DNA of 64,000 nt from Acidobacteriota bacterium (GTDB taxonomy: Bacteria > Acidobacteriota > UBA6911 > RPQK01 > JAJDTT01), in contig OZ242374.1 in assembly GCA_965209055.1 (NCBI GenBank), positions 5,760,001 through 5,824,000 of the forward strand, in the 5' to 3' direction. The translations under genes and the position numbers were made by a program. Within the stretch, counting starts at the first letter, position 1, and the number at the start of each line of letters is the position of its first letter. Below the pieces are notes generated by a model that was not told where the DNA came from, did not search any database, and saw only the letters and a list, made by a program, of their open reading frames with translations. This document shows positions 1 through 64,000 of this stretch, one piece after another.

Positions 1-538
1 GAACGGATACGACCTGGCCTCGGAGTACGGTCCCAGCAGACTCGACCGCCGACACCAGGTCCACGTGACGGGCGTGGTCATGCTGCCCGGAGACGTCGAT
101 ATCTCGACCGGAATGTACATCTTCTCAGGCGCGCCGTTCGACGCTCGAATGGGCACCGATTCGAACGAGGACCGGGGCGGCGCCGACCGTCCCTACAGCG
201 CGCCCGGCGTGCCGTTCACCAGAAACGCGTTCCGCGACGTGCCCGTTGCCGACATCAACCTGAGGGTGCAGAAGCGGTTCTCGACCGGCGCGGAACGGCA
301 AGCGGTGGTTTCGCTGGAATTCTTCAACCTCTTCAACCGCGACAATGTCACGCTCCGCCAGGGTTTCTCCACCGTCGCCAACTATTGCGCCAGTTCGCGC
401 GACTTGTCCTGTGGACTGGACGGAAGACCCTCGAACCCCAACTTCGCCCGGACCCGGGGCGAAGACGGCGAGTATCTGACGGGGAACATCCCGGGACCAC
501 CCTTCCAGATGCAGGTCGGCTTTCGGCTGCTGTTCTGA
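1..538 (+). CDS. TonB-dependent receptor (Oar-like), C-terminal part; 5' end is outside the window
   Basis: Frame includes EYGPSRLDRRHQ, DINLRVQKRF, LEFFNLFNRDN and ends PFQMQVGFRLLF (terminal aromatic beta-signal), typical of acidobacterial TonB-dependent receptors. Confidence 0.85.
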   Translation, partial: NGYDLASEYGPSRLDRRHQVHVTGVVMLPGDVDISTGMYIFSGAPFDARMGTDSNEDRGGADRPYSAPGVPFTRNAFRDVPVADINLRVQKRFSTGAERQAVVSLEFFNLFNRDNVTLRQGFSTVANYCASSRDLSCGLDGRPSNPNFARTRGEDGEYLTGNIPGPPFQMQVGFRLLF

Positions 539-795
539 TCAGGCTTTCAATTTGGCTCTTCGGAAACGTTTGGGCAGGAGGGACGCCGGAGCGGCCGGGG
601 CCCTCGCCGTCTCGGAAAAGGTCGCCGGGAGAGTGTGATGGACGCGATCAGCAACGACGGAAGTCTCACGGTCGTCAACGGCAACTGGGGTGGAGTGAGT
701 CTGGCCTCCATACTGGCCGTCCTCGAAAGGGACTTCTGATTCTGCAGAACGGCTGAGTCTCTCTCAGCTCGGACGCAGGAATCGGCAATACCGGG

Positions 796-2268
796 TCAAC
801 CGCTGCCGAACCAGCGGGAACTGACCACCTTCTGCTCGGTGTAGAAGTTCACGCCGTCCCGGCCGTGGGCATGCAGGTCGCCGAAAAAGGAACCTCTCCA
901 CCCGGAGAAGGAGAAAAAGGCGAGAGGCACCGGAACTCCGACGTTGATTCCCACCATCCCCACCTGAACCCGGTTCTGGTATTCCCGGGCCGCCCACCCG
1001 CTCTCGGTGAAGATGGCGGTTCCGTTGCCGAACCGGTTGGCGTTGACCACTTCGATCGCCTCATCCAGGTCCTCGGCCTGGATGACGCAGAGAACAGGTC
1101 CGAAGATCTCGTCCTGGTAGATCTTCATCTTCGGTGAGACGCCGTCGAAGATGCTGGGACCCAGAAAATACCCGGACAGGTCGTCGACTCCGCTGTGACA
1201 GCGGCCGTCCAGAGCGAGTCGGGCTCCCTCATCCAGTCCCGTCTCAATGTATTCCAGCACGCGCTCCCGGTGAGGACCGGAGATCAACGGTCCCAGGTCG
1301 CTTCCGCCGTCCGCGGCCGCGCCCAATTGCAAGCTTTCCGCGCGGGACCTGACCTTCTCCATCAGAGGTTCGTGAACCTCTCCCACCGTCACCACGGCGC
1401 TGATGGCCATGCACCGCTCTCCCGCAGATCCGAATGCGGAACCGATGATGGCGTCGGCCGTCTTGTCCAGATTGCAGTCCGGCATGGCCACCAGGTGATT
1501 CTTGGCGCCGGCCAACGCCTGGACGCGCTTGCCGGCCATGCTGGCCGCCTCATAGACATAGCGGGCCACGGGGGCCGAGCCGACGAAGGAAACGGCACGG
1601 ACGGACACGTTTTCCACCAACGCCTCCACCGCTTCCCGGTCCCCCTGGACGACGTTGAAGACGCCGGGCGGCAGTCCGGCCTCCGCGAACAGCTCCGCCA
1701 GGCGCAACGCGGTGCCCGGCACCTTCTCGGACGGCTTCAGAACGAACGCGTTGCCGCAGGCGATGGCGACGGGATACAGCCACATGGGCACCATGGCGGG
1801 AAAGTTGAAAGGCGTGATCCCGGCGCACACACCCAGCGGCTGCCGGAAACTGGCGCAATCCAGACCTCGGGAGACATTCTCCACCGTCGAGCCCTGGATC
1901 AGGGTGGACATGCCGCAGGCGAACTCCACCACCTCGATACCTCGCCGAACCGACCCTTGCGCTTCCTCCGGGATCTTGCCGTTCTCCCGCGAGACCCATT
2001 CGGCCAGCTCCTCAAGGTTTTCTTCCAGGAGCTGCTTGTAACGGAACAGGATCCGGCAGCGCTCCACCACGGGTGTGTCGCGCCAGCCGGGGAACGCCGC
2101 CGCGGACGAAGCGACCACCTCGTCGACTTCGGCCCTGGAGGCGAAGGGGACATGGGCCAGAAGTTCTCCGGTCCCCGGGTTTCGCAATTCTCCGCACCGG
2201 GATGAGTTCGAGGGTGCCCGAACCCCGTCTACGAACGAATCGACTCGAGGAACATTACGCTGCATCAT
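796..2268 (-). CDS. mmsA: CoA-acylating methylmalonate/malonate-semialdehyde dehydrogenase
   Basis: ALDH motifs GITPFNFPAMVP, LKPSEK, FVGS, AGAKNH, GERCMA (catalytic Cys), EIFGPV, GMVGINV, FFGDLH. Confidence 0.93.
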   Translation of the reverse strand: MMQRNVPRVDSFVDGVRAPSNSSRCGELRNPGTGELLAHVPFASRAEVDEVVASSAAAFPGWRDTPVVERCRILFRYKQLLEENLEELAEWVSRENGKIPEEAQGSVRRGIEVVEFACGMSTLIQGSTVENVSRGLDCASFRQPLGVCAGITPFNFPAMVPMWLYPVAIACGNAFVLKPSEKVPGTALRLAELFAEAGLPPGVFNVVQGDREAVEALVENVSVRAVSFVGSAPVARYVYEAASMAGKRVQALAGAKNHLVAMPDCNLDKTADAIIGSAFGSAGERCMAISAVVTVGEVHEPLMEKVRSRAESLQLGAAADGGSDLGPLISGPHRERVLEYIETGLDEGARLALDGRCHSGVDDLSGYFLGPSIFDGVSPKMKIYQDEIFGPVLCVIQAEDLDEAIEVVNANRFGNGTAIFTESGWAAREYQNRVQVGMVGINVGVPVPLAFFSFSGWRGSFFGDLHAHGRDGVNFYTEQKVVSSRWFGSG

Positions 2269-2352
2269 TCACACCCTTATCCGAGGACGTCTGGAGACGG
2301 TCCGAACGAAACTTGAAAACGATTGCAGGATTTCCGAGAATGAATCCCGCTC

Positions 2353-3303
2353 ATGAGCGCTGCCAGAGAAATCTCGGAAGAACTGGAGATCTTCTCCAAA
2401 TACCTGAAAGAACGGGGTCTACGCATGACCCACCAACGCCGGAAAGTGGTGCAGAGCTTCCTCCGGACCAGCGGCCACGTGAGCATAGATGAGCTACATC
2501 AACTGGTCAAGCAGAGCGATCAGCGGATCGGGGCGGCGACTGTCTTCCGCACGCTCAAGGCCCTGACCGCCTGCGGGCTGGCCCGGGAAGTCGACCTGCA
2601 CGACGGGCGGACGCGCTTCGAGCCTCAGTACAAGAGGCCCCACCACCACCATATGGTGTGCGTCAAATGTCAAGGCACCATCGAGTTCCTGAGTCCCGAA
2701 CTGGAGCAGGTCCAGTCCCGCATCGTCTCCAACTACGGGTTCAATCCGGTCCAGCATCAGCTACAGATCTTCGGAGTTTGTGAAGAGTGCCAGAACAAGG
2801 TCGAGACCCACCTGGATCCGGTGAGATCCGATCTGGTCTTTGCCCGGGACGCTTTGAGGATCGCCATAGCGACCGAAAAACGGGGCGTCAACTTCTACAG
2901 CACCGCCTCCGAGCTGGTGAGCCACGCCTCGACCAAGTCCACGTTTCTCAGAATGCTGGAGGATGAGGAGAGTCATCTGAAGCAGCTTCAGGTGCAATGG
3001 GATCGTCTGGTTGCCGATGACGAAAGGGTGCTGAATGCGCCGGTCTTCCTGGATTTCGACTTCGATACCTTGAAACGGATCTTTCCCGGAAAGGACCAGA
3101 TCAAGGCTCAGCTTCGGGACAACCTGACTGCGGCCGAGGCGTTGAAGATCGCCATGAAGATGGAGAAGGACGCCTACGACTTCTTCCACGACTATGCCGA
3201 CAAGTTCGAGGACACCCAGGGCAAGGAGATCTTCCTGAAGTTCGCCGAAGAGGAGTGGGAGCACTTCACCGAGATCCGCAGGGAATACGAAGCCCTGTCC
3301 TGA
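2353..3303 (+). CDS. Fur/PerR-family regulator fused to a C-terminal ferritin-like (rubrerythrin-type) diiron domain
   Basis: N-terminal GLRMTHQR, ATVFRTL, HHHHMVCVKC...GVCEEC; C-terminal paired EKRGVNFY/EDEESH and EKDAYDFF/EEEWEH. Confidence 0.85.
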   Translation: MSAAREISEELEIFSKYLKERGLRMTHQRRKVVQSFLRTSGHVSIDELHQLVKQSDQRIGAATVFRTLKALTACGLAREVDLHDGRTRFEPQYKRPHHHHMVCVKCQGTIEFLSPELEQVQSRIVSNYGFNPVQHQLQIFGVCEECQNKVETHLDPVRSDLVFARDALRIAIATEKRGVNFYSTASELVSHASTKSTFLRMLEDEESHLKQLQVQWDRLVADDERVLNAPVFLDFDFDTLKRIFPGKDQIKAQLRDNLTAAEALKIAMKMEKDAYDFFHDYADKFEDTQGKEIFLKFAEEEWEHFTEIRREYEALS

Positions 3304-3362
3304 CAAACCCCGGCAGAAGCCGTCACGGCATTCGGCGATCAACCTGAAACGGGTGCTGGCAA

Positions 3363-3935
3363 ATGCAACTCCGGCTGGAGGGTAGTGTCCTGGAACTGGT
3401 CCAGGGGGACATCACCCTCCAGCAGGTGGACGCCATCGTCAACGCCGCCAACCGGCGGCTGGCGGGTGGAGGAGGGGTGGACGGCGCCATTCACCGGCGC
3501 GGCGGGCCCGCCATCATGGAGGAGACCCGCCGCCGGTATCCCGAGGGCTGCCCCACGGGTCAGGCCGTCATCACCGGAGCGGGAGACCTCCCGAGCCGCT
3601 TCGTCATCCACGCCGTGGGACCGGTCTGGAAGGGCGGAAGCCAGGGCGAACCCGCCCTGCTGGCCTCCGCCTACCGCTGCTGCCTGGATGCGGCGGTGAC
3701 CCGCGAGTGCCGCGGCATCGCCTTCCCTTCCCTATCGACCGGAGCGTACCGCTATCCGGTGATCAAGGCCGCCCGGACCGCCGTTTCCGCCGTCATCGAG
3801 TTTCTGGAGGAACGCAGGGCCCCGGAACTGGTCCGATTCGTCCTCTTCGACGAGGCCACGTGGCGCGCATACGCCGCCGCCCTGACCAGCGTCACCGGAT
3901 CTGGAAAGAATAGAGATCCGCGTTCTTCAGGATGA
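3363..3935 (+). CDS. Macrodomain protein (O-acetyl-ADP-ribose deacetylase, YmdB-like)
   Basis: GDIT, DAIVNAAN, GGGGVDGAIH, VIHAVGP, AFPSLSTGAYRYP. Confidence 0.92.
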   Translation: MQLRLEGSVLELVQGDITLQQVDAIVNAANRRLAGGGGVDGAIHRRGGPAIMEETRRRYPEGCPTGQAVITGAGDLPSRFVIHAVGPVWKGGSQGEPALLASAYRCCLDAAVTRECRGIAFPSLSTGAYRYPVIKAARTAVSAVIEFLEERRAPELVRFVLFDEATWRAYAAALTSVTGSGKNRDPRSSG

Positions 3936-5394
3936 AACGGAGCCGCACCGGATGGTCCAGCTCATCCAGACTGCGTCCGCCGTCCCACTGGACCTTCTGG
4001 CCCACTCCGTTTCCCTCGATGGGCCGGCAGGCCTCCCGCTCGAAACCGGCGAGCGGCTTGCCGAACTGAGTGAGAGCCTCGACCCTCAGGGATCCTCCAG
4101 CGGCGTCGACGTTCACCCGGAGCTCGCCTCCCTGGAAGCGGAGGGGCCAGGTGGTCAGGAGGCCTTCTTCCTCTCCGGCGCGGACCGAGACGAATCCATC
4201 CGGCCGCAGACGGGCAAGGCCCAGGGCGTCCCCTTCCAGGATGCGGCCCTTGTATTCGGTTCCGACCAGTGCGAAGAGGTTGCGATGGGGCACACTGGAG
4301 CCCCGGTAGTAGATCCGGATCTCCTCGTCCCTCAAGACGGCGCACTCGGGATAGACCCGCTTGCCTTCCCAGGTTCCCGGGGTCCCCTTGAGAAAGATGT
4401 GACGGTCGCCGACCCGCGTCCACTTCTTGCCGTCCCGGCTGAAGGTGAGCTGGGCGTCCAGCGTGAAGTTGAAACCGTCCATGAATTCGGGGTCGCCCGT
4501 GTATTCGTGATAGACGATCAGCATCCCCACGTACCCGCTCTCATAGGGAAAGACGGGCATGTAGTAGAACTCCGTGCCGGCGCCGTCCCGCTCGTCAGGC
4601 ACCACGACCTCCTTGAGATCGGTCCAAAGGGTGAAGTTGAAACTCTCCGCCAGACCGACTACCCGCGTGGGGTAGGCTTCCGGAGTCCGGATCTTGGACC
4701 AGCGCAGGACGTGACCGGCGTTGGGACGGTGATAGTAGACGTAGCGCTCGCGGCGCTGATCCCAGAAGGGGGTCGAAAGCCCGTCGCCGGCGGGCACGAT
4801 CACCGGATACGGGTGCGACTCCCAGCGATGCCCGTCGGAAGACCAGCCGACACCGATGCCGTAGGTGTCGTATTTCATGAAGGCCATCTTGTACGGGCGC
4901 TCCGGGTCGTGATCGTCATAGAAGACCCTGATCTCGGTGATGTCCTCCGGTATGACCAACAGGTTGTTCTTGCGGCTTCCCTCGAATTCCCGGAGGCCCA
5001 GTTCGGGACGCCGGAATCGAATCCCGTCCGCCGAGGTGGCCAAGCAAAGATAGTTCGTGGATTCGGGCCGGACGTTGTACCAGAGTTTGTAAAGACGCTC
5101 CTTTTCGTCGTAAATCACGTTGGAGTAGAGGATCCGGTTGCCCTCCCAGGGCCGTTCCGCCTTGAAGATCGGATTCTCCGGCGCCTTCCGGGCGACGTGG
5201 ACCCAACGGGCCGCGTTCTCGATCCGGTCGATGAGCCAGTCGTCCAGGAAGAGCTGCCGCTCGGGACCCACCTCCCGGACCGGAGCTTGCCGCTTGATGT
5301 CGTCGAACCCCTGCGCCCGGACCGAAATACAGATCGCCAGCCCCAGCAGGCCCAGAACGATCAACTGCCTCCCGAACTTGAACCGCGTCTTCAT
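3892..5394 (-). CDS. Secreted five-bladed beta-propeller protein, glycoside hydrolase-like
   Basis: Start MKTRFK after GGAGGG RBS; signal peptide; RQLFLDD, LATSADGIRF, FSRDGKKW, GLARLRPDGFVS; the ORF-track extension to 5760 is probably not real. Confidence 0.7.
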   Translation of the reverse strand: MKTRFKFGRQLIVLGLLGLAICISVRAQGFDDIKRQAPVREVGPERQLFLDDWLIDRIENAARWVHVARKAPENPIFKAERPWEGNRILYSNVIYDEKERLYKLWYNVRPESTNYLCLATSADGIRFRRPELGLREFEGSRKNNLLVIPEDITEIRVFYDDHDPERPYKMAFMKYDTYGIGVGWSSDGHRWESHPYPVIVPAGDGLSTPFWDQRRERYVYYHRPNAGHVLRWSKIRTPEAYPTRVVGLAESFNFTLWTDLKEVVVPDERDGAGTEFYYMPVFPYESGYVGMLIVYHEYTGDPEFMDGFNFTLDAQLTFSRDGKKWTRVGDRHIFLKGTPGTWEGKRVYPECAVLRDEEIRIYYRGSSVPHRNLFALVGTEYKGRILEGDALGLARLRPDGFVSVRAGEEEGLLTTWPLRFQGGELRVNVDAAGGSLRVEALTQFGKPLAGFEREACRPIEGNGVGQKVQWDGGRSLDELDHPVRLRFILKNADLYSFQIR

Positions 5395-5553
5395 GGACTT
5401 CCCTCCTGACGTGTCACCCGCTCCCGGTGGCGGCAGTATACCGGTCTGGTGAGAGCTTCGAGAAAACGCCGGTACCGTCTGCGCCGGGTCAGGTCCTCGA
5501 GAAACTTCATCCCGGGCCATCCCGTAGAATGGGTCACAGGGGAGGTGGGAAGA

Positions 5554-5748
5554 GTGTTTTCGGAATGGTATCTCAGTCGACGTTACGCCAAGGGACTTGC
5601 CGAGGGGCGGGCCGAGGGGCGGGCCAGAGAGCGCAAGCGTTGGGAAACCTGGAACCGGGCACGGATGGCCGCCGAGGAACAAGGCAGAGAGTTCACCGAG
5701 CCGCCTCCCGAGCCTTCGGACGATCGTCAGCCCCGAGAGCACGGGTGA
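5554..5748 (+). CDS. Small hypothetical protein with EGRAEGRA repeat
   Basis: GGAGGT RBS before GTG at 5554; KGLAEGRAEGRARERKRWETWN...FTEPPP. Confidence 0.5.
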   Translation: MFSEWYLSRRYAKGLAEGRAEGRARERKRWETWNRARMAAEEQGREFTEPPPEPSDDRQPREHG

Positions 5749-5949
5749 AGGACTCCTCACCAGACCCTGAACCGGGACGCACGCCTGCGGGCCGCCTCTG
5801 GTAGAGGCGGCCCACCTGTGTTTGGCGTCATGACATGCGGCGGGAGGAGTTCCCCCCCATCAGGCCGAATCGTCCCAAGTCATTTAATTGAGGGAAGTGC
5901 CGCATCACCCCCGGCTGTTGCGGACGGACGAGGCTGCTAATCTAAGGCA

Positions 5950-7782
5950 ATGCATGCGAAAGGGTTACTTCTGTCTCTGTCGGGGCCGGAAGAACCGAAC
6001 GGAGGCGCCAACGGGCGCACCGGCGCCGAAGGGGTTCACTGGAACCTGGACGACCTCTATCCCGGCCCCGACGCCCTGGAGAGGGATCTGGAGCGGACGC
6101 AGGACCAAGCGGCCGGTTTCGCCGAGCGGTATCGGGATCGGGTGGGCCGCCTCGACGGCCGTGAGCTGGCTCAGGCCGTCCGCGAGTACGAGGCTTTGCA
6201 GGTCGGTTTGGGACGGGCCGGCTCCTATGCCTACCTGCACTGGTGCACCGATACGCAGGATTCCCGCCGCGGCGCCATCCTGCAGAAGACGCGGGAAGCC
6301 TCGACGCAACTGGTCCGCAAGATCCTCTTCTTCGAACTGGAGTGGCTGCAATTGGACGAGGGGCGGGCGGCCGAGTTGCTTTCCAGCCGGGAGCTGCAAC
6401 CCTTCCGGCACTACCTGGAGGTGGAGCGGCTGCGGGCTCCCCACGTCCTGAGCGAGCCGGAAGAGAAGATCCTGGCGGAAAAGCGGGTGACCGGCAGATC
6501 CGCATGGAATCGCCTCTTCGACCAGATGCACGGTGCCGCCCGCTATACCTGCGGGGATCGCAAGCTGACCCGCGAGGAACTGCTCTCCCGCCTCTATGAC
6601 CCGAACCGGGAGGTGAGGCGGGAATCGGCGTTGGCCTTCAGCCGGGGCCTGGAAGAGCGGGTCAGCGAGATGGCCTTCATCTCCAACACCATGCTGGCCG
6701 ACAAGGCCTCCGACGACCGGCTCAGGAAATTCCCCCACTGGTTGGCCAGCCGGAATCTGGACAACGAGATCAGCGATGACGCCGTCCAGGTCCTGGTGAA
6801 GGCGGTGACCGGACGCTACGACCTGGCGGCCCGCCACTACCGTCTCAAGCAGCGCCTGTTGAACCTGGACACCTCCTGGGACTATGACCGCTACGCCCCC
6901 GTCGGCATGGCCACCGCCCGGTATTCGTGGGCCACCGCCCGTGAAACCGTCCTGGAGGCGTACGGGGCATTCCATCCCTCCATGGAATCCATCGCCGCCC
7001 GTTTCTTCGATGAACGCTGGATTGACGCTCCGCCCAATCCGGGAAAATCGGGGGGCGCCTTCAGTCATCAGACCGTCCCCCCGGTTCACCCCTACGTCAT
7101 GATGAACTACACGGGAAACATTCGCGACGTGCAGGTCCTGGCCCACGAACTGGGGCACGGGGTCCACCAGTACCTCTCCCGAACCCAGGGCTACCTGCAA
7201 TCCCGTCCGCCCCTGACCACTTCGGAGACGGCCTCCGTCTTCGGGGAGATGCTGGTCTTCGATCACCTGCTCCGCAACGAGCCGGAGCCCGGGGTCCGGC
7301 TGTCCATCCTGGTCGGCAACATCGACGACACCATGGCCACCGTCTTCCGGCAGATCGCCCTGCATCGCTTCGAGGAGCGGACGCACAACGCGCGGCGGGA
7401 CGAAGGTGAGCTGTCGGTCGAGCGATTCAATGAACTCTGGATGGAGACTCAGGAAGAGATGTTCCGGGGAAGCGTTCGCCTGGGAGAGCACTACGGCACC
7501 TGGTGGAGCTATATCCCTCATTTCATCCACACCCCCGGGTATGTCTACGCCTATGCTTTCGGCAAGCTGTTGGTCCTGGCCCTGTACGGCCGCTACAAGC
7601 AGGACGCGAACGGATTCGCCGAGGAGTATCTGGGGGTCCTGGAGGCCGGAGGCTCGGACTGGCCGCACGTCATGTTCCAGCCCATGGGCGTGGACCTCAC
7701 CGACCCCGATTTCTGGAATACTGGCCTCTCCATGACCGAGGACATGATCCGGCAGGCGGAAGAACTGAGTGAGTCCAACTGA
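5950..7782 (+). CDS. pepF: Oligoendopeptidase F (M3B family)
   Basis: WNLDDLY, GKSGGAFS, LAHELGHGVH (HExxH), ETASVFGE, IPHF...YVYAYAFG. Confidence 0.92.
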   Translation: MHAKGLLLSLSGPEEPNGGANGRTGAEGVHWNLDDLYPGPDALERDLERTQDQAAGFAERYRDRVGRLDGRELAQAVREYEALQVGLGRAGSYAYLHWCTDTQDSRRGAILQKTREASTQLVRKILFFELEWLQLDEGRAAELLSSRELQPFRHYLEVERLRAPHVLSEPEEKILAEKRVTGRSAWNRLFDQMHGAARYTCGDRKLTREELLSRLYDPNREVRRESALAFSRGLEERVSEMAFISNTMLADKASDDRLRKFPHWLASRNLDNEISDDAVQVLVKAVTGRYDLAARHYRLKQRLLNLDTSWDYDRYAPVGMATARYSWATARETVLEAYGAFHPSMESIAARFFDERWIDAPPNPGKSGGAFSHQTVPPVHPYVMMNYTGNIRDVQVLAHELGHGVHQYLSRTQGYLQSRPPLTTSETASVFGEMLVFDHLLRNEPEPGVRLSILVGNIDDTMATVFRQIALHRFEERTHNARRDEGELSVERFNELWMETQEEMFRGSVRLGEHYGTWWSYIPHFIHTPGYVYAYAFGKLLVLALYGRYKQDANGFAEEYLGVLEAGGSDWPHVMFQPMGVDLTDPDFWNTGLSMTEDMIRQAEELSESN

Positions 7783-9046
7783 AATGTCCGAAACCCCGCA
7801 TCTCCGGCGCAAGGGATTACCGTTCCTCCCGGGAATCGGCTTCATTTTCGTGTTGGCGTTCTGTCTCGGCGGGCTGCGGGCCGGCGACTGGCCCCAGTTT
7901 CTGGGACCGACTCGAGACGGCGTCTATGCCGGGAAGGACCTGGCCCGCCAGTGGCCCGCTTCGGGACCACGCGTGCTCTGGAAGCGGGAGGCCGGACAAG
8001 GGTTCGCCAACCCCATCGTGGCGGGCGGCACCCTGATCCTCTTTCACCGGGTGGACGGCCGGGACGTCGTGGATGCCTTGGGAGCGGACGACGGCCGGGA
8101 GTTGTGGACCTTCTCCTACCCGACCGACTACCGGGACGACTTCGGCTTCGACGAGGGGCCCCGGGCCAGTCCGGCGGCGGACGGCGACCGGATCTACACC
8201 TTCGGCGCTCAGGGAATCCTCCAATGCCTGGGCCTGGGTTCGGGCAACCGCATCTGGCAGGTGGACACCCGGGCCCAATTCCGACCGCGCAAGGGCTTCT
8301 TCGGCGCAGCCTGTTCCCCACTGGTCCGGGACGGGGCCGTTTTCGTCCATGTGGGCGCCCAAGGCGCCGGCGTCGTGGCGTTCGACGCCGACACGGGACG
8401 GACCCTCTGGAAGGCCACCGACGACGAGGCGGGCTACTCCTCTCCGGTGCACGCCTCCATCGGGGGCAGGCCGTGGATCGTCTCCTTCACCCGAAACGGC
8501 GTGGTCTCCATCGACCCGGCCAACGGAAGAGTCGGCTTCCGAGTGCGCTGGCGGTCGCGAAGCCGGGCTTCGGTCAACGCGGCCGTTCCCCTCATCGTCG
8601 GCGACCGGATCTTCGTATCGGCCAGCTACAGCACCGGCGCCCTGCTGCTGGATGCCGCCGGAGAGTCGCCCGAAAAGATCTGGACTTCCAACGACGCCCT
8701 CAGCAACCACTATGCCACCAGCGTCTACCGGGACGGCTATCTCTACGGTTTTCACGGCCGCCAGGAATACGGTCCCAGCCTGCGTTGCGTCGAGTGGGAA
8801 ACGGGATGGGTCAAGTGGAATCAGGGCGGATTGCGTGCCGGGACCGTCACCCTGGCCGGCGACCGGCTTTTGGTCCTGACCGAGCGGGGTGAATTGATCC
8901 TGGCCGCGGCCGATCCCGAGGAATTCCGGGTGATCTCGCGCGCCAACGTTCTGGAGGGCACGGTGCGTGCCTATCCGGCCCTGGCCCGGGGCCGCCTCTA
9001 TGCCCGAAACGAGACGGCGCTGGTCTGTGTCGACTTGAGAAAATGA
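7769..9046 (+). CDS. PQQ-binding-like beta-propeller repeat protein (BamB-like), exported
   Basis: Signal peptide, then DWPQFLGP, repeated GxxxW blades, GYSSP, AYPALARGRLYAR. Confidence 0.85.
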   Translation: MSPTEMSETPHLRRKGLPFLPGIGFIFVLAFCLGGLRAGDWPQFLGPTRDGVYAGKDLARQWPASGPRVLWKREAGQGFANPIVAGGTLILFHRVDGRDVVDALGADDGRELWTFSYPTDYRDDFGFDEGPRASPAADGDRIYTFGAQGILQCLGLGSGNRIWQVDTRAQFRPRKGFFGAACSPLVRDGAVFVHVGAQGAGVVAFDADTGRTLWKATDDEAGYSSPVHASIGGRPWIVSFTRNGVVSIDPANGRVGFRVRWRSRSRASVNAAVPLIVGDRIFVSASYSTGALLLDAAGESPEKIWTSNDALSNHYATSVYRDGYLYGFHGRQEYGPSLRCVEWETGWVKWNQGGLRAGTVTLAGDRLLVLTERGELILAAADPEEFRVISRANVLEGTVRAYPALARGRLYARNETALVCVDLRK

Positions 9047-9139
9047 GATGGAACGACGACGCCCGGCTGGAATGCGGGCGGCGGAAAGAGTAGCCTGGAA
9101 TGACCTGCTTTCGACACGACCCAATGGGAGGATAAGACA

Positions 9140-10465
9140 ATGGTGAAGCCGATCGAGCGAAGGAGTTTCCTGAAGAGTTCCGCCGGTGTGGTGGCTACGG
9201 CCGCCGTGGGCACCGGTTCCGCCGCCGGCCTCCTGTCCCGGGCCGATGCCAACGACACCATCCGGGCGGGAGTGGTGGGACTCCGAGGACGGGGCAGGTC
9301 TCACATCAAGGGTTTCGCCGGATTGCCGAAGGTGGAAGTCGCGGCGTTGTGCGACGTGGACGAAAACATCATGGCCGAGCGTGCCTCCGACCTGGAAGAG
9401 CTGACGGGGCGGAAGGCCCGGACCTACACCGACATGCGCCGCTTGCTGGAGGCCAAGGACATCGACGTGGTGGGATTCGCCACGCCCAACCACTGGCACG
9501 CCTTGGGCGGGATCTGGGCCTGCCAGGCGGGCAAGGACGCGTACGTGGAGAAACCCTGCTCCCACAACATCTGGGAAGGCCGAAAGCTGGTGGAAGCGGC
9601 CCGCCGTTATGGCCGGATCGTCCAGCACGGCACCCAGTCCCGGTCCAGCGCCGGTGTTCGCGAGGGAATCCGGAAGCTCCGGGAAGGGGTGATCGGGGAC
9701 GTCTACATGGCCAAGGGACTCTGCTACAAGTGGAGGAACACCATCGGCCACACCCCGGAAGAGCCGGTTCCGGGCGGCGTCCACTACGACCTGTGGCTGG
9801 GTCCCGCGCCCCAACGCTCCTACAGCCGCAACCGGTTTCACTACAACTGGCACTGGCACTGGGACTACGGCAACGGCGACATCGGGAACCAGGGCGTGCA
9901 CGAGATGGACATGGCGCGTTGGGGGCTGGGAGTCGGCTTGCCCACCCGGGTCCAGTCATCCGGCGGCCACTACATGTTCGACGACGACCAGGAGACGCCA
10001 AACTGCCAGTTGGCCACTTTCGAGTACCCGGACCAGAAGAAGCAACTGGTCTTCGAGGTGCGCCACTGGATCACCAATCATGAAGCCGGCCTGGGCAAAG
10101 GCGAGTCCAACGAGGTGGGGGTCCTCTTCTTCGGCTCCGAGGGCTACATGGTCATGCAGGGCGGCAAGGGTTACCGCACCTACCTGGGACGGAAACGGGA
10201 GCCGGGAGCGACCCGCATGGAAGGGGGCAACAACTTCGCCAATTTCATCGAGGCCGTCCGCTCCCGCCGGACGGAGGACCTCAACGCCGAGATCGAAGAG
10301 GGCCACCTCTCTTCGGCGCTCTGTCACCTGGCGAACATGGCCTATCGCACCGGCCGGACGCTGGATTTCGATCCGGAGACCGAGACGGTCCGGGGCGACG
10401 GCGAGGCCAGCACCCTGCTGACGCGCGATTACCGAGCCCCCTTCGTGGTCCCCGAAGTGGTCTGA
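9140..10465 (+). CDS. Gfo/Idh/MocA family oxidoreductase with Tat signal
   Basis: ERRSFLK twin-arginine motif; GVVGLRGRG, ATPNHWH, YVEKP, GNQGVHEMD. Confidence 0.9.
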   Translation: MVKPIERRSFLKSSAGVVATAAVGTGSAAGLLSRADANDTIRAGVVGLRGRGRSHIKGFAGLPKVEVAALCDVDENIMAERASDLEELTGRKARTYTDMRRLLEAKDIDVVGFATPNHWHALGGIWACQAGKDAYVEKPCSHNIWEGRKLVEAARRYGRIVQHGTQSRSSAGVREGIRKLREGVIGDVYMAKGLCYKWRNTIGHTPEEPVPGGVHYDLWLGPAPQRSYSRNRFHYNWHWHWDYGNGDIGNQGVHEMDMARWGLGVGLPTRVQSSGGHYMFDDDQETPNCQLATFEYPDQKKQLVFEVRHWITNHEAGLGKGESNEVGVLFFGSEGYMVMQGGKGYRTYLGRKREPGATRMEGGNNFANFIEAVRSRRTEDLNAEIEEGHLSSALCHLANMAYRTGRTLDFDPETETVRGDGEASTLLTRDYRAPFVVPEVV

Positions 10466-10514
10466 GTCCCCCGGAATGGAAGCGGGTCCGCCGGAGGCCG
10501 GTGGACCCTGTCGT

Positions 10515-10590
10515 GGGCGGTTAGCTCAGCTGGGAGAGCACCTCCCTTACAAGGAGGAGGCCGGCAGTTCGAACCTGCCACCGCCCACCA
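10515..10590 (+). tRNA. tRNA-Val (anticodon TAC)
   Basis: 76 nt; acceptor GGGCGGT/ACCGCCC, D-arm AGCTCAGCTGGGAGAGC, anticodon stem CCTCC-CTTACAA-GGAGG, T-loop GTTCGAAC, encoded CCA end. Confidence 0.97.
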
Positions 10591-10602
10591 GCCCCCCGCC
10601 GT

Positions 10603-11431
10603 TCACGATTCCGCAGACTTCCGGTTCAACTCCTTCGATCGGGCCGTCGCCGCCGCCACCGCGCTCATGAGCGCGGCCCGCAGGCCCCGGTCTTCCAGCT
10701 CCCTCAATGCCGCCGCGGTGGTGCCCCCGGGAGTCGTCACCCGATCCCTGAGCACCGCCGGATGCTCGCCGCTTTCCTGCACCTGCATGGCCGCCCCCAA
10801 CACGGTCTGGGCGGCCAGCTTCATGGCCACCTCCCGGGGGAGGCCCATGTGGACCCCGCCGTCGCAGAGGGCTTCGATGACGGTGTAGACGTAGGCCGGA
10901 CCGCTGCCGCTGAGTCCGGTGACGGCGTCCAGGAGCTTCTCCTCCACCCGGACCACATTTCCCACCGCCCTGAAGAGGGTCTCGGCGACCTGGTAGTGCT
11001 CTTCGGCCGCCGGATCGCAACCGGCGATGGCGCTGGCCGCGGCATCCACGGTGGCAGCGATGTTCGGCATGACCCGGATAACCGGGTTGTTCTTCCCCAG
11101 TAGGTCTCGAATGCGGCTGCTCTCGACCCCGGCCAGGATCGAGATGACGAGTTGACCGGGCCGCACGGAACCGCGAATGCCGGCCGCCACCTGGGGAAGG
11201 ATCTGAGGCTTGACCGCCAGCATGATGACGTCGGCTCCGGCGACATGGGGCCCCGGGTCGACGTCGACATTCACGCCATGGCGCGACCGGAGCGTTTCCA
11301 GAAGGCCGGGCAGGATGTCGATCACGGTGACCCTGCGGGCCGGCGCCAGTCCGGACTGGATGATCCCCCGGAGCAGAGCCGCTCCCATGTTTCCGTCCGC
11401 CACCGATCAGTAGAACGCTTTTTTCCTGCAT
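10603..11431 (-). pseudogene. proC: Pyrroline-5-carboxylate reductase, frameshifted near the N-terminus (real pseudogene or assembly error)
   Basis: MQEKSVLLIGG (from 11431) and GNMGAALL...LAVKPQ...RVMPN...SGSGPAY...TPGGTT lie in different frames because of a CGGA tandem duplication at 11392-11399. Confidence 0.85.
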
Positions 11432-11544
11432 GGGAATCTTTGCCTTCGGAGGATATCATGAGCGACTCACGGAGATTCCGGATCCCCGGAGGCGGGGCAT
11501 CACGTCGCCGTAGTAAACTGGGCCGGACAACCGCGGAACGAGCG

Positions 11545-12609
11545 ATGGAGAATCGATACGAACGCTGGGCCAAAATCTCCCTGAGCGGGGACCTCTTCCC
11601 CCGGGTAGAGGCCATGGAGGTCCTGACCGATCCCGCCGTCGACATCCTCCGCCTGGCGGCGGCTGCCGGCGACGTGCGGATGGCCCGCTTCGGGCGCAAG
11701 GTGAAGGTCCACCAGATCAACAACATCAAGAATGGCCTCTGCCCCGAGGACTGCGGCTACTGCGCCCAGTCCAAGATCTCCCAGGCCCCGCTGCGCAAGT
11801 ACGCCATGAAGGACGAGGAATCCATCGTCCAGGAGGCCCGGGAGGCCAAGGAGCAAGGGGTCTACCGGTACTGCATGGTGGCCAGCGGCCGCGGACCCAC
11901 TCCCCAGGAGGCGGCCAAGCTCGCCCGGATCATCCGCCGCATCGACCAGGAGGTGGGGATCCGGACCTGCCTCTCGGCGGGCCTGGTGGACTTCGAGAAG
12001 GCCAGCCTGTTCAAGCGGGCCGGCCTGGATCGGCTCAACCACAATCTGAACACCAGCCGCCGCCACACCGGCAGCATCGTGGGCACCCACACCTACCAGG
12101 ACCGGATCGCCACCCTGGAAGCGGCCAGCCGAGCCGGCCTGGAGAGCTGCAGCGGCATGATCACCGGAATGGGCGAGACGGACGAGGACATCCTGGACGT
12201 GGCGTACGAGCTCCGTTCGCTGGAGGTCCCCTCCATCCCGGTCAATTTCCTGATCCCCATCGAGGGCAACCCGGTGTACGACTTCGATCAACTCTCGCCG
12301 CGCCGCTGCCTCCGGATTCTGTGCGCCTTCCGGTTCATCAATCCCCGGGCGGAGATCCGGGTCGCTGCCGGTCGGGAGGGGCACCTCCGCCAACTGCAGG
12401 TCCTCTCCCTCTATCCGGCGAACTCCCTCTTTGTGGACGGTTACCTGGCCACCCGCGGCGACCCCAAACAGCCGGTCTACCGCATGATTCGCGACGCCGG
12501 TTTCGAAATCGAAGGGGAACCGCCTTCCGGCAGTCCCCGGACCTCGGGTCAGAATTACGCCATCGACGACAATCCCAGCATCCTGAATCCCAAGACGGCG
12601 CGTGTGTAG
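11545..12609 (+). CDS. bioB: Biotin synthase (radical SAM)
   Basis: CPEDCGYCAQS, YCMVASGR, LNHNLNTS, CSGMITGMGE, SIPVNFL, EIRVAAGRE, YPANSLF. Confidence 0.95.
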   Translation: MENRYERWAKISLSGDLFPRVEAMEVLTDPAVDILRLAAAAGDVRMARFGRKVKVHQINNIKNGLCPEDCGYCAQSKISQAPLRKYAMKDEESIVQEAREAKEQGVYRYCMVASGRGPTPQEAAKLARIIRRIDQEVGIRTCLSAGLVDFEKASLFKRAGLDRLNHNLNTSRRHTGSIVGTHTYQDRIATLEAASRAGLESCSGMITGMGETDEDILDVAYELRSLEVPSIPVNFLIPIEGNPVYDFDQLSPRRCLRILCAFRFINPRAEIRVAAGREGHLRQLQVLSLYPANSLFVDGYLATRGDPKQPVYRMIRDAGFEIEGEPPSGSPRTSGQNYAIDDNPSILNPKTARV

Positions 12610-12637
12610 TGGCAAGATGAGGAGGGAGGAACCGGAA

Positions 12638-13573
12638 ATGAACTCCCGATCCGGCCCGCCGCCTCTCCAAAAGGGCATCATCTCCGTCATCCAGACCCCC
12701 TTCGATTCCCAGGGCGCCGTAGACCAGGCCTCCCTGGACAACCTGGTGGAGGACGCCATCGCCGGAGGGGTAAACGGTTTCCTGGTACCGGCGGTGGCCA
12801 GCGAGGTCGCCTGCCTCACCGCCGATGAGCGCGCCGGCATCGTCCGGCGCGTCGCCGGGATCGTGGCCGGGCGTGTCCCCATCATCGTGGGAGCCTCCGA
12901 CTCCCGGCCTCGCGTCTGCATCGAGCAGGCAAAACTGGCCCGGGAGGTCGGGGCTGCCGCGTACCTGGTGGCGGTGCCCACCGAGCTGTACCAGGAACCG
13001 GAACGGGTGGAGCCGTTCTTTCGGGAGGTGGTCGAGGGCGCCGGGGACTTCCCGTTGATGCTGCAGGACCTGGATTTCACCGGTCCGGGCCTGACTCCCG
13101 AAATGATCCGCCGGCTCACGCAGGTGCTTCCCAGCTTGTCCTCGCTCAAGATCGAGTCGAATCCGGCCGGACCCAAGTACACGGCCATCCGGGAAATCTG
13201 CGGAGGCGGGATGTTCCTGGCCGGAGGTTGGGCCATCGCCCAGATGATCGAAGCGCTGGATCGGGGCGTGGACGCCATGATTCCCGAATGCTCCATGGTG
13301 CGGGTCTGGTCGGCCGTCGACCGCTGTTACCGCAGCGGCCGCCGCGAGGAAGCGATCCGACTCTTCAATCGCGTCCAGCCTGTGGTGGGGTTTACGCACC
13401 AGGACCTGTCGGTGGCCATCGCTTTCGGAAAACGGCTGCTGGTGCGGAGAGGCATTTTCGCCACGGAGTACACGCGGTTCGGAGATTTCCGGTGGGACCG
13501 GTACAACGGCCGTGTCGCCGGCGAGCTCATCGATTACTACTTGGAGTTGGAGGCGTCCGTCTCCGCTGCTTGA
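12638..13573 (+). CDS. Dihydrodipicolinate synthase-family class I aldolase/lyase (not canonical DapA)
   Basis: GIISVIQTPF, PAVASE, LTADER, Schiff-base LKIES; GGAGG RBS. Confidence 0.8.
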   Translation: MNSRSGPPPLQKGIISVIQTPFDSQGAVDQASLDNLVEDAIAGGVNGFLVPAVASEVACLTADERAGIVRRVAGIVAGRVPIIVGASDSRPRVCIEQAKLAREVGAAAYLVAVPTELYQEPERVEPFFREVVEGAGDFPLMLQDLDFTGPGLTPEMIRRLTQVLPSLSSLKIESNPAGPKYTAIREICGGGMFLAGGWAIAQMIEALDRGVDAMIPECSMVRVWSAVDRCYRSGRREEAIRLFNRVQPVVGFTHQDLSVAIAFGKRLLVRRGIFATEYTRFGDFRWDRYNGRVAGELIDYYLELEASVSAA

Positions 13574-13593
13574 GCCCGGGAAAGGAGAGCCTG

Positions 13594-15966
13594 ATGCAAG
13601 AATCCTGGATCGCGCGTAGTGGAGACAGCCGGGTCCTGATTCCGCTCGGACTGTTTCTGGCAATCGCGGTGCTGAGTGCCGGCCGCGCAGAGGCTTCCAC
13701 TGCCCCCCCGAACTGCGCCATCGTCCTGGGATCCGAGGCGCCGGAATTGGAGCGCTACGCCGCCCGCGAGCTGCGCCGCTACCTGGGCGACTTGTACGGC
13801 ATCCAGGCGTTTCCACGTGCGGCGATTTCCCCTCAGGCCGACGTCAACCTGATTCTGGGAAGCCCGGGGACGAACCGGGCCGTCTCCCTGGTGATGGGCG
13901 AGGCGGGATGGCCCCGGGTCAGCGACCAGGGACTGGTCCTGAAGACCGTCTCCTGGAACGGCAAACCGGCGGTGATCGTGGGGGGAGGCAGCCCGGCGGC
14001 GACGCTTTGGGCCGTTTACGACTTCCTGGAACAGTTGGGGGTCCGTTTTCTGCTGGAAAAGGACGTGCTTCCCGCCCGTCCAGCCCCGTTCCCGCCCCCA
14101 AGCCTGGACAAGGTCCAGGAGCCCCGCTTCCGGTTCCGCTCCTACCGGGCCATCAACAACCTGGCCACGTCGCTCATCTTCTACGGAATGGACGACTACC
14201 GGCACCTCATCGATCAACTGGCCAAGTTGAAGTTCAATGTCCTGTACTGCCAGATCTATCCCCATCAGCCCTTCGTCCATTTTCAGTTCCGGGACCAGCC
14301 CAAGACGACGGGTGTGTTCCATTACGGATGGAAGGTGCCGATTCACGGAGAGACCATCGGGCGCGAGCTCTTCGGCGGCCGAACCGAGTTGGTGAACCCC
14401 GACATGGCCGGGGCCGAGACCTACCAGGAACGGGTTCGCGCCGCCCAGAAGCTGCTGCACGACCTGCTGGCCTACGCCAAGAGCCGGGGGATGCAGACCG
14501 GCATCAACTTCCGGATCAACCAGTTCACCAACGAGTTCAACTGGCGGCTCCCCGAATGGTCCGACCGGGAGTATGTCCCGCGGGAGTTGATGGAGGGCAC
14601 GCACAACGGACGGCTGGGCATCTCCGAATACGGCGTGGACCCCACGGCCTTCCCCTACATGACTCCGGACAATCCAGCGGTCACCGGTCTGAACAAGGCC
14701 ATCATCCAGGCCCACATCAACACCTATCCGGAGGCGGATTTCTACGGCCTGACCCAGCCCGAAAATCCGGGAGGCGGCGAGTACTACAAGACCATGTGGA
14801 AGCGCCTGGACCGCAAGTACAAGCTGGAACCGCGGTTCAGCCTGGAAAAGATGGAGGAATCGGCCCGAACCAATATCCTGCCGGTGGGGGTCCGCGCACC
14901 AGGCCGTCCACTTTATGAACTCAAGGGAGCCATCGCCAACGCCGATACATTGGACAAGCTGCTCAACGAGGAGCGGATCCTGGAAGGGACCGCCAATCCG
15001 GACGCCACCGTCGTGGTCGCCACCTTCAGCGACGAGTTCTACCCGGTCATGCTCAAGATCTTTCCGGAAAGGTCGATGCTCCTGGTCCGGATGGACTACC
15101 TGACCTCGCTGGCGGCCCGCCGCGCGGAGATGCTTTCCTTTGCCAGCGAGCATCCGGGGCAGGTGGCCACCCTGGCCACCCTGGCGGACGACAACGTGGG
15201 CATCCTGCCCCAGCTCCCCACGCAGCCGCTTCATCGCATCCTTCAGGCCATGGAGCGCTATGGCGTGCACGGATTCTTCGGCCGCCAGTTCCTGGTGACC
15301 AAGCTGGAAGCGGGAACGGCCTATCTGGCCCAGGCGTCCTGGTCCTCCGAGGCGACTCCCGAGTCGGTCTATCGGGACCAGGTGGAACAGGTCTGCGGCT
15401 CCGAAGCCGTCCCCGAGATGCTGGAGTTCTACCGGATCCTGGAACGGGCCACGGCCCGGGGAGACGAGATCGCCATGGGATTCCTCTTTCCGGTCACCCG
15501 GATGATGCGAAAGCACTGGCACAGCCAGAAAGGTCCGGTGCCGGAATGGAACGAATTGAAGGCCTACTACGTGGAGACCATCCCCCTGCTCGAGTCCGCT
15601 CTGACGAAGACTCGGCCCGAGGGACGGAGCTACCTGGAGCAGCTTCTGGGGCAGGTGCGTTTCGGTGTCGACTACATCGAAGCCGTGCAGACGGTTCGCC
15701 GAGCCCGGGTCGAGTACGACCTCTCCCAACAGGCCTTCGTCCAGAAAGACGCCCGCAGCTTCGAGAAGCGGATCCGGGGAGCCCACGGGCAACTGGAAAA
15801 GGCGGTGGATCTCCTGGGTTCGGGCATCCACTCCTGGGCCGGCGCCGTCCGCGATCCTTCGGATCTGGGGGCCCTGGGTGTCCTCAACTACTTCTGCCGC
15901 GACTACCTCAAGGGGGTCGCCCTGGACGTCTACCTGGAAGCGGAGAACTGGAGAATGCGGTTCTAA
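13594..15966 (+). CDS. Large secreted protein with GH20/GH67-type N-terminal domain; probable glycoside hydrolase
   Basis: AAGGAG RBS, signal peptide, ERYAARELRRYL, GGSPAATLWAVYDFLEQLGVRF, EPRFRFR, IDQLAKLKFN. Confidence 0.65.
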   Translation: MQESWIARSGDSRVLIPLGLFLAIAVLSAGRAEASTAPPNCAIVLGSEAPELERYAARELRRYLGDLYGIQAFPRAAISPQADVNLILGSPGTNRAVSLVMGEAGWPRVSDQGLVLKTVSWNGKPAVIVGGGSPAATLWAVYDFLEQLGVRFLLEKDVLPARPAPFPPPSLDKVQEPRFRFRSYRAINNLATSLIFYGMDDYRHLIDQLAKLKFNVLYCQIYPHQPFVHFQFRDQPKTTGVFHYGWKVPIHGETIGRELFGGRTELVNPDMAGAETYQERVRAAQKLLHDLLAYAKSRGMQTGINFRINQFTNEFNWRLPEWSDREYVPRELMEGTHNGRLGISEYGVDPTAFPYMTPDNPAVTGLNKAIIQAHINTYPEADFYGLTQPENPGGGEYYKTMWKRLDRKYKLEPRFSLEKMEESARTNILPVGVRAPGRPLYELKGAIANADTLDKLLNEERILEGTANPDATVVVATFSDEFYPVMLKIFPERSMLLVRMDYLTSLAARRAEMLSFASEHPGQVATLATLADDNVGILPQLPTQPLHRILQAMERYGVHGFFGRQFLVTKLEAGTAYLAQASWSSEATPESVYRDQVEQVCGSEAVPEMLEFYRILERATARGDEIAMGFLFPVTRMMRKHWHSQKGPVPEWNELKAYYVETIPLLESALTKTRPEGRSYLEQLLGQVRFGVDYIEAVQTVRRARVEYDLSQQAFVQKDARSFEKRIRGAHGQLEKAVDLLGSGIHSWAGAVRDPSDLGALGVLNYFCRDYLKGVALDVYLEAENWRMRF

Positions 15967-15981
15967 CGGGATAACGAATCA

Positions 15982-17040
15982 ATGGAATCAAGAGTCTTTT
16001 CGGCCGACGAGTTGAGGGATCTGGCCCGGCGTATCTTCGCCGCCGCCGGCAGCAGCGATGGGGAGGCGGTCACAATCGCCACCCGCCTGGTGAAGAGCAA
16101 CCTGGTGGGGCACGACTCCCACGGGGTCATCCGGATTCCGCGCTATTGGGAGTGGATCAGGAAGGGCCTGGTCCTGCCCAACCGGAAAGTGACGTTCGTC
16201 CTGGACCGGGGTCCCGTCGCCGTGCTGGACGGAAACAGCGGTTTCGGGCAGTCGACGGGAGAGCAGACCATGGAGATCGCCATCGACCGGGCCCGGCGCC
16301 ACGGTTGCAGCATGGTGGGACTCCGGAACACGGGACACCTGGGCCGGATCGGCGATTGGCCGGAGATGGCGACTGCCGCGGGAATGCTCAGCCTGCACTT
16401 CGTGAACACCAGCGGAATGGGCAACCTGGTGGCGCCCTACGGCGGCAAGGACCGGCGCCTCTCCGCCAATCCCATCGCCTGCGGCGTGCCTCAGCGGGAG
16501 GGCCCTCCCCTCATCATGGACATGTCCGCCTGCATGATCGCCGAGGGGAAGGTCCGGGTGGCCCTCCACAAGGGCGTGCAAGTCCCCGACGGATGCCTCA
16601 TCGACTCGGAGGGCCTTCCCACCACCGATCCGGAACTCTTCTACCGGCATCCTCCCGGTTCCATACTCCCCATCGCGGGACACAAGGGCTACGTCCTGAG
16701 CTTCATGATCGAAATACTGGCGGGAGCCCTCACCGGAGGATCGTGCACCAATCCCGCCAACGCCCACAAACTGGCCAACGGAATGTTCACCATCGTCATC
16801 GACCGGAGCTGGTTCGCAGACCGTGACGAGTTCTTCGACGAGGTCGACCGGTACGTCCACTACGTGAAGAGCTCCCGGACCATCGATCCCGACGGCGAGA
16901 TCCTGGTCCCCGGCGAGTTGGAGGTGCGCACTTCGAAGACGCGAACGCGGGAGGGAATTCCTCTGGCCGGCACCACCATCGGGCAGATCCTCCAGGTCTG
17001 CGAAGAGCTGAACATCGACTCGGGGTGGCAGGCCGGCTGA
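15982..17040 (+). CDS. Ldh_2 family (malate/L-lactate/ureidoglycolate-type) dehydrogenase, YbiC-like
   Basis: GHDSHG, DGNSGFGQ, GHLGRIG, SANPIA, GHKGY, ILVPGE. Confidence 0.88.
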   Translation: MESRVFSADELRDLARRIFAAAGSSDGEAVTIATRLVKSNLVGHDSHGVIRIPRYWEWIRKGLVLPNRKVTFVLDRGPVAVLDGNSGFGQSTGEQTMEIAIDRARRHGCSMVGLRNTGHLGRIGDWPEMATAAGMLSLHFVNTSGMGNLVAPYGGKDRRLSANPIACGVPQREGPPLIMDMSACMIAEGKVRVALHKGVQVPDGCLIDSEGLPTTDPELFYRHPPGSILPIAGHKGYVLSFMIEILAGALTGGSCTNPANAHKLANGMFTIVIDRSWFADRDEFFDEVDRYVHYVKSSRTIDPDGEILVPGELEVRTSKTRTREGIPLAGTTIGQILQVCEELNIDSGWQAG

Positions 17041-17079
17041 CCGGACCGGCTCCTTCCCGTCCTCTCCGGCAGATGCGCC

Positions 17080-18006
17080 ATGGGCCTGATGGATTGGATC
17101 AAGGCAGCCGACTATGGCGTGGCCCTGCCCACCATCTCGAAGCTGCCGCGTGCGCTGGCCTACGGCCTGGCCGATCTCCGGGGAAGATTGCTCGCCTGCG
17201 CGCTCCGCGACTCTTTCGCCTGGGCCTCGCGAAACGTCGAGTCCACATTTCCCCATCGCAGCGCGGCTGAGCGCCGAAGGATCGTCATCGGCCACTACCA
17301 GGCCGAGTCCCGCAACGAGATGGAGGCGTTCTGGTACCCGAAGCCCTTGGACCATCTCCAATCCTTCGTCCGGTGCACCGGTCTGGACACCCTGCGGGAA
17401 GCCGCCGCCGCCGGAGACGGCGTCCTCCTCTTTTCCGGCCACATGGGGAGCACCGGGCTCTTCTTCGTCTTCACCGGCAAGAGCGGAGTCCCCATGAACA
17501 TCGTCGGACGGTCCATCGAACCGGAGGACAACCCGCTGCATCCGGCGGTTCTCCGTTACAACCGGAAACGGGTCCGCTGGATCGAAACGGCCATCGGACA
17601 CCCCTTTCTCATGACCGGACGCGGCAACTACTCCAGGCTCGTGGAGAAGCTTCGGTCCGGAGAGGTCGTCATGATGCTGGCCGATGTGGCGCCCACACTG
17701 GTGAACCCGAAACACACGACGGAGGTGAGGTTCTTCGGCCGGCGCGCCTGGTTCCCCAACGGCATCGCCAGCCTCTTCTTCACCACCGGATCCCGTCTTC
17801 TCCACTGGAGGATCCACAGAAACCAGGAGACGGGCCACCAGGAGATCGAGATCTCGGAGGTGACGGACTCCTTCCGCTCCGCCGCCGGCAGAGCGGAATT
17901 CATGCAGAAGCTGGTGGGACTGCTGGAGCAGGATATCCGCAGTTACCCCGATCATTGGTTGAGTTGGGACTCGCTGGAACACTACTTCCGGCAACCGGAA
18001 GGGTAG
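17080..18006 (+). CDS. Lysophospholipid / lipid A acyltransferase family protein
   Basis: GLDTL...GVLLFSGHMG, LRSGEVVMMLAD, VRFFGR, IRSYPDHW. Confidence 0.75.
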   Translation: MGLMDWIKAADYGVALPTISKLPRALAYGLADLRGRLLACALRDSFAWASRNVESTFPHRSAAERRRIVIGHYQAESRNEMEAFWYPKPLDHLQSFVRCTGLDTLREAAAAGDGVLLFSGHMGSTGLFFVFTGKSGVPMNIVGRSIEPEDNPLHPAVLRYNRKRVRWIETAIGHPFLMTGRGNYSRLVEKLRSGEVVMMLADVAPTLVNPKHTTEVRFFGRRAWFPNGIASLFFTTGSRLLHWRIHRNQETGHQEIEISEVTDSFRSAAGRAEFMQKLVGLLEQDIRSYPDHWLSWDSLEHYFRQPEG

Positions 18007-18024
18007 GAGGGATCCAACGGCGCC

Positions 18025-18456
18025 ATGACCCGATGGATGGCCTTGGACGTGGGTTCCAAGCGGTGCGGAGCCGCCATCACCGACCCCCTGAAATTGACGT
18101 CCCGTCCACTGCTCACGTTTGAACGGAAGAGCCTGGAGGAGGATGTGGCGAGGATCACCGGACTCCTGCGGGAATACCGCGTGGAGAGACTGATCGTGGG
18201 GCAACCCCGGCATCTGAGCGGCCGGCCCAGCTCCATCGCGCAAGCCGCCATCCCCCTGGTGACCCGGCTGCGCGGACTGGGGACGGTTCGGGTAGAGTGG
18301 ATGGACGAACGCCTGTCGACCAAGGAGGCCGAATCGGTCATGCGGGAACTGGGGATCCCGCCCCGCCAGAGGCGGCAGAAGAAGGACGAATTCTCGGCGG
18401 CGGTGATTCTGAAATGGTACCTGGAAGAGCGGGCCACTCCCGGATCGCGGGGATGA
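18025..18456 (+). CDS. yqgF: Holliday junction resolvase-like / pre-16S maturation nuclease (RuvX/YqgF)
   Basis: ALDVGSKRCG, IVGQP, DERLST, DEFSAAVIL. Confidence 0.92.
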   Translation: MTRWMALDVGSKRCGAAITDPLKLTSRPLLTFERKSLEEDVARITGLLREYRVERLIVGQPRHLSGRPSSIAQAAIPLVTRLRGLGTVRVEWMDERLSTKEAESVMRELGIPPRQRRQKKDEFSAAVILKWYLEERATPGSRG

Positions 18457-19451
18457 TCCGGCGACTGCTGATCGCGGCCCTGATTCTGGTTGCAATGGCC
18501 CGGGCCGGGTCCAACTGGTGGGACGCCCGCATCAGCGAACCCCATCTGGGGCGTACGACCGGGAGCCGGCTGCTGACCGTGCCCTTCGGAGCGTCGGTGA
18601 GAGGAATCGGCCGGATGCTCCAGGAAGCGGACGTCATTCGGTCCGGCCTCGTCTTTGCGGCCTATGTTCGGTGGAGTGGCGCCGACCCTCTCCAGGCGGG
18701 CGAATACCTTTTTGAGAATCCCGCCAGCCTGACCCAAGTGGTGCAGGTCCTGAGGGAGGGCCGGGTTCACCAGTATCGCATCACCATCCCCGAAGGATTG
18801 ACCCTGGACGAGATCATCGACCGTTTCGTCCAGGAAGGATTGGGACTGCGGCACGAGCTGGAGCCTCTCGCCGCCCGCATCGACCTGCTGGGCGGCCTGG
18901 ACCCCGAGGCCACGGACCTGGAGGGCTACCTGTTCCCCGACACCTACCACTTCACGCGTTCAGACCGGGAGTTGACCCTGGTCTCCACTCTGGTGACCCG
19001 CTTCAAGGAGGTGTGGACCCCCCAGCGGCAGAAGCGCGCCGACGACCTGGACCTCACCATCCGGGAGGTGATCACCCTGGCCTCTCTCATCGAGAAGGAG
19101 ACCGCGCTCCCTGCGGAGCGGGCTCTGGTTTCCGCCGTGTTTCACAACCGGCTTCGGCGGAACATCAAGCTGGACTGCGACCCGACGGTCATCTACGCCA
19201 TCCGGAAGAGCGGCGACTACGACGGAGTGCTTCACAAGAGCGACCTGAGCCTGGACTCTCCGTACAACACCTATCTCTACGCGGGACTCCCTCCCGGCCC
19301 CATCGCCAACCCCGGGACCGCATCCATCGACGCCGCCCTCCACCCGGCCCCGGTCAGGCACCTCTATTTCGTCTCCCGGAACGACGGCAGCCACGTCTTT
19401 TCCACCAGCTACCGGGCGCACCAGCGGGCCGTGCGCCGTTACCAGCGCTGA
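18453..19451 (+). CDS. mltG: Endolytic transglycosylase MltG
   Basis: LQAGEY, TIPEG, LEGYLFPDTY, ASLIEKE, DPTVIY, SPYNTY...GLPPGPIANPG; ATGA overlap with yqgF. Confidence 0.95.
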   Translation: MIRRLLIAALILVAMARAGSNWWDARISEPHLGRTTGSRLLTVPFGASVRGIGRMLQEADVIRSGLVFAAYVRWSGADPLQAGEYLFENPASLTQVVQVLREGRVHQYRITIPEGLTLDEIIDRFVQEGLGLRHELEPLAARIDLLGGLDPEATDLEGYLFPDTYHFTRSDRELTLVSTLVTRFKEVWTPQRQKRADDLDLTIREVITLASLIEKETALPAERALVSAVFHNRLRRNIKLDCDPTVIYAIRKSGDYDGVLHKSDLSLDSPYNTYLYAGLPPGPIANPGTASIDAALHPAPVRHLYFVSRNDGSHVFSTSYRAHQRAVRRYQR

Positions 19452-19532
19452 CACCCGGCCGGAAAACCACGACTCGCCCCCTCCAATCGGTTCAGCAGTT
19501 AGGTGCTTGCTGATAGACTGTCAACGAGTGGC

Positions 19533-20099
19533 ATGGGACACAAGCTGGTCTGGACGTTACTGACCCTCCTGGCTCTGGCCGCCGCCGAGGCCGGGGCGCA
19601 AAAGAGATTCGAACCCCCGATGCGCCTGGGGGTCCCGTTTCCCGCGGCGTGGAAGGCCATGCTGGAAGTCCTGCAGCGCGAGGAATGGGAGCTGGTCAAG
19701 AAGGACAGGGGCAGGGGCGAGATCGTGACCGGATACCGGAATTACATGTCGGGTCCCTTGACGGCCGGCCATCTCGACAAGATCGGAGTCCGTCCCCGGC
19801 TGCCTGACGGGGAGTGGGTTCGGGTCCGCTACCGTTACGATCTGTCGGTGAGCCTGATCCGGGAGCGCCAGACCATGGTCACCGTCGACAGTGACATCCA
19901 GGCACTCAAACGTGATTTTCTGGGCCGTGAGGAGTGGGTGGAAATCGATTCCACCGGCCGGGTGGAGAAGCAGTTGCTGACCGCATTCGGACAAACCCTG
20001 TACGGCGCCGACTTTTCCCTGGACAAGCGCCGCAAGGGTATTCTGGGGCTGCCTCCCATCGGGGAGGGCCGCGCGCCGGCGAAGCCGCCCGGAAATTAA
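19533..20099 (+). CDS. Hypothetical exported protein
   Basis: Signal peptide MGHKLVWTLLTLLALAAAEAGA; typical codon usage. Confidence 0.65.
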   Translation: MGHKLVWTLLTLLALAAAEAGAQKRFEPPMRLGVPFPAAWKAMLEVLQREEWELVKKDRGRGEIVTGYRNYMSGPLTAGHLDKIGVRPRLPDGEWVRVRYRYDLSVSLIRERQTMVTVDSDIQALKRDFLGREEWVEIDSTGRVEKQLLTAFGQTLYGADFSLDKRRKGILGLPPIGEGRAPAKPPGN

Positions 20100-20241
20100 A
20101 GGGAAGTAAAACCAGAGACGCCGGCGCGATCATGGCGGCGGCGCGTGTTCGCCGGGAGCAGGTTTTCGCGGACGACACCTTGGTTCGCGATTCCGCACCG
20201 GTCCAAGGCGTCAAGACTTTTTCCACGACTGCTGAAATCCG

Positions 20242-20910
20242 ATGGATCATCCCGTCCTGCGAATCATGGACTTTCCCCTTCAGGTCGCTCTCTGGGTCTT
20301 CCTCGTCTCCTTCCTGATATTCCTGCTGGTGGTCCGATATCGCATCCGCGCCCGAAAATTCAGCCTCAAGGACTATTTCCGTGAGGAGTTCGATCGATAC
20401 TACCGGGAGAAACTCGAAGAGACCTCCGGCAAGCCGGGCCCGACCGAACCCTGGACCGCCACCCGGAACGAGTTCCGCATCGTCTTCCAGGTCATGCTGT
20501 TTTCCATCCTGCTGGCCGTCGGCTCCTTCGTGGGTGCGAGCTTCGTGCCCATCCCCTACCTCAAGAACTGGACCGGGGTCGAGTCCATCGAAACGGCGCC
20601 TCTGAGACTGGTCGCCCTCTCCTATGATCGGTTCTTTACGGGATTCTCCCTCAAGGGGGAGATCTGGAATCAGGGACAGCTTCCTCTCAAAGGAATCTCG
20701 GCGCGCGTCCGGATCTGGGGACAGGATGACGAGCTGCTGGAAGAAATCATGGCAAAGGTGAAGCCGGACGTGTTGGGTCCCGAGTCTTCGGGCAGTTTCG
20801 ACATGAAATTCTCGCAGAAGTCCCCTTCCCAGCTCTACGGGTACGAGGTGGCCTTCGTCGATCCCGACGGTGTCGAGACGCCGCACATCCGGGGATTCGA
20901 TGCCCCCTAG
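20242..20910 (+). CDS. Membrane protein with two TM helices and a C-terminal FxLYD-like domain
   Basis: Two hydrophobic segments; LKGEIWN...VRIWGQDD...LGPESSGSF. Confidence 0.6.
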   Translation: MDHPVLRIMDFPLQVALWVFLVSFLIFLLVVRYRIRARKFSLKDYFREEFDRYYREKLEETSGKPGPTEPWTATRNEFRIVFQVMLFSILLAVGSFVGASFVPIPYLKNWTGVESIETAPLRLVALSYDRFFTGFSLKGEIWNQGQLPLKGISARVRIWGQDDELLEEIMAKVKPDVLGPESSGSFDMKFSQKSPSQLYGYEVAFVDPDGVETPHIRGFDAP

Positions 20911-21151
20911 TCCGCATTTCTCACCAGGGGGCGTGACGATCGCGCAGGATTTTCGCCCTCAGCGCGTGCTCGCGACCGAGAGCATAGTGGTGACTACGTT
21001 TGAGGGAGCATGTGCGCGCTGAGGGAGAAAAGACCAGCGAGCGCGCGCCCAGCGCAGTCTGTCGTAGAGGAACTTTGGGAAAATTCGCGCAAATGTTCAA
21101 AAGTAGGTTCTTTTTCTTCACGTCGTAGCGGCCTGGTGAGAAATGCGGGCT
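20909..21151. mobile_element. MITE / palindromic repeat element with 17-bp perfect terminal inverted repeats
   Basis: CCGCATTTCTCACCAGG (20912-20928) and CCTGGTGAGAAATGCGG (21132-21148); internal stem 20950-20966 / 21015-21031 (16 of 17 paired). Confidence 0.75.
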
Positions 21152-22906
21152 GAGCCAGCCGGAGCCGGTCGAGCGTGGGCCCTGGCCACCTTGATCCCCT
21201 ACCTGAGGCAATACCGCGCCCGCATCGCGACCGGTGTCGTGATGGTCCTCATGACCAATGTGGCGGTGGTCGTCACGCCCCAGGTCCTGGGATGGGCGGT
21301 CGATGATCTCACCGAGGGAGCCGACGCCGGCCTCCTGCTCCGCTACGCCGGACTGCTGCTGGCCTTGAGCTGTGCCGAGGGCCTTTTCCGATACCTGATG
21401 AGGTGGATTCTCATCGGCGTCTCCCGACGGATCGAATTCGACCTGCGCAACGACCTCTTCCGGCACCTGCAGCGGCTGACCCCCTCCTTCTACCAGCGGC
21501 ATTCCACGGGAGACGTGATGGCGCGGTCCACCAACGACCTGGGCGCCGTTCGAATGGTGCTGGGACCGGGCATCATGTACTCGGTCAACACCCTGTTCAT
21601 GGTCCTGCTGACCGTCACCATACTGATTCGAACCGACGCCGGCCTGGCCCTTCTCACCCTGGCCCCCCTCCTGCTGGTCTCCTACTGCGTCAAGTTCTTC
21701 GGGCGCAAGATCCACCAGAGATTCGAAAAGATCCAGGAACAGTTCTCGATGCTGACGACCCTGGTTCAGGAGAACGTCTCGGGAATCCGGGTCGTCAAGG
21801 CCTACAACCAGGAGTCCGCCTTCGTCAACCGGTTTCGAGACGCCAACCGGGAATACATGAAGCGGAGCATGGCCCTGGTCAAAGTCTGGGGGGTCTTCTA
21901 TCCCCTACTCGCATTCCTGTTGGGCCTTTCGGCCGTCTTTCTCCTCTGGTACGGAGGACGGCAGGTCATGGACGGAGCGCTGTCTCTCGGCGCCCTGGTC
22001 TCATTCATCTTCTATCTGGCCCGTCTGACCTGGCCCACCATCGCCCTGGGATGGGTCATCAACACCTTCGAGCGGGGGTCGGCGTCCATGGGCAGGATCA
22101 ACCGGATCCTGGCGACCCAACCGGACGTGCTGGACGATGGCGGCCTTCCGGCCGAGGCCGTCGAAGGCCGGGTGGAAGTCAAAAACCTCACCTTTTCCTA
22201 CAACGGGACACCGGTTTTGAAAAACCTGGAATTCGAGCTTCCCGCGGGCGACACACTCGCCATCGTGGGCAGCACCGGAAGCGGAAAATCCACCTTGGTG
22301 CATCTGCTCTGCCGCCTTTACCCGGTGCCCAGGGGACGGATCCTCATCGACGGCAGGGATGTCAACGACATTTCCCTGACCCACCTGCGCAGGAGCATCG
22401 GCTGCGTTCCCCAGGACACGTTCCTCTTTTCCGAATCGATCCGGGACAACCTGGCGTTCGGAGCACCGGACGCCTCCGACCAAGCCATCCGGGAGGCTGC
22501 GCACACCAGCAACATCCTGGGAGAGATTCAACGCTTCCCCGACCGGATGGCCACTTTCGTGGGTGAGAGAGGCCTGACCCTCTCCGGTGGACAGAAACAA
22601 CGGATGACCATTGCGAGAGCGCTCCTGACGGACCCCAGGATCCTGGTTCTGGACGACTCGCTCTCCAGCGTCGACACCTACACGGAGGAGGAGATCCTGA
22701 AGCGGCTCGCTCCCGTCATCGCCGGAAGAACCACCATCCTCATCTCCCACCGCATCTCGACGGTCAAGGGGGCGGACCAGATCCTGGTGTTGGAACGGGG
22801 ACGAATCGTGCAGAAAGGAAGGCACCGCGAGTTGCTCCGGACCGCGGGTCCCTACGCCGAAATGCACCGAAAGCAGTTGCTGGAGCAGGAGCTGGGAATC
22901 GCATGA
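21143..22906 (+). CDS. ABC exporter, fused permease/ATPase (MdlA-like, heterodimer subunit 1)
   Basis: TMD plus GSTGSGKS, LSGGQKQR, ILVLDD, ISHR (degenerate Walker B). Confidence 0.92.
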   Translation: MRAEPAGAGRAWALATLIPYLRQYRARIATGVVMVLMTNVAVVVTPQVLGWAVDDLTEGADAGLLLRYAGLLLALSCAEGLFRYLMRWILIGVSRRIEFDLRNDLFRHLQRLTPSFYQRHSTGDVMARSTNDLGAVRMVLGPGIMYSVNTLFMVLLTVTILIRTDAGLALLTLAPLLLVSYCVKFFGRKIHQRFEKIQEQFSMLTTLVQENVSGIRVVKAYNQESAFVNRFRDANREYMKRSMALVKVWGVFYPLLAFLLGLSAVFLLWYGGRQVMDGALSLGALVSFIFYLARLTWPTIALGWVINTFERGSASMGRINRILATQPDVLDDGGLPAEAVEGRVEVKNLTFSYNGTPVLKNLEFELPAGDTLAIVGSTGSGKSTLVHLLCRLYPVPRGRILIDGRDVNDISLTHLRRSIGCVPQDTFLFSESIRDNLAFGAPDASDQAIREAAHTSNILGEIQRFPDRMATFVGERGLTLSGGQKQRMTIARALLTDPRILVLDDSLSSVDTYTEEEILKRLAPVIAGRTTILISHRISTVKGADQILVLERGRIVQKGRHRELLRTAGPYAEMHRKQLLEQELGIA

Positions 22907-24696
22907 TCGAGTACGACCAGGACGAGATCCTGGGCCGGGTCTACGACGGGCGATTGGCGCGGCGGATGCTGGGATATCTTCATCCCTACCGCTGGGTCGT
23001 GGGCGCGTCGGTCGCGCTGCTCCTGCTGGTGTCGGCCCTGCAACTGGCGGGTCCGCTCCTGACCCTGATCGCCATCGACGACCACATCCGCGTCGGCGAC
23101 CGGACCGGGCTCACCTATCTGGCGCTGCTCTACCTGGGCCTCCTGATTCTGCAATTCGGCTTCACTTTCGCACAGACCTGGCTGATGAACTGGACCGGGC
23201 AGCGGGTCATGCACGATCTGAGGGTCCAGATCTTCCGTCACGTCCAGACGTTGCACGTCGGCTATTTCGACAGGAATCCGGTGGGTCGCCTGATCACCCG
23301 CGTGACCAACGACGTGGACGTGCTCAACGAGCTCTTCACGGCGGGCGTGGTGAGCATCTTCGGGGATATCTTCCTGCTGGGCGGCATCGTGACGGTCATG
23401 CTCTGGCGGGATTGGCAATTGGCCCTGGTCACCTTCTCCGTCCTGCCTCTCATCTTCGTGGCCACCATGATCTTCAAGATCAAGGTTCGAGGATCCTATC
23501 GATGGGTCCGGGCCTGCGTGGTCAAGATCAACGCCTTCCTTCAGGAGAACATCACCGGCATGCCGGTGGTGCAGGTCTTCGTCCAGGAAGACCGCAAGTT
23601 CGGCCAGTTCCGGGAACGGAACCGGGAGCACCTGCAGGCCAATATTCAATCCATCTTCTACTACGCCATCTTCTATCCGGTGATCAACCTGGTGGGCGCG
23701 CTGGCCATCGCCCTGATCCTCTGGTACGGAGGCGGCCGCGTGCTGGACGGAGTCCTGACCCTGGGCACGCTCGTGGCCTTCCTTCAGTATTCGGAGCGCT
23801 TCTTCAAGCCCATCAGCGACCTGAGCGAAAAGTTCAACATCCTGCAGAGCGCCATGGCCAGCTCGGAGCGGATCTTCAAGCTCCTGGACACGCGGGCCCA
23901 GGTTCGGCCTCCGTCGAAACCCACACCGCTGCCGCCGGGCGGCGGGGCCATCGAGTTCCGCAACGTGACGTTCGCCTACAAGGAAGATACGCCGGTCCTG
24001 CGAAACCTGAGCCTGAGGATTGCCCCTGGCGAACGAGTGGCCATCGTGGGACCCACCGGTGCGGGAAAGACCACTCTCATCAACCTGATCTGCAGGTTTT
24101 ACGACGTCCGGAACGGGGGCATTCTCATCGACGGAATCCCCATCGCCCACCTGGACCCGGGGGAACTGAGGCGCAGGATGGCGGTCGTGCTCCAGGATGT
24201 CTTTCTCTTCAGCGGCACCATCGAAGAGAACGTCCGGCTCTGGAGGGCTCCCATCGACCGGCCCCAAGTGACGGAGGCGGTGCGCCACGTCAATGCCCTG
24301 GACTTCATCCGGGAGAAACCGCGGGGACTCGACTCGCCGGTGACCGAAAGGGGCGCGTCGTTGTCCGTGGGACAGAGGCAGCTGTTGGCCTTCGCCCGGG
24401 CCCTGGCTCACGACCCCAGAATCCTGATCCTGGACGAGGCCACCTCGTCGGTCGACACGGAGACCGAGATTCTCATCCAGGACGCGTTGAACACGCTCAT
24501 GGAGGGACGAACCTCCATCGTCATCGCCCACCGCCTCTCCACCATCCAGAACTGCGACCGCATCGTCGTTCTCCGCCAGGGCAGAATCGAGGAAGAAGGC
24601 ACCCATCAGGAACTGCTCAAGCTGCGGGGGCTCTATTACAAGTTGTACCAGCTCCAGTACCAGGATGAGGCAATAGGCGTCGGCAGTGAGGCGTGA
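22903..24696 (+). CDS. ABC exporter, fused permease/ATPase (MdlB-like, heterodimer subunit 2)
   Basis: GPTGAGKT, LSVGQRQL, ILILDEATS, IAHR; ATGA overlap. Confidence 0.92.
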   Translation: MIEYDQDEILGRVYDGRLARRMLGYLHPYRWVVGASVALLLLVSALQLAGPLLTLIAIDDHIRVGDRTGLTYLALLYLGLLILQFGFTFAQTWLMNWTGQRVMHDLRVQIFRHVQTLHVGYFDRNPVGRLITRVTNDVDVLNELFTAGVVSIFGDIFLLGGIVTVMLWRDWQLALVTFSVLPLIFVATMIFKIKVRGSYRWVRACVVKINAFLQENITGMPVVQVFVQEDRKFGQFRERNREHLQANIQSIFYYAIFYPVINLVGALAIALILWYGGGRVLDGVLTLGTLVAFLQYSERFFKPISDLSEKFNILQSAMASSERIFKLLDTRAQVRPPSKPTPLPPGGGAIEFRNVTFAYKEDTPVLRNLSLRIAPGERVAIVGPTGAGKTTLINLICRFYDVRNGGILIDGIPIAHLDPGELRRRMAVVLQDVFLFSGTIEENVRLWRAPIDRPQVTEAVRHVNALDFIREKPRGLDSPVTERGASLSVGQRQLLAFARALAHDPRILILDEATSSVDTETEILIQDALNTLMEGRTSIVIAHRLSTIQNCDRIVVLRQGRIEEEGTHQELLKLRGLYYKLYQLQYQDEAIGVGSEA

Positions 24697-24713
24697 GAGA
24701 AGATCGAGGGGTA

Positions 24714-26153
24714 CTAGCTGGCGCCGCGGCCCCAGACGACGGCCGGGATGGTCTTGAGCAGAATCCAGAGATCGAGCTTCAAGGACCACTGGTCGATGTA
24801 TTGGAGATCCAGCTTCATCCATTTCTGGAAATTCAGTTCGTTGCGGCCGGAGATCTGCCAGAGGCAGGTGATGCCCGGCTTGACGCTCAGCCGCCGCCGC
24901 TGACTCCGGGAATAGTGGCGGACCTCCTCGGGCAACGGCGCCCGGGGGCCGACCAGGCTCATCTCGCCTCTCACCACATTGGCCAGTTGCGGCAGTTCGT
25001 CGATGCTGTACCTGCGCAGAATGCGCCCCACGGGAGTCACCCGGGGATCTTTGCGCATCTTGAACACCGGGCCGTCCATCTCATTGAGATGCCGGATCTC
25101 CCGGAGCTGGTCTTCGGCTCCCTCCACCATGGTGCGAAATTTGACCAGGCTGAACTCCCGGCCGTAGAGACCGCGCCTGACCTGGCGGTAGAAAACCGAT
25201 CCGGATGAGGTGAACTTGATCAGCGCCATGGTCAGGAGCATGAATGGAGCCGCCAGCGCCAACAGAGCCGAGGCCAGCACGCAATCCATGACCCTCTTGA
25301 CCACCAGGGCCACGCTCTGATCCGGGGCCGTAGAGAAGGTGATGAGGGGAAGCTCCTCCAGATAATCGAGCGATAGTCTGGAAATGGAGGTGGGGAAAAA
25401 GTCCGCGGCGATCCGGGTCCGGATTCCGAGCTCCTCGCAGAATCCAAGCACCTCCTGAAACTGCCGGGTGTCCTCCGGCTGTGCGCCCACGAATATGATC
25501 TCGTCCACCACCAGACGGTCCATGAGCAGGCCGGGAAGATCCTCCAGCGAGCCCAGGATCCGGATTCCGGAAACCTCTTTCCATGGTTCATCAGGGGCCA
25601 GGTGTCCGACGACACGGTAGCCCCACTTTCGGAACCGGCCCAGCACCTGGCTGACAGACTTGGCCCGGGAGTCGATTCCCACGATCAGGATCCTGACCTG
25701 ATGGTGCTCGTTGACGTTCCGGGTCCTCAAGATCCAATGCAGCACAATGCGGTTCAAACCCAGGAAAAGACCCGAGAGTCCGATGAAGACGAAAAAGACG
25801 GGCCGGCTGACATCCACGTTGAAGACGAAGACGAAGAAGCCCACGGCGAGACCCGCGGCGCAGACGAAGCGGCCGATGCGGAACAGGTGCTGGGAGGCGG
25901 AGACCTGGTAGAAACGGGAGTACCGTTGGGTGATCCTGAGGATGGGAATCCAAATCGGCAATACGGCCAGCAGATAGAGCAGATAGTGGGAATAGGGCAG
26001 CAGTTTCGGATGGAATGCGGGCGCGATGGAGGCCGGCGCCCATTCCACAAGAATGGACCGGGAGAAATAGGCCAGGGTCAAGGCCAGAAAGGCCACGGCG
26101 ATGTCCGCTGCCTGAAGCAGGTTGCCGTAGACTTGAGACTGGCGATCGAACAT
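24714..26153 (-). CDS. Polyprenyl-phosphate glycosylphosphotransferase (WcaJ/WbaP family sugar transferase)
   Basis: N-terminal TMs, CoA-binding-like domain, KRVMD, KFRTM, DPRVT, SIDELPQ, GEMSLVGPR, VKPGIT. Confidence 0.92.
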   Translation of the reverse strand: MFDRQSQVYGNLLQAADIAVAFLALTLAYFSRSILVEWAPASIAPAFHPKLLPYSHYLLYLLAVLPIWIPILRITQRYSRFYQVSASQHLFRIGRFVCAAGLAVGFFVFVFNVDVSRPVFFVFIGLSGLFLGLNRIVLHWILRTRNVNEHHQVRILIVGIDSRAKSVSQVLGRFRKWGYRVVGHLAPDEPWKEVSGIRILGSLEDLPGLLMDRLVVDEIIFVGAQPEDTRQFQEVLGFCEELGIRTRIAADFFPTSISRLSLDYLEELPLITFSTAPDQSVALVVKRVMDCVLASALLALAAPFMLLTMALIKFTSSGSVFYRQVRRGLYGREFSLVKFRTMVEGAEDQLREIRHLNEMDGPVFKMRKDPRVTPVGRILRRYSIDELPQLANVVRGEMSLVGPRAPLPEEVRHYSRSQRRRLSVKPGITCLWQISGRNELNFQKWMKLDLQYIDQWSLKLDLWILLKTIPAVVWGRGAS

Positions 26154-26212
26154 CTCGGTGTCGTCCCCGCACCGGCCGGCCGGACCTGACCGGGAGTCGG
26201 CGGTCGTTCAAT

Positions 26213-26923
26213 TCAGCAATCGGCCAAGTCCCCGATCCGGGGAGGCCGGGCCATGAGGAAACCCTCCGCCAGGGAGCATCCTACTAGAGTCCCCACGTGC
26301 ATGTGGAAACTCCGGATCCGTTCCAGGAACGTGGGATCGCTGAGATAGGTGGCGGGCTCGCGCGAATCCGGACGATGCAACTGGGACGCGAAGGCCTTCA
26401 AAGCGTGCTCCTTCTGCTCGTAGTGGTCCGATATGTCCACGCCGACGTGGGGCACGACCGGTTCATCGAAATGGGTCCAGTAGGCGATCCGCCGCGGACG
26501 GAATCGCTGTTGCGACGTGTCGATGGCCGCCAGGCCGGCGTGATGAACCGCCTCCTCGACCAGGATGGAAGCCTTGCCATGGTCCGGGTGGCCCCATTTG
26601 GAGTGTGTCAGGACCAGTTTGGGCCGGCACTTCCGGATCACTCGAATCAACGCCAACCGGCTCTCTTCATCGGGACTCAGGTTCCCGTCCCTCAGGCCCA
26701 GGTTCAGCCGGAAGTCCAGACCCAGGAGAGCAGCCGCGCGGCGGGATTCCAGGGCCCGGGTCTCCATGGTGCCGCGGGTTCCCAGTTCGCCGCGCGTCAG
26801 ATCCACGACGCCCGTGCGGCGGCCCAGCGACTTCAGGCGAAGCAGAGTCCCGCCGCAACCCAACTCGACGTCGTCGGGATGCGCCCCCACGGCGAGAACG
26901 TCGACTGGCCTGGGTTCAAACAT
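26213..26923 (-). CDS. bshB1: Bacillithiol biosynthesis deacetylase
   Basis: GAHPDDVELGCGG, DLTRGELGTRG, HPDH; adjacent to bshC. Confidence 0.9.
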   Translation of the reverse strand: MFEPRPVDVLAVGAHPDDVELGCGGTLLRLKSLGRRTGVVDLTRGELGTRGTMETRALESRRAAALLGLDFRLNLGLRDGNLSPDEESRLALIRVIRKCRPKLVLTHSKWGHPDHGKASILVEEAVHHAGLAAIDTSQQRFRPRRIAYWTHFDEPVVPHVGVDISDHYEQKEHALKAFASQLHRPDSREPATYLSDPTFLERIRSFHMHVGTLVGCSLAEGFLMARPPRIGDLADC

Positions 26924-28556
26924 GGATCACCTGGTGGTCCATGCAGAAAGGATCGATCGTTTCCAACAGGCCGTCGATGAACCCGGGCCCCTCCTCCATC
27001 AGGAATTGGTTGAAGTTGACGACCCGTTCCTGCAGCTTTCCCTGAGGATGAAGACGGGTCTGGAGATGGTCCAGATGGCGGCCGGCGACGCCGTCGCGGG
27101 TCCGGTAGTTTTCCAGGAATCGCTTCTCCACCCTTTCCATCTGATAGAAGACTCGTTTCCAAGCCCGGGGGACCATCTTGCCGAGACTCGGGTCCACGCG
27201 GACAATGTCCCCCTGCAGCCGGGTCAGGCTCTCCCGAACCACGTCGGCAACCCGGTCGAACTCGTCCAGGACCTGCTTTGATGCTCCGGTCCTGGCGACG
27301 CGTTGGGTGATGCGGGAGGCACCCAGGGAGAGCAGCTCGACCAGATCCAGCGAGTGCTTCTTCAGCAGCCGCTGGGACTTCCGGTCCACTACCGTGACCC
27401 CGGCCCTGGGAAACACGCAGCATTGAATCTTCCAGTAGGGACTGATGGCGCCGACCTGGCTGAAGTAGGCGACCTCCGCCGGCCCTCCTACGTAGGCCAC
27501 GGTAGGGAACAGATGATCCTGAATGATGGGCCGCAACAACACGTTGGGACCGAACTCTCCGGTTCCGGTTCGTATCCGGTCCAGCAGTTCCTCCGCCGGC
27601 AGCCGGAGAGTGCGGCTTCCGCGACTCCAATAGGCTCCCGACCGGTAGTCCAACTTGTAACGCCGTCTCTCCTCGAGCCAGAAGAGGAGTGATTCGGAGC
27701 CCTCCACAGGCACCTGCGCCCGGTGACCTTCCGCCTCCAGCTCCCGGCCGCGGGCCTGCAGGGAGCGGATCAGACACTTCCGCTCCACGACCGCCGTCTC
27801 GAAGACCGGTCTCAACGCATCCTTGTATCCGGAGTGGAGCGCGTCGAAGAGAATGAGTCCCTGGTTTCGAAAGAGGCGGCCGAGCCACCGGCCCTGGGCA
27901 TCGGTAAAGAACGTACCGGGCGCGTAGGCCGATTCGAGGGTCCGGAGGACCTCTTCCCGATATTCGGAAACGGGAGCGCCGTCCTGGAGCCTCTTCAGGG
28001 GATCACCGGTCGCTTCCAACGAAACCGTGCCCACCATGGTCGCCGAAGGGGGGGAGGGACCGGAATACCCCAGCCGAAGCAGCGATCCTTGCGGATCGAA
28101 AAAGGCCGTGGAACGGGACTCCAGAAAATCGGAGTCGTCGGAAGGAAGCCAGAAGACGGGAACCGCCGCGTACCCTCCCGCCTCCAGGATCCGGGCCAGG
28201 CTCACGGCGGTCAGCGCCTTGTAGACGGAGAGGGCCGGTCCGCCGAACAGGCCCAGTTGTTGGCCCGTGACTACGGCCACGGTCCCGGGATCCCGCAGCT
28301 TCTCGATGTTCTCGCGGGTAGAGGAGCCCGAGCCCACCCGGGCATTGAAATCGAGGAGCATCCGGACGAGGGCCTCACGGGGCAACCGGGAGTCCCGTTT
28401 TCGCGCGGCCTCGGCTCTCTCACCCAGAGCCTCCGGACCCGTGTGCGCCGTTCCGGCCGGATAGAGGGGCGCGACCTGGTCGAAATCGTACAGATACTGG
28501 AGAAATAGCCGACTCTGCCCCGGCAACCGGCGGCGGTCGAGACGATCGAGTCTCAT
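26916..28556 (-). CDS. bshC: Bacillithiol cysteine-adding enzyme
   Basis: VVTGQQLGLFGGP...YKAL, VPVFW, PNVLLRP, YVGGPAEVAY, LQERV. Confidence 0.93.
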   Translation of the reverse strand: MRLDRLDRRRLPGQSRLFLQYLYDFDQVAPLYPAGTAHTGPEALGERAEAARKRDSRLPREALVRMLLDFNARVGSGSSTRENIEKLRDPGTVAVVTGQQLGLFGGPALSVYKALTAVSLARILEAGGYAAVPVFWLPSDDSDFLESRSTAFFDPQGSLLRLGYSGPSPPSATMVGTVSLEATGDPLKRLQDGAPVSEYREEVLRTLESAYAPGTFFTDAQGRWLGRLFRNQGLILFDALHSGYKDALRPVFETAVVERKCLIRSLQARGRELEAEGHRAQVPVEGSESLLFWLEERRRYKLDYRSGAYWSRGSRTLRLPAEELLDRIRTGTGEFGPNVLLRPIIQDHLFPTVAYVGGPAEVAYFSQVGAISPYWKIQCCVFPRAGVTVVDRKSQRLLKKHSLDLVELLSLGASRITQRVARTGASKQVLDEFDRVADVVRESLTRLQGDIVRVDPSLGKMVPRAWKRVFYQMERVEKRFLENYRTRDGVAGRHLDHLQTRLHPQGKLQERVVNFNQFLMEEGPGFIDGLLETIDPFCMDHQVIHV

Positions 28557-28571
28557 GCGGCCGCCAGTTTA

Positions 28572-28602
28572 ACAGCCCGTGGCAAGAGTCATCACCGACT
28601 GT
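28572..28602. repeat. Dispersed repeat, copy 1 (ACAGCCCGTGGCAAGAGTCAT...)
   Basis: 21 bp identical to 40567-40587; 28 of 31 identical when extended. Confidence 0.8.
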
Positions 28603-28609
28603 CAAACCG

Positions 28610-28651
28610 AAAGTCCCGCGCGGCACCGGGACCGATGCCGCGCGGGACTTT
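28610..28651 (-). terminator. Probable intrinsic terminator downstream of comEA
   Basis: 16-bp perfect stem AAAGTCCCGCGCGGCA / TGCCGCGCGGGACTTT with T-rich ends on both strands. Confidence 0.75.
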
Positions 28652-28725
28652 TATCAGGGACCGCCGGGTTCAGCGTCCTCGGAACCCCGCGCCTTGAGAA
28701 GACCGGAACGTTGCGGCACAGACCG

Positions 28726-29034
28726 CTACGGGCGCTTCGCCTGTTCCTTGGATGGAGTGGGGGTGGCCTTGACCATGATCCGGTCCCTGAGCCTCAGAAA
28801 AGTTTTCTCACCGATGCCCCGGACGTTCATCAGGTCTTCAATCCGCTTGAAGGCTCCGTTTTTCTCCCGGAACGCCACGATTCGCCTGGCGATTGCCGGT
28901 CCGACGCCGGGGAGAGCGTCCAACTCTTCCACCGTCGCCTGATTCAGATCCAGTTTGTCCGCAGCCGCCACATCCGGGCACCAGAGCCAGGGCATGGCCA
29001 TCAGCAAGGTCGAGAACAACAGAATCTTTCGCAT
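28726..29034 (-). CDS. comEA: ComEA-like helix-hairpin-helix DNA-binding protein
   Basis: AAGGAGG RBS, signal peptide, LDLNQATVEELDALPGVGP...IVAFREKNGAF...EDLMNVRGIG. Confidence 0.92.
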   Translation of the reverse strand: MRKILLFSTLLMAMPWLWCPDVAAADKLDLNQATVEELDALPGVGPAIARRIVAFREKNGAFKRIEDLMNVRGIGEKTFLRLRDRIMVKATPTPSKEQAKRP

Positions 29035-29057
29035 GTGCACCTCCTTATGGGTTGTTA

Positions 29058-29065
29058 TTTCGTTT
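29058..29065. repeat. 8-bp target-site duplication TTTCGTTT (left copy)
   Basis: Exact direct repeat of 30316-30323, immediately abutting the inverted repeat. Confidence 0.85.
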
Positions 29066-30315
29066 GGGAATTACAAAGTGCAGTTGACACTTTACAGTTC
29101 TGGCGCCACGCTCAGCCTACTGGCCCACGTTCCGGCGCCCAGGGCAAAATTCCCGGCCCTGAGAATGTTCAGGGCCGCGTTGTGGTCCCTGTCCATTCTG
29201 AGATCGCAGGCTGAGGAGCGATACGTCTCGCTCCTCCCAGGTCGATTCCTGACGCCACACCGGTGACAGTCCCGCGACGTGTATTTCGGGTCCACTTCCA
29301 CGAACTCCCGCCCGGCCCACTCTGCCTTGTACTGGAGTTGATTGCGGAGAATGCCCCAGGATTGAGTCGCAATCTCACGATTCAGGCCCTTCTTGTTCAA
29401 ACCCTTCGTGGTCATACCTTTGACGTTCAGTTTCTCGACGGCAATCCGGCCATGCTCCCGGATAATTCCGGTGGTATGCCGATGGCACACATTCCGGTTC
29501 CTGACTTTCTCCCGATAGCGGAGTCGGGCCAGTTGACGGACCCGCTTCTTTCGACGGTTCGACCCCTTCTTGCTTCTTGCGATCGCTCTCTGCTGCTGCC
29601 GGACCTCTGGCCAGTCTCTCCGGTTCCGTTCGATCCGTTCCCCAGTGGACATAACCGCCCGCTTGCGAACTCCAAGATCAATGCCCACCGCAGACGGGCA
29701 TTCCGGCAACGGTTCCTTCTCCACCTCGTAGACCAGATCGACGTAAACCCGATTCGGCTTGCGGACGATCCGCAACGCTTTCAGTTCACCTTCGGGCAGG
29801 GGTCGAGCAGGAAACAACCGAAGCGTGGGGAATCCCTTGATCCGGATCGCGAATCCGCACTTGCGCTTCTTCACCATCGTCGTCTTCGGGTCCACAAAGT
29901 CGATGGTCTCCATCCGCGCGATGGGCCGGAACCGGGGATGCCCCGGCTTCTCCCCCGCCTTGCAGCGACGAAAGAACGCTTGGTAAACCCGGTCCAATCG
30001 AAACAACATTCCCCTTTCGGCCTTGACAGCAATGGACCCCAGTCCTTCCGGGTCGGCCTTGCGCTTCCGGGTCAATCCCTTCATCTGGTCATACAGGGAG
30101 ACGCTTTTCCTGTCCTTCTCCCAGGCGTTCTTTCGCTCCTCCAGGGCGGAGTTGTAGAGACGGTTCAAGACGGACCGAATCCAGTCGAGACGCCGCACCC
30201 CATTCTTGGAGAGTTTCGCCCGGCATTGGAAAGTTGCGTGAGAAATCATTAGATGGATGAGTACTCAATTGGCATGACATTGGTCAACGCACGTCAATTA
30301 GTCTTTATAATTCCC
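29066..30315 (-). mobile_element. Non-autonomous IS1595-like element (TIR plus 8-bp TSD) carrying only tnpB
   Basis: 23-bp imperfect TIRs 29066-29088 and 30293-30315 (18 of 23 match, GGGAATTA..AAAG....TTGAC); 8-bp flanking direct repeat; no transposase inside. Confidence 0.8.
29092..30249 (-). CDS. tnpB: RNA-guided endonuclease TnpB
   Basis: N-terminal LYNSALEER, KPGHPRF; RuvC-I GIDLG, RuvC-II IAVEKL, V-x-P-x-Y-T-S plus CHRC zinc finger, RuvC-III DRDHNAALNI. Confidence 0.95.
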   Translation of the reverse strand: MISHATFQCRAKLSKNGVRRLDWIRSVLNRLYNSALEERKNAWEKDRKSVSLYDQMKGLTRKRKADPEGLGSIAVKAERGMLFRLDRVYQAFFRRCKAGEKPGHPRFRPIARMETIDFVDPKTTMVKKRKCGFAIRIKGFPTLRLFPARPLPEGELKALRIVRKPNRVYVDLVYEVEKEPLPECPSAVGIDLGVRKRAVMSTGERIERNRRDWPEVRQQQRAIARSKKGSNRRKKRVRQLARLRYREKVRNRNVCHRHTTGIIREHGRIAVEKLNVKGMTTKGLNKKGLNREIATQSWGILRNQLQYKAEWAGREFVEVDPKYTSRDCHRCGVRNRPGRSETYRSSACDLRMDRDHNAALNILRAGNFALGAGTWASRLSVAPEL

Positions 30316-30323
30316 TTTCGTTT
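30316..30323. repeat. 8-bp target-site duplication TTTCGTTT (right copy)
   Basis: Exact direct repeat of 29058-29065. Confidence 0.85.
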
Positions 30324-30375
30324 CCTATCTGAGCCTAACGTCCCGGGTGGAAAAAACGCGAAGCGGAGCGGCGGC

Positions 30376-31629
30376 TCACCCGGCAACTGGTGATTGGACG
30401 CCGTTGCAGAGATAGTCGAAAATTTCGTAGTTCCGGGCTCCCTGGGCCGCCCGGGACTCGTACTCGCCGCTCAGCGGTTCCGAGAGCAGCATGGGGACCA
30501 TCACCTCGTGGCGTCCGCCGTGGGACCGCAGGGGTTCGTTCAGGACGCTGAGATCGTGGTCGGCGGGGGTCTTCCCGATGACGGCGCCGGCGTCCGCCAT
30601 CACGACCAGATCGCCGATGCGGTCGGCCGGCAAATCCAGTTCCCTCGACGCCGCAGTGCGATCGTAGACTTCGTCGATGCCGGGCAGCCGGCGGATCCAA
30701 GCAGCCACGGAAGTGGTCTCCGCGGGTTCGGCCACGTGCACCATGACCGCCGAACCCAGGGATCCGTGATGAACGACGTAGGGGTCCGTGATGGGACAGA
30801 CCACTCGGTTCCCCTCTCCGAAACGGTCTCGCAGCAGAGATTCCAGATAAACGACGTTAGGGCTCCCGCCGGGTCCGGTTTTGGCGTTCATGCCGTGGTC
30901 AGCCGTCACTCCAACCCGGGCGCCGGTCTCCAGCAGCGCACCGATCTCCCGGTCCAGCGCCTGGTGAAAATCGAGCGACTGGTCAGACTCGGGAGGAAAT
31001 TTGTGCTGCATGTAGTCGGTCAGGGACAGAAAGAGAAAATCGGCCAGTTTCCTCTGCACGAGGCGGACACCGGCCGCCAGCACGAAGAGGCTGGCGCCGG
31101 CGCTGTAGATCTCCGGCTGCGGCCTGCCCACCAGGTCCTCCAGGTTCCCAATGCCGTGGGTCCCGACGGTGGCGGCCGCGGCCCGCTCCGATGAGAAGGC
31201 GATTCCATCCAGGTCCTTCGTCAGCAGGTCCCGAAGTTTTTCCTTGGCCGTCACCATCGCCACCTTCCTGCCGGCACGGGACGCTGCCGCCAGAATCGTG
31301 TCGCATCGGACATAGCGGGACGAGTTCATCATCAGCTCCCGGCCGGTCCGGGGATCGAGGAAGAAGTTGCCGCTGATCCCGGTGACGGAAGGAGGAACCC
31401 CGGAGACGATGCAGGCATTGTTCACGTTGGTGAAGGAGGGGAGGGCGCCCCGGACCACGGTCTCGAATCCGGCTTCAGCCAGACCGTCCAAATGGGGCAT
31501 GCGGCCGCGATTCCGGGAAACCTTCAGGTACTCGGGGCCGCATCCGTCGATGCAGACCACCGCCAGCGGCTTGGCCGGAGGCCGGTATTGCACTCCGTTG
31601 ACCCGGAAAGGCGTCGTGCTGATCCGCAT
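30376..31629 (-). CDS. phnA: Phosphonoacetate hydrolase
   Basis: VNGVQYRPP, VCIDG, PSFTNVNN, GISGNFF, TAKEKLR, SLTDYMQHK, TADHGMN, DPYVVHHG, LRSHGG. Confidence 0.9.
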   Translation of the reverse strand: MRISTTPFRVNGVQYRPPAKPLAVVCIDGCGPEYLKVSRNRGRMPHLDGLAEAGFETVVRGALPSFTNVNNACIVSGVPPSVTGISGNFFLDPRTGRELMMNSSRYVRCDTILAAASRAGRKVAMVTAKEKLRDLLTKDLDGIAFSSERAAAATVGTHGIGNLEDLVGRPQPEIYSAGASLFVLAAGVRLVQRKLADFLFLSLTDYMQHKFPPESDQSLDFHQALDREIGALLETGARVGVTADHGMNAKTGPGGSPNVVYLESLLRDRFGEGNRVVCPITDPYVVHHGSLGSAVMVHVAEPAETTSVAAWIRRLPGIDEVYDRTAASRELDLPADRIGDLVVMADAGAVIGKTPADHDLSVLNEPLRSHGGRHEVMVPMLLSEPLSGEYESRAAQGARNYEIFDYLCNGVQSPVAG

Positions 31630-31639
31630 CAGGCCGCCG

Positions 31640-32455
31640 TCAAACGGAGAAATACCAGCGCAGAATCCCGGGGCCCCAGAACGCGGCCGCGGCCGATGCC
31701 ACGCCCAGGAACGTTCCGAACGGCAACGGGTAGCTCCGTCCCTTGGAGCGGGCCCGCATGTAGATGGAGCCGGCGGCGGCCCCGATCACCGAACCCACGA
31801 AGACGCTCAGCAAGGCGCACCTCCAGCCCAGGAAGGCGCCCAGCATGGCGGTCATCTTGACGTCGCCGCATCCCATCCCGTCCACCCCCGAAAAACGGCG
31901 GTAGAGCGCAGCGACCAGCCACAGGAAGCCACCTCCCAGCCCGGCTCCCAGGAGGGAGAATCCCAGGTGGTCCCAGGCGGGTAGCGACGCCGGCCCGGTC
32001 TCCCAGCGGAAAAAACCGGGATCCTGCAGAGGCGACAGGAGGACCCCGGCCGCCAAGCCTCCGAGCGTCAGGACATCGGGCAGGATCCGATGGTAGAGGT
32101 CGATGACGGTGAGAGTCAGGATCAGCGCCAGGAAGAGGCAGCAGATGACAAAGGCCGAGGACCATTCGTACCGAATCCAGGCGCCAAGAAACAAAGCCGC
32201 CGTCGCGGCTTCCACCAACGGATAGCGGCGAGAGATGGGTGCGTGGCACGCGCGGCAGCGACCCTTGAGCAGCAGGAAGCTCAGGATGGGAATGTTGTCC
32301 CTGGCCGGGATCGGTTTCGAGCAGCTGGGACAGCGGGAACGGGGCCGGATGACCGACAACCCGCGTGGGAGGCGGTGAATACAGACGTTGAGAAAGCTCC
32401 CGATCACCAATCCGGCCACTACCGGCACGACTGCGAACCAGTCCATTTCCCGCAA
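31640..32455 (-). CDS. pilD: Type IV prepilin peptidase (A24)
   Basis: GSFLNVCIHRLP, RSRCPSC, GRCRAC, YPLVE, IDL...LPD, GMGCGDVK, PFGTFL. Confidence 0.93.
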   Translation of the reverse strand: MREMDWFAVVPVVAGLVIGSFLNVCIHRLPRGLSVIRPRSRCPSCSKPIPARDNIPILSFLLLKGRCRACHAPISRRYPLVEAATAALFLGAWIRYEWSSAFVICCLFLALILTLTVIDLYHRILPDVLTLGGLAAGVLLSPLQDPGFFRWETGPASLPAWDHLGFSLLGAGLGGGFLWLVAALYRRFSGVDGMGCGDVKMTAMLGAFLGWRCALLSVFVGSVIGAAAGSIYMRARSKGRSYPLPFGTFLGVASAAAAFWGPGILRWYFSV

Positions 32456-32516
32456 TTATACGCGCGGGACGGAAAGGTCCCGTTGCTCCGGGAGTCGGGG
32501 CCGCTCGAATGCCGGA

Positions 32517-34202
32517 CTATTCACGGCGGGCCAGTACGATGTCGTTGCTGTCGACGATGGTGTACATGGCCTTCTCCAGGTCGGTCACGGCCTGCTGGTA
32601 ATCCACCCGCGCCCTCAGTTCCTGTACCTGCGACTGGCTCAGGTCCCGCTGATACCGCAGCACCTCGAAGTTGGTGGACAACCCCGCCTGGAAACGCTTG
32701 TTCTCGCCCTCCAACTGAGCCTCCGAGAGCTCGCGCGCCACTCGGGCCGCCTCCAGGCGCTTTCTCTGGGTGGCGATGCTCTCATAAGCATTGCGTACTT
32801 CCACGATGATCATCTGCTGCTGGTTCTTCAATTGGCTGGCGAGGCGGCGCTCACGGATCAGGAGGCTGGCCCTCTCCGCCTCATTGGCCCGATTTCTCAG
32901 GGGAATCTCCACGCTGACGCCAAGAGTGTAGTTGATGTAGTTGAACCCGAAGACCTGACCCCACGAATTCCCGAAGCTGCCGAAGAATGGATTCGACAGC
33001 TGCGGCACGTCTTGCATCCGGGTGTCCGGAACACCGTCCCCATCCGTATCGACGAACTGACTCGCCAATATTTCTCCAGCCCGCCCCGTATTTGTCAGAC
33101 TCGCCACCAGGTCTACAGTGGGTCTTCCATCCTGGCGGTAGTACTCCCGATCCACTTCCACCTGTTCCCGGAACAACCGATTCTGGTCCAGTTCGGGACG
33201 CTTCTCCATGGCCCCGGCGATGGCCTCGTCCAGCGTGATGGTCAGGTCCTGGACCCGGGGAAGCTGGGTGGGAATCAGGGTCAGATTCCAGAGGGCCGCC
33301 CTCGGGTCCGGCGCCAAGTGGCGTTTGAGTCCATTCTGGGAGGTGATGATCTGGACCTCCGACTGGATCATCTCCTGTTCGCGCGTGGCCACTTCGGCGC
33401 GGGAAGCAGTGATCTCGATGGGCGCCATGACACCGATCCGGACCCGCTTCTGATTGTTCTCATGCTGGATGATGGCCAGTTCCATGGACTTGCGAATGGC
33501 CTCGTAGCTCTCGATGGCAAAGACAAGTTCCCAATATTGATTCTGGACCTGCTGGACGATTTCCGACACCTTCTGCTGAAACTGGCTGTCGCTGATCTCT
33601 ATTTCCAGGTTGAAGAGCTTGAGTTGACGCCTGGTCTGGGTCTTGCGGAATCCCCTCCACAGCGGCTGGCGCAGACCAACGGCGAAGTTGGACCCGAACG
33701 AGGGGTTCATGAACGAGAAGGTGCTGTTGGTGCTGAAACGGTTGTTGTTGAAGCTGAAGGTGAGGCTGCTGCCGTTGGGCAGACTCTGTATCAGAGACGT
33801 ATCGAAGTAGACCCGGTCCGTCGTGTTCACCGGTATGCCCTGACCCGCGTCCAGGATGGACCGGGCGGGATTCTCAGTGGCCGCCCACCCCACCTCGAAT
33901 TGGAGCCTGGGGTCGTAGAAGCCGCTGGCCCCGAAGATCTGCTGGCGGTTCAGGTCCTCGTTGTAGTCCTCGATGGCGATCTCCAGGTTATTGAGCAACG
34001 CCAGCCGGATGGCGTCCTTGACACTCAACTCCCGGACCGGTCTCTCGCGGCGCATCCGATCGGCCCACGACTCGGGCCGATCGATTTTCGGCACCTGCGG
34101 ACCGTCTTGATCAGGGACCGGTTCTTCCTGGGGAACAGCCCCCAGGAATGGCACCGCAATCACGACAAAAACCGGCAGGAAAATCCCCTTGACGCTCTTC
34201 AT
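32517..34202 (-). CDS. TolC-family outer membrane efflux protein
   Basis: LSVKDAIRLALLNN, two OEP repeats (QVQNQYWEL; VEVRNAY...RFQAGLSTNFEVL), AMEKRPEL. Confidence 0.88.
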   Translation of the reverse strand: MKSVKGIFLPVFVVIAVPFLGAVPQEEPVPDQDGPQVPKIDRPESWADRMRRERPVRELSVKDAIRLALLNNLEIAIEDYNEDLNRQQIFGASGFYDPRLQFEVGWAATENPARSILDAGQGIPVNTTDRVYFDTSLIQSLPNGSSLTFSFNNNRFSTNSTFSFMNPSFGSNFAVGLRQPLWRGFRKTQTRRQLKLFNLEIEISDSQFQQKVSEIVQQVQNQYWELVFAIESYEAIRKSMELAIIQHENNQKRVRIGVMAPIEITASRAEVATREQEMIQSEVQIITSQNGLKRHLAPDPRAALWNLTLIPTQLPRVQDLTITLDEAIAGAMEKRPELDQNRLFREQVEVDREYYRQDGRPTVDLVASLTNTGRAGEILASQFVDTDGDGVPDTRMQDVPQLSNPFFGSFGNSWGQVFGFNYINYTLGVSVEIPLRNRANEAERASLLIRERRLASQLKNQQQMIIVEVRNAYESIATQRKRLEAARVARELSEAQLEGENKRFQAGLSTNFEVLRYQRDLSQSQVQELRARVDYQQAVTDLEKAMYTIVDSNDIVLARRE

Positions 34203-34458
34203 GGCATCTCCTGGAAAAGGCTCTGGACTGGACAGACCATGGCAATGACCCGGGCACAACCAGCCCGGACTGTAACATGAGGGCTCATCCTATCGTTTAC
34301 GAACGAACCCGAAGGATTGTTTCAAGAAGGCGGGAGGTCGAGAAGCGGCGGAGCGGCTCCGGGCGGCGAGGAAGTCCTGGAGTTGCCGGCCGCGGAAGGG
34401 GATGCGGCGTTCGAAGGAGGCTGTGCGGGACGGCCGGAAGCCGCCCCGCAACCTGCCG

Positions 34459-35508
34459 TCATTCCTCGGATTCGGATTCGCTCGGGCGCTTCTTCTTCAG
34501 AGAGGGCCGCTTCAGCGTCGGACGATCGCCCTTCAAGGTGGGCTCTTCCCGATCGTCCCTGTCGTTGGTCCGGCGCTTCAAGGTGGGCCGGCTCGCGCCG
34601 CTCTTGGTTCCACCCTGGCCCGGACGGATCTCCGCGCGGTCCATCTGGATCAGACGCGCCTTCACCCGGTCGAACTCGGAGGTGCTGACCACATATTCCT
34701 CCTTGGGAGGCAAGAAAGCGATCTCCTCGTTCACCTTGGCGATCCGGTTCTCGAAGCTGGGGTGAGTCCGGAAGAAGCTGGCGAACTTGCCGGGACGGCT
34801 CTTGTCCTTGGCCTGCATCTTTTCGAAGAAGGAGATGAATCCCTGCGGGTCGTATCCCGTGTTCCAGAGATACTGAGTGCCCAACTGATCGGCTTCGGCC
34901 TCCGACTTGCGGGTGATGCCCAGAACCGCCAGGTTCATGCCCATCCCCAGCCCCTGGTAGAGCGCATACTGAGTCCAGCCGCCGGTGAGGATCAGGGCCG
35001 GCAGCGCCGCAAACTGCATGAGGTTGCCCTTGGTCATCCTCTCCGTGGCATGCCGGGCCGTCACGTGGGCGATCTCGTGAGCCATGACACCGGCCAGCTC
35101 GGCCTCGTCCTCCGCCTCCAGGATCAGCCCCTTGTTGATGAAGAAGTAGCCGCCCGGCAAGGCGAAGGCGTTCACCTCTTCGGAATCGAGCACACGGATC
35201 ACGAAGGGAACTTTCGCATCCGAATTCTTCACGATGAGTTGGCCCAACCCGTCGACGTACTCGTTCACAACGGGATCTTCCACCAACCGGGCGGTCTGCT
35301 CGATCTGCTGGGCGTACTGCGCTCCCAACTGGATCTCCTTCTCCAGCGATATGAAGTTGGGGAAGATCAGGGCCACCTTCCCGTTGATATCCCGGTTGCC
35401 GATATTTTCCACATCCCCGTGTTTGCGCCCGGATTGTGTCGGCACGTTCGCCAGCAACACCAGGGTGGTGGTCAGGAGAGTCAATGAGATTCGGGTTCTT
35501 TTCGTCAT
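34459..35508 (-). CDS. M48 family metalloprotease (BepA/YfgC-like)
   Basis: VNAFALPGG, ELAGVMAHEIAH, EAEADQLG, FRTHP. Confidence 0.9.
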   Translation of the reverse strand: MTKRTRISLTLLTTTLVLLANVPTQSGRKHGDVENIGNRDINGKVALIFPNFISLEKEIQLGAQYAQQIEQTARLVEDPVVNEYVDGLGQLIVKNSDAKVPFVIRVLDSEEVNAFALPGGYFFINKGLILEAEDEAELAGVMAHEIAHVTARHATERMTKGNLMQFAALPALILTGGWTQYALYQGLGMGMNLAVLGITRKSEAEADQLGTQYLWNTGYDPQGFISFFEKMQAKDKSRPGKFASFFRTHPSFENRIAKVNEEIAFLPPKEEYVVSTSEFDRVKARLIQMDRAEIRPGQGGTKSGASRPTLKRRTNDRDDREEPTLKGDRPTLKRPSLKKKRPSESESEE

Positions 35509-35605
35509 GGCTGCGCCCTCATAAGGGTTTGGAACTGCAATTCAGTATATCCATTGTTGAGCAGATCTGCCACGAACGCTCCGGAGCCGCCAACAAGCTT
35601 TCCAT

Positions 35606-37336
35606 GTGCGCTGCATCTCTGCTAACTTCCTTCACCATATTTCGATGCTTCGGCCAGCTTCCGGGTTCAATAGCTCAGCGCCACTTGCCTTCCTCGGCGG
35701 AGAGGTCCGCTCCTGGACCAGGATTCTGACCGCGTCCCAGATGGGAACCGTGGACCGGCTGACCACCCGGGACTGCGGGCTCCCCAGCCTGCTGTTGATG
35801 GAAAATGCCGGGCTGAACCTGTATCAGATCCTGAAGTCCCGTTTCGGGGACCGGCTTGCCGGCCGCTCCACCGCGATTCTCTGCGGCAAAGGGAACAACG
35901 GTGGGGACGGTCTGGTCCTGGCCCGCCAATTGGCGCGGCGCGAATCTTCTCCCACGGTGATTCTGCTCTGCCGTCCCGAACAGATGCAGGGAGACGCCCT
36001 GGTCCAGTTGGATGCCTACCGGAAATCCGGTGGCGAGGTGGTGTCCGTGACCTCCCGGGAGAAGTGGGCGGAGGTTGCCCCCATCCTCGGCGGCTGCCGG
36101 ATCGTGGTGGACGCCCTGCTGGGAACCGGGCTCGGACGTCCCGTCACCGGACTGCTGGCAAAGGTGGTTCGGGACGTCAACGGGAGCGGCGCCTTCGTGC
36201 TGGCCGTGGACATCCCCACAGGCACGCCGTCCGACAGCATCCGGTCCATCGGGCCATCGGTCCGGGCTCACGCCACCGTCACCTTCACCGCCCCCAAGAT
36301 CGCCCACGTTCTCCACCGGGAGCCGGAGACGTTCGGGCAGATCTACGTCACTCCCATCGGGACGCCTCCCCAGGTGCTGGACACGCCGGACCACTTCCTG
36401 AACCTGATGACCCCCGCCCGGATTCGGGCGCTGCTGCCGGCCCGCAGAACCTTCTCTCACAAGGGCACGTTCGGGCACGTGGCGGTCATTGCGGGAAGCC
36501 GGGGCAAGGCCGGCGCCGGCGCCCTGGCCTCCCGGGCCGCGCTGAGATCCGGGTCCGGCCTGGTGACGGGCCTGGCTCCCGACGCCGTCCAACCCCTGAT
36601 GGCCTCCTTCCATCCTGAGATCATGACGGAAGGTGTGCCGTCCACGCCTGCCGGGACCTTGGCCTCGTCCGGGATCGATGGCATTCTGAAAATATTGGAG
36701 GGCAAAGACGCCGCCGGCCTGGGGCCGGGCCTGACGACGGAGCGAGAAACCGTCGACGTCGTGCGGCGGCTGACGCGGGAGGCCGGGATTCCCCTGGTCC
36801 TGGACGCCGACGCCTTGAACGCCTATGCCGGGCAGGCCCGCAAGTTGGTCAACCGGAAGGGTCAGCCCCTGGTCCTCACTCCCCACCCGGGTGAGTTCGC
36901 CCGCCTGACGGCCCATTCCGTTGCACAAATTACCGAAAACGGCATTTCCATCGCCCGGGATTTCGCCCGGGACCGCAATCTCTGGCTCGTGCTCAAGGGG
37001 TTCCGGACCCTGGTGGCGGCGCCCGGCGGCCAGGTCTACGCCTGTCCGCTGGGAAACCCGGGAATGGCCACCGCGGGAAGCGGCGACGTCCTCACCGGCG
37101 TGATCACTTCGTTCCTGGGCCAGTACCGGGCCCAGGGCCGGGTTTCTGCGTCGCAGACCACCGACGCCGTGGTCTCCGCCGTCTACCTCCATTCCCTGGC
37201 CGGCGATCTGGCGGCCCGGGATCGCGGGATGGACTCGCTGACGGCCGGAGACCTCCTCGATCACCTGGGACCGGCCTTCCTCCAGCTGCGCGGTCCGGGA
37301 GGGCGGGCCGGCGACCCGGTGGGAAATGCGGACTAG
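35606..37336 (+). CDS. nnr: Bifunctional NAD(P)H-hydrate epimerase/dehydratase; true start probably nearer 35700
   Basis: LMENAG, CGKGNNGGDG, DALLGTG, AVDIP, HKGTFG, GPGL, LDADALN, TPHPGEFARL, MATAGSGDVL. Confidence 0.93.
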   Translation: MRCISANFLHHISMLRPASGFNSSAPLAFLGGEVRSWTRILTASQMGTVDRLTTRDCGLPSLLLMENAGLNLYQILKSRFGDRLAGRSTAILCGKGNNGGDGLVLARQLARRESSPTVILLCRPEQMQGDALVQLDAYRKSGGEVVSVTSREKWAEVAPILGGCRIVVDALLGTGLGRPVTGLLAKVVRDVNGSGAFVLAVDIPTGTPSDSIRSIGPSVRAHATVTFTAPKIAHVLHREPETFGQIYVTPIGTPPQVLDTPDHFLNLMTPARIRALLPARRTFSHKGTFGHVAVIAGSRGKAGAGALASRAALRSGSGLVTGLAPDAVQPLMASFHPEIMTEGVPSTPAGTLASSGIDGILKILEGKDAAGLGPGLTTERETVDVVRRLTREAGIPLVLDADALNAYAGQARKLVNRKGQPLVLTPHPGEFARLTAHSVAQITENGISIARDFARDRNLWLVLKGFRTLVAAPGGQVYACPLGNPGMATAGSGDVLTGVITSFLGQYRAQGRVSASQTTDAVVSAVYLHSLAGDLAARDRGMDSLTAGDLLDHLGPAFLQLRGPGGRAGDPVGNAD

Positions 37337-37772
37337 CCAGGTCCTCCGCTCCAGCAGCGAAGAGGAGACCCGGAGCATCGGCCTGAAGCTGGGTGAGATG
37401 CTGCAGCCTCCGCGAGTGGTCCTCCTCAGCGGAGAACTGGGCGCCGGCAAGACGGTGCTCACCCAAGCCATGGCGGCCGGGCTTGAAGTCGAAGACCTCT
37501 CCCTGGTCCGAAGCCCCTCTTTCACCCTGATCAACGAATACCCGTCGGCTCGCGGCCGCGTCTACCACGTCGATCTCTACCGCCTGGAGGGAGCCGACGA
37601 CTTCCACTCCATCGGTCTCGAGGAGATCCTGGACCGGGAAGCGGTCGTCATCATCGAATGGGGCGAAAAGCTTGACTTGCCCGTAGACGACCCCGTCCGC
37701 GTCCGAATCCTGGTGGACCCGGTGAGCGACGAGCGCCTGCTGGAGATCGACATCGGTCAGGAAAGAGGGTGA
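37326..37772 (+). CDS. tsaE: tRNA threonylcarbamoyladenosine biosynthesis ATPase
   Basis: GELGAGKT, SPSFTLINEY, YHVDLYRL, IIEWGE. Confidence 0.95.
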   Translation: MRTSQVLRSSSEEETRSIGLKLGEMLQPPRVVLLSGELGAGKTVLTQAMAAGLEVEDLSLVRSPSFTLINEYPSARGRVYHVDLYRLEGADDFHSIGLEEILDREAVVIIEWGEKLDLPVDDPVRVRILVDPVSDERLLEIDIGQERG

Positions 37773-37880
37773 GAGAGGCCACTGAAACCGGATTCACATT
37801 TTTCTGACCGGCGGCGTTTGAGGGGAGTGTGACAACAACACAGGAAACGAGGTGAGACCATCGCCGCCCCCTCGAAACGT

Positions 37881-38396
37881 TTGCCCGTAGTTCCACTTCT
37901 CCCGCCTCCGAAGCAAAGCCCAGGAGCTCCGCCCGGGAAGGGGCGTGTCCGAACCGGGTCCCCGGCGCCTGGGAACGCTCACGGCTACCAGTTGCTGGAA
38001 GTCACGCTGACCTGCCTGCTCATCGGCTTCCTGGCCTCGTTGGCATGGCCGGCCTACCAGCAGGTGCGGGATCACTGGAGGCTCTCGCAGGGTTCCCAGT
38101 TGTTTCTCTCACTGCTGGAGCAAGGGCGAACCGCGGCCGTCGGCCGGAATCTGACCGTGCAGATCCGAATCTCAGACGACGGGGGACGGACCACGATGGC
38201 GCCGGAGGGGGAAGAAGCCGGACATTGGCTGAACCTTCCCAGGGGTGTCCTGGCCGTCCGGAGGCCAAACCGCGAAGTATCCTTCTTTTCCCGCGGGACC
38301 GCCGCTCCGGGCGGGACGTTCGTCCTGGGCAACGCTGCCGGGAAGGTCCGCATCGTGGTTTCGCCGGCCGGAAGGATTCGATGGGAAAGAGAATAG
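37881..38396 (+). CDS. Minor pilin/pseudopilin (FimT/GspH-like); start uncertain
   Basis: Class III signal G-YQLLE followed by hydrophobic helix; FFSRG...VSPAGRIR C-terminus. Confidence 0.75.
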   Translation: MPVVPLLPPPKQSPGAPPGKGRVRTGSPAPGNAHGYQLLEVTLTCLLIGFLASLAWPAYQQVRDHWRLSQGSQLFLSLLEQGRTAAVGRNLTVQIRISDDGGRTTMAPEGEEAGHWLNLPRGVLAVRRPNREVSFFSRGTAAPGGTFVLGNAAGKVRIVVSPAGRIRWERE

Positions 38397-38701
38397 CCGG
38401 AGACAGCGCCCAGGAGGGGTTCGCCCTCCTGGAATACCTGATGGCCACAATGATATTGACCGTCGCCCTGCTTTCCCTGATCCAGACCCTGGCTCTGACC
38501 CTGGGCAACTACGCCATCATGGAAAAGCGGCGCCAGGAGGTTCTCGAACGGTGGAACCGGAGCGAAGAGGCCCGCTCCCGGGAGCCGGAGGGGGAAAGGT
38601 TCGTCCTGGCGCCGGACGGACCCGCCTTGTGGCGCCTCGACGTCTCGGGCTCCGAGGAGGAGAACGCTGCGAGTTGGGAGGTGCTCCGATCACACCCCTG
38701 A
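38381..38701 (+). CDS. Minor pilin (PilV-like)
   Basis: EG-FALLEYLMA prepilin motif. Confidence 0.7.
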   Translation: MGKRIAGDSAQEGFALLEYLMATMILTVALLSLIQTLALTLGNYAIMEKRRQEVLERWNRSEEARSREPEGERFVLAPDGPALWRLDVSGSEEENAASWEVLRSHP

Positions 38702-38715
38702 AAGATGGCTTCCGG

Positions 38716-39321
38716 ATGAGCCCGATTGAATTGCCTGCGGGACCCCGCGCGACCGGGGAGGTCGAGGGGGAGCAGGGATTCAGCCTCATCGAGTCGCTTT
38801 TGGCCACCGCCGCCTCCGTGCTTCTTTTTTCTCTGTTTCTGGGGGTGTTGGACCAAGCTCAGACCACCGTCACCAACCTCACGCGTCTGATGGAACGGGA
38901 CCGGAACCTGATCCTGGCCCCCGTCCTTCTGGGTGGATGGATCCTGGGAGCGGGCAACCGGGAATGGAACCGGACCGGGGACGGAATCCTGATCCAATCC
39001 GGAGTCCTCCGGATCGAGTCCGACCTGGACGGAGAAGACGGATTTCCCGACGAGCGCGTCGACGGCAACTTCGAGAGCCTGTCGCTCCGCTGCCGGACGG
39101 ACCACTTGCAGCTCAAGAGCGGTGGCGGAAACTTTCAATCTGTCCTGAGACAGGTCCGGCGGTGGGAAGTGCAAATGGACGGACGGTCGCTGAACCTTCG
39201 CGTCACCGGCGCCGTCAGCCCGAATCTACTGCACTGGAGATCGGACGGAGAAACCACCGAAACCATCCGTTACACGCTTCGGAACTACCGGCCCAACCTC
39301 TTCCCTCCCCGGAATGAATGA
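38716..39321 (+). CDS. Minor pilin (PilW-like)
   Basis: QG-FSLIESLL prepilin motif; C-terminal LRN. Confidence 0.7.
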   Translation: MSPIELPAGPRATGEVEGEQGFSLIESLLATAASVLLFSLFLGVLDQAQTTVTNLTRLMERDRNLILAPVLLGGWILGAGNREWNRTGDGILIQSGVLRIESDLDGEDGFPDERVDGNFESLSLRCRTDHLQLKSGGGNFQSVLRQVRRWEVQMDGRSLNLRVTGAVSPNLLHWRSDGETTETIRYTLRNYRPNLFPPRNE

Positions 39322-40552
39322 CCTTCGGACATCCGAATCGGAGGCGGGACTTGCCCTGTTGGCCGCCCTGCTCACGACGGCTCTGGTCGCGACGCTGGTC
39401 TGGGTCCTGAGCGTGCAGAACCTGATCCAGTGGCGGCTGCTGCAAGGGGTCGAGGCGCGACTCTACAGCATGGTCCTGGCCCAGAACGGAATCGAGTTCG
39501 CCCGCGGCCTTCTCCCCCTGGTCGATCTGGACCAACTCCTTCCCGGCCCCGACGGCTCCTTCTCCGGAACCGACCTCGCCGAATGGAGAAATCCTCTCCC
39601 CTTCGCGGAGGCTCGCCGCATGGACCCGGAGAGTTGGACATCCGGCCGCGACGACGGACTTCCGTTTCGTGGCGGCGCCCTGCTGCTGCCGAACGGCTAC
39701 CCGGATCCTGGAGGAGGCCGTTTCTACCTGAGGTTTTCCAACAATCCCGAGGAGCCGGCCCACCAGGACCGGGACGGCGTGGTCCTGGTCCGGAGCATGG
39801 GAGTGGCTCCCCTCAAACTGCAGGACCCCTTCCTGGCTTCGACTCGAAACAGCGTGACCCTGATCGAATCACGGCTCCTGCAGGAGACTGCATTCCGGCT
39901 GCGCAGCGCACTCACTCTGGCGGGAGACGACGGAAACTTCCATTGGTCGGGAAACCGGTTCCTCCTGGAGGGGGGCCCTCGGGAACCGGCCGTCCGCCTC
40001 CTCTCCCTGGGAGGCGGCGGACTTGGCGCCGACTTCCGGAAGAACCTCAGTCCGCCCCAAGCCGGCCGGATCCGCGGCACCGGACCGGAACCTTCTCTCC
40101 GGGACTCGACTGCGGCCTACCGGGAGGACCCTCGGCACCGTTCCCTCTTCCAGGCCGGCTTCTGGAGGCATTTCGAGACTCACCTTCCCGACATGTCGCC
40201 GGCCGCCGGGATTGTCCACTTGCCTGAGGGAGGAACCCTGTCAGGGGAGATGTCGGGTGTCGTCGTCGCCCGGGGGAACCTGATCCTGCAGGGAGACGTC
40301 CAATTCCGCGGAATCCTGCTGCATCTGGGCGGGGGCGGCGTCGTTTTGCGAGATCGCGCCCGCATCGTTGGAGGACTCTGGCTCTCCAATCTGAGTGTGG
40401 ACGGAGATACGATCCGAGGCGGTCCCCTGGTCCTTCATATTTCGGACCGGGCCAGTATTCGATACGACGCGGATTCCATCCGCTCGGGACTGCGCAGCTT
40501 TCCGCCGACCCAACTGGGGTGGCGGTTGCTCTTTCCGGAGATGGCACCGTAA
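39314..40552 (+). CDS. Minor pilin (PilX/GspK-like)
   Basis: EAG-LALLAALL lacking Glu5; AQNGIEFA; fourth gene of the pilin cluster. Confidence 0.7.
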   Translation: MNDLRTSESEAGLALLAALLTTALVATLVWVLSVQNLIQWRLLQGVEARLYSMVLAQNGIEFARGLLPLVDLDQLLPGPDGSFSGTDLAEWRNPLPFAEARRMDPESWTSGRDDGLPFRGGALLLPNGYPDPGGGRFYLRFSNNPEEPAHQDRDGVVLVRSMGVAPLKLQDPFLASTRNSVTLIESRLLQETAFRLRSALTLAGDDGNFHWSGNRFLLEGGPREPAVRLLSLGGGGLGADFRKNLSPPQAGRIRGTGPEPSLRDSTAAYREDPRHRSLFQAGFWRHFETHLPDMSPAAGIVHLPEGGTLSGEMSGVVVARGNLILQGDVQFRGILLHLGGGGVVLRDRARIVGGLWLSNLSVDGDTIRGGPLVLHISDRASIRYDADSIRSGLRSFPPTQLGWRLLFPEMAP

Positions 40553-40566
40553 CCGCCTGGGCTGTG

Positions 40567-40597
40567 ACAGCCCGTGGCAAGAGTCATTACGGACAGT
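40567..40597. repeat. Dispersed repeat, copy 2, inside the hairpin GGGCTGT-G-ACAGCCC between convergent genes
   Basis: 21 bp identical to 28572-28592. Confidence 0.8.
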
Positions 40598-41316
40598 TAC
40601 CGGAACCCACCCGAGGCCGGTTTTCGTCCCAGGTGAAGACACGCGATCCCTGCAGACAGGGTTCGGTGGCGGATCCGATGGAATCCCGCCCTCACCAGCA
40701 ACCGGTCCAGATCCTCGGGTGCGAGGAACTGCCTCACCGACCGGGAGAGATATTCGTAGGCCTGACCGTGTCCCGAGATCCAACCTCCCAGCCGGGGCAG
40801 GATCCGAACGAAATAGAACAAGTAGAGCGACCTGAACAGCGGCAAATTGGGAAGTGTGAACTCCAGGATGGCCAACACGCCTCGGGGACGGAGAACCCGG
40901 TGCATTTCAGCCAGACCCTGGCGGTAGCTCTCCAGATTCCTCAATCCAAAGGCAATGCTGACGGCGTCGAATGATCGGTCCGGGAACGGGAGTCTCAGCG
41001 CGTCCCCTTCGGTGAATGAGATTCGGCGGCCGGCTCCGGAACGGGATGCCTTCTTCATACCCAAAATCAGCATGGGATGAGAGAAATCGCAGGCCACCAC
41101 CGAACCCAGGCTGGAGAGCTCCAGGGCCAGATCGCCGGTCCCGGTGCAGAGGTCCAGGATCCGCGGGTCCGGCGGCAGGCGGCCTTCCAGTTCGCGCCTC
41201 GTCAGTCGTCTCCAATACCGGTCGACGGACAGCGAGAGCAGACGGTTGGCCCGGTCGTATCTGGGAGCGATGGCGCCGAACATTCGGCGGATCCGCCCCG
41301 ATTCCTTGTCTTGCAT
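40597..41316 (-). CDS. ubiE: Demethylmenaquinone/ubiquinone C-methyltransferase (UbiE/MenG)
   Basis: MFGAIAPRYD, LDLCTGTGD, GDALRLPF, AFGLRN, AYEYL. Confidence 0.93.
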   Translation of the reverse strand: MQDKESGRIRRMFGAIAPRYDRANRLLSLSVDRYWRRLTRRELEGRLPPDPRILDLCTGTGDLALELSSLGSVVACDFSHPMLILGMKKASRSGAGRRISFTEGDALRLPFPDRSFDAVSIAFGLRNLESYRQGLAEMHRVLRPRGVLAILEFTLPNLPLFRSLYLFYFVRILPRLGGWISGHGQAYEYLSRSVRQFLAPEDLDRLLVRAGFHRIRHRTLSAGIACLHLGRKPASGGFR

Positions 41317-41353
41317 TTGACTCCCAGGAATCCGCGGCGGCCCCCCAAGGCCC

Positions 41354-42445
41354 CTATTTCAGTTGCTTCACCTGGTCCCAGGCCCGCGCCAGATCCCGGT
41401 CAGGGATGTCGTCCCGGATTTCCGTGATCCCGATCGCCGCCAGCAACACCACGACCGTACGTTGATTCCGGCGTTTCTTGTCCCGCTTCATGGCCTCCAC
41501 GACGCGGCTCGTGGGGACGGTATCGATGTTTGGCAGAGGCCCGATCTCCCGGATCGACTGCACCGCCCGGTCCCGTGACTCCCGGGACAGCCCGGTGCGC
41601 CAATGCGAGAGATGAGCGGCAGCCATCATTCCGTAGGCGATCGCTTCCCCGTGGGTCACCCCCCGGAATCGGACGGCGGATTCCAGTCCGTGACCGAAAG
41701 TGTGTCCCAGGTTCAGTATGCGCCGCAGATCCGATTCGCGTTCGTCCCGGGCCGTGACCTCGGCCTTGATCTGGCAACAGCGCCGGATCAACTGCTGCAT
41801 CACCAGGGATTTCCGGGCCTGGATCTCTTCCAGCGACGCGTTCAGCCAATCGAAGAATTCGGCGTCACGGATGAGGCCGTACTTGAAGACCTCGTAGAGT
41901 CCGGACTGATACTCTCGCTGAGGCAGGGAGTGGAGAGTCTCGGGATCGATGCAGACCAGGCTCGGCTGCCAGAAGGAACCGACCATGTTCTTGGCCAGGC
42001 CGTAGTTGACTCCGGTCTTGCCTCCGACTGAACTGTCCACCTGAGCCACCACCGAAGTCGGGATCTGGATGTACGGAATGCCCCGCATGAAGGTGGCGGC
42101 GGCAAATCCCGCGATGTCCCCGGTCACGCCGCCCCCCAGGGCCACCAGGGCCGACGAGCGATCCGCGCCCCCGCTCACGAGCTTCCCGTAGATCCGCTCG
42201 ACGGCTTGAAGCGACTTGTGGGTTTCTCCGTCCGGGATCAGGATCTCCGACACCCGGAACCCCGACTCCGCCAGACCCTTCATCAACGTCTCGCCATAGA
42301 GTTCGTGGACCACCGTATTGGAGACCAGGAACAGCCTCCGGGCCGTCCCCCGGTCCCTCAGCAGCCTCGGAACCTGGGCCAGGAGACCGGGACCGATCAG
42401 GATGTCATAGCTGCGGCCGGGAAGGCTGACCTGAACCGTCTTCAC
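41354..42445 (-). CDS. aroB: 3-dehydroquinate synthase
   Basis: DGETHK, GGGVTGD, QVDSSVGGKTG, KNMVG, LNLGHTFGH, HGEA. Confidence 0.96.
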   Translation of the reverse strand: MKTVQVSLPGRSYDILIGPGLLAQVPRLLRDRGTARRLFLVSNTVVHELYGETLMKGLAESGFRVSEILIPDGETHKSLQAVERIYGKLVSGGADRSSALVALGGGVTGDIAGFAAATFMRGIPYIQIPTSVVAQVDSSVGGKTGVNYGLAKNMVGSFWQPSLVCIDPETLHSLPQREYQSGLYEVFKYGLIRDAEFFDWLNASLEEIQARKSLVMQQLIRRCCQIKAEVTARDERESDLRRILNLGHTFGHGLESAVRFRGVTHGEAIAYGMMAAAHLSHWRTGLSRESRDRAVQSIREIGPLPNIDTVPTSRVVEAMKRDKKRRNQRTVVVLLAAIGITEIRDDIPDRDLARAWDQVKQLK

Positions 42446-42538
42446 CGGGTTCCTTTCCTGCCTTGCACGGGTTTGGGAATAAGCGGAGGCATCACTGCGG
42501 CCGGCGTGGCCTGTGGGAATGGCGGTCCCGGGCCAATC

Positions 42539-43522
42539 CTAGCTCAGCACGCCTTCCAGGGGACTGCTGGCCGTAGCGTAGAGCTTGCGGGGAATTCGGC
42601 CCGCCTTGTAGGCCAGGCGACCCGACTCCACGGCCAGCTTCATGCTCCTGGCCATGGATACGGGGTCCCCGGCCCCGGCAATCCCGGTGTTCATGAGGAC
42701 TCCGTCCACACCCAGCTCCATGGCCAGTGTGGCGTCGGAAGCGGTCCCGACGCCGGCGTCGACGATGACGGGGACCGAGGCGAACTCCAGGATGATGCGG
42801 ATGTTGTTGGGATTCTGGATGCCGAGACCCGAACCGATGGGGGCGCCGAGCGGCATCACAGCCGCTGCACCGGCATCCTCCAGCCGCTTGCAGACGATGG
42901 GGTCGTCATTGGTGTAGGGAAGCACTACGAATCCTTCCTTGACCAGGACGCGCGTGGCTTCCAGCAAGGCCTCATTGTCGGGGAAAAGCGTGCGTTCGTC
43001 TCCGATCACCTCCAGCTTGACCAGATTCGACAGGCCGGCCTCCCGGCCCAGCCGGGCGTACCGGATCGCCTCGGCCGCCGTGTAGCAGCCGGCCGTGTTG
43101 GGGAGTAGCTGGTACCGGTCGGGATCGATGTAGTCCAGGAGGGATTCCCGGCTTCGATCGGATATATTGACGCGCCGCACGGCTACCGTCACCAGCTCGG
43201 ATCCGCTGGCCTCCAGGGCCTGCTCCATCTGGCTGAATGTCGCGTACTTTCCCGTTCCCACCAGCAAACGGGAGCGATACTCACGTCCGGCTATGGTCAA
43301 CGTATCTTCCACGGCCCCTCCTCCCACGAAATGGACGATTTCGATCCGATCGCCGCTTTGGATCTCCTGCCCGGCCCACCGGTTGCGGCGGACGATCTGC
43401 TCATTGATCTCCACCGCGACCCGACCCCCGTCAAGCCCCAGATCCTGGACCAGATCCGCCACGCTGCCGCCGCGTTCGGCCTGGTGCCGCAGGCCATTCA
43501 ATAGGACTTGGATCTTGCTCAT
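42539..43522 (-). CDS. thiG: Fused sulfur carrier ThiS and thiazole synthase ThiG
   Basis: ThiS domain ([10 protein letters not shown]...[10 protein letters not shown]) continuous with [40 protein letters not shown]. Confidence 0.93.
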
Positions 43523-43764
43523 GGGTCCATCGTTTTCGGGCCCAGTCTACTACGACGCCGCGCCCGTCTGCCAGCCGTACGGAGCCCCGTTCCAGGGGAG
43601 ATCGGCGAGGCGCAGGCCAGCCGTTCGGCTCTGGCGGAATCGCAGGCGGCGCGACGGATCAGGATTGCCACCTGGCTGAAATCGAAATTGCGGAGGAGCC
43701 TTCTCCGGGATCGTTCGATTCCGTTGTCTGACCCGCCTTGCGGAGGTTCCCCCAAAACGGCCGA

Positions 43765-43992
43765 TCAAAAGGGTGTGCCGCGTCCAGGACTTACGAAGAA
43801 CTCCCGAAGCACATCCAATGCTCCCTCAAGGCGGGCCAAGCGATCTTCGAGGCGGAAAATCCGCCCTCTGAGCTCGCCCAATTCAGAGCGAATGGCGCGC
43901 GACTGGGTCAGGATGAGGCCGGCGAGGGCAACAGTGGCGGTGAGAATAAGGCCCCCGATGGAGCCGATGATGGTGATGAGTTCGGACGGCAT
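43765..43992 (-). CDS. Small TM plus coiled-coil hypothetical protein (75 aa)
   Basis: GGGGAG RBS; MPSELITIIG...ALAGLIL then IRSELGELRGRIFRLEDRLARLEG. Confidence 0.65.
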   Translation of the reverse strand: MPSELITIIGSIGGLILTATVALAGLILTQSRAIRSELGELRGRIFRLEDRLARLEGALDVLREFFVSPGRGTPF

Positions 43993-44237
43993 TCGGACTA
44001 TTCTCCCCGGCCTCTTCCCTCTTGCGGACGTTTTTTCGCCGACACTTTCTTCATCGTGTCTCCTTTGCTTAAAACGTGCGTGAATCAGAAGACACGACTC
44101 TTCAACCTCCACACTCGGGGCGGGGCCTCCGCATCCGGGAGAAAAACGGTCAACAAAGGGACGCCGCCGAAATCGCCATGCGTCGAAGTGAGTGCATTCC
44201 CGGACCCGTTGCGACCCGGCATCCTTTCCCCGAACCG

Positions 44238-45164
44238 TCAGCGCAACAGATAGGCCGAGGCCAAGCCGATATAGGCCGTCAGCGTCAGGAGATACATCTG
44301 CCGCCAACTGGGATGGTTCTCCCATTCCAGATTCCCCTCCCATTCCCGGGAAGACCTCACGAGCAGCAGGATGATCCAACCGCCCCAACCGGCGAGCAGC
44401 AGTCCCAGGCCCGCCAGCAGCGACGGCCGTCCGGACAGGAGCCCGTAGACCGCGCCGGGGACGAGGGCCAGAAACGGCAGGACGAAGAAGGGAGCGATGA
44501 TCCGGATCGACCATTGGACGCCATAGATGACGGGAAGCGTCCGGCAGCCGCCCCGGCGGTCCCCCTCCACGTCGGAGAAGTCCTTGGTCGTGACCGCCCC
44601 CAGAAAATAGGCTCCCAGGATCGCGCCGAGAATCCAGGGCTCGGGCTGCAGCACAGGCTTCACGGAGGACCAACCGGCCACCGGCAACAGCGTTCCCCGG
44701 ACCAGGGCGATGGTCAGGTTGGCCCAGATGCCTCGGGACTTGGTCCGAATCGGGGGCACCGAGTAGAGAACGGTTCCCAGGGCGCCTGCAAGAACGACGA
44801 AGAAACACTGGAGATTGATCCAGGCGGCCAGCAACAGGGCGATGACCAGGAAAGCCAGACTGAGGCACCACGCTTCCGGTCCGGAGATGCGGCCCGAGGG
44901 CAGCAGGCGGTGAGGCTTGTTGATGCGGTCGATCTCCTGGTCGAAGATCTGGTTGAGCCCGTTGGAAAAGGCGTTCAACGCGGCTGCCAGAAGGGCCCCG
45001 GCGACGATCCGCAGAAAGAGAGTCCCGGCCCCCGGGCTCCAATCGGAGACTCCCTTCGGATCCGCCGAGAGTCCCATGAGGGCGCCGCAGACCATCCCCA
45101 ACGCCGGCACCAGCAGGGTGAAGGGGCGAATGAACCGGAAGTAACGGACGATTGATTCAGGCAT
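44238..45164 (-). CDS. UbiA-family prenyltransferase (DGGGP synthase / chlorophyll synthase-like)
   Basis: IRPFT, NGLNQIFDQEIDRINKPHRLLPSGRIS, YSVPP, KDFSDVEGD. Confidence 0.88.
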   Translation of the reverse strand: MPESIVRYFRFIRPFTLLVPALGMVCGALMGLSADPKGVSDWSPGAGTLFLRIVAGALLAAALNAFSNGLNQIFDQEIDRINKPHRLLPSGRISGPEAWCLSLAFLVIALLLAAWINLQCFFVVLAGALGTVLYSVPPIRTKSRGIWANLTIALVRGTLLPVAGWSSVKPVLQPEPWILGAILGAYFLGAVTTKDFSDVEGDRRGGCRTLPVIYGVQWSIRIIAPFFVLPFLALVPGAVYGLLSGRPSLLAGLGLLLAGWGGWIILLLVRSSREWEGNLEWENHPSWRQMYLLTLTAYIGLASAYLLR

Positions 45165-45251
45165 GACACGGCGGGTGCTTTAAGCCTGCCAGGCGTGGGC
45201 CATCGGCAGCGATTCCGCAGGTTCGTGAATCCTTCGGGGGCGTTCCATTCT

Positions 45252-46583
45252 TCAAGGGGTTGCAGGGGAACTCAACACGATCCAGATTCCGCCGCTGGCG
45301 CAGGCTCCCGCCAGCGTATTGTACAAGTTGAGCACCTGGTGCCGGCCCGGGGCGTCCCTCCCGGCGCCGGCCAGCCAGGACTCGACTCCATTCCCCGCAA
45401 TGGCTCCGGCCCCCAACGCCGGCAGCGCCGACGCAGGGATCCAGTTCCATACGGCCGGCACCGACGAGACCGCCAGGGCCGCAACCAGCCCGGCCAGAGT
45501 GCCCGCGAGTGAAACGGCGCCGGGAGTCCCCACGGCAACCGGTTTGAAGGTCCGCAGATCCCGGGGAGCCCGTCCCAACCATTGTCCGATCTCGGTAGCG
45601 ACCGTGTCCATGGCGGCGGCGGCCAGGGCGCCGGTGTAGGCCACCCGCGCCACGGTGCTGTCGGTCCAGAAAAACAAAAGCGCCAGGATGCCGGCCACCA
45701 GACCCTTGGACAAGACGTTGGCGACGCCTCTCCGCCCCAGATTCTCTTCGGCCACCCCCAGGGCCTCCTTGCGTCCCGTCCCCAACCATGTGCTGAACCC
45801 GCCCAGGAAGAAAAAGAGGCAGAGGGCGACGTAGCCTGCGGGACCCGCCGAGAGATAGACGCCGATCCCCAGGACCACGCCGGCGGCGGCGCCGCGCCAC
45901 GAGATCCAACCCACCATCACGGCGAGGCCGGCCAGGAGGAAGTTGATTCCGACCGCGTGGGACCAGGGCGCGGACAACTCGGGAATCAGGCCGGGGACGT
46001 CCAGGAGCAAGGGGAAGATCCCGGCGCCGACCACCACTATGACCAGATTGTCGTCCACCAGATTCGGCAACGACTCGGCCAAAGCGCAGACCAGCGACCC
46101 GAAAATGCAACAGGCGGCCAGCTTGAGATTGGAACTGCCGTCTGCTTGCGGCAGGTTCCAGGCCAGGAGGACCCAGGACGCCACCGCCGCCGCCAGAAAG
46201 AAGCCGATGGAACCGCCCAGGCTCTTCTCCCGATTGTAGGGGAGTCGGACCCAGGGCCACCGCCGCCCCGCCAGGTTGGAAACGGCGTCTCCCACCGCCA
46301 GAACCGCCCAGACCGCCGCAGCGACGTGAAGGCGCTCGCGAAACAGGATGAGCAGCATCATGATCCCGAAGGCGTAGTAGAGCTTGCCGGGGGAAAATCC
46401 CGCCTCCCTTTCCGAATCGCGGGTCGTCACCCGGATCCAACGGGGAGATATGAACGCGGCATAGAAGAACGAAAGGAGGCTCAGGCAGAGGATCAGCCTG
46501 TAGTCCACGTAGGGAAGGAGAAAGGCGAAAGCCAGGGGCAGTACATGTTCCAGTTGCCTCAGGTCCTCGCCTCTGTTCCTCAC
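45252..46583 (-). CDS. Fusion of phytol/dolichol-kinase-like domain and DUF92 (TMEM19/VTE6) domain
   Basis: EDLRQLEH, LAVGDAVSNLAG, KSLGGS, ESLP...DDNL; then RRGVANVLSKG, DTVATEIG, GTPGAVSLAGT, ESWL; GTGA overlap with the upstream gene. Confidence 0.8.
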   Translation of the reverse strand: MRNRGEDLRQLEHVLPLAFAFLLPYVDYRLILCLSLLSFFYAAFISPRWIRVTTRDSEREAGFSPGKLYYAFGIMMLLILFRERLHVAAAVWAVLAVGDAVSNLAGRRWPWVRLPYNREKSLGGSIGFFLAAAVASWVLLAWNLPQADGSSNLKLAACCIFGSLVCALAESLPNLVDDNLVIVVVGAGIFPLLLDVPGLIPELSAPWSHAVGINFLLAGLAVMVGWISWRGAAAGVVLGIGVYLSAGPAGYVALCLFFFLGGFSTWLGTGRKEALGVAEENLGRRGVANVLSKGLVAGILALLFFWTDSTVARVAYTGALAAAAMDTVATEIGQWLGRAPRDLRTFKPVAVGTPGAVSLAGTLAGLVAALAVSSVPAVWNWIPASALPALGAGAIAGNGVESWLAGAGRDAPGRHQVLNLYNTLAGACASGGIWIVLSSPATP

Positions 46584-47503
46584 GAAGCCATCCACCGGCT
46601 GGTGCTGATCAAGCCCTCCTCCAGGGAGCGGGGCGAGTAGCCCAATTGGGCGCCGGCCTTGCCCGAGGAAAATCGCCAGTTCCGGAGAAAGAACTCGGCC
46701 GTCGACGGGACCAGCAACGGCGAGGCGCCCCGCAGCCGAGCGCTCCAGTCCTCCAAACGGGCGCCCGCGCGAAACAGCCGATCCGGGAGGCCCAAGGGAA
46801 CCATCGGCACGTCCGCGACCTTCCGAAAGGTCCCGAACAGATCCTGGAGCGTCCGGTTTTCGCCTCCCAGGATGAAGTCCTCCCCGGCATCGGCATCCAG
46901 GCATCGAATCAGGGCGTCGGCGACGTCGTCCACATAGACGAAGTTCCAACAAGGAGCCCCGCGGCCCGGCAGTGCCGCCATTCGAAGCCTCTTCCAGCGC
47001 CGGAGCAGCCGCACCAGCAGGTTTCCCTCCGTCATCGGCCCGGGGCCGTAGACGACGGTGGGAAAGACCGTGTTCATGGAGAGCCGGTCCTTCCACTGGC
47101 CGGCCATTCGAAAGGCCTCGTACTTGCTCTGGTCGTACCCGTGGAAGAACCGGTTGCGGTACGGCATGCGTTCCTCGGTATGGACCCCGTCGCCGCTGGG
47201 GCCGAAGACGGTGAAGGAGGAGACGTGGACCAGCCGGGCAACCCCATGGCGCCGGGCCAGTTCCAGGACGTTTCTCAGCCCGTCGACGTTGACGCGAAGG
47301 AATGGGCCGGGCCGGGACTGCACCAGGGCAGCCAGATGAAACACCGCCTGGATTTCACGGAAGCACGGCTCCAGGGTGGAAACACGGGTCACGTCCTGGC
47401 CCCGGGACCGTGAAGCGACGGTCACCTGGTGCCCCCGCTCCCGGAGCCTGCGCACCAGAACGCTCCCCAGGAAGCCTGTCCCGCCCGTAACCAGGCACCT
47501 CAT
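46580..47503 (-). CDS. NAD-dependent epimerase/dehydratase (extended SDR, HpnA-like)
   Basis: VTGGTGFLG, VFHLAA, HVSS, YDQSK (YxxxK), VYGPG, VYVDDVA. Confidence 0.88.
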   Translation of the reverse strand: MRCLVTGGTGFLGSVLVRRLRERGHQVTVASRSRGQDVTRVSTLEPCFREIQAVFHLAALVQSRPGPFLRVNVDGLRNVLELARRHGVARLVHVSSFTVFGPSGDGVHTEERMPYRNRFFHGYDQSKYEAFRMAGQWKDRLSMNTVFPTVVYGPGPMTEGNLLVRLLRRWKRLRMAALPGRGAPCWNFVYVDDVADALIRCLDADAGEDFILGGENRTLQDLFGTFRKVADVPMVPLGLPDRLFRAGARLEDWSARLRGASPLLVPSTAEFFLRNWRFSSGKAGAQLGYSPRSLEEGLISTSRWMAS

Positions 47504-49482
47504 GGCGATTCGAACGCCCAGGCCCGGCCGTCCAGGGGTCCGGGATCCTCGACCTGAAACAACCGGTACAGCGTCGGCGCCACGTCCATGATGTGCAGAT
47601 TCTCCGAAAGTATCTTGCGATTGGAGACGGCGAAGCCCTCGGTGTCCGAAAAATCGGAGGCGCAGTGGTCACCGCTCCATTTCCTGAGGTTGGCGACGAG
47701 GACGTGCTCCGGCACGGCGCCCAGGGCCGTCTGCCACGAAGTCCGGTAACCGGATCGGAAGCTGAGTTGGATATCCCCGGCATGCTCGATTTCATCGCCG
47801 GAGTAGATGTCTTCCCTGAAATATGCGTTCTGCACCACCGCTTCTCCGGTTTCCGGGTCTCGATACTCGAGAATTTCCCGAGAAATGTCCCGGACCAGAT
47901 CCATGTAGTCGCGGCCGGGATCGACGATGCCCTGACCCTCCCGCCCCTTCAGGTTCACGTAGATATGGCCCAGGCCCAGGGCATACGCTTGGGTCCGGCT
48001 CCAGTCGACGTTGGGGAAGAAGCTCCCGCCGCGATAGACCTGCTCCAGCCGCTTCACATCGGTGTCGGCCCGGACGCCTTTGAGAACCAGGAACCCATTC
48101 TCCAGGAGCCAGGTGTTGGTGTTGAATTCCTTGCGCCAGGAATGAAACCCATGATCGGAAACCACCAGCAGCAGATCCTGGGGGTCCAGGCGCTCCAAGA
48201 CCTGGGAGACGATAGAGTCCATCTTCCGGTAGACGTTCAACACGGCTCTGCCGTAGGCCTGAGCTCCCTTCGCGTCGTAACGGGGATGTTGGGGATCGAT
48301 GAAGCGGTAGAACATGTGTGCGGCGCTGTCGGTGGCCGTGAAGACGGCCGTGTACAGGGAGGCTTCACCCCGGTCCAGCTCGTGCATCAGGAGCCGCTCC
48401 AGATGGTTCATGTTGCGGAAGAGGTCCTCAAGAAAGACCTGCTCGTCGATCTGCTCTTCGTTGAGGCCCCAGGTCTCATGGATCCAACCCAGGGTCTTGA
48501 ACGGGGCGAGCCAGGAGGCGAGGTCACCCGAGTAACCGGCCGGAGTCGAGAGGGGCAGAACGGGACCGGCCGGATCGAGACTGATGGGCATCAGGTAGAG
48601 CCTCACTTCGGGGAACGTCTCCAGGACATAGAAACGGCTGATGCCCCGGATCTTGACCAGAGGTCCCGCAGAAAAGACGAAACGGAACCAGTCGCTCCAC
48701 TGCCCCTCGTCGACCTCCTCCTCCTGATCCTGGAGCCTGATCGTCAGGGCAGTCGACTGCGGGTCCAACTCCACCGACAGCGGAATCGTCAGCCGGACCA
48801 GTTCCTCCTCTCTGGGGTCGGCGGGTCCGTCGATCAGCGCCTGAAAACGTCCGTCCTCTCCCTCCAGCCGAATCACCCGGCCGCCGAACTCGGTATCCTG
48901 CAGATCCCAGCGGCTCACGTCGGTGGAGAGGTAGAAGTAGGTCCCCCACGTCCCCCGGACATCGGGCACGCCGAGCCCCGACAGAGTGGTCCCGTGGTCG
49001 AGGGACCGGGGCGGAAACTCCAGGGGAAGCCGCAGATTGGCGGTGACGATGCCGCCCCGATCCAATTGCTCCCAGTAGGGAACGCCCTTGCGGTTGTTAG
49101 TCACCCGCGCTCCCCGGATGGGGATGGTCTTGAACAGAAAGCGGGGCTTTTCCACCTTCACGAGGCCGATGTCGGGCATGTAGGTGGCGGGGTCCCGGCG
49201 GAGGAAGTCGAAGATTCCGTGCCGGCCCGGATTGAGTCCGGTGGCGAAGCTGGCCCAAGCCACGGGGGACTCGGGAGGGTTGGTGGTGCCCAGGGTCGAC
49301 AGGGTCCCCTGCTCCCCCAGGCGTCGGATGGTGGGAAGCTCTTCGATCCATTGATCCACCAGATCGGGGTCCACGCCGTCGAAGCCCAGGACCACGACCT
49401 TGAAGCCGGGTTGCCTGGGGGCGGGTGTACAGAATGCGCCCAGAAGGACCATCAGAACGAGTCCCACCCGATTCCAGGTCAT
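47500..49482 (-). CDS. Alkaline phosphatase superfamily / type I phosphodiesterase, exported
   Basis: VVVLGFDG, PPESPVAW, NPGRHGIFDF, VVSDHGF, WSGDH, DVAPT. Confidence 0.85.
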   Translation of the reverse strand: MTWNRVGLVLMVLLGAFCTPAPRQPGFKVVVLGFDGVDPDLVDQWIEELPTIRRLGEQGTLSTLGTTNPPESPVAWASFATGLNPGRHGIFDFLRRDPATYMPDIGLVKVEKPRFLFKTIPIRGARVTNNRKGVPYWEQLDRGGIVTANLRLPLEFPPRSLDHGTTLSGLGVPDVRGTWGTYFYLSTDVSRWDLQDTEFGGRVIRLEGEDGRFQALIDGPADPREEELVRLTIPLSVELDPQSTALTIRLQDQEEEVDEGQWSDWFRFVFSAGPLVKIRGISRFYVLETFPEVRLYLMPISLDPAGPVLPLSTPAGYSGDLASWLAPFKTLGWIHETWGLNEEQIDEQVFLEDLFRNMNHLERLLMHELDRGEASLYTAVFTATDSAAHMFYRFIDPQHPRYDAKGAQAYGRAVLNVYRKMDSIVSQVLERLDPQDLLLVVSDHGFHSWRKEFNTNTWLLENGFLVLKGVRADTDVKRLEQVYRGGSFFPNVDWSRTQAYALGLGHIYVNLKGREGQGIVDPGRDYMDLVRDISREILEYRDPETGEAVVQNAYFREDIYSGDEIEHAGDIQLSFRSGYRTSWQTALGAVPEHVLVANLRKWSGDHCASDFSDTEGFAVSNRKILSENLHIMDVAPTLYRLFQVEDPGPLDGRAWAFESP

Positions 49483-49775
49483 GGCGCCTGCCGCGTATCG
49501 GTTGTGCGGACAGCGTTGCCGGCTCGCATATTGCCGTTCAGTCTACTACGACCCCGCGATACTCAGACACAGGGAGCGAAATGCCGCCCCAGGCAACACG
49601 GGAGAACACTGATCTGGCCCGTCCTCCCCACGGGGGATCACCAACCAGGTATGCCTTGGGCCCGGAGTTGAGGGCCGGATGCCAATACTGGCGATGGCCC
49701 CGGGATCGGGTCCGTTCGTTGACACCATCCGGGCCCTTCACTAAGATTCATTTTCCGCAAGCGGGGGAGCCAAGT

Positions 49776-50273
49776 GTGGAGCAGATCGTCTTTTACGTCT
49801 TCGCAGCCGTAGCCGTCGGCTCTGCCCTTCTCGTCGTGCTCCAGCAGCGCGCCGTCTACAGCGCCTTCTCCCTGATCGTCTGTTTTGGCGCTCTGGCCGT
49901 TCTCTATTTTCAGTTGGGAGCCGCCCTCGTCGCCGCGTTGCAGGTCATCGTTTACGCCGGGGCCATCATGGTCCTGTTCCTGTTCGTGATCATGCTGCTG
50001 GATCCGCAGTCCGAGAGGTTCGGTCCCGACCGGTTCAAGAAAACGGCCTTGGCCGGGTTGCCTGCGGCCGCCTTTCTGGGGTTTGTTCTGCTGCGCGTCT
50101 TCCCGGCGTGGAGCCCCCGGGGATCAGGCGACCCGCTCGGCTCGGGCGAAGGTCCGAAAAGAATCGCCCATATTCTCTTCCAGGACTATCTGCTTCCCTT
50201 CGAGGTCACCTCCATCCTGATCCTGGTGGCTATTCTGGGCGCCGTCGTCCTGGTCAAGCATCGTCCCGATTGA
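49776..50273 (+). CDS. nuoJ: NADH-quinone oxidoreductase subunit J
   Basis: QVIVYAGAIMVLFLFVIMLL, YLLPFEVTSILIL. Confidence 0.95.
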   Translation: MEQIVFYVFAAVAVGSALLVVLQQRAVYSAFSLIVCFGALAVLYFQLGAALVAALQVIVYAGAIMVLFLFVIMLLDPQSERFGPDRFKKTALAGLPAAAFLGFVLLRVFPAWSPRGSGDPLGSGEGPKRIAHILFQDYLLPFEVTSILILVAILGAVVLVKHRPD

Positions 50274-50581
50274 TGGGTATGGTCCCTGCCTCTCACTACC
50301 TGGCGCTGGGCGCGGTTCTCTTCGTCATCGGCGTCGCCGGCTTCGTTGTCAGACGCAACGTCATCACCATGTTCATGTCGGTGGAACTGATGCTCAACGC
50401 CGTCAACCTGACGTTTCTGGCCTACGCGCGGACGTTGAACCAGGTAGACGCCCACATCTTCGTCTTCTTCGTCATGACCGTAGCCGCGGCGGAGGCGGCG
50501 GTGGGTCTGGCGCTGATCCTGGGTCTCGACCGGCATTCCCAGACCCTTGACATCGACTCCGTCAACAAGCTGCAGGGCTGA
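50273..50581 (+). CDS. nuoK: NADH-quinone oxidoreductase subunit K
   Basis: RRN...SVELMLNAVNL, VAAAEAAVGLA. Confidence 0.95.
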   Translation: MGMVPASHYLALGAVLFVIGVAGFVVRRNVITMFMSVELMLNAVNLTFLAYARTLNQVDAHIFVFFVMTVAAAEAAVGLALILGLDRHSQTLDIDSVNKLQG

Positions 50582-50583
50582 CC

Positions 50584-52518
50584 ATGATCGAGTATTTCTG
50601 GCTGGCCCTGGTCCCACCCCTCGCCGGTTTCCTGTTCAACGGCCTGGCGGGGAAACGGCTGCCGGATCGCATCGTCTCCGGCGCCGGCTGCGCGGCCACC
50701 GGAGCCAGCTTCCTGTTTCTGCTGGCCGTCTTCGCCGAGTTCATCCGGCTGCCGGCCCAGGAGCAGCAGATCGTCCACCGCCTCTTCACCTGGATTCAGG
50801 CGGGGACCTTCACCGCCGAGTGCAGCTTCCTGCTGGACCCTCTCTCCATGGTCATGCTCCTGGTCATCACGGGGGTCGGATTCCTGATTCACGTCTACTC
50901 CACCGCCTACATGAAGGGCGAGACAGGTCTGTACCGCTATTTCTCCTATCTGAACCTCTTCGTCTTCATGATGTCCCTGCTGGTGATGGCGGGGAACTAC
51001 CTGCTGCTGTTCGTGGGATGGGAAGGGGTGGGCCTCTGCTCCTATCTCCTGATCGGCTACTACATCGAGCGGAAGAGCGCCGGCGATGCGGCCAAGAAGG
51101 CCTTCGTGGTGAATCGGGTGGGAGACGCCTGTTTTCTCCTGGGCGTCTTTCTAATCTTCAAGACCTTCGGGACCCTGGAGTTCGGTTCCCTCTTCGAAAC
51201 CGTGAGCCGGACCCATCCCCAGCCCGAGAGCGGCTTCACCGTCCTGGCGGCAATCACTCTGCTTCTGTTCCTGGGGGCGACGGGCAAGAGCGCCCAGATC
51301 CCGCTTCAGGTCTGGCTGCCGGACGCCATGGAGGGACCCACTCCGGTGAGCGCCCTGATCCACGCCGCCACCATGGTGACCGCGGGCGTCTACCTGGTGG
51401 TGCGGTCGGCCGCACTCTACAGCCGGGCCCCCGACGTGCTCCTGCTGGTAGCCGTCGTCGGAGTCTTGACGGCCCTCCTGGCGGCCCTCACGGCGCTGGT
51501 CCAACGGGACATCAAGAAGGTCCTGGCCTACTCCACCATCAGCCAGCTGGGCTACATGTTCATGGCGCTGGGAGTGGGCGCTTTCAGCACCGGGATTTTC
51601 CACCTGTTCACCCACGCCTTCTTCAAAGCCCTGCTCTTCCTGGGGGCGGGGAGCGTCCTGCTGAGGCTTCACCACGAACTGGACCTGTTCCGCATGGGGG
51701 GTCTGAAGAACTCCCTGAGAGTGACCTGTTGGACCATGTGGGTGGGGACCGCGGCCCTGGCCGGAATGTTCCCCCTGTCCGGGTTCTTCTCCAAGGACGA
51801 GATCCTGTGGAGAGCCCTCGACAGTCCCCTGGGGCATCCGGTCTTCTGGGTGGCGGGCCTGGTGGTGGCCGGCCTCACCGCCTTCTACATGTGCCGGCTC
51901 ATGTTCCTGGCCTTCTACGGATCGCCCGCGCACGGCCACGAGGAATCCGGCGCGGAAGCGGGAACCGCCGTCACCACGCCCCTGACCATACTGGCCGGGG
52001 CGGCGGCGGTCGCCGGAATCGCCGGTCTGCCGGCTTACCTGGGCGACCACCGGTTGGATCAGTTCCTGGCGCCCGTGTTCCGGCACTCCTACGACCACGG
52101 CGTCTCCGGGAGCCACGCCTCCCACAGCATGGAGTTGTTGGCGGGTGGCGCGGCCCTGGCCATCAGCCTGTTGGGCGCCGGCCTGGCCTACCGGCTCTAC
52201 GCCCGGGACCGGTCTCTCCCCCGGCGGTTGGCCGACCGGTATCCGGCGCTCCACGGCACGCTCCTGCGGCAGTTCCGGATCGACGAGGCCTATTCCGTTT
52301 TCGTGGTCGGCGGTCTCAAGGCTCTGTCCCGCCGGGTGCTGTGGAGAATCGTCGACGTGGGCGTCGTGGACGGGGCGGTCAACGGCACCGCCTCCCTGTT
52401 TCGGCGATGGAGCGGCGTTGCGACGCGGATGCAGAGTGGGAACACCCGCACCTACGCGGCGTGGATCGTGACCGGGGCCGCATTGGTCTTCCTGTATCTC
52501 TTTAGCGTGATCGGCTGA
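50584..52518 (+). CDS. nuoL: NADH-quinone oxidoreductase subunit L
   Basis: GWEGVGLCSYLLIG, GKSAQIPL, WLPDAMEGPTPVSALIHAATMV, KKVLAYST, HAFFKA. Confidence 0.96.
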   Translation: MIEYFWLALVPPLAGFLFNGLAGKRLPDRIVSGAGCAATGASFLFLLAVFAEFIRLPAQEQQIVHRLFTWIQAGTFTAECSFLLDPLSMVMLLVITGVGFLIHVYSTAYMKGETGLYRYFSYLNLFVFMMSLLVMAGNYLLLFVGWEGVGLCSYLLIGYYIERKSAGDAAKKAFVVNRVGDACFLLGVFLIFKTFGTLEFGSLFETVSRTHPQPESGFTVLAAITLLLFLGATGKSAQIPLQVWLPDAMEGPTPVSALIHAATMVTAGVYLVVRSAALYSRAPDVLLLVAVVGVLTALLAALTALVQRDIKKVLAYSTISQLGYMFMALGVGAFSTGIFHLFTHAFFKALLFLGAGSVLLRLHHELDLFRMGGLKNSLRVTCWTMWVGTAALAGMFPLSGFFSKDEILWRALDSPLGHPVFWVAGLVVAGLTAFYMCRLMFLAFYGSPAHGHEESGAEAGTAVTTPLTILAGAAAVAGIAGLPAYLGDHRLDQFLAPVFRHSYDHGVSGSHASHSMELLAGGAALAISLLGAGLAYRLYARDRSLPRRLADRYPALHGTLLRQFRIDEAYSVFVVGGLKALSRRVLWRIVDVGVVDGAVNGTASLFRRWSGVATRMQSGNTRTYAAWIVTGAALVFLYLFSVIG

Positions 52519-54050
52519 TGCCCATGGCTGCGTATCCTCTGAGCCTGTTGCTGCTGATTCCGGCAATCGGAGCCATTGTGGTCTGCCTGCTCCCGTCCGA
52601 ACGGGAACGGCTCCTGAAATGGGCGGCTTTCATCGCTTCCCTGGCGACGTTTCTCTGGTCGGCCGTTCTCTTCCGGAATTTCGACAACCAGGCCGGTTCC
52701 TTCCAGATGGTGGAGCAGGCCGACTGGTTCCGGGCCGCCGGTTTCCAGGTCCAGTACTACCTGGGCCTGGACGGCATCAGCCTGCTCCTGGTGCTCCTGA
52801 CCACAGTCCTGATCCCATTGGCGCTGTTGTCGAGCTGGAACCTCAAGGACAGGCTCAAGCTCTACCTGGCCTCCATCCTGCTCCTGGAAGTGGGAATACT
52901 GGGGGTCTTCCTGGCTCTGGACCTGATCCTCTTCTACGTCTTCTGGGAGGTCTCCCTGATCCCCATGTATTTCCTGATCGGAATCTGGGGGTCCCAACGG
53001 CGCATCTACGCGGCGGTGAAGTTCTTCATCTACACCATGGCCGGTTCTCTGCTGATGTTGGCGGGGATCGTCATCCTCTATTTCCTGCTGGGAACCGGCA
53101 ACTTCGATCTGGTGGAAATGATCGGGATCCTGAAGCGGGGCGAGGCGGTTCTCTCCCCGGGAGTCGAGACCCTTCTCTTCGGCCTGTTCTTCGTGGCCTT
53201 CGCCGTCAAGGTTCCCGTCTTTCCGTTGCACACCTGGCTGCCGGACGCCCACACCGAGGCGCCGACGGCCGCTTCCGTGATCCTGGCCGGCGTCCTGCTC
53301 AAGATGGGGGCCTACGGGCTCCTGCGCTTCTGCCTTCCCCTCTTTCCCTCGGCGTCGGTCCAGTTGGCGCCGGCGGTCTGCGTGCTGGCGTTGATCGGAA
53401 TCATCTACGGCGCCCTGGTGGCCATGGTGCAGCCCGACCTGAAGCGGCTCGTGGCCTATTCGTCCGTCAGCCACCTGGGATTCGTAGTGCTGGGCATCTT
53501 CTCCTTCAACTTTCAGTCCATGGAGGGAGCCGCCTACCAGATGCTCAATCATGGAGTCTCCACCGGAGCCCTGTTTCTCCTGGTGGGTATCCTCTACGAG
53601 CGCCGTCACACCCGCCGGATCGATGAGTTCGGGGGGCTGGCCCATTCCATGCCGCGCTATTCGGCCTGCTTTTTCGTCGTGCTGTTGGGAAGCATCGGGC
53701 TGCCCGGCCTCGGCGGGTTCGTGGGCGAGTTCCTCATTCTCCAGGGGACTTTTCTCACCAACGTCCCGGCCGCCGCCGTTGCGGTCTGCGGGGTGGTCCT
53801 GTCGGCGGCGTACATGCTCTGGATGTACCAGCGGGTCTTTCTGGGACGGGTCGAAAAGGAAGCGAACCGCCGGCTCCCGGACCTGAGCTTCCGGGAGGGG
53901 GCGATGTTGATTCCGGCCATCGCGCTTTCGCTCTGGATGGGGATCGGCTCCGGCGCCTTTCTGAGAACCATGGACACCAGCATTCAACAGCTGGTGGACC
54001 GGCTAAACCAGGACCAGCACGAACAGGTAGTCCGAAGCGATGCCCCTTAA
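52518..54050 (+). CDS. nuoM: NADH-quinone oxidoreductase subunit M
   Basis: GLDGIS, FYVFWE, HTWLPDAHTEAPT, LLKMG, AYSSVSHLG, GFVGE. Confidence 0.96.
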   Translation: MPMAAYPLSLLLLIPAIGAIVVCLLPSERERLLKWAAFIASLATFLWSAVLFRNFDNQAGSFQMVEQADWFRAAGFQVQYYLGLDGISLLLVLLTTVLIPLALLSSWNLKDRLKLYLASILLLEVGILGVFLALDLILFYVFWEVSLIPMYFLIGIWGSQRRIYAAVKFFIYTMAGSLLMLAGIVILYFLLGTGNFDLVEMIGILKRGEAVLSPGVETLLFGLFFVAFAVKVPVFPLHTWLPDAHTEAPTAASVILAGVLLKMGAYGLLRFCLPLFPSASVQLAPAVCVLALIGIIYGALVAMVQPDLKRLVAYSSVSHLGFVVLGIFSFNFQSMEGAAYQMLNHGVSTGALFLLVGILYERRHTRRIDEFGGLAHSMPRYSACFFVVLLGSIGLPGLGGFVGEFLILQGTFLTNVPAAAVAVCGVVLSAAYMLWMYQRVFLGRVEKEANRRLPDLSFREGAMLIPAIALSLWMGIGSGAFLRTMDTSIQQLVDRLNQDQHEQVVRSDAP

Positions 54051-55470
54051 TACTTCCGTCCTGCTTCCGGAGATCCTTCTGGCCGTGGCCGGCATTCTGC
54101 TCATGCTGGCCATCCCGGTCCTTCCGTCTCGGCAGCAGGTCCGATTGGGCTACGCCGCGTCGCTGTTCCTGGCTGCGGCGTTGGTCACCGCTCTGCTCCA
54201 ATGGGGCGACCATGGTCCCGCCTTTTTCGGCATGGTGTCCATGGACGCTCTGGGCGGCGCCGCCAGGATCCTGTTTCTGGTCTCCAGCGCAACCGTTGCC
54301 CTGATTTCAGTCTCCTACCTGAAGCGGGAGCGGTTGCGGCACGGCGAATACTTCCCTCTCCTGTTGATGGCCACGGTGGGGATGTCGCTCATGGCCGTGA
54401 GCGCCGACCTCATCATGACTTTCCTGGGACTGGAGATCCTTTCCATCTCCAGCTACGTCCTGGCCGGTTACCGGCGGGGAGACCCCAGATCGAACGAGTC
54501 GGCCCTCAAGTACTTCCTCCTGGGCGCTTTCTCCACGGCCTTCATGCTCTATGGGATCGCCCTCCTGTACGGCGCGGCCGGTTCGACGAAGTATGCGGCG
54601 ATCGCCGAGGCGGCGGCCCAGGGACAGGCGGGAACCGCCACCTTCCTGTTGGGCCTTGGACTGCTTCTCGTGGGATTCGGCTTCAAGGCGGCTCTGGCGC
54701 CCTTGCACGTCTGGACTCCGGACGTCTACCAGGGAGCCCCGGTTCCCATCACCGCCCACTTGGCGGTGGGTTCCAAGGCCGCCGTCCTGATCACGTTGCT
54801 GCGCCTCCTTCACCAGGTGTTCCCTGCCAGCGCCGACCAGTGGCAGGTCGTGCTCTGGATCGCCTGCGCCGCGACCATGATCATCGGCAACGTGGCGGCC
54901 CTGATCCAGACCGATGTCAAGCGCCTCCTGGCCTATTCCTCCATCGCCCACGCCGGTTACATCCTGCTCGGCGTCATCGCCAACAGCCCGGGAGGGAGAC
55001 AGGGGGTTCTCTTCTATCTGGCGGCCTACTCCCTGATGACGCTGGGAGCCTTCGCCGTGGTGCAGGTCTTCGCGCGCCGGGACGAGCAGTTCACCAAGCT
55101 GGAAGACTATCGGGGAATCGGTTACCGCCATCCGCTGCTGAGCGTCTCCCTGACCGTCTTTCTCCTCTCCCTGATCGGCATCCCGCCGACGGCGGGATTC
55201 TACGGAAAGCTCTTCCTCTTCTCGGCCGCCGTCGAAGCGGACCTGGCCGCCCTGGTGATTCTGGCGGTGCTGGCCTCGGCCGTGGGACTCTACTACTACC
55301 TGCAGATCATCGTCCTGATGTTCATGAAGGAGGCGGCCACGCCGCCGGAACCCGTCCCCATACCTCTGGCGGCACGGATCGTGATAATAATTATGGCCGC
55401 CGGCACCCTCTATCTGGGGGTCTACCCGGCGCAGGTTCTATCGATAGCCGGGGAGGCGGCAGGACTGTGA
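54040..55470 (+). CDS. nuoN: NADH-quinone oxidoreductase subunit N
   Basis: GEY, LEILS, ESALKYF, HVWTPDVYQGAP, KRLLAYSSIAH, GIPPTAGF. Confidence 0.96.
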   Translation: MPLNTSVLLPEILLAVAGILLMLAIPVLPSRQQVRLGYAASLFLAAALVTALLQWGDHGPAFFGMVSMDALGGAARILFLVSSATVALISVSYLKRERLRHGEYFPLLLMATVGMSLMAVSADLIMTFLGLEILSISSYVLAGYRRGDPRSNESALKYFLLGAFSTAFMLYGIALLYGAAGSTKYAAIAEAAAQGQAGTATFLLGLGLLLVGFGFKAALAPLHVWTPDVYQGAPVPITAHLAVGSKAAVLITLLRLLHQVFPASADQWQVVLWIACAATMIIGNVAALIQTDVKRLLAYSSIAHAGYILLGVIANSPGGRQGVLFYLAAYSLMTLGAFAVVQVFARRDEQFTKLEDYRGIGYRHPLLSVSLTVFLLSLIGIPPTAGFYGKLFLFSAAVEADLAALVILAVLASAVGLYYYLQIIVLMFMKEAATPPEPVPIPLAARIVIIIMAAGTLYLGVYPAQVLSIAGEAAGL

Positions 55471-55931
55471 AGCAGGCCAAGGCGAAGCTGGAAAAAGAGA
55501 TCCGGAAGCTGGAGCGGGAGCTGCGTGAGGAGCTTCCGGCGGCGCTCAAGAAAGCGCTGCAGTTGGGCGACCTAAGAGAGAACGCCGAGTACCAGACCGC
55601 CAAGGAGAGGCAGTCATACGTCCAGGCCCATCTGGCCAACCTGCAGCAGCGGCTGGCCAACCTATCCCTCATCAATCTGAGCAAGATCCCCACCGACCGC
55701 GTCTCCTACGGCTCCACCGTGGTCCTGTTCGACCTGGACACCGAGACCGAGGTGACCTACCGGCTGGTCACCAGCGAGGAGTCGGACGTCAAGGCCGGCC
55801 TGATCTCCACCACCTCTCCCATCGGCCGCAGCCTGATGAACCGGGAAGAGGGGGACGAAGTTCAGATCCGGACCCCCGGCGGGACCAAGCACTACGAGAT
55901 CGTCGAACTGACCACCATCCACGACGAGTAG
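55467..55931 (+). CDS. greA: Transcription elongation factor GreA
   Basis: GDLRENAEYQ, ISTTSPIGRSL, TPGG; GTGA overlap with nuoN. Confidence 0.93.
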   Translation: MKQAKAKLEKEIRKLERELREELPAALKKALQLGDLRENAEYQTAKERQSYVQAHLANLQQRLANLSLINLSKIPTDRVSYGSTVVLFDLDTETEVTYRLVTSEESDVKAGLISTTSPIGRSLMNREEGDEVQIRTPGGTKHYEIVELTTIHDE

Positions 55932-55982
55932 TGCCGGGAAAGCGGCACGCGCAGTGATTGCGCCGTACCGGTCTGCGTGCGC

Positions 55983-57614
55983 CTATCCACCCATCCTGAC
56001 CCGTTCGTCGATCGCGGCCACGGCCGCCTGGGCGGCCAGGGCGGCCCCTTCCTGCCAACCGGGCAAGGCGCTCAATTGGTCGCCGGCAAAATAGATCCTG
56101 CCATCGGGCCTCGTGAGCCGCTGCGGCGGCCTGTAGCTCTCCGGCCAGCCTCCCCGCTGGAACGGGACCTTGGACCAGGCGCGGCTCACGCCCGACTCCA
56201 TCTCGTCGCCATAACCGGCGTGGATGAGCTCGCCCTCGGCGATGGCGGCCTGCAAGCGGTCGGACGGCATCATTTCCGAGTAACGCAGACCGGGCTCGGG
56301 ATCCCAGATATAGGCCCCGAGGACGATCCCCTTTTCACGATGATAGCCGTAGGCCGGATACCAGATCTGCGTGATGTCCTGGTCGGTCCAGGAAATGCCG
56401 CCGTAGATGGCGTGGTCCTCCTCCCAGAAACGCCGCTGGGCCTGGAATCCGATCTTGACCGCGTTGGTGAACTCGATCGACGCGATCGCCGATTGCGTCG
56501 CAGGCGAGAAATCGTTGGGGATGTCCCTCAGGACCGGAGCAGGAATGGTGCAGATCGCGTAGTCCGCCTCCAAGGATTGTATGATGCCCCTGTAACTCCC
56601 GTACACGACAGCAACCGCGCCAGCCGTAGTCGGACTGTCGTGCGGCGTCCGGAACACGATACGAACGCCGTCAGTCGTTTTTCGAATCTCCTCGACGACG
56701 CTCCGATACACGATGAGAGGCTCCACCCGCTCTTTGAAGGCAGCCACAATGGCGTCCATTCCCCCGACAGGCTGCAGCAGGGTCGGGTTCTGATCGAGGA
56801 ATTGGCTGAAATGGAGCTTGTACTGCCAGAAGTCCGATCTGAGCAGTTGACTCAGATCGAGGGGGTCGTTCACGTCTCCCGGCGCCAGACCGGCATGGAC
56901 GTGAGGCCCCAGATGGCCGCCGCGGCTCGAGCCCACGTAGAGATCATCCGGGTCCAGATCGCCGTAGCTGCGGAGCAGGCCGAGGATCAGTTCCTTGTCC
57001 TCGCCGGTCAACTCACTGTCCAGGGCGTTGCGGTTCACCGCCTTGGCCAGAAGTTCGGCAATATATCCGCGGGTATCCGTCACAACCTGCCGGGCCGCGA
57101 CCGGCCCGTCGAATCGATCCTGGTTGTGGAAGAAAGCGGCCCGGTTGTCGTTGGTGAAGACCTCCAGGTCGACCCCAAATTCCCGGCAATACCCGAGAAT
57201 GGTGGTGTGATGGTAGGGCAGGCGGGCCGGCCCGAGGTTCACGTAGAGATGGTCTTCGGCATCGAAGTCCACCCATTGCCGGCTGTCCTCCTCCTCGATC
57301 ACGTCTCCGCTCCGAACCGTGAGGTTGCGCCCGCCCGCGCGGTCGGTGGCCTCCAGCACAACGCAGTCGTAACCCGCCTTCGACAATTCGTAGGCGGCGA
57401 CGAGGCCGGAGACGCCGGCCCCCAGGATGGCGACTCTCGTCCCGATTCCCGACCCCGGCGTCAACTGGAACCGGGTGGTACCGGCCGTAGCGGGGCTCGC
57501 CATGCCCAGCGCGTTCATGGTCCGATACATGGCGGCAACCCCGGAGACGGCGCCGATGGATTGCAGGAATTGGCGTTTGGTCATTTTCGGTTGCACGGTT
57601 TCACCTCCGTCCAC
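55983..57614 (-). CDS. Flavin monoamine oxidase / L-amino acid oxidase family, Tat-like signal
   Basis: TKRQFL, ILGAGVSGL, LEATDRAGGR, NLGPARLP, QPVGGMD, YFAGD...WQEGA. Confidence 0.9.
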   Translation of the reverse strand: MDGGETVQPKMTKRQFLQSIGAVSGVAAMYRTMNALGMASPATAGTTRFQLTPGSGIGTRVAILGAGVSGLVAAYELSKAGYDCVVLEATDRAGGRNLTVRSGDVIEEEDSRQWVDFDAEDHLYVNLGPARLPYHHTTILGYCREFGVDLEVFTNDNRAAFFHNQDRFDGPVAARQVVTDTRGYIAELLAKAVNRNALDSELTGEDKELILGLLRSYGDLDPDDLYVGSSRGGHLGPHVHAGLAPGDVNDPLDLSQLLRSDFWQYKLHFSQFLDQNPTLLQPVGGMDAIVAAFKERVEPLIVYRSVVEEIRKTTDGVRIVFRTPHDSPTTAGAVAVVYGSYRGIIQSLEADYAICTIPAPVLRDIPNDFSPATQSAIASIEFTNAVKIGFQAQRRFWEEDHAIYGGISWTDQDITQIWYPAYGYHREKGIVLGAYIWDPEPGLRYSEMMPSDRLQAAIAEGELIHAGYGDEMESGVSRAWSKVPFQRGGWPESYRPPQRLTRPDGRIYFAGDQLSALPGWQEGAALAAQAAVAAIDERVRMGG

Positions 57615-57683
57615 TCTTTTAAAAACGAGGGTGCGCCCACCTCCGTACGGAGCCGGAGGAAAGTCGATAGGAGCACGTAATTG

Positions 57684-57711
57684 TAACCAAATATTAACGA
57701 AAAATAACCAA
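57684..57711. promoter_or_regulatory. Three phased TAAC(C/G)AA direct repeats in the AT-rich region upstream of the oxidase
   Basis: TAACCAA 57684, TAACGAA 57695, TAACCAA 57705 (10-11 bp period). Confidence 0.4.
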
Positions 57712-57772
57712 GCAATATTTTTTTCGCCATCCGTTCACCGACGCGCGCCTGCCGCCAATCTGGAACCTTGCA

Positions 57773-58297
57773 CTAGGAGCCTGCGCCGTAGACCTCCGCA
57801 AGGGCCTTGTTTTCGACCCGGACCCGCGTGCGTAGCGCCAGAAGGTTCAGCACGGATGCGATCAACGCCAGTCCCCACGCGCCGAACATCAGCGGCACCA
57901 CGGCGATCTCTCCGCAAACGATCAGGTAGTTCGGGTGATTGACGTACCGGTACGGCCCGCTCCGGATACGCTTGCCGCCGGGGACGACCATGATGCGAGT
58001 GGTCCATCGCGAACCCAGGGTCGCGACGACCCACACCCGTCCGCATTCCAGCAGGACAAAAACGGCGAGCAGTGGGATCGACACCGGCGTCTTCGGATCG
58101 ATGGTGCCAAGCAGCGCCAGCAGCCAGCCGGTGTGCAGGGCCACAAGCGCGGGATAGTGCCGCCGGCCGAACTCAATCGCCCCCTCGGCCGCCAACGCCC
58201 GGTGGTTGCGCCGCGCGATGGCCAGTTCCACGAGACGCTGCAGAACAAGAAAGCCGACGATCAGGTACAGCGGGCTCAGGGGAAAGGAGATCGGCAT
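57773..58297 (-). CDS. Isoprenylcysteine carboxyl methyltransferase family (SrsB/BpsB-like)
   Basis: QRLVELAIARRN, EFGRRHY...LH, LGSRWTTRI, GPYRYVNHPNY, RVRVEN; coupled to the PKS gene. Confidence 0.88.
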   Translation of the reverse strand: MPISFPLSPLYLIVGFLVLQRLVELAIARRNHRALAAEGAIEFGRRHYPALVALHTGWLLALLGTIDPKTPVSIPLLAVFVLLECGRVWVVATLGSRWTTRIMVVPGGKRIRSGPYRYVNHPNYLIVCGEIAVVPLMFGAWGLALIASVLNLLALRTRVRVENKALAEVYGAGS

Positions 58298-59352
58298 CAC
58301 ATCGACTGCAACAGCAGAAATCCGGCCGAAAAACCGGGGCCCAGGCTGGTCAACAAGTGCCGATTGGCCGTGCCGTCCCTGAGGATTCGTTCGAGCACGA
58401 ACAGCACGGTGGCGGCCGACATATTGCCGTAGTCGCGCAAGACCGACCGGGATTGCTCCAAACCCCCGGCCGGGAGGTCGAACACTGCTTCGAGGGCGTC
58501 GAGCACCTTGGCGCCGCCGGGGTGGCAGACGAAGCTGTCGATATCTCGAAGGCGCAGATCCTGCGAGGAAAGAAACTCCTCCGTAACCTGCCGCATGTTC
58601 GAGCGCACCAAGTCGGGAATGCTGCGGGAGAACACGACTCCGAACCCGTCGTCGGCCACGTCCCACCCCATGATGTCGAGCGAATCGGGCCAGGTGTATT
58701 CGCCCCAAGAAGCGATCTCCGGACCCGGCCCGTCATCCGTCAGCAACACCGCGGCGGCCCCGTCACGGAACAGCGCAGTGGCGACGAGATTGCGCGCGGA
58801 TCGATCGCGGCCACGGAACGTGAGCGTACAGAGTTCTACGACCAGGACCAGAACTCGGCTGCCGGGAGCAGCACGCGCGCACGCCGCGGCACGGGCCAGC
58901 CCCAGCACGCCGCCCGCGCATCCCAGACCGAAGATCGGCAGTCTTTGCACGTCGCGGCGAAACGGCAGCTCGGTCATGAGCCTGGCGTCCAGGCTGGGCG
59001 TCGCGATACCGGTCGTCGAGACGGTGACGATGAGGTCGATGTCGCGCGGGTCGGTGTCTCCGTCGGCCAGGCAGCCCATGGCCGCCTCTTTCAGCAACGC
59101 CACCGCGTGTTCGAGGAAGAGCCGGTTCTTCTCCCCGAAGCCGTGCCCGTTTTCCGCGTACCAGCTCTTGGGCAGGCAGCAATACCCTTCTCCGATCTCC
59201 GCGTTGTCGTAGACATCCAGCAGGCGATCCAGGGCCGCGACGTCGCCGGCAAAGAACCTGGCGCCGAAATCCCTGACCTCGTCCTGGGTGATCCGGTGGG
59301 GCGGAACCACCGTAGCGATGGACCTGATTCGCGGACCCGAATCCGCTGTCAC
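58297..59352 (-). CDS. Type III polyketide synthase (SrsA/BpsA-like)
   Basis: Cys-His-Asn triad: GLGCAGG, CHPGG, GNMSA; STTGIATPSLDA, VELCT, LGPGF. Confidence 0.92.
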   Translation of the reverse strand: MTADSGPRIRSIATVVPPHRITQDEVRDFGARFFAGDVAALDRLLDVYDNAEIGEGYCCLPKSWYAENGHGFGEKNRLFLEHAVALLKEAAMGCLADGDTDPRDIDLIVTVSTTGIATPSLDARLMTELPFRRDVQRLPIFGLGCAGGVLGLARAAACARAAPGSRVLVLVVELCTLTFRGRDRSARNLVATALFRDGAAAVLLTDDGPGPEIASWGEYTWPDSLDIMGWDVADDGFGVVFSRSIPDLVRSNMRQVTEEFLSSQDLRLRDIDSFVCHPGGAKVLDALEAVFDLPAGGLEQSRSVLRDYGNMSAATVLFVLERILRDGTANRHLLTSLGPGFSAGFLLLQSM

Positions 59353-59393
59353 CGGCAACCCTCCCCTAGCCCGCACTAGACGACAACTTTAGG

Positions 59394-60569
59394 CTATTCC
59401 GACGGCGGGCTCCAGATCGTCGCACCGATGTAACGCTCGGGGCCGGAGGCCTCGTCGGTGAAGTAGTAGACCGCGACCACCTTGCCGTCCGGTCGCTGCA
59501 CGGCCCGGACGTAGCCGATGTCGCGGCTGGCGCCGTCGTCGCGGAGCGTAATGTGGTCGCCCCAGGTCCGGCCGCCGTCGCTGCTGAGCACCGCGCGAAT
59601 GCTGTAGGGCTCGGCCCGGTAGCCGTAGAGCAGGCAGATGCGTCCGTCCCGCAACCGGATCATGGCCGGCGGGTTTCCGATGCCCGCGTCGGGCACTGCG
59701 TCATTGAGGTATTCCCACGACGAACCGTTGTCGGTGGACAGGTACGTGGCGATCCAGCGTCGAGGTCCTTCGTGATCGCGGACCGTCGCCAGGATGTCCG
59801 AGTCGCCGAGCCGCACGGAGGCGGGCATGATGGAGAATCCCTCCCCCTGTTCCGGGGCGATCCAGGAGAGGAACTTCCACGTCTTGCCGCCGTCCGTGGT
59901 GCGGACGCAGAGGGGGCGGCCCTCCAGTCCGTTCGGCTTCGCCGCCGTGATGAACAGGGTACACGTGTCCTTGTCGTCGACGATGTAGTCGGTCCGCGGT
60001 GCGATTCCGGGAGTGCCGAAGCTGGGCAGCCGGAACGGACCCTTCCAGGAACGCCCCCGGTCATAGGAGTGGAACACCCGGCCGATTCCGGCGTGAATGC
60101 TGTTGGTGCGGACCGTCAGGGCGAAGTCGCGGTGGGTGAAATCGATGCCCCCTTCGCTCTCAAGCATGGGAGGAATCGTCAAACCCGGCCGCGTGACGCC
60201 GTGAAGATATCCGCCTTCGGTGATCAGGTAGCCGTTGGCCGTCGGGTCCTCCAACGTCCAGGTCTCGCCGCCGTCCAGACTCCTGGCCAGCATGGGAATC
60301 TCCGGTTTCTCGCGGTCGATGTGGTGCCGCAGACCGTGATCCTTGTAATGGCCCATGCCGAATCCGACGAGAATCTCCTCACCCCAGATCCAGATCCCAT
60401 GGTTGGCCGGCCAGCCGCCGAACATGCCCTTCTCGAAGTAGACCTTGACGTGTCGGGGTTGCTCCGCTTGGCTCGCACCCTCACTGCCCGAACCCGATTC
60501 GTCAGGGGCTGTGCAGGCCATGGCCCCCATCGACAGCACGCCTGCCGCGACAATATTTCTCCAAGTCAT
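59394..60569 (-). CDS. Sialidase-like / BNR (Asp-box) repeat lipoprotein
   Basis: Lipobox-like AMAC; Asp-boxes SLDGGETW, SYDRGRSW, TTDGGKTW, STDNGSSW, SSDGGRTW. Confidence 0.8.
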   Translation of the reverse strand: MTWRNIVAAGVLSMGAMACTAPDESGSGSEGASQAEQPRHVKVYFEKGMFGGWPANHGIWIWGEEILVGFGMGHYKDHGLRHHIDREKPEIPMLARSLDGGETWTLEDPTANGYLITEGGYLHGVTRPGLTIPPMLESEGGIDFTHRDFALTVRTNSIHAGIGRVFHSYDRGRSWKGPFRLPSFGTPGIAPRTDYIVDDKDTCTLFITAAKPNGLEGRPLCVRTTDGGKTWKFLSWIAPEQGEGFSIMPASVRLGDSDILATVRDHEGPRRWIATYLSTDNGSSWEYLNDAVPDAGIGNPPAMIRLRDGRICLLYGYRAEPYSIRAVLSSDGGRTWGDHITLRDDGASRDIGYVRAVQRPDGKVVAVYYFTDEASGPERYIGATIWSPPSE

Positions 60570-60778
60570 GGGATCCTCCATCTCTTATTCAATATTCGCC
60601 CGGTGGCCGTATCGAAATACCCGTCGCCGAACATACGAATCCCGGACCGTGTTGACAAGGCGCGGCGGATCTCCGGCCATGGAATTGCTTCTGAAGGTCC
60701 AGGGGCGTGGTCGAGCAGATTCCCCGTTCAACGTTCGAAATCCGAGTCGGGCAATCTGCTACATTCAACGGACCCAGC

Positions 60779-61583
60779 ATGAACCACAGCGAGATCACTA
60801 GCTTCATCTGGGGCGTGGCGGACCTGATCCGCGACACCTTCAAGCGCGGCAAGTACCAGGACGTGATCCTCCCGCTCACGGTGCTTCGCCGGCTCGACTG
60901 CGTGCTGGCCCCCACCAATTCACCATGGGCACGATCTTCGAGGAGCTCATCCGGAAGTTCAACGAGGCTCTGAACGAGAACCCGGGCGAGCACTTCACGC
61001 CCCGCGACGTGGTCCATCTCATGGTGGACCTGATGCTGGCCGGGGACGAGGATGAACTGCGCAGGAAGGGCGTTGCGCGGAGCGTCTACGACCCTTGCTG
61101 CGGCTCGGGCGGCATGCTCACCATCGCCAAGGAGCACACGACCCTCGGCGGGATCCGGGAGGGCGAGCGCCTGGGCGACCCCGTGAACCCGGACGCCGAC
61201 ATCCACCTGTTCGGGCAGGAGGTGAACCCGGAGACCTTCGGCATCTGCAAGTCGGACCTCTTCATGAAGTCGAAAGACGGCCGCGACGCGAACAGGGTCC
61301 TCTTTGGAAGCACGCTCTCGAACGACCGGCACGCCGGAACCGGCTTCGACTACATGATCGCCAATCCACCCTACGGCAAGGACTGGAAGCGCGACCGGGA
61401 CGCGGTGCGGGCCGAGCACGACCGGGGCGCCGCGGGCCGCTTCGCACCGGGCCTGCCCCGGATCAGCGACGGCCAGCTCCTGTTCCTGCTGCACATGCTC
61501 GCGCACGCCAAGGAACCGGCCCAGGGCGGCTCGCGGGTGGCCATCATTGTGAACGGTCCCCCCTCTTCACGGGCGATGCTGGA
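60779..61583 (+). pseudogene. hsdM: Type I restriction-modification methyltransferase remnant
   Basis: MNHSEITSFIWGVADL...LRRLDCVLAPT, then internal deletion/frameshift, MGTIFEELIRKF, GEHFTPR, YDPCCGSGG, NPPY, then 1-nt frameshift in NG(S)PLFTGDAG and loss of the C-terminus. Confidence 0.88.
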
Positions 61584-61719
61584 AGAGATGCGCGACGGTC
61601 CCAGCACCGGAATCGCTGCCGGAGTGGGAACGGCAGCACAGTCGGCTGAAAGTCGGCCGGGCTGCCGATTTTCTCCACACTACCGAAGGTCCGGAAAGTC
61701 ACGAGGACAATTGAGGCGC

Positions 61720-62139
61720 GTGCGTGACTCTTTGTTCGTGGACGCCAACGTGTTCATGTACCTTGCGGGCGGTGATGCCCGGTACCGGGAGGCCTGCCGA
61801 CGGGCTCTGCTGGCTGCGATTGAGCAGGGGATCTCGTTGATCACCAGCACAGGTGTACTGGAGGAGATCCTCCACTACCATGCCGCCCGAAGGCGGCCCG
61901 AAGACGCCCGTACCGTGTATGGTGCAGTGACCGAAATCTGCGAAGAGATACTACCGGTGACGGAACTCCAAACGGCCCGTGCGCTTGAGCTACTGGTGCG
62001 GCATTCTGGGTTGCCGGCACGAGATGCCCTGCACGTCGCGACGATGGAGGCCCACGGAGTCGAGCGGATGCTGTCGGCAGACCGGCACTTCGATCAGATC
62101 GACAACGTCATTTGTGTCGACCCGCTCGCCCCCCCTTGA
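61720..62139 (+). CDS. vapC: PIN-domain (VapC-like) ribonuclease
   Basis: FVDANVFMY, VLEE, ARDALHVA, LSADRHFD acidic tetrad. Confidence 0.85.
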   Translation: MRDSLFVDANVFMYLAGGDARYREACRRALLAAIEQGISLITSTGVLEEILHYHAARRRPEDARTVYGAVTEICEEILPVTELQTARALELLVRHSGLPARDALHVATMEAHGVERMLSADRHFDQIDNVICVDPLAPP

Positions 62140-62403
62140 TCCTCCGCCTGCCCTGGACGACCAACAGGCGGAGAAGGAAACAGTCGTCATGCCGCAAGAC
62201 ATGACGGCGGGTTGATCTCCGGGCGCGAGCGTCTCAGTCACGCGAGATCCCAGCCAAGCGGTTCAGAACGGCCTGAACACCCAGATTTTCGACCGCCACG
62301 GGTTTCCCGCTTGCGTTGTGCCGATGGAGGGTGCGTTGCCACCAGACCTGTTCATGGAATACACAATGGTCATCAACGCGAGGTAGACCATGTCTCTGTC
62401 AGA

Positions 62404-64000
62404 CCGAATCGGAACTTCACTTCGGGTAGTCGGTCTAACTGTTTCTCTATCAGGAAGATAGACGAAATCAACCTGGCCATTTACTGGCAACAAATCGGGT
62501 CGGATCCACGCCGAGCAAATCGAAAGCCTTCGCCTGCACCGGCGTCGGCTTGGCGAACATCGCAAACGGATGCTGCGGGGCGTTCGGCAGAGCCACCTGG
62601 TTCAGGGTGAGCGTTCCGAGATTCGCCAGCAGCGTCCGGAGGCTCTGCACCGGGAGCCCGTCAGCCGTCCGCTTGCGCGCGGCCTTGGACTTCGTGCGCT
62701 CGGACACCTGCGCTTTTTCCACCGGGGATTTCCGCAGCGCTCGCGCCCCGGCCCGATCCTCCTCCTCGAACAGCAGCGGCGCCAGGGCTCGCCGCAGGTG
62801 CCACTCCAGGTAATACGCCAGCAGACACAGAAAGACGTGCCCGCGCACATGGGCCTCGCTGTAGACGTACACCGGGCGCAGGGCCAGCTGCGCCGTCTTG
62901 AGCGAGCGAAACGCCCGTTCCACCCGGGAGAGACTCTTGTACGCCTCCACCGCCTCCGAAGCCCCGATCTCGGAGGCCGCCAGGCTGGTGCGCACGATGT
63001 AGATGCCATCCAGTTGAGCCTCCGCGTCGATCTTCTCCTGGTTCCTGGACCAGCGGATGTCGTCGTCTCTCACCTCGATCCGGAAGTGCTTGGCGACCTT
63101 CTTGCGGTTCACGTCCCGGCCCACCCGGCGGTTGATCGCCTGTTGGCCGCGCAGCCGCGATCTCGGGGAGCGCACAGCCTTGGCGATTGTCTCCAGGATC
63201 TTTTCGGTCGCGCGGAGCAGTTCCTCCCGCTTGCGGGCGCGGTCCTCGCGCAAGCGGGGATTGAGGCAGACCAGCAAGCGTTCTCCGGGAAATTCCGGGC
63301 TGAGGATCTCCGCGACCCCGTCCGGAACCAACTCGCCCGGCCGCAACGGAGCCGGCTGATCTCCTTCAGTGCCCGATTTGGACGGCCGCATCAGCTTGCG
63401 GATGGCGTCGGTTCTCAAGGCCGAGATCCAGGCCAGTCCGGCCGGTGAGAGATCCTCGCGCAGCCGCGCCGTGGTGAGCATGCCCCGATCCCCGACCAAG
63501 GCGATGGACTCGATGCCGAAACGCCCCTGGATCTTCTCGACCTGCGACGCCACCGTCTTCGGATCCCCCGTGTTGCCGGAGAAGACCTCCACGGCCAGCG
63601 GGCAGCCGTCCTCGGCGCACAGCAGACCGAAGACGATCTGGGGCTTGCCTTTCTTGCCGTCCCGGTTATGGCCGAACGCGGCCAGAGGACAGGAGCGTCC
63701 CTCCAGATAGCTGGAGGAGACGTCGTAAAGCAGCAGGGTCCGGCCCTCCAGATGCCGTCGCGCCAAGCTCTTCTCGATCCAGACCTGGCGGCGAACCAAC
63801 CAGTCGAGCATGCCGAGCATCTCGTTGCCGTGGACCGGCCCGAGGCCGAGGAGCGGGCCGAGGCTGGTGGTGGCGGTCTGGGGAGACAGGTTCCGGGCGG
63901 TGGCGAGCTTGGAAGCGGGATCCAGCACGCGGGCGACGATGGCGGCGAGGGCGAGGTCGCGGTTGCGGCTGCGGTTGCGGTGCAGGAGGCGTGTCAGACC
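62404..64000 (-). mobile_element. IS1634-family insertion sequence; left end outside window, right end approximate
   Basis: Transposase plus a candidate terminal sequence CCGAATCGGAACTTCAC at about 62404. Confidence 0.7.
62468..64000 (-). CDS. IS1634-family DDE transposase, 5' end outside the window
   Basis: PASKLATAR, LYDVSSSYLEG, FGHNRDGKKG, VFSGNTGD, VGDRGM, YKSLSRVERAFRSLK, RPVY, HVFLCLLAYY. Confidence 0.93.
   Translation of the reverse strand, partial: GLTRLLHRNRSRNRDLALAAIVARVLDPASKLATARNLSPQTATTSLGPLLGLGPVHGNEMLGMLDWLVRRQVWIEKSLARRHLEGRTLLLYDVSSSYLEGRSCPLAAFGHNRDGKKGKPQIVFGLLCAEDGCPLAVEVFSGNTGDPKTVASQVEKIQGRFGIESIALVGDRGMLTTARLREDLSPAGLAWISALRTDAIRKLMRPSKSGTEGDQPAPLRPGELVPDGVAEILSPEFPGERLLVCLNPRLREDRARKREELLRATEKILETIAKAVRSPRSRLRGQQAINRRVGRDVNRKKVAKHFRIEVRDDDIRWSRNQEKIDAEAQLDGIYIVRTSLAASEIGASEAVEAYKSLSRVERAFRSLKTAQLALRPVYVYSEAHVRGHVFLCLLAYYLEWHLRRALAPLLFEEEDRAGARALRKSPVEKAQVSERTKSKAARKRTADGLPVQSLRTLLANLGTLTLNQVALPNAPQHPFAMFAKPTPVQAKAFDLLGVDPTRFVASKWPG

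Follow-up and report, generated by a model that had tools for sequence, protein, structure and literature searches.

A non-autonomous IS1595-type element carrying tnpB, with a predicted omega-RNA that runs through the terminal inverted repeat

The element, its protein and its ends

The window (the whole stretch of 64,000 nucleotides that was analyzed) contains a 1250-bp element at positions 29066-30315 on the minus strand, in which tnpB is the sole gene and open reading frame (ORF). A repeat search identified inverted arms of 23 nt at 29066-29088 and 30293-30315 (78% complementary) and an exact 8-nt direct repeat, AAACGAAA, at 29058-29065 and 30316-30323, adjoining both arms. On the minus strand, the right end reads ...CTG TAA AGTG TCAA CTGCACTTTGTAATTCCC / AAACGAAA / TAACAACCC. 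This matches, as written, the string given in an earlier note on this DNA (TAA-AGTG-TCAA, terminal inverted repeat [TIR], target site duplication [TSD], and flank). The same note placed the tnpB stop codon 3 nt inside the TIR; however, it sits at 29092-29094, which leaves 3 nt between it and the inner edge of the 23-nt arm. The distance from the stop codon to the element end is 26 nt. The features are listed below in the orientation of tnpB.

30324..30328, minus strand: left flank beyond the TSD (...ATAGG), with G at 30324 (position -1) and G at 30325 (position -2)
30316..30323, minus strand: left TSD copy AAACGAAA, from the repeat search; a single copy in the empty site of genome G004
30293..30315, minus strand: left TIR GGGAATTATAAAGACTAATTGAC, IS1595 type; terminal motif common to elements encoding an IS1595 transposase
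29092..30249, minus strand: tnpB, 385 aa plus stop; RuvC D191/E272/D355; Ser345 at the third zinc-finger Cys
29140..29161, minus strand: predicted omega-RNA helix 5, CAGGGC...GCCCUG; its loop GGGAAU (29154-29149) is the proposed 5' strand of a pseudoknot
29102..29139, minus strand: predicted omega-RNA helices 6 and 7 (29139-29134 with 29107-29102; 29130-29122 with 29117-29108)
29094..29101, minus strand: conserved single-stranded linker AGAACUGU; its final U opens the stop codon
29068..29100, minus strand: terminal hairpin, folded in the window copy; the inner right TIR supplies its 3' strand
29066..29088, minus strand: right TIR; its terminal hexamer AUUCCC (29071-29066) is proposed as the 3' strand of the pseudoknot and as the end of the scaffold
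29058..29065, minus strand: right TSD copy AAACGAAA, predicted to form the first 8 nt of the guide
29046..29057, minus strand: host flank UAACAACCCAUA, upstream of a ComEA-like gene; predicted, by likeness to TnpB omega-RNAs, to form the rest of a 20-nt guide

The protein belongs to the TnpB family. It matched NCBIfam guided_TnpB (197.4 bits, cut-off 100), Pfam OrfB_IS605 PF01385 (64.6 bits, cut-off 30.5, E 1.2e-17), and Cas12f1-like_TNB PF07282 (83.4 bits, cut-off 26.3, E 1.2e-23). Its best natural solved relative was the RNA-guided endonuclease TnpB 8exa (phmmer E 1.9e-29, residues 30-372), and, judged by its sequence, it looks like a nuclease. The RuvC residues D191, E272, and D353/D355 were kept in 24/24 full copies, including the window copy, and the reading frame was open in these 24 copies from 6 genomes. 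The zinc finger of the window copy (C328, C331, S345, C348) departs from the CxxC...CxxC expected between RuvC-II and RuvC-III; residue 345 is Cys in the other 23 of the 24 copies and Ser in the window copy alone. Since zinc fingers were also lost in some TnpB branches, according to the parts of Altae-Tran et al. 2023 PNAS (PMC10691335) used here, this loss is not disqualifying. Close relatives (E <= 1e-70) were detected in 3 of 401 genomes in a phylum-wide search, all of one genus. A metagenome scan returned only relatives at <= 40% identity and no further TSD-bearing copies.

The earlier note took an IS605-type end as its premise. However, the ends are IS1595-family TIRs, common to elements that encode IS1595 DDE transposases in the same genus. 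The motif GGGGMTTATA was enriched in 4/4 genomes of the genus (for example, 43 matches in G007 versus 8 for the control), and inverted pairs of this motif flank tnpB and also elements of 1.5-7.5 kb. All five tested ORFs of approximately 325-335 aa from elements with such ends matched Pfam DDE_Tnp_IS1595 (E 1.5e-33 to 3.9e-39), and one also matched NCBIfam transpos_IS1595 (179 bits, cut-off 75). In G005 and G007, the TIR of a tnpB subfamily, GGGGATTATATACGTAAGTGCCGA, is close to that of a 1762-bp autonomous IS, GGGGATTATATACGAAAGTGCCGA, with 1 difference in the 24 bases compared (T vs A, position 15). TSDs with <= 1 mismatch were present in 21/27 related tnpB elements tabulated, and 8-bp TSDs with <= 1 mismatch in 19/20 transposase-bearing elements. 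A TSD of 8 bp is typical of the IS1595 family, as given by ISfinder. Since these ends are common to elements with an IS1595 transposase, we conclude that the element is an IS1595-type transposon with tnpB as cargo; since tnpB is its only ORF, it is non-autonomous. It shares the TIRs and the 8-bp TSD of the family and is devoid of its own transposase.

Other assignments were rejected. The 23-nt TIRs and exact 8-bp TSD, together with the single 8-mer of the empty sites, rule out an IS605-type element with a Y1 TnpA and a TCAA cleavage site; IS200/IS605 elements insert 3' of a tetra- or pentanucleotide and have neither TIRs nor a TSD. No tnpA was present in the 1250-bp element, and the only two Y1_Tnp matches in the genome were weak (30.8 and 23.6 bits) and distant, at 1.14 and 3.75 Mb. 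The tnpB protein scored 159 against NCBIfam IS200_TnpB, below the cut-off of 425. The element was likewise not assigned to IS607, a family with a serine-recombinase TnpA and neither TIR nor TSD, because a TIR and TSD are present and NCBIfam IS607_TnpB gave 121.5 against a cut-off of 350.

The element would be moved in trans by IS1595-type DDE transposases encoded elsewhere. G000 carries 3 intact IS1595 transposase genes. However, no transposase-encoding element with the subterminal TIR of the window element was found in G000, and, therefore, the window copy may be immobile or decaying.

Related genomes revealed the site before insertion. The empty site of G004 reads gatagg-AAACGAAA-accc, with the 8-mer present once, and empty sites carrying ATACGAAA or AAACCCAA were also found in G001, G007, and G003. 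The TSD in the window is, therefore, not a chance repeat. An ancestral insertion common to the window and G005 was ruled out: the G005 copy is 77-88% identical to the window copy. It is 92-97% identical to another member of its G005 subfamily, and both of its TSD copies are the local 8-mer AAACCCAA. The same site was entered independently, and in the same orientation, by two subfamilies.

A predicted omega-RNA that includes the right TIR

A conserved RNA structure covers the last ~75 nt of tnpB and the right TIR, and consists of three helices, a terminal hairpin, and a pseudoknot. In a 17-sequence alignment, the 20 nested pairs were 99.7% paired, compared with 33-40% when the partners were slid, and compensatory changes on both sides occurred at 10 of the 20 pairs. 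None of 500 shuffles of this alignment reached any of five measures, and a 200-nt alignment agreed on the pairing. Both sides had changed at 3/6 pairs of helix 5 (100% of cells paired) and at 4/6 and 3/8 pairs of helices 6 and 7 (99-100%). Several compensatory changes alter amino acids. Synonymous diversity was 0.10-0.12 in codons 360-384 and 0.18-0.42 elsewhere (roughly 0.3 gene-wide). The linker, GAAC.GU, was nearly invariant in alignments A2 and A3.

The small AAAGTG/CACTTT hairpin that had been noted at the stop codon is present and longer than described, with 10+3 bp paired between 29100 and 29068 in the minimum-energy fold. An analogous terminal hairpin formed in 19 of the 20 relatives folded, with differing sequences and TIRs; L032 folded otherwise. 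The pseudoknot helix was 96% paired, and both sides had changed at 2/6 pairs. The tail AUUCCC faces the loop GGGAAU in the window lineage, L062 (Caldilineaceae), and L064 (Alphaproteobacteria); the partners are AUCCCC and GGGGAU in a MITE and AGCCCC and GGGGUU in five others, and the L008 group has one U-U mismatch. Few events lie behind the covariation of the pseudoknot. A covariance alignment of the 3' regions had been proposed in the earlier note; in our alignments, conservation and base-pair covariation reach the last base of the TIR. The single-sequence fold of the window copy was moderately better than its shuffles (z -2.08, 6 of 200). CAGGGC of helix 5 also complements an upstream GCCCUG, which offers an alternative pairing.

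The module is kept in a 257-bp MITE without tnpB (G000 C1:4815243-4815499) and in a solo right-end remnant. A CM search gave weak module matches in L157, L205, and L219, with no left end pairable with their ends. The 3' structure might instead serve transposition or the expression of tnpB as a signal at the DNA or RNA level, with TnpB inactive or otherwise employed, for example, as a regulator. The subterminal sequences of transposons often bind transposase, and the zinc-finger Cys lost in the window copy would suit a protein that is no longer active. However, the module was absent in 21/21 IS1595 loci without tnpB and from left ends, and, thus, the transposase does not need it. Moreover, covariation keeps the pairing and not the sequence, the RuvC residues and reading frames are intact in all full copies, and the module is located where TnpB omega-RNAs lie. 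We consider a signal of this type to be improbable.

This structural evidence predicts an omega-RNA with a fold that spans the 3' part of tnpB and extends as far as the right element end. We infer from the sequences that this RNA is made and bound by TnpB. An Rfam scan of window positions 28000-31500 at E <= 1 gave 0 matches; this carries no information, as the curated families may not include an omega-RNA of this clade. A scan of 28900-30450 gave 0 promoters and 0 terminators, and no terminator-like site between the stop codon and the flank. Among 22 runs listed, four RNA runs contained 12-17% of the sampled words and were compared at >= 90% likeness. The matches in RNA libraries were contigs only, mostly at 90-95% identity and from relatives, and contigs of this kind are evidence of neither transcription nor RNA ends. 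In one of them, 3609 nt long (X15/X16, one study), the final ~270 nt of a related tnpB are followed by the right end and then by an unrelated flank. These contigs weigh neither for nor against a transcript.

Scaffold, guide and insertion sites

The predicted scaffold has ~100 nt and would consist of the last ~75 nt of tnpB (helices 5-7), the linker AGAACUGU, and the terminal hairpin. The last 6 nt of the TIR would form a pseudoknot with the loop of helix 5, and the scaffold would, thus, end at the last base of the transposon. Since the TIR is folded into the predicted guide RNA, the guide is most likely read from the right TSD copy and adjoining host DNA, and would begin AAACGAAA-UAACAACC....

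The earlier note offered two models for this end. In one, the scaffold stops at TCAA and the TIR itself is a fixed guide that directs TnpB to transposon ends. TCAA resembles the right-end cleavage tetranucleotide of IS608, and a fixed guide is conceivable because the TIR is identical in all copies of a subfamily. However, TCAA belongs to the IS1595 TIR motif TTGAC, which is also found in elements without tnpB; some tnpB subfamilies lack TCAA or carry it in a shifted position (for example, GGCACTTAG and GGCTAGCCAAG). The bases after TCAA are paired inside the scaffold in all 20 folded sequences (in the terminal hairpin in 19/20), and covariation links the last 6 nt to a loop upstream. Furthermore, a fixed guide would cut the two ends of the element itself and leaves the asymmetry of the left flank, described below, unexplained. 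We regard this model as barely credible. The other model, in which the scaffold runs through the TIR and the guide is the TSD plus flank directed against the empty site, is favored by the covariation up to the last base of the TIR. The insertion sites lend it further support: where the left flank meets the TSD, a TAM-like motif occurs in tnpB-bearing elements only.

In the orientation of tnpB, a G directly left of the TSD and an A as its first base (TSD1) were present in 22/22 copies bearing tnpB or the omega module. In autonomous IS1595 copies, this G|A was found in 12 of 38 site-orientations (Fisher p 4.8e-8 versus 22/22), and the cognate subset gave 10/10 versus 7/26 (p 7.7e-5). Among 21 elements with good TSDs, position -1 was G in 21/21 and position -2 in 13/21, while TSD1 was A in 20/21, TSD2-3 were A/T in 21/21, and TSD7 was T in 16/21; positions 4-6 were unconserved. 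The autonomous IS also prefers A/T at TSD2-3 (18/19 and 13/19). The resulting G|A-W-W motif straddles the boundary between the flank and TSD. L061 (Bryobacterales, 52% aa) also fits G|A when read by eye. The right flanks of L078 and L157, which are loci without a confirmed TSD, begin with a base other than A. From these alignments, G|A at the boundary looks like a TAM. Only the G at -1 is invariant, with G at -2 in 13/21, and the motif is less informative than the TAMs of the TnpBs studied, which are 4-5 nt long.

The target matching the predicted guide would be the unoccupied site, of the form ...GG-AAACGAAATAACAACC. Since the 8-mer is preceded there by host ...GG and not by TIR ...CC, G|A may act as a TAM, or as part of one, and the occupied allele would be spared. 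The cutting of empty or precisely excised alleles would then allow recombination to restore the element (homing or retention). We consider it probable that the complete account holds, namely, a non-autonomous IS1595 element with its TIR in the omega-RNA scaffold, a guide from the TSD and flank, G|A as the TAM, and homing; the start of the guide and the homing role are our reading of these patterns. TnpB homing is understood for IS605 and IS607, both of which excise scarlessly. In a DDE element, excision itself produces a break, and the gain to be had from TnpB is, therefore, harder to see than in IS605, as argued in the parts of the review PMC13565253 used here; the same review discusses how an RNA-guided nuclease could serve a TSD-forming, cut-and-paste transposon of the DDE type.

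The start of the guide may be later than TSD1 because an invariant A is unexpected of a guide base. In a register similar to that of Fanzor, the right TSD would belong partly or wholly to the scaffold and mirror the TAM, with (G)GAWW or the TSD as the TAM and a guide that begins at TSD4 or after the TSD. The near-fixed bases at TSD1, TSD2-3, and TSD7 suit this register, as conservation is required of a TAM base and not of a guide base, and solved Fanzor complexes have the 5' TSD in the TAM and the 3' TSD in the scaffold (PMC13565253, in part). However, with TSD4-6 unconserved, a TAM of the whole 8-mer would hold little information beside a guide, and A/T at TSD2-3, also a preference of the autonomous IS, need not reflect TnpB. 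In addition, the pseudoknot extends to the final TIR base and no further, which is where guides start in the prokaryotic systems covered by the same review. We consider this register unlikely.

G|A may also arise during insertion. If TnpB helped to choose the insertion site and orientation of the IS1595 transposase, TAM-bound TnpB/omega-RNA would bias or license integration, and the right end would always be placed beside ...G|A, rather than being only filtered after insertion. This would account for G|A in all copies with tnpB versus about 30% with the same transposase without tnpB, and for the independent arrival of two subfamilies at one site in one orientation. If true, this would be a primitive form of transposition aided by a nuclease, and conceptually a forerunner of Cas12k CASTs. 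We hold this to be a long shot. Homing with a guide read from the TSD and flank is the reading that we prefer.

Significance and comparison with known systems

The element is a compact, multi-copy bacterial case for an RNA-guided nuclease in a DDE transposon. Its TIR would double as the 3' hairpin and pseudoknot of the predicted guide RNA, with the guide presumably beginning in the TSD, and a difference of one to two bases (host G vs TIR C) could tell empty from occupied alleles. The asymmetry of the insertion sites offers a direct and testable read-out of the effect of TnpB on a DDE element. With a scaffold of ~100 nt and a protein of 385 aa, the system may also interest builders of small editors. 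The same arrangement recurs in Acidobacteriota, Chloroflexota, and Alphaproteobacteria, which suggests an old, stable partnership.

The earlier note called either of its models unusual. This stands in relation to IS200/IS605. However, TnpBs in DDE transposons with inverted ends (PMC10691335) and Fanzor omega-RNAs running through the TIR (PMC13565253) are already in print, as the parts of these articles used here show. The examined parts of PMC10691335 describe TnpBs inside transposons with inverted terminal repeats, with the 3' end of tnpB <= 250 bp from the transposon end, and solo TnpBs that share ends with transposase-bearing copies, implying trans mobilization. The DDE-associated branches resemble the window element in their inverted ends and in the implied trans mobilization. 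In its main text, branch DDE-6 is IS630 and "IS1595" has 0 occurrences; DDE-1 to DDE-5 might include the clade of the window TnpB. The omega-RNA/TIR fold, the TSD as guide, and the TAM-like asymmetry are not described in those parts, and the review, in the parts used, names ISL2, IS630, and IS1031. TnpBs in DDE/TIR transposons are already published; the IS1595 partner and the present details were not found in print.

ISDra2 TnpB of IS200/IS605 (PDB 8exa, 8h1j) shares the protein family and RuvC D-E-D with the window TnpB. In IS200/IS605, a structured RNA likewise covers the tnpB 3' end and continues up to the right element end, as predicted in the window, and the back-pairing of the scaffold 3' end as a pseudoknot, a feature of prokaryotic omega-RNAs in the parts of PMC13565253 used, is also predicted here. 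IS200/IS605 elements have subterminal hairpins and make no TSD. The window locus, in contrast, has TIRs and an 8-bp TSD and is without a Y1 TnpA, its presumed guide opens with 8 nt of duplicated target, and its TAM-like motif is G|A and not a T-rich pentamer.

Fanzor nucleases are also cargo of DDE transposons with TIRs and TSDs, their omega-RNA runs through the transposon end, and the TSD takes part in the TAM and scaffold (PMC13565253, in part). However, the window protein is prokaryotic and of ordinary TnpB size, with the catalytic E272 approximately 55 residues before the zinc finger (C328) and not 6. The pseudoknot is apparently retained, and window-type TSDs are 8 bp and mostly variable, not short and fixed such as TA.

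IS1595 insertion sequences and their cargo and MITE derivatives share terminal GGGGATTATA TIRs and 8-bp AT-rich TSDs with the window element. Other IS1595-type elements in the same genome carry a NotI-like restriction enzyme and D12 methyltransferase, and a trypsin-like protease. The window element differs in lacking its own transposase and in its cargo, a TnpB with a predicted guide RNA that uses the TIR. Furthermore, insertions of tnpB elements show the orientation-specific G|A motif, which is absent from autonomous IS1595 copies.

The tnpB element and its insertion site

The tnpB gene of the window is carried by a transposon that has a phosphodiesterase gene on its upstream side; the downstream neighbor encodes a ComEA-like helix-hairpin-helix protein. 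The features of the transposon are as follows.

29092-30249, minus strand: tnpB (385 aa; Pfam OrfB_IS605 and Cas12f1-like TNB)
29066-30315, minus strand: transposon of 1250 bp, delimited by inverted arms
29066-29088 and 30293-30315: inverted arms (TIRs) of 23 nt, 78% complementary
29058-29065 and 30316-30323: 8-nt direct repeat (TSD) AAACGAAA, exact and touching both arms

The earlier note had read the sequence at tnpB and the right end correctly, except that it placed the stop codon 3 nt inside the TIR. The codon is in fact outside the arm, with 3 nt between it and the arm's inner edge and 26 nt between it and the end of the element. Judged from the ends of full-length copies, several subfamilies have the stop codon within the TIR, with 5-17 nt left to the end of the element.

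Empty sites were searched for with a 3-kb region in nine genomes of the genus, and the junctions were then read. G004 carries gatagg-AAACGAAA-accc with a single copy of the 8-mer, and the empty sites of G001, G007, and G003 read gatagg-ATACGAAA, gataga-AAACCCAA, and gatagg-AAACCCAA, respectively. The window element is a genuine insertion, with empty sites in relatives. In G005, the orthologous position (L222, C1:1409446-1411837, corresponding to window 29058-30323) holds a 649-bp, internally deleted tnpB element of a different subfamily in the same orientation as the window copy; it has AAACCCAA at both sides as its TSD and is intergenic, upstream of the ComEA-like gene. This remnant is 92-97% identical to L009, another G005 copy, whereas its identity to the window copy is only 77-88%; independent insertions from two subfamilies therefore landed at this site. 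In a relative, a GGGGCTTATATG... end also lies beside the ComEA side, as read from an RNA-library contig (X15, with its loose end at 29046).

Among 41 related genomes, six contained close relatives of the window TnpB (E <= 1e-30); these six belong to one genus and have at most 16 matches each. In addition, 3/401 genomes of a phylum sample had a match at E <= 1e-70. The element set (n=27) comprised 24 full-length copies, oriented and with their ends read, and three distant relatives from genome contigs: L062 (Caldilineaceae, 48% aa identity), L064 (Alphaproteobacteria, 46%), and L107 (Paracoccaceae, 39%). TSDs of 8 bp with no more than one mismatch were present in 21; the six dropped were L005, L006, L012, L022, L026, and L064. 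L061 (Bryobacterales, 52%) has degenerate TIRs and, by eye, the TSD ATAATCTA. A second tnpB copy in G000, the genome of the window (C1:4032176-4033368, L002/L012; 76% nt identity), belongs to another subfamily; a degenerate left TIR and mismatches at 2/8 positions between the flanking 8-mers mark it as an older insertion.

Ends shared with IS1595-type transposons

The terminal decamer GGGGMTTATA was enriched over the control in all four genomes tested (G000, 18 vs 3; G007, 43 vs 8; G005, 45 vs 8; G004, 12 vs 6). Inverted pairs of the decamer flank tnpB; others span 1762, 1627, 1531, and 3531 bp, and those in G000 measured 257 bp and 1.4, 3.1, 4.8, and 7.5 kb. The other elements with these ends have 8-bp TSDs (<=1 mismatch in 19/20) and encode proteins of ~325-335 aa. 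All five proteins tested matched Pfam DDE_Tnp_IS1595 (E 1.5e-33 to 3.9e-39) and the IS1595 zinc ribbon, and one also matched NCBIfam transpos_IS1595. In G005 and G007, the abundant tnpB subfamily and a 1762-bp IS have almost identical TIRs. Since its ends are common to elements encoding IS1595 transposases, the window element is an IS1595-type transposon that is non-autonomous and carries tnpB as cargo. The TCAA that the earlier note related to IS605-type elements belongs to the TTGAC motif found in IS1595-type TIRs.

None of the three intact IS1595 transposase genes in G000 lies within an element bearing the window's subterminal TIR, which otherwise occurs in this genome only in a 257-bp MITE. 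The third zinc-finger ligand is encoded at tnpB codon 345 (29215-29217), which reads TGC (Cys) in 23/24 copies but TCC (Ser) in the window copy; a G008 copy 94% identical to it retains the Cys. The window copy may be inactive because of this substitution and the lack of a cognate transposase in G000.

Other IS1595-type elements in G000 carry different cargo. L040 (C1:6041919-6045037) encodes a transposase, a D12 adenine methyltransferase, and a NotI-like restriction endonuclease; a trypsin-like protease is the sole cargo of L041 (C1:6066994-6068365); and the 4.8-kb L037 (C1:1716560-1721358) and 7.5-kb L038 (C1:2732331-2739795) contain several unnamed ORFs. Weak Y1_Tnp (PF01797) matches in G000 (C1:1142970-1143203, 30.8 bits; C1:3750831-3751106, 23.6 bits) lie inside open frames of 307 and 394 aa, distant from either tnpB copy.

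Covarying structure at the tnpB 3' end

The covariance alignment of homologous 3' regions that the earlier note had proposed revealed compensated pairing that extends into the 6 terminal nt of the TIR. In alignment A2 (last 200 nt, 17 genus copies), the consensus fold has 35 pairs, 12 with compensatory changes, and 97.5% of cells were paired vs 37-46% with partners slid by 1-3 columns. In alignment A3 (last ~115 nt, with the MITE and L061 added), the three core helices (20 pairs) were 99.7% paired, with changes on both sides in 10 pairs; slid partners paired at 33-40%, and 0/500 shuffles attained any of five measures. Helix 6 occurs as GGCGCC/GGCGCC, GGUGGC/GCCACC, GGCACC/GGUGCC, and GGAGCG/CGCUCC, and several of these compensatory changes alter amino acids. 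Synonymous diversity was 0.12 (codons 360-374) and 0.10 (codons 370-384) vs 0.18-0.42 elsewhere in tnpB. A second dip at codons 300-314 (about 29308-29352; 0.18 vs roughly 0.3), ~215-280 nt from the right end, could reflect the 5' part of the putative omega-RNA, its promoter, or codon-level constraint.

Downstream of a conserved linker, AGAACUGU, the inner TIR supplies the 3' strand of a terminal hairpin, which folded in 19/20 sequences (exception, L032) despite subfamily sequence differences. The helix 5 loop is complementary to the 6 terminal nt of the TIR, with which it would form a pseudoknot: AUUCCC/GGGAAU in the window lineage, L062, and L064, AUCCCC/GGGGAU in the MITE, AGCCCC/GGGGUU in five others, and 5/6 pairs in the L008 group and L022. 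On A3, it was 96% paired, with both sides changed in 2/6 pairs. Folding of the corresponding 101 nt from the window copy alone gave the same helices (-40.8 kcal/mol, z -2.08; 6/200 shuffles folded equally well). A perfect 9-nt inverted repeat at 29154-29177 (CGGCCCTGA/TCAGGGCCG) provides an alternative partner for the helix 5 5' strand; the MITE retains only the downstream of the two possible partners.

An nhmmer profile found four module copies in G000: one with each tnpB copy, one in the MITE, and one in a solo right-end remnant. The MITE and the remnant show additional compensated helices.

G000:C1:4815243-4815499: 257-bp MITE (L039), IS1595-type TIRs, TSD AAAGGGTA, sole content the putative omega-RNA module
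G000:C1:1427850-1427946: solo right-end remnant, module retained

Each is a candidate for a guide-only element, which would need TnpB to be provided in trans. The covariance model R1 detected the module at the tnpB 3' end in L060, L061, L064, L157, and L107, and more weakly in others. It detected the module in 0/21 IS1595 loci without tnpB, and thus the structure is part of the TnpB system rather than of the transposase's ends.

Insertion motif, predicted guide, and published systems

Insertion sites with a good TSD (n=21), oriented by tnpB, were asymmetric. The flank has G at -1 in 21/21 and at -2 in 13/21; within the TSD, position 1 is A in 20/21, positions 2 and 3 are each A/T in 21/21, and position 7 is T in 16/21. 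No conservation was seen to the right of the TSD across these sites. The MITE, in omega orientation, matches the pattern. Of the six dropped copies, five have G at -1 and five a right-hand 8-mer beginning with A. G at -1 and A at TSD1 occurred jointly in 22/22; among autonomous copies (n=19), G|A was present in 6 forward and 6 reverse site-orientations (12/38; Fisher p 4.8e-8). For the cognate pair only, the counts were 10/10 vs 7/26 (p 7.7e-5). Because the TIR terminus is ...CCCC, a C stands at the occupied site where the empty site has G.

The earlier note had offered two models. A scaffold stopping at TCAA, with the TIR as the guide, fits neither the TIR pairing, nor the origin of TCAA, nor the left-flank motif. 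The TIR pairing and the motif favor its other model, in which the scaffold would extend through the TIR to its final base and be followed directly by a guide of TSD plus flank. The target would be the empty site, and G|A may be the whole or part of the TAM. The guide may start at TSD1 or later, as in Fanzors, either register being compatible with the sequence. The predicted guide region (29038-29065) shares sequence with the 5' leader of the ComEA-like gene and with its ribosome-binding site (AAGGAGG); tnpB and this gene have the same orientation, and read-through out of the element would enter the gene.

Judged by title or abstract, no paper retrieved for TnpB and IS1595 dealt with this arrangement; none retrieved for IS1595 and RNA guidance was relevant, and no paper paired TnpB with ISXO2. 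PMC10691335 describes six branches of DDE-associated TnpBs, which have inverted terminal repeats, along with solo TnpBs mobilized in trans; "IS1595" is absent from its main text. Passages of PMC13565253 name ISL2, IS630, and IS1031 and describe how TSD and TAM are arranged in Fanzors and the pseudoknot that prokaryotic omega-RNAs form. According to PMC3119063, IS1341-type elements have neither inverted repeats nor duplications.

Follow-up and report, generated by a model that had tools for sequence, protein, structure and literature searches.

TnpB, the ancestor of Cas12 and itself in use as a compact genome editor, is known mainly from IS605 and IS607 elements, which excise without leaving a scar. 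Elements of the IS200/IS605 family have neither terminal inverted repeats (TIRs) nor a target-site duplication (TSD), carry subterminal hairpins and insert 3' of a 4-5-nt target; IS607 elements encode a serine-recombinase TnpA, likewise have no TIR or TSD, and end in GG. The TAMs of known TnpB proteins are 4-5 nt long and T-rich. An 8-bp TSD, for its part, is the signature of staggered DDE-type strand transfer.

The best natural solved relative of the TnpB studied here is that of ISDra2 (PDB 8bf8/8exa/8h1j; E = 1.9e-29, residues 30-372), an element with hairpin ends, no TIR or TSD, a Y1 TnpA and a TTGAT target/TAM, as described in the review PMC13565253. The D/E/D triad and, apart from a Ser at one ligand position here, the zinc-finger layout are common to both proteins; unlike ISDra2, the element described here has TIRs and an 8-bp TSD. 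In the main text of PMC10691335 (Altae-Tran et al. 2023), TnpBs of prokaryotic DDE transposons bounded by inverted repeats are described as branches DDE-1 to DDE-6, and solo TnpBs are reported whose ends are like those of transposase-bearing elements, suggesting mobilisation in trans. The DDE partners named are IS630 in that main text and ISL2, IS630 and IS1031 in the review (PMC13565253). As in those branches, inverted terminal repeats surround TnpB and the 3' end of tnpB lies near the transposon end; unlike them, as far as the main text of PMC10691335 allows the comparison, the IS1595-type clade reported here shows no DDE gene linked in cis. Fanzor1 and Fanzor2* occur in eukaryotic and viral TIR/TSD transposons with a short, fixed TSD that is reported to lie in the scaffold or the TAM, their guide beginning after the TSD (PMC3627910, PMC10711439). 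Fanzors share with our element a TnpB homolog in a cut-and-paste transposon, often a non-autonomous one with a single gene, and a TIR that is part of the guide-RNA scaffold, predicted in our case; unlike Fanzors, our element has a bacterial host, a variable 8-bp TSD and a predicted scaffold that ends at the TIR tip, so that the TSD would open the guide.

The IS1595 family, in its ISNwi1-like group, includes "transporter IS" that carry passenger genes (PMC11891212, citing Siguier et al. 2009). The present element is like this group in its GGGG/GGGA-ATTAT inverted ends, its 8-bp AT-rich TSD and its passenger gene without a role in transposition; it is unlike a transporter IS in having no transposase and in carrying as passenger a predicted RNA-guided nuclease, with a putative RNA scaffold that overlaps one TIR. 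The original prediction had called this a possibly undescribed TnpB-transposon association. Literature searches returned no report of a link between TnpB and IS1595, nor of one with ISXO2, and the main text of PMC10691335 has no occurrence of IS1595, ISXO2 or IS1016, though its supplements, which list branches and ends, may bear on novelty. The claim stands for IS1595 as a partner and not for DDE-linked or trans-mobilised solo TnpBs, which the main text of PMC10691335 already contains. What appears to be new, no report having been found, is IS1595 as a TnpB partner, and what is already published is DDE-linked TnpBs and Fanzors in TIR transposons.

The window, a stretch of 64,000 nucleotides from an Acidobacteriota genome, carries the following features.

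29046..29065, minus strand: predicted guide-encoding flank, AAACGAAATAACAACCCATA, consisting of the TSD plus 12 nt and deduced from 29066 being the last base of the RNA scaffold
29058..29065, no strand: TSD copy on the right-end (tnpB 3') side, TTTCGTTT, which reads AAACGAAA in tnpB orientation; present as one copy in empty sites
29066..30315, minus strand: whole element, 1250 bp, tnpB-only and non-autonomous, bounded by the TIR pair and TSD and missing at the orthologous site in L041 and L042
29066..29088, minus strand: right-end TIR, GGGAATTACAAAGTGCAGTTGAC, from TIR comparison; doubles as the 3' arm of the terminal RNA hairpin, from covariation
29066..29201, minus strand: omegaRNA-like structured RNA (covariance model R1, covariation), overlapping the 3' end of tnpB and stopping at the last base of the element
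29092..30249, minus strand: tnpB, 385 aa, with an intact RuvC triad and Ser, not Cys, at zinc-ligand position 345
30250..30292, minus strand: leader, from the left-end TIR to the tnpB start codon, read from the sequence
30293..30315, minus strand: left-end TIR, reverse complement GGGAATTATAAAGACTAATTGAC, from TIR comparison
30316..30323, no strand: TSD copy TTTCGTTT on the left-end (tnpB 5') side, an exact direct repeat
30324..30324, minus strand: G that directly precedes the left-side TSD when read in tnpB orientation, conserved across elements; candidate TAM

A 385-aa tnpB gene between 23-bp TIRs, flanked by an exact 8-bp repeat and without a transposase inside, had been predicted from the sequence alone, and the coordinates, the sequences and the match of 18 of 23 TIR positions (5 of 23 differ) all agreed on re-examination. 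The direct repeat TTTCGTTT is exact on both sides, and the ORF check and domain matches within the element returned tnpB alone, with no further credible ORF and no transposase. An empty site with a single 8-mer had been named as possible support. Two sister genomes have an unoccupied orthologous site, which reads ...GGGT TTTCGTTT CCTATCTG... in L042 and ...TTTCGTAT... in L041, each with the 8-mer once and no TIR. Because the empty sites have one 8-mer each, the TTTCGTTT repeat is a true 8-bp TSD; the target, duplicated on insertion, was an AT-rich 8-mer with a phosphodiesterase gene on one side and comEA on the other.

Searches for the 23-mer TIRs across the genome, allowing up to 5 mismatches, found only this element and one 257-bp MITE (TSD TACCCTTT). 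A shorter TIR pattern of 13 nt, with at most 2 mismatches allowed, gave 2 matches against 0.64 expected, and at least 2 in 14 of 100 shuffles; this pattern alone is not rare by chance. A search of five genomes for further MITEs with the 130-nt right-end region returned only known full or truncated tnpB copies. A consensus scan of 28950-30450 for sigma-70-like promoters and terminators found none, a result of little weight in this phylum. The end consensus of the ISNwi1 group is ggnnatTAT, which the ends here would match. By its ends and insertion signature, we assign the element, with a probability of roughly 0.85, to the IS1595 family as a non-autonomous member whose cargo is tnpB and a putative omegaRNA scaffold. 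Membership is possible only as a non-autonomous derivative, because tnpB is the only gene inside and no DDE transposase gene accompanies it.

The architecture is not confined to this locus. Two overlapping sets of 25 and 80 made up 105 tnpB loci of 43-94% identity, among which 55 unique elements have ends of the GGG[GA][AC]TTATA type and differing TSDs, the TSD being exact in 42 and matching at 7 of 8 positions in 13. All 55 are 0.85-1.43 kb in size, and none holds tnpB and a DDE gene inside one TIR pair. The automated TIR/TSD test failed at 34 of the 105 loci, some of them truncated or with mutated tips. By record titles, the hosts are Acidobacteriota, Bryobacterales, Terriglobia, Binatia, Caldilineaceae and Alphaproteobacteria (one alphaproteobacterium). 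The genome of the window has a second tnpB copy, 76% identical at the nucleotide level and with its own TIRs; only one close tnpB copy was found per genome. In a Caldilineaceae genome, 11 or more copies are near-identical and have exact TSDs. Other copies with the same ends and different TSDs, which had been proposed as support, were thus recovered. Boundaries unrelated to these repeats had been named as contrary evidence if seen in close homologs; at the two loci examined for outgroup homologs of at most 40% identity (Bosea, Deinococcus plasmids), IS1595-type ends were absent. Elements of this architecture, with tnpB as their sole gene, form a clade that spans several phyla and includes the one described here.

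The terminal ~135 nt of the element fold into a covarying RNA in which a hairpin and a pseudoknot reach the last base of the right-end TIR, and the last 5 nt of this TIR form the 3' strand of the pseudoknot. Covariance model R1 scores 132 bits at 29066-29201, and a single-sequence fold of the region gives z = -3.26. Across 32 base pairs tested, 90.6% of cells were paired (34-48% with partners slid), double changes occurred at 15 of the 32, and in four of five measures none of 500 shuffles reached the observed value, figures that come from a structure partly derived from the same sequences later counted and from sequences that are related and overlap coding sequence. R1 matches all 22 clade sources, 21 of them where the tnpB in question has its 3' end, and both outgroups, also at the tnpB 3' end (34 bits for the Deinococcus homolog); it matched none of 10 DDE-only sources. 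A permissive Rfam scan of 28800-30500 gave no match.

Part of the stretch occurs in 20 of 22 listed runs. The four metatranscriptome runs, available as contigs, contain related copies 90-99% alike, for which DNA carry-over is possible and from which transcription, ends and strand are not readable. One metatranscriptome contig of 3609 nt joins another flank to the ~270 nt nearest the right end; a contig is no proof of transcription. From the covariation and the position of the RNA, we consider it probable that this is the omegaRNA of TnpB and that the guide is read through from the flank. The transcript would pass the right-end TIR into the flank, and the guide would open with the 8-nt TSD. The predicted guide 20-mer is unique in the genome.

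A strong bias marks one flank of the TSD. Read in tnpB orientation, 51 of 53 elements have G as the base that directly precedes the left-side TSD (background 0.32, binomial 5.5e-23), an effective n slightly below 53, as the insertions at L141 and L143 look orthologous. In distant clades, G stands at -1 in 32 of 33 elements. The mirror position is unbiased (C in 13 of 53). DDE-bearing relatives, drawn from 68 DDE loci of which 41 were without a TIR/TSD call, have G at the same position in 12 of 27 (Fisher 2.4e-7 against the tnpB elements), and it is this extra, strand-specific G that makes the target of the tnpB elements unlike that of DDE-bearing IS1595 elements. At the occupied right junction, the TIR always puts a C at the -1 position. 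An element of a different tnpB subfamily, in another species, sits at the orthologous site in identical position and orientation (...GATAGG/AAACCCAA). A Shine-Dalgarno sequence was rejected as the main cause of the G, as only -1 is fixed and the comEA gene of the window retains its own AAGGAGG 12 nt past the TSD.

The G at -1 is what would be expected of a TAM if the guide opened with the TSD. Whether the near-invariant G acts as the TAM is, in our judgement, close to an even question and slightly on the doubtful side. If it does, TnpB would cleave a site that is unoccupied or has been restored precisely (G + TSD + right flank), and the occupied junction would escape, because the TIR places C in place of G at the TAM position; such cutting would help the element to be retained or to home. 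The broader proposal, that a TnpB lineage has co-evolved with IS1595 such that the TIR serves as omegaRNA hairpin and pseudoknot, the TSD as the first 8 nt of the guide and a single G as the TAM, is likewise tentative and, to us, not quite as probable as its opposite.

An appreciable, though lesser, chance attaches to an IS1595-type passenger in which the G is not a TAM and instead reflects an asymmetric target preference, a need for expression or selection on host genes, with TnpB otherwise employed, e.g., in regulation. A one-base TAM would be unusual for TnpB, DDE-bearing elements also prefer G/C beside the TSD (22 of 27 on the left side), and purine-rich flanks in one subfamily could indicate ribosome-binding-site-like regions. 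According to the argument in PMC13565253, an element that leaves by cut-and-paste creates a break in any case, and homing would gain little. However, the G occupies exactly the place that a 5' TAM must have for a guide beginning at the TSD. It is strand-specific, the mirror position being unbiased; it persists in distant-clade elements, and the bias is absent from DDE-bearing elements with almost the same TIRs. The invariant C at the occupied right junction points to self-avoidance, and the catalytic triad is kept in 21-22 of 22 aligned TnpB proteins.

The TnpB of this copy has the Pfam domains OrfB_IS605 (PF01385) and Cas12f1-like_TNB (PF07282) and scores 197 bits with NCBIfam guided_TnpB (NF040570; cut-off 100). 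RuvC residues D191, E272 and D355 are present. In the zinc finger between RuvC-II and RuvC-III, C328, C331 and C348 are present and position 345 is Ser, a position at which 20 of 22 aligned relatives have Cys; the codon is TCC here and TGC in a 94%-identical relative. The protein of this copy may be weakened through this Cys-to-Ser change. That the window copy is a decaying relic without an active nuclease, whatever the state of its family, is suggested by the loss of this ligand, by the 5 of 23 positions at which its TIRs differ and by the single close copy found per genome. We regard a relic as rather unlikely, since the ORF is full-length with its triad intact, both TSDs are still identical, and dN/dS is 0.18 against the closest relative (0.13-0.25 across the 8 pairs compared).

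The element is probably moved by an IS1595 transposase supplied in trans that would bind the TIRs. Transposases encoded elsewhere are the probable movers because the ends and the 8-bp TSD are of the IS1595 type and tnpB is the sole gene; such an enzyme would act on the TIRs of the element and produce an 8-bp-duplicating insertion. The genome of the window has seven PF12762 matches, with a resident transposase that matches NF033547 at 177 bits together with PF12762 and PF12760, and its IS1595 elements have the TSDs AATTGAAT, TTTCATTT, AAAAAGAA and AAAACCTT. The TIRs of these residents (GGGGATTATACAG..., GGGGATTATATACG...) match those of this copy over the outer 10-13 bp only, and therefore no resident was assigned as the exact partner. 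More generally, IS1595 DDE elements of tnpB host genomes have near-identical ends and 8-bp AT-rich TSDs, and in one sister genome the left end of the TnpB element and the TIR of a 1762-bp IS1595 element, whose transposase has 335 aa, are identical at 24 of 26 positions. The original assignment to an IS1595-like family was borne out by the TIR type, the 8-bp TSDs and the PF12762/NF033547 elements in the same genomes; its expectation of a transposase with matching TIRs was confirmed in those genomes, with the 24 of 26 in the sister, but only for the outer 10-13 bp in the window's own genome. A search of 5 distant host genomes gave PF12762 scores past the cut-off in 4. A sister genome with six GGGGATTATAAAG-subfamily copies has a single PF12762 match, which contains a stop codon. 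No TIRs turned up in the flanks available for L005 and several further DDE loci.

A mover other than an IS1595 DDE transposase, such as an unrecognised transposase or TnpB-dependent recombination, with TIR similarity arising from the needs of the RNA, is improbable. The Caldilineaceae genome with its 11 or more copies has no PF12762 match above cut-off (best 24.7 bits), none of the 55 elements has a DDE gene in cis, and RNA pairing constrains the right-end TIR. However, the left-end TIR lies outside the RNA and yet keeps the same sequence, the near-identical TIRs and AT-rich 8-bp TSDs occur in IS1595 elements of the same genomes, and a duplication of 8 bp is typical of staggered DDE-type strand transfer.

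An ordinary IS200/IS605 (IS1341-type) tnpB-only element that moves as ssDNA by a Y1 TnpA, its repeats coincidental, can be set aside almost entirely: TnpB occurs mostly in IS200/IS605 or IS607 elements (PMC13565253) and the genome has two weak Y1_Tnp matches (30.8 and 23.6 bits), but these sit in 307- and 394-aa frames distant from both tnpB copies, the empty sites reveal a genuine 8-bp duplication, 55 elements have TIRs and distinct TSDs, and the TnpB falls below the cut-offs of both IS200_TnpB (159 against 425) and IS607_TnpB (121 against 350). Membership of IS200/IS605 (IS1341 group) is contradicted by the TIRs and 8-bp TSD, and IS607 membership was rejected on the presence of a TIR and TSD and on the same IS607_TnpB score.

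For the 2026 review (PMC13565253), what cut-and-paste DDE transposons gain from TnpB is an unsettled question, and such associations are rare in prokaryotes. The IS1595-type tnpB clade lends itself as a natural test case: it has many copies in several phyla, its boundaries are clear, empty sites are known and there is a candidate minimal TAM. The clade also shows that the ends alone suffice to place in a transposon family a tnpB gene that looks "solo" from its neighbours. The overlap of RNA and TIR would show adaptation of a guide RNA to the end sequence of a new transposase, and a G-only TAM, if real, would be an unusually permissive targeting rule for the nucleases of this clade. Altogether, if the co-evolution of TnpB with IS1595 is real, TnpB activity would filter the insertions that survive and their orientation, and the clade would provide RNA-guided retention or homing for a DDE transposon, a prokaryotic counterpart of the Fanzor arrangement.

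The arrangement put forward in the original prediction was confirmed, coordinates and sequence included, as tnpB was found enclosed by terminal inverted repeats (TIRs) and an 8-bp direct repeat with no other credible gene inside.

Features of the window element (window coordinates)
29092-30249, minus strand: tnpB open reading frame, 385 aa, the sole credible gene between the inverted repeats
29066-29088 and 30293-30315: 23-bp inverted repeats, identical at 18 of 23 positions
29058-29065 and 30316-30323: direct repeat TTTCGTTT, abutting both element ends
29215-29217, minus strand: codon 345 of tnpB, TCC here versus TGC in a 94%-identical relative, changing Cys to Ser at a zinc-finger ligand

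The encoded protein matched the Pfam families OrfB_IS605 and Cas12f1-like_TNB and scored 197 bits against NCBIfam guided_TnpB (cut-off 100), and it fell under the cut-offs of both IS200_TnpB and IS607_TnpB. The alignment of ISDra2 TnpB to the window protein covered residues 30-372 (E = 1.9e-29). The RuvC residues D191, E272 and D355 are all kept, and the zinc ligand that is S345 here is Cys in 20 of 22 relatives. Ratios of dN/dS between tnpB copies were 0.13-0.25 (8 pairs), which indicates that the TnpB protein is under purifying selection.

The short TIR pattern alone did not exceed chance, with at least two matches in 14 of 100 shuffles; the full 23-mers, at up to 5 mismatches, occurred in the 6.08-Mb genome only at the window element and one MITE. 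Empty sites of the kind anticipated by the original prediction were found in two element-free sister genomes, where the orthologous comEA-phosphodiesterase spacer holds a single copy of the 8-mer (TTTCGTTT at site L042, TTTCGTAT at site L041) and no TIR. Three more sister genomes are likewise element-free at this spacer, with the 8-mer diverged. The repeat flanking the window element is a genuine target duplication. Nearby, the spacer between a 546-aa ORF and comEA (28559-28653) carries a 25-40-nt repeat at about 28559-28610, of which all nine genomes of the genus hold further copies at 86-100% identity (dozens of places, one genome exceeding 30 matches), and an adjoining perfect GC-rich palindrome, AAAGTCCCGCGCGGCA...TGCCGCGCGGGACTTT, at about 28611-28653; the arrangement looks like a REP-like repeat.

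In a search of 41 genomes, the tnpB homologs that reached E <= 1e-30 all lay in the same genus (six of nine genomes, including its own), a single genome giving as many as 16 matches. Scanning species-representative genomes yielded 80 tnpB loci of 43-94% identity, with record titles naming Acidobacteriota, Bryobacterales, Terriglobia, Binatia, Caldilineaceae and Alphaproteobacteria MAGs. An automated TIR/TSD search of all 105 loci in these overlapping sets (34 failed, some being truncated copies or having mutated TIR tips; 16 duplicates) delimited 55 unique elements, each having TIRs of the GGG[GA][AC]TTATA type between 8-mers that agree at no fewer than 7 of 8 positions. The TSDs, 42 of them exact and 13 at 7/8, vary in sequence between copies, so that the predicted further tnpB copies with the same type of end and different duplications do exist. 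The next nearest homologs are plasmid-borne, at 40% identity or less. Clade-type ends were absent from both outgroup loci examined (Bosea and Deinococcus); that of Bosea resembles IS605 elements, its ends being flanked by TTAC.

The element's own genome holds a second tnpB copy (76% nucleotide identity), which is bounded by a related TIR pair of its own and by 8-mers that have decayed to 6/8 matching positions. Additionally, PF12762, the IS1595 DDE domain, gave seven matches there, from which four elements could be delimited.

Related elements of the same genome (G000, contig C1)
G000:C1:4815243-4815499, outside the window: 257-bp MITE, TSD TACCCTTT, TIRs that differ at 3-4 positions from the left end of the window element
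G000:C1:1716560-1721358: IS1595 element L006, 4799 bp, perfect 22-bp TIR GGGGATTATACAGTTGACTAGG, TSD AATTGAAT
Own genome: IS1595 element, 3119 bp, TIR GGGGATTATATACGAAAGTTCC..., TSD TTTCATTT
Own genome: IS1595 element, 2450 bp, two copies, ends CGGAATTGTACGC..., TSDs AAAAAGAA and AAAACCTT

Of the tnpB 3'/RNA region, the MITE still has some 100 nt, GGGGA loop included. The 323-aa protein of the 4799-bp element is an IS1595 transposase (NF033547, 177 bits; PF12762 and PF12760), and a 538-aa ORF and a small ORF lie beside it, which makes the element a "transporter IS" with cargo. Two weak Y1_Tnp (PF01797) matches (G000:C1:1142970-1143203 and 3750831-3751106) lie away from tnpB in frames of 307 and 394 aa, bigger than the usual IS200 TnpA, and may be RAYT-like.

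The ends of the window element had been likened to what we take to be the ISNwi1 end consensus, and an IS1595 transposase with matching TIRs had been expected. This expectation held in the tnpB-rich sister genomes, where PF12762 genes are numerous (17 and 9) and the left end of the tnpB elements, GGGGATTATATACGTAAGTGCCGAGA, is identical at 24 of 26 positions to the TIR GGGGATTATATACGAAAGTGCCGAAA of a 1762-bp IS with exact 8-bp TSDs. It held less well in the element's own genome, where the resident IS1595 TIRs agree with those of the window element over no more than the outer 10-13 bp, so that the residents are at most candidate partners. The tnpB element of a Binatia genome and a DDE element of 2100 bp there have 14 of their 16 outermost TIR bases in common. 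PF12762 exceeded its cut-off in four of five distant host genomes searched; the exception was the Caldilineaceae genome (loci L145-L158; best match 24.7 bits), in which 11 or more nearly identical tnpB elements stand between exact 8-bp TSDs and whose partner transposase would, judging by the assembly, be missing, lost or of another kind. No element delimited here combined tnpB with a DDE gene. IS1595 elements also exist on their own, with 12 in one sister genome that lacks tnpB, which fits a one-way dependence. Altogether, these comparisons support the interpretation that tnpB is carried by non-autonomous IS1595-type elements.

Across 17-20 diverse elements, the alignment of the final 140-200 nt supports four helices and a pseudoknot. 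In the terminal hairpin the inner part of the right-end TIR pairs with the last tnpB codons, one pair showing two-sided changes in 9 of 17 sequences; in the pseudoknot the element's final 5 nt (WYCCC) pair with an internal GGGRW loop, with a GC-to-AU switch in 5 of 17. Paired cells made up 90.6% of 540, versus 34-48% with partners slid by 1-3 columns, double changes occurred at 15 of 32 pairs, and for four of five measures none of 500 shuffles came up to the observed value, figures counted on related, largely coding sequences from which the structure itself was derived. A covariance model of the nested part, whose training set includes one of the 22 clade sources searched, matched all 22; in 21 the match falls at the 3' end of the tnpB concerned, and most matches stop at the TIR tip (the L146 match lies 1.1 kb downstream). 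Both outgroups gave matches as well, of 59 and 34 bits and again at the tnpB 3' end, and the 10 DDE-only sources gave none. The corresponding 150-nt window region folds at -63.5 kcal/mol (z = -3.26). In position and layout, the predicted right-end RNA is as would be expected of a TnpB omegaRNA. A pseudoknot beside the guide is described in PMC10711439. From this placement, the guide would start with the TSD. Separately, two metatranscriptome libraries (X15 and X16) gave a 3609-nt contig (depth about 70; window 29059-29329) in which a different flank runs into the ~270 nt of a related element nearest its right end, where the contig stops. A transcript across the RNA region and flank would have this shape, though contigs as such do not demonstrate transcription.

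With elements oriented by tnpB, and a spurious pair (L126) and a truncated copy (L104) left out, the base directly 5' of the left-side TSD was G in 51 of 53 elements, a number slightly overstated because L141 and L143 look orthologous (background 0.32, binomial P = 5.5e-23). The bias held in the genus (19/20) and in distant clades (32/33), the exceptions being L031 (A) and L134 (C), and the mirror position after the right-side TSD was unbiased (C in 13/53). In the 27 DDE-bearing IS1595 elements with exact TSDs (from 68 loci), G stood on the left side in 12 and at the mirror position in 5. The first TSD position was A in 40 and T in 4 tnpB elements versus A in 13 and T in 11 DDE-bearing ones (Fisher, G 2.4e-7; T 6e-4). 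The MITE's left-side flank likewise has a G before its TSD.

A sister genome carries, at the orthologous comEA spacer, an internally deleted element of another tnpB subfamily (L045, 2156-2805; TSD AAACCCAA) in the exact position and orientation of the window element, reading ...GATAGG, AAACCCAA, element, AAACCCAA. Two further species have a single AAACCCAA and no element at this site, and in a third, tnpB-rich genome the empty comEA site has GATAGA in place of GATAGG. For a guide made up of TSD plus flank, the G sits where a 5' TAM must be; at the occupied right junction the corresponding position is always C. We tentatively propose, at slightly less than even odds, that the G acts as a TAM that would let TnpB cut empty or restored sites. 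The bias may arise at insertion or by later retention.

Inverted repeats are also found in known DDE-linked TnpBs. The main text of PMC10691335 describes six branches of DDE-associated TnpBs that have inverted terminal repeats, names IS630, and reports solo TnpBs whose ends resemble transposase-bearing elements; IS1595, ISXO2 and IS1016 are absent from that main text. A review (PMC13565253) lists ISL2, IS630 and IS1031 and terms such associations rare in prokaryotes, and PMC3627910 and PMC10711439 describe Fanzors in TIR/TSD transposons, with an RNA scaffold that includes TIR and TSD. The literature searched, with PMC10691335 covered in its main text, gave no TnpB-IS1595 link, a picture that its supplements could change. 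TnpB in DDE transposons is already known; the clade described here is carried, on sequence evidence, by IS1595-type non-autonomous elements, and the overlap of RNA and TIR and the strand-specific G both appear to be new.
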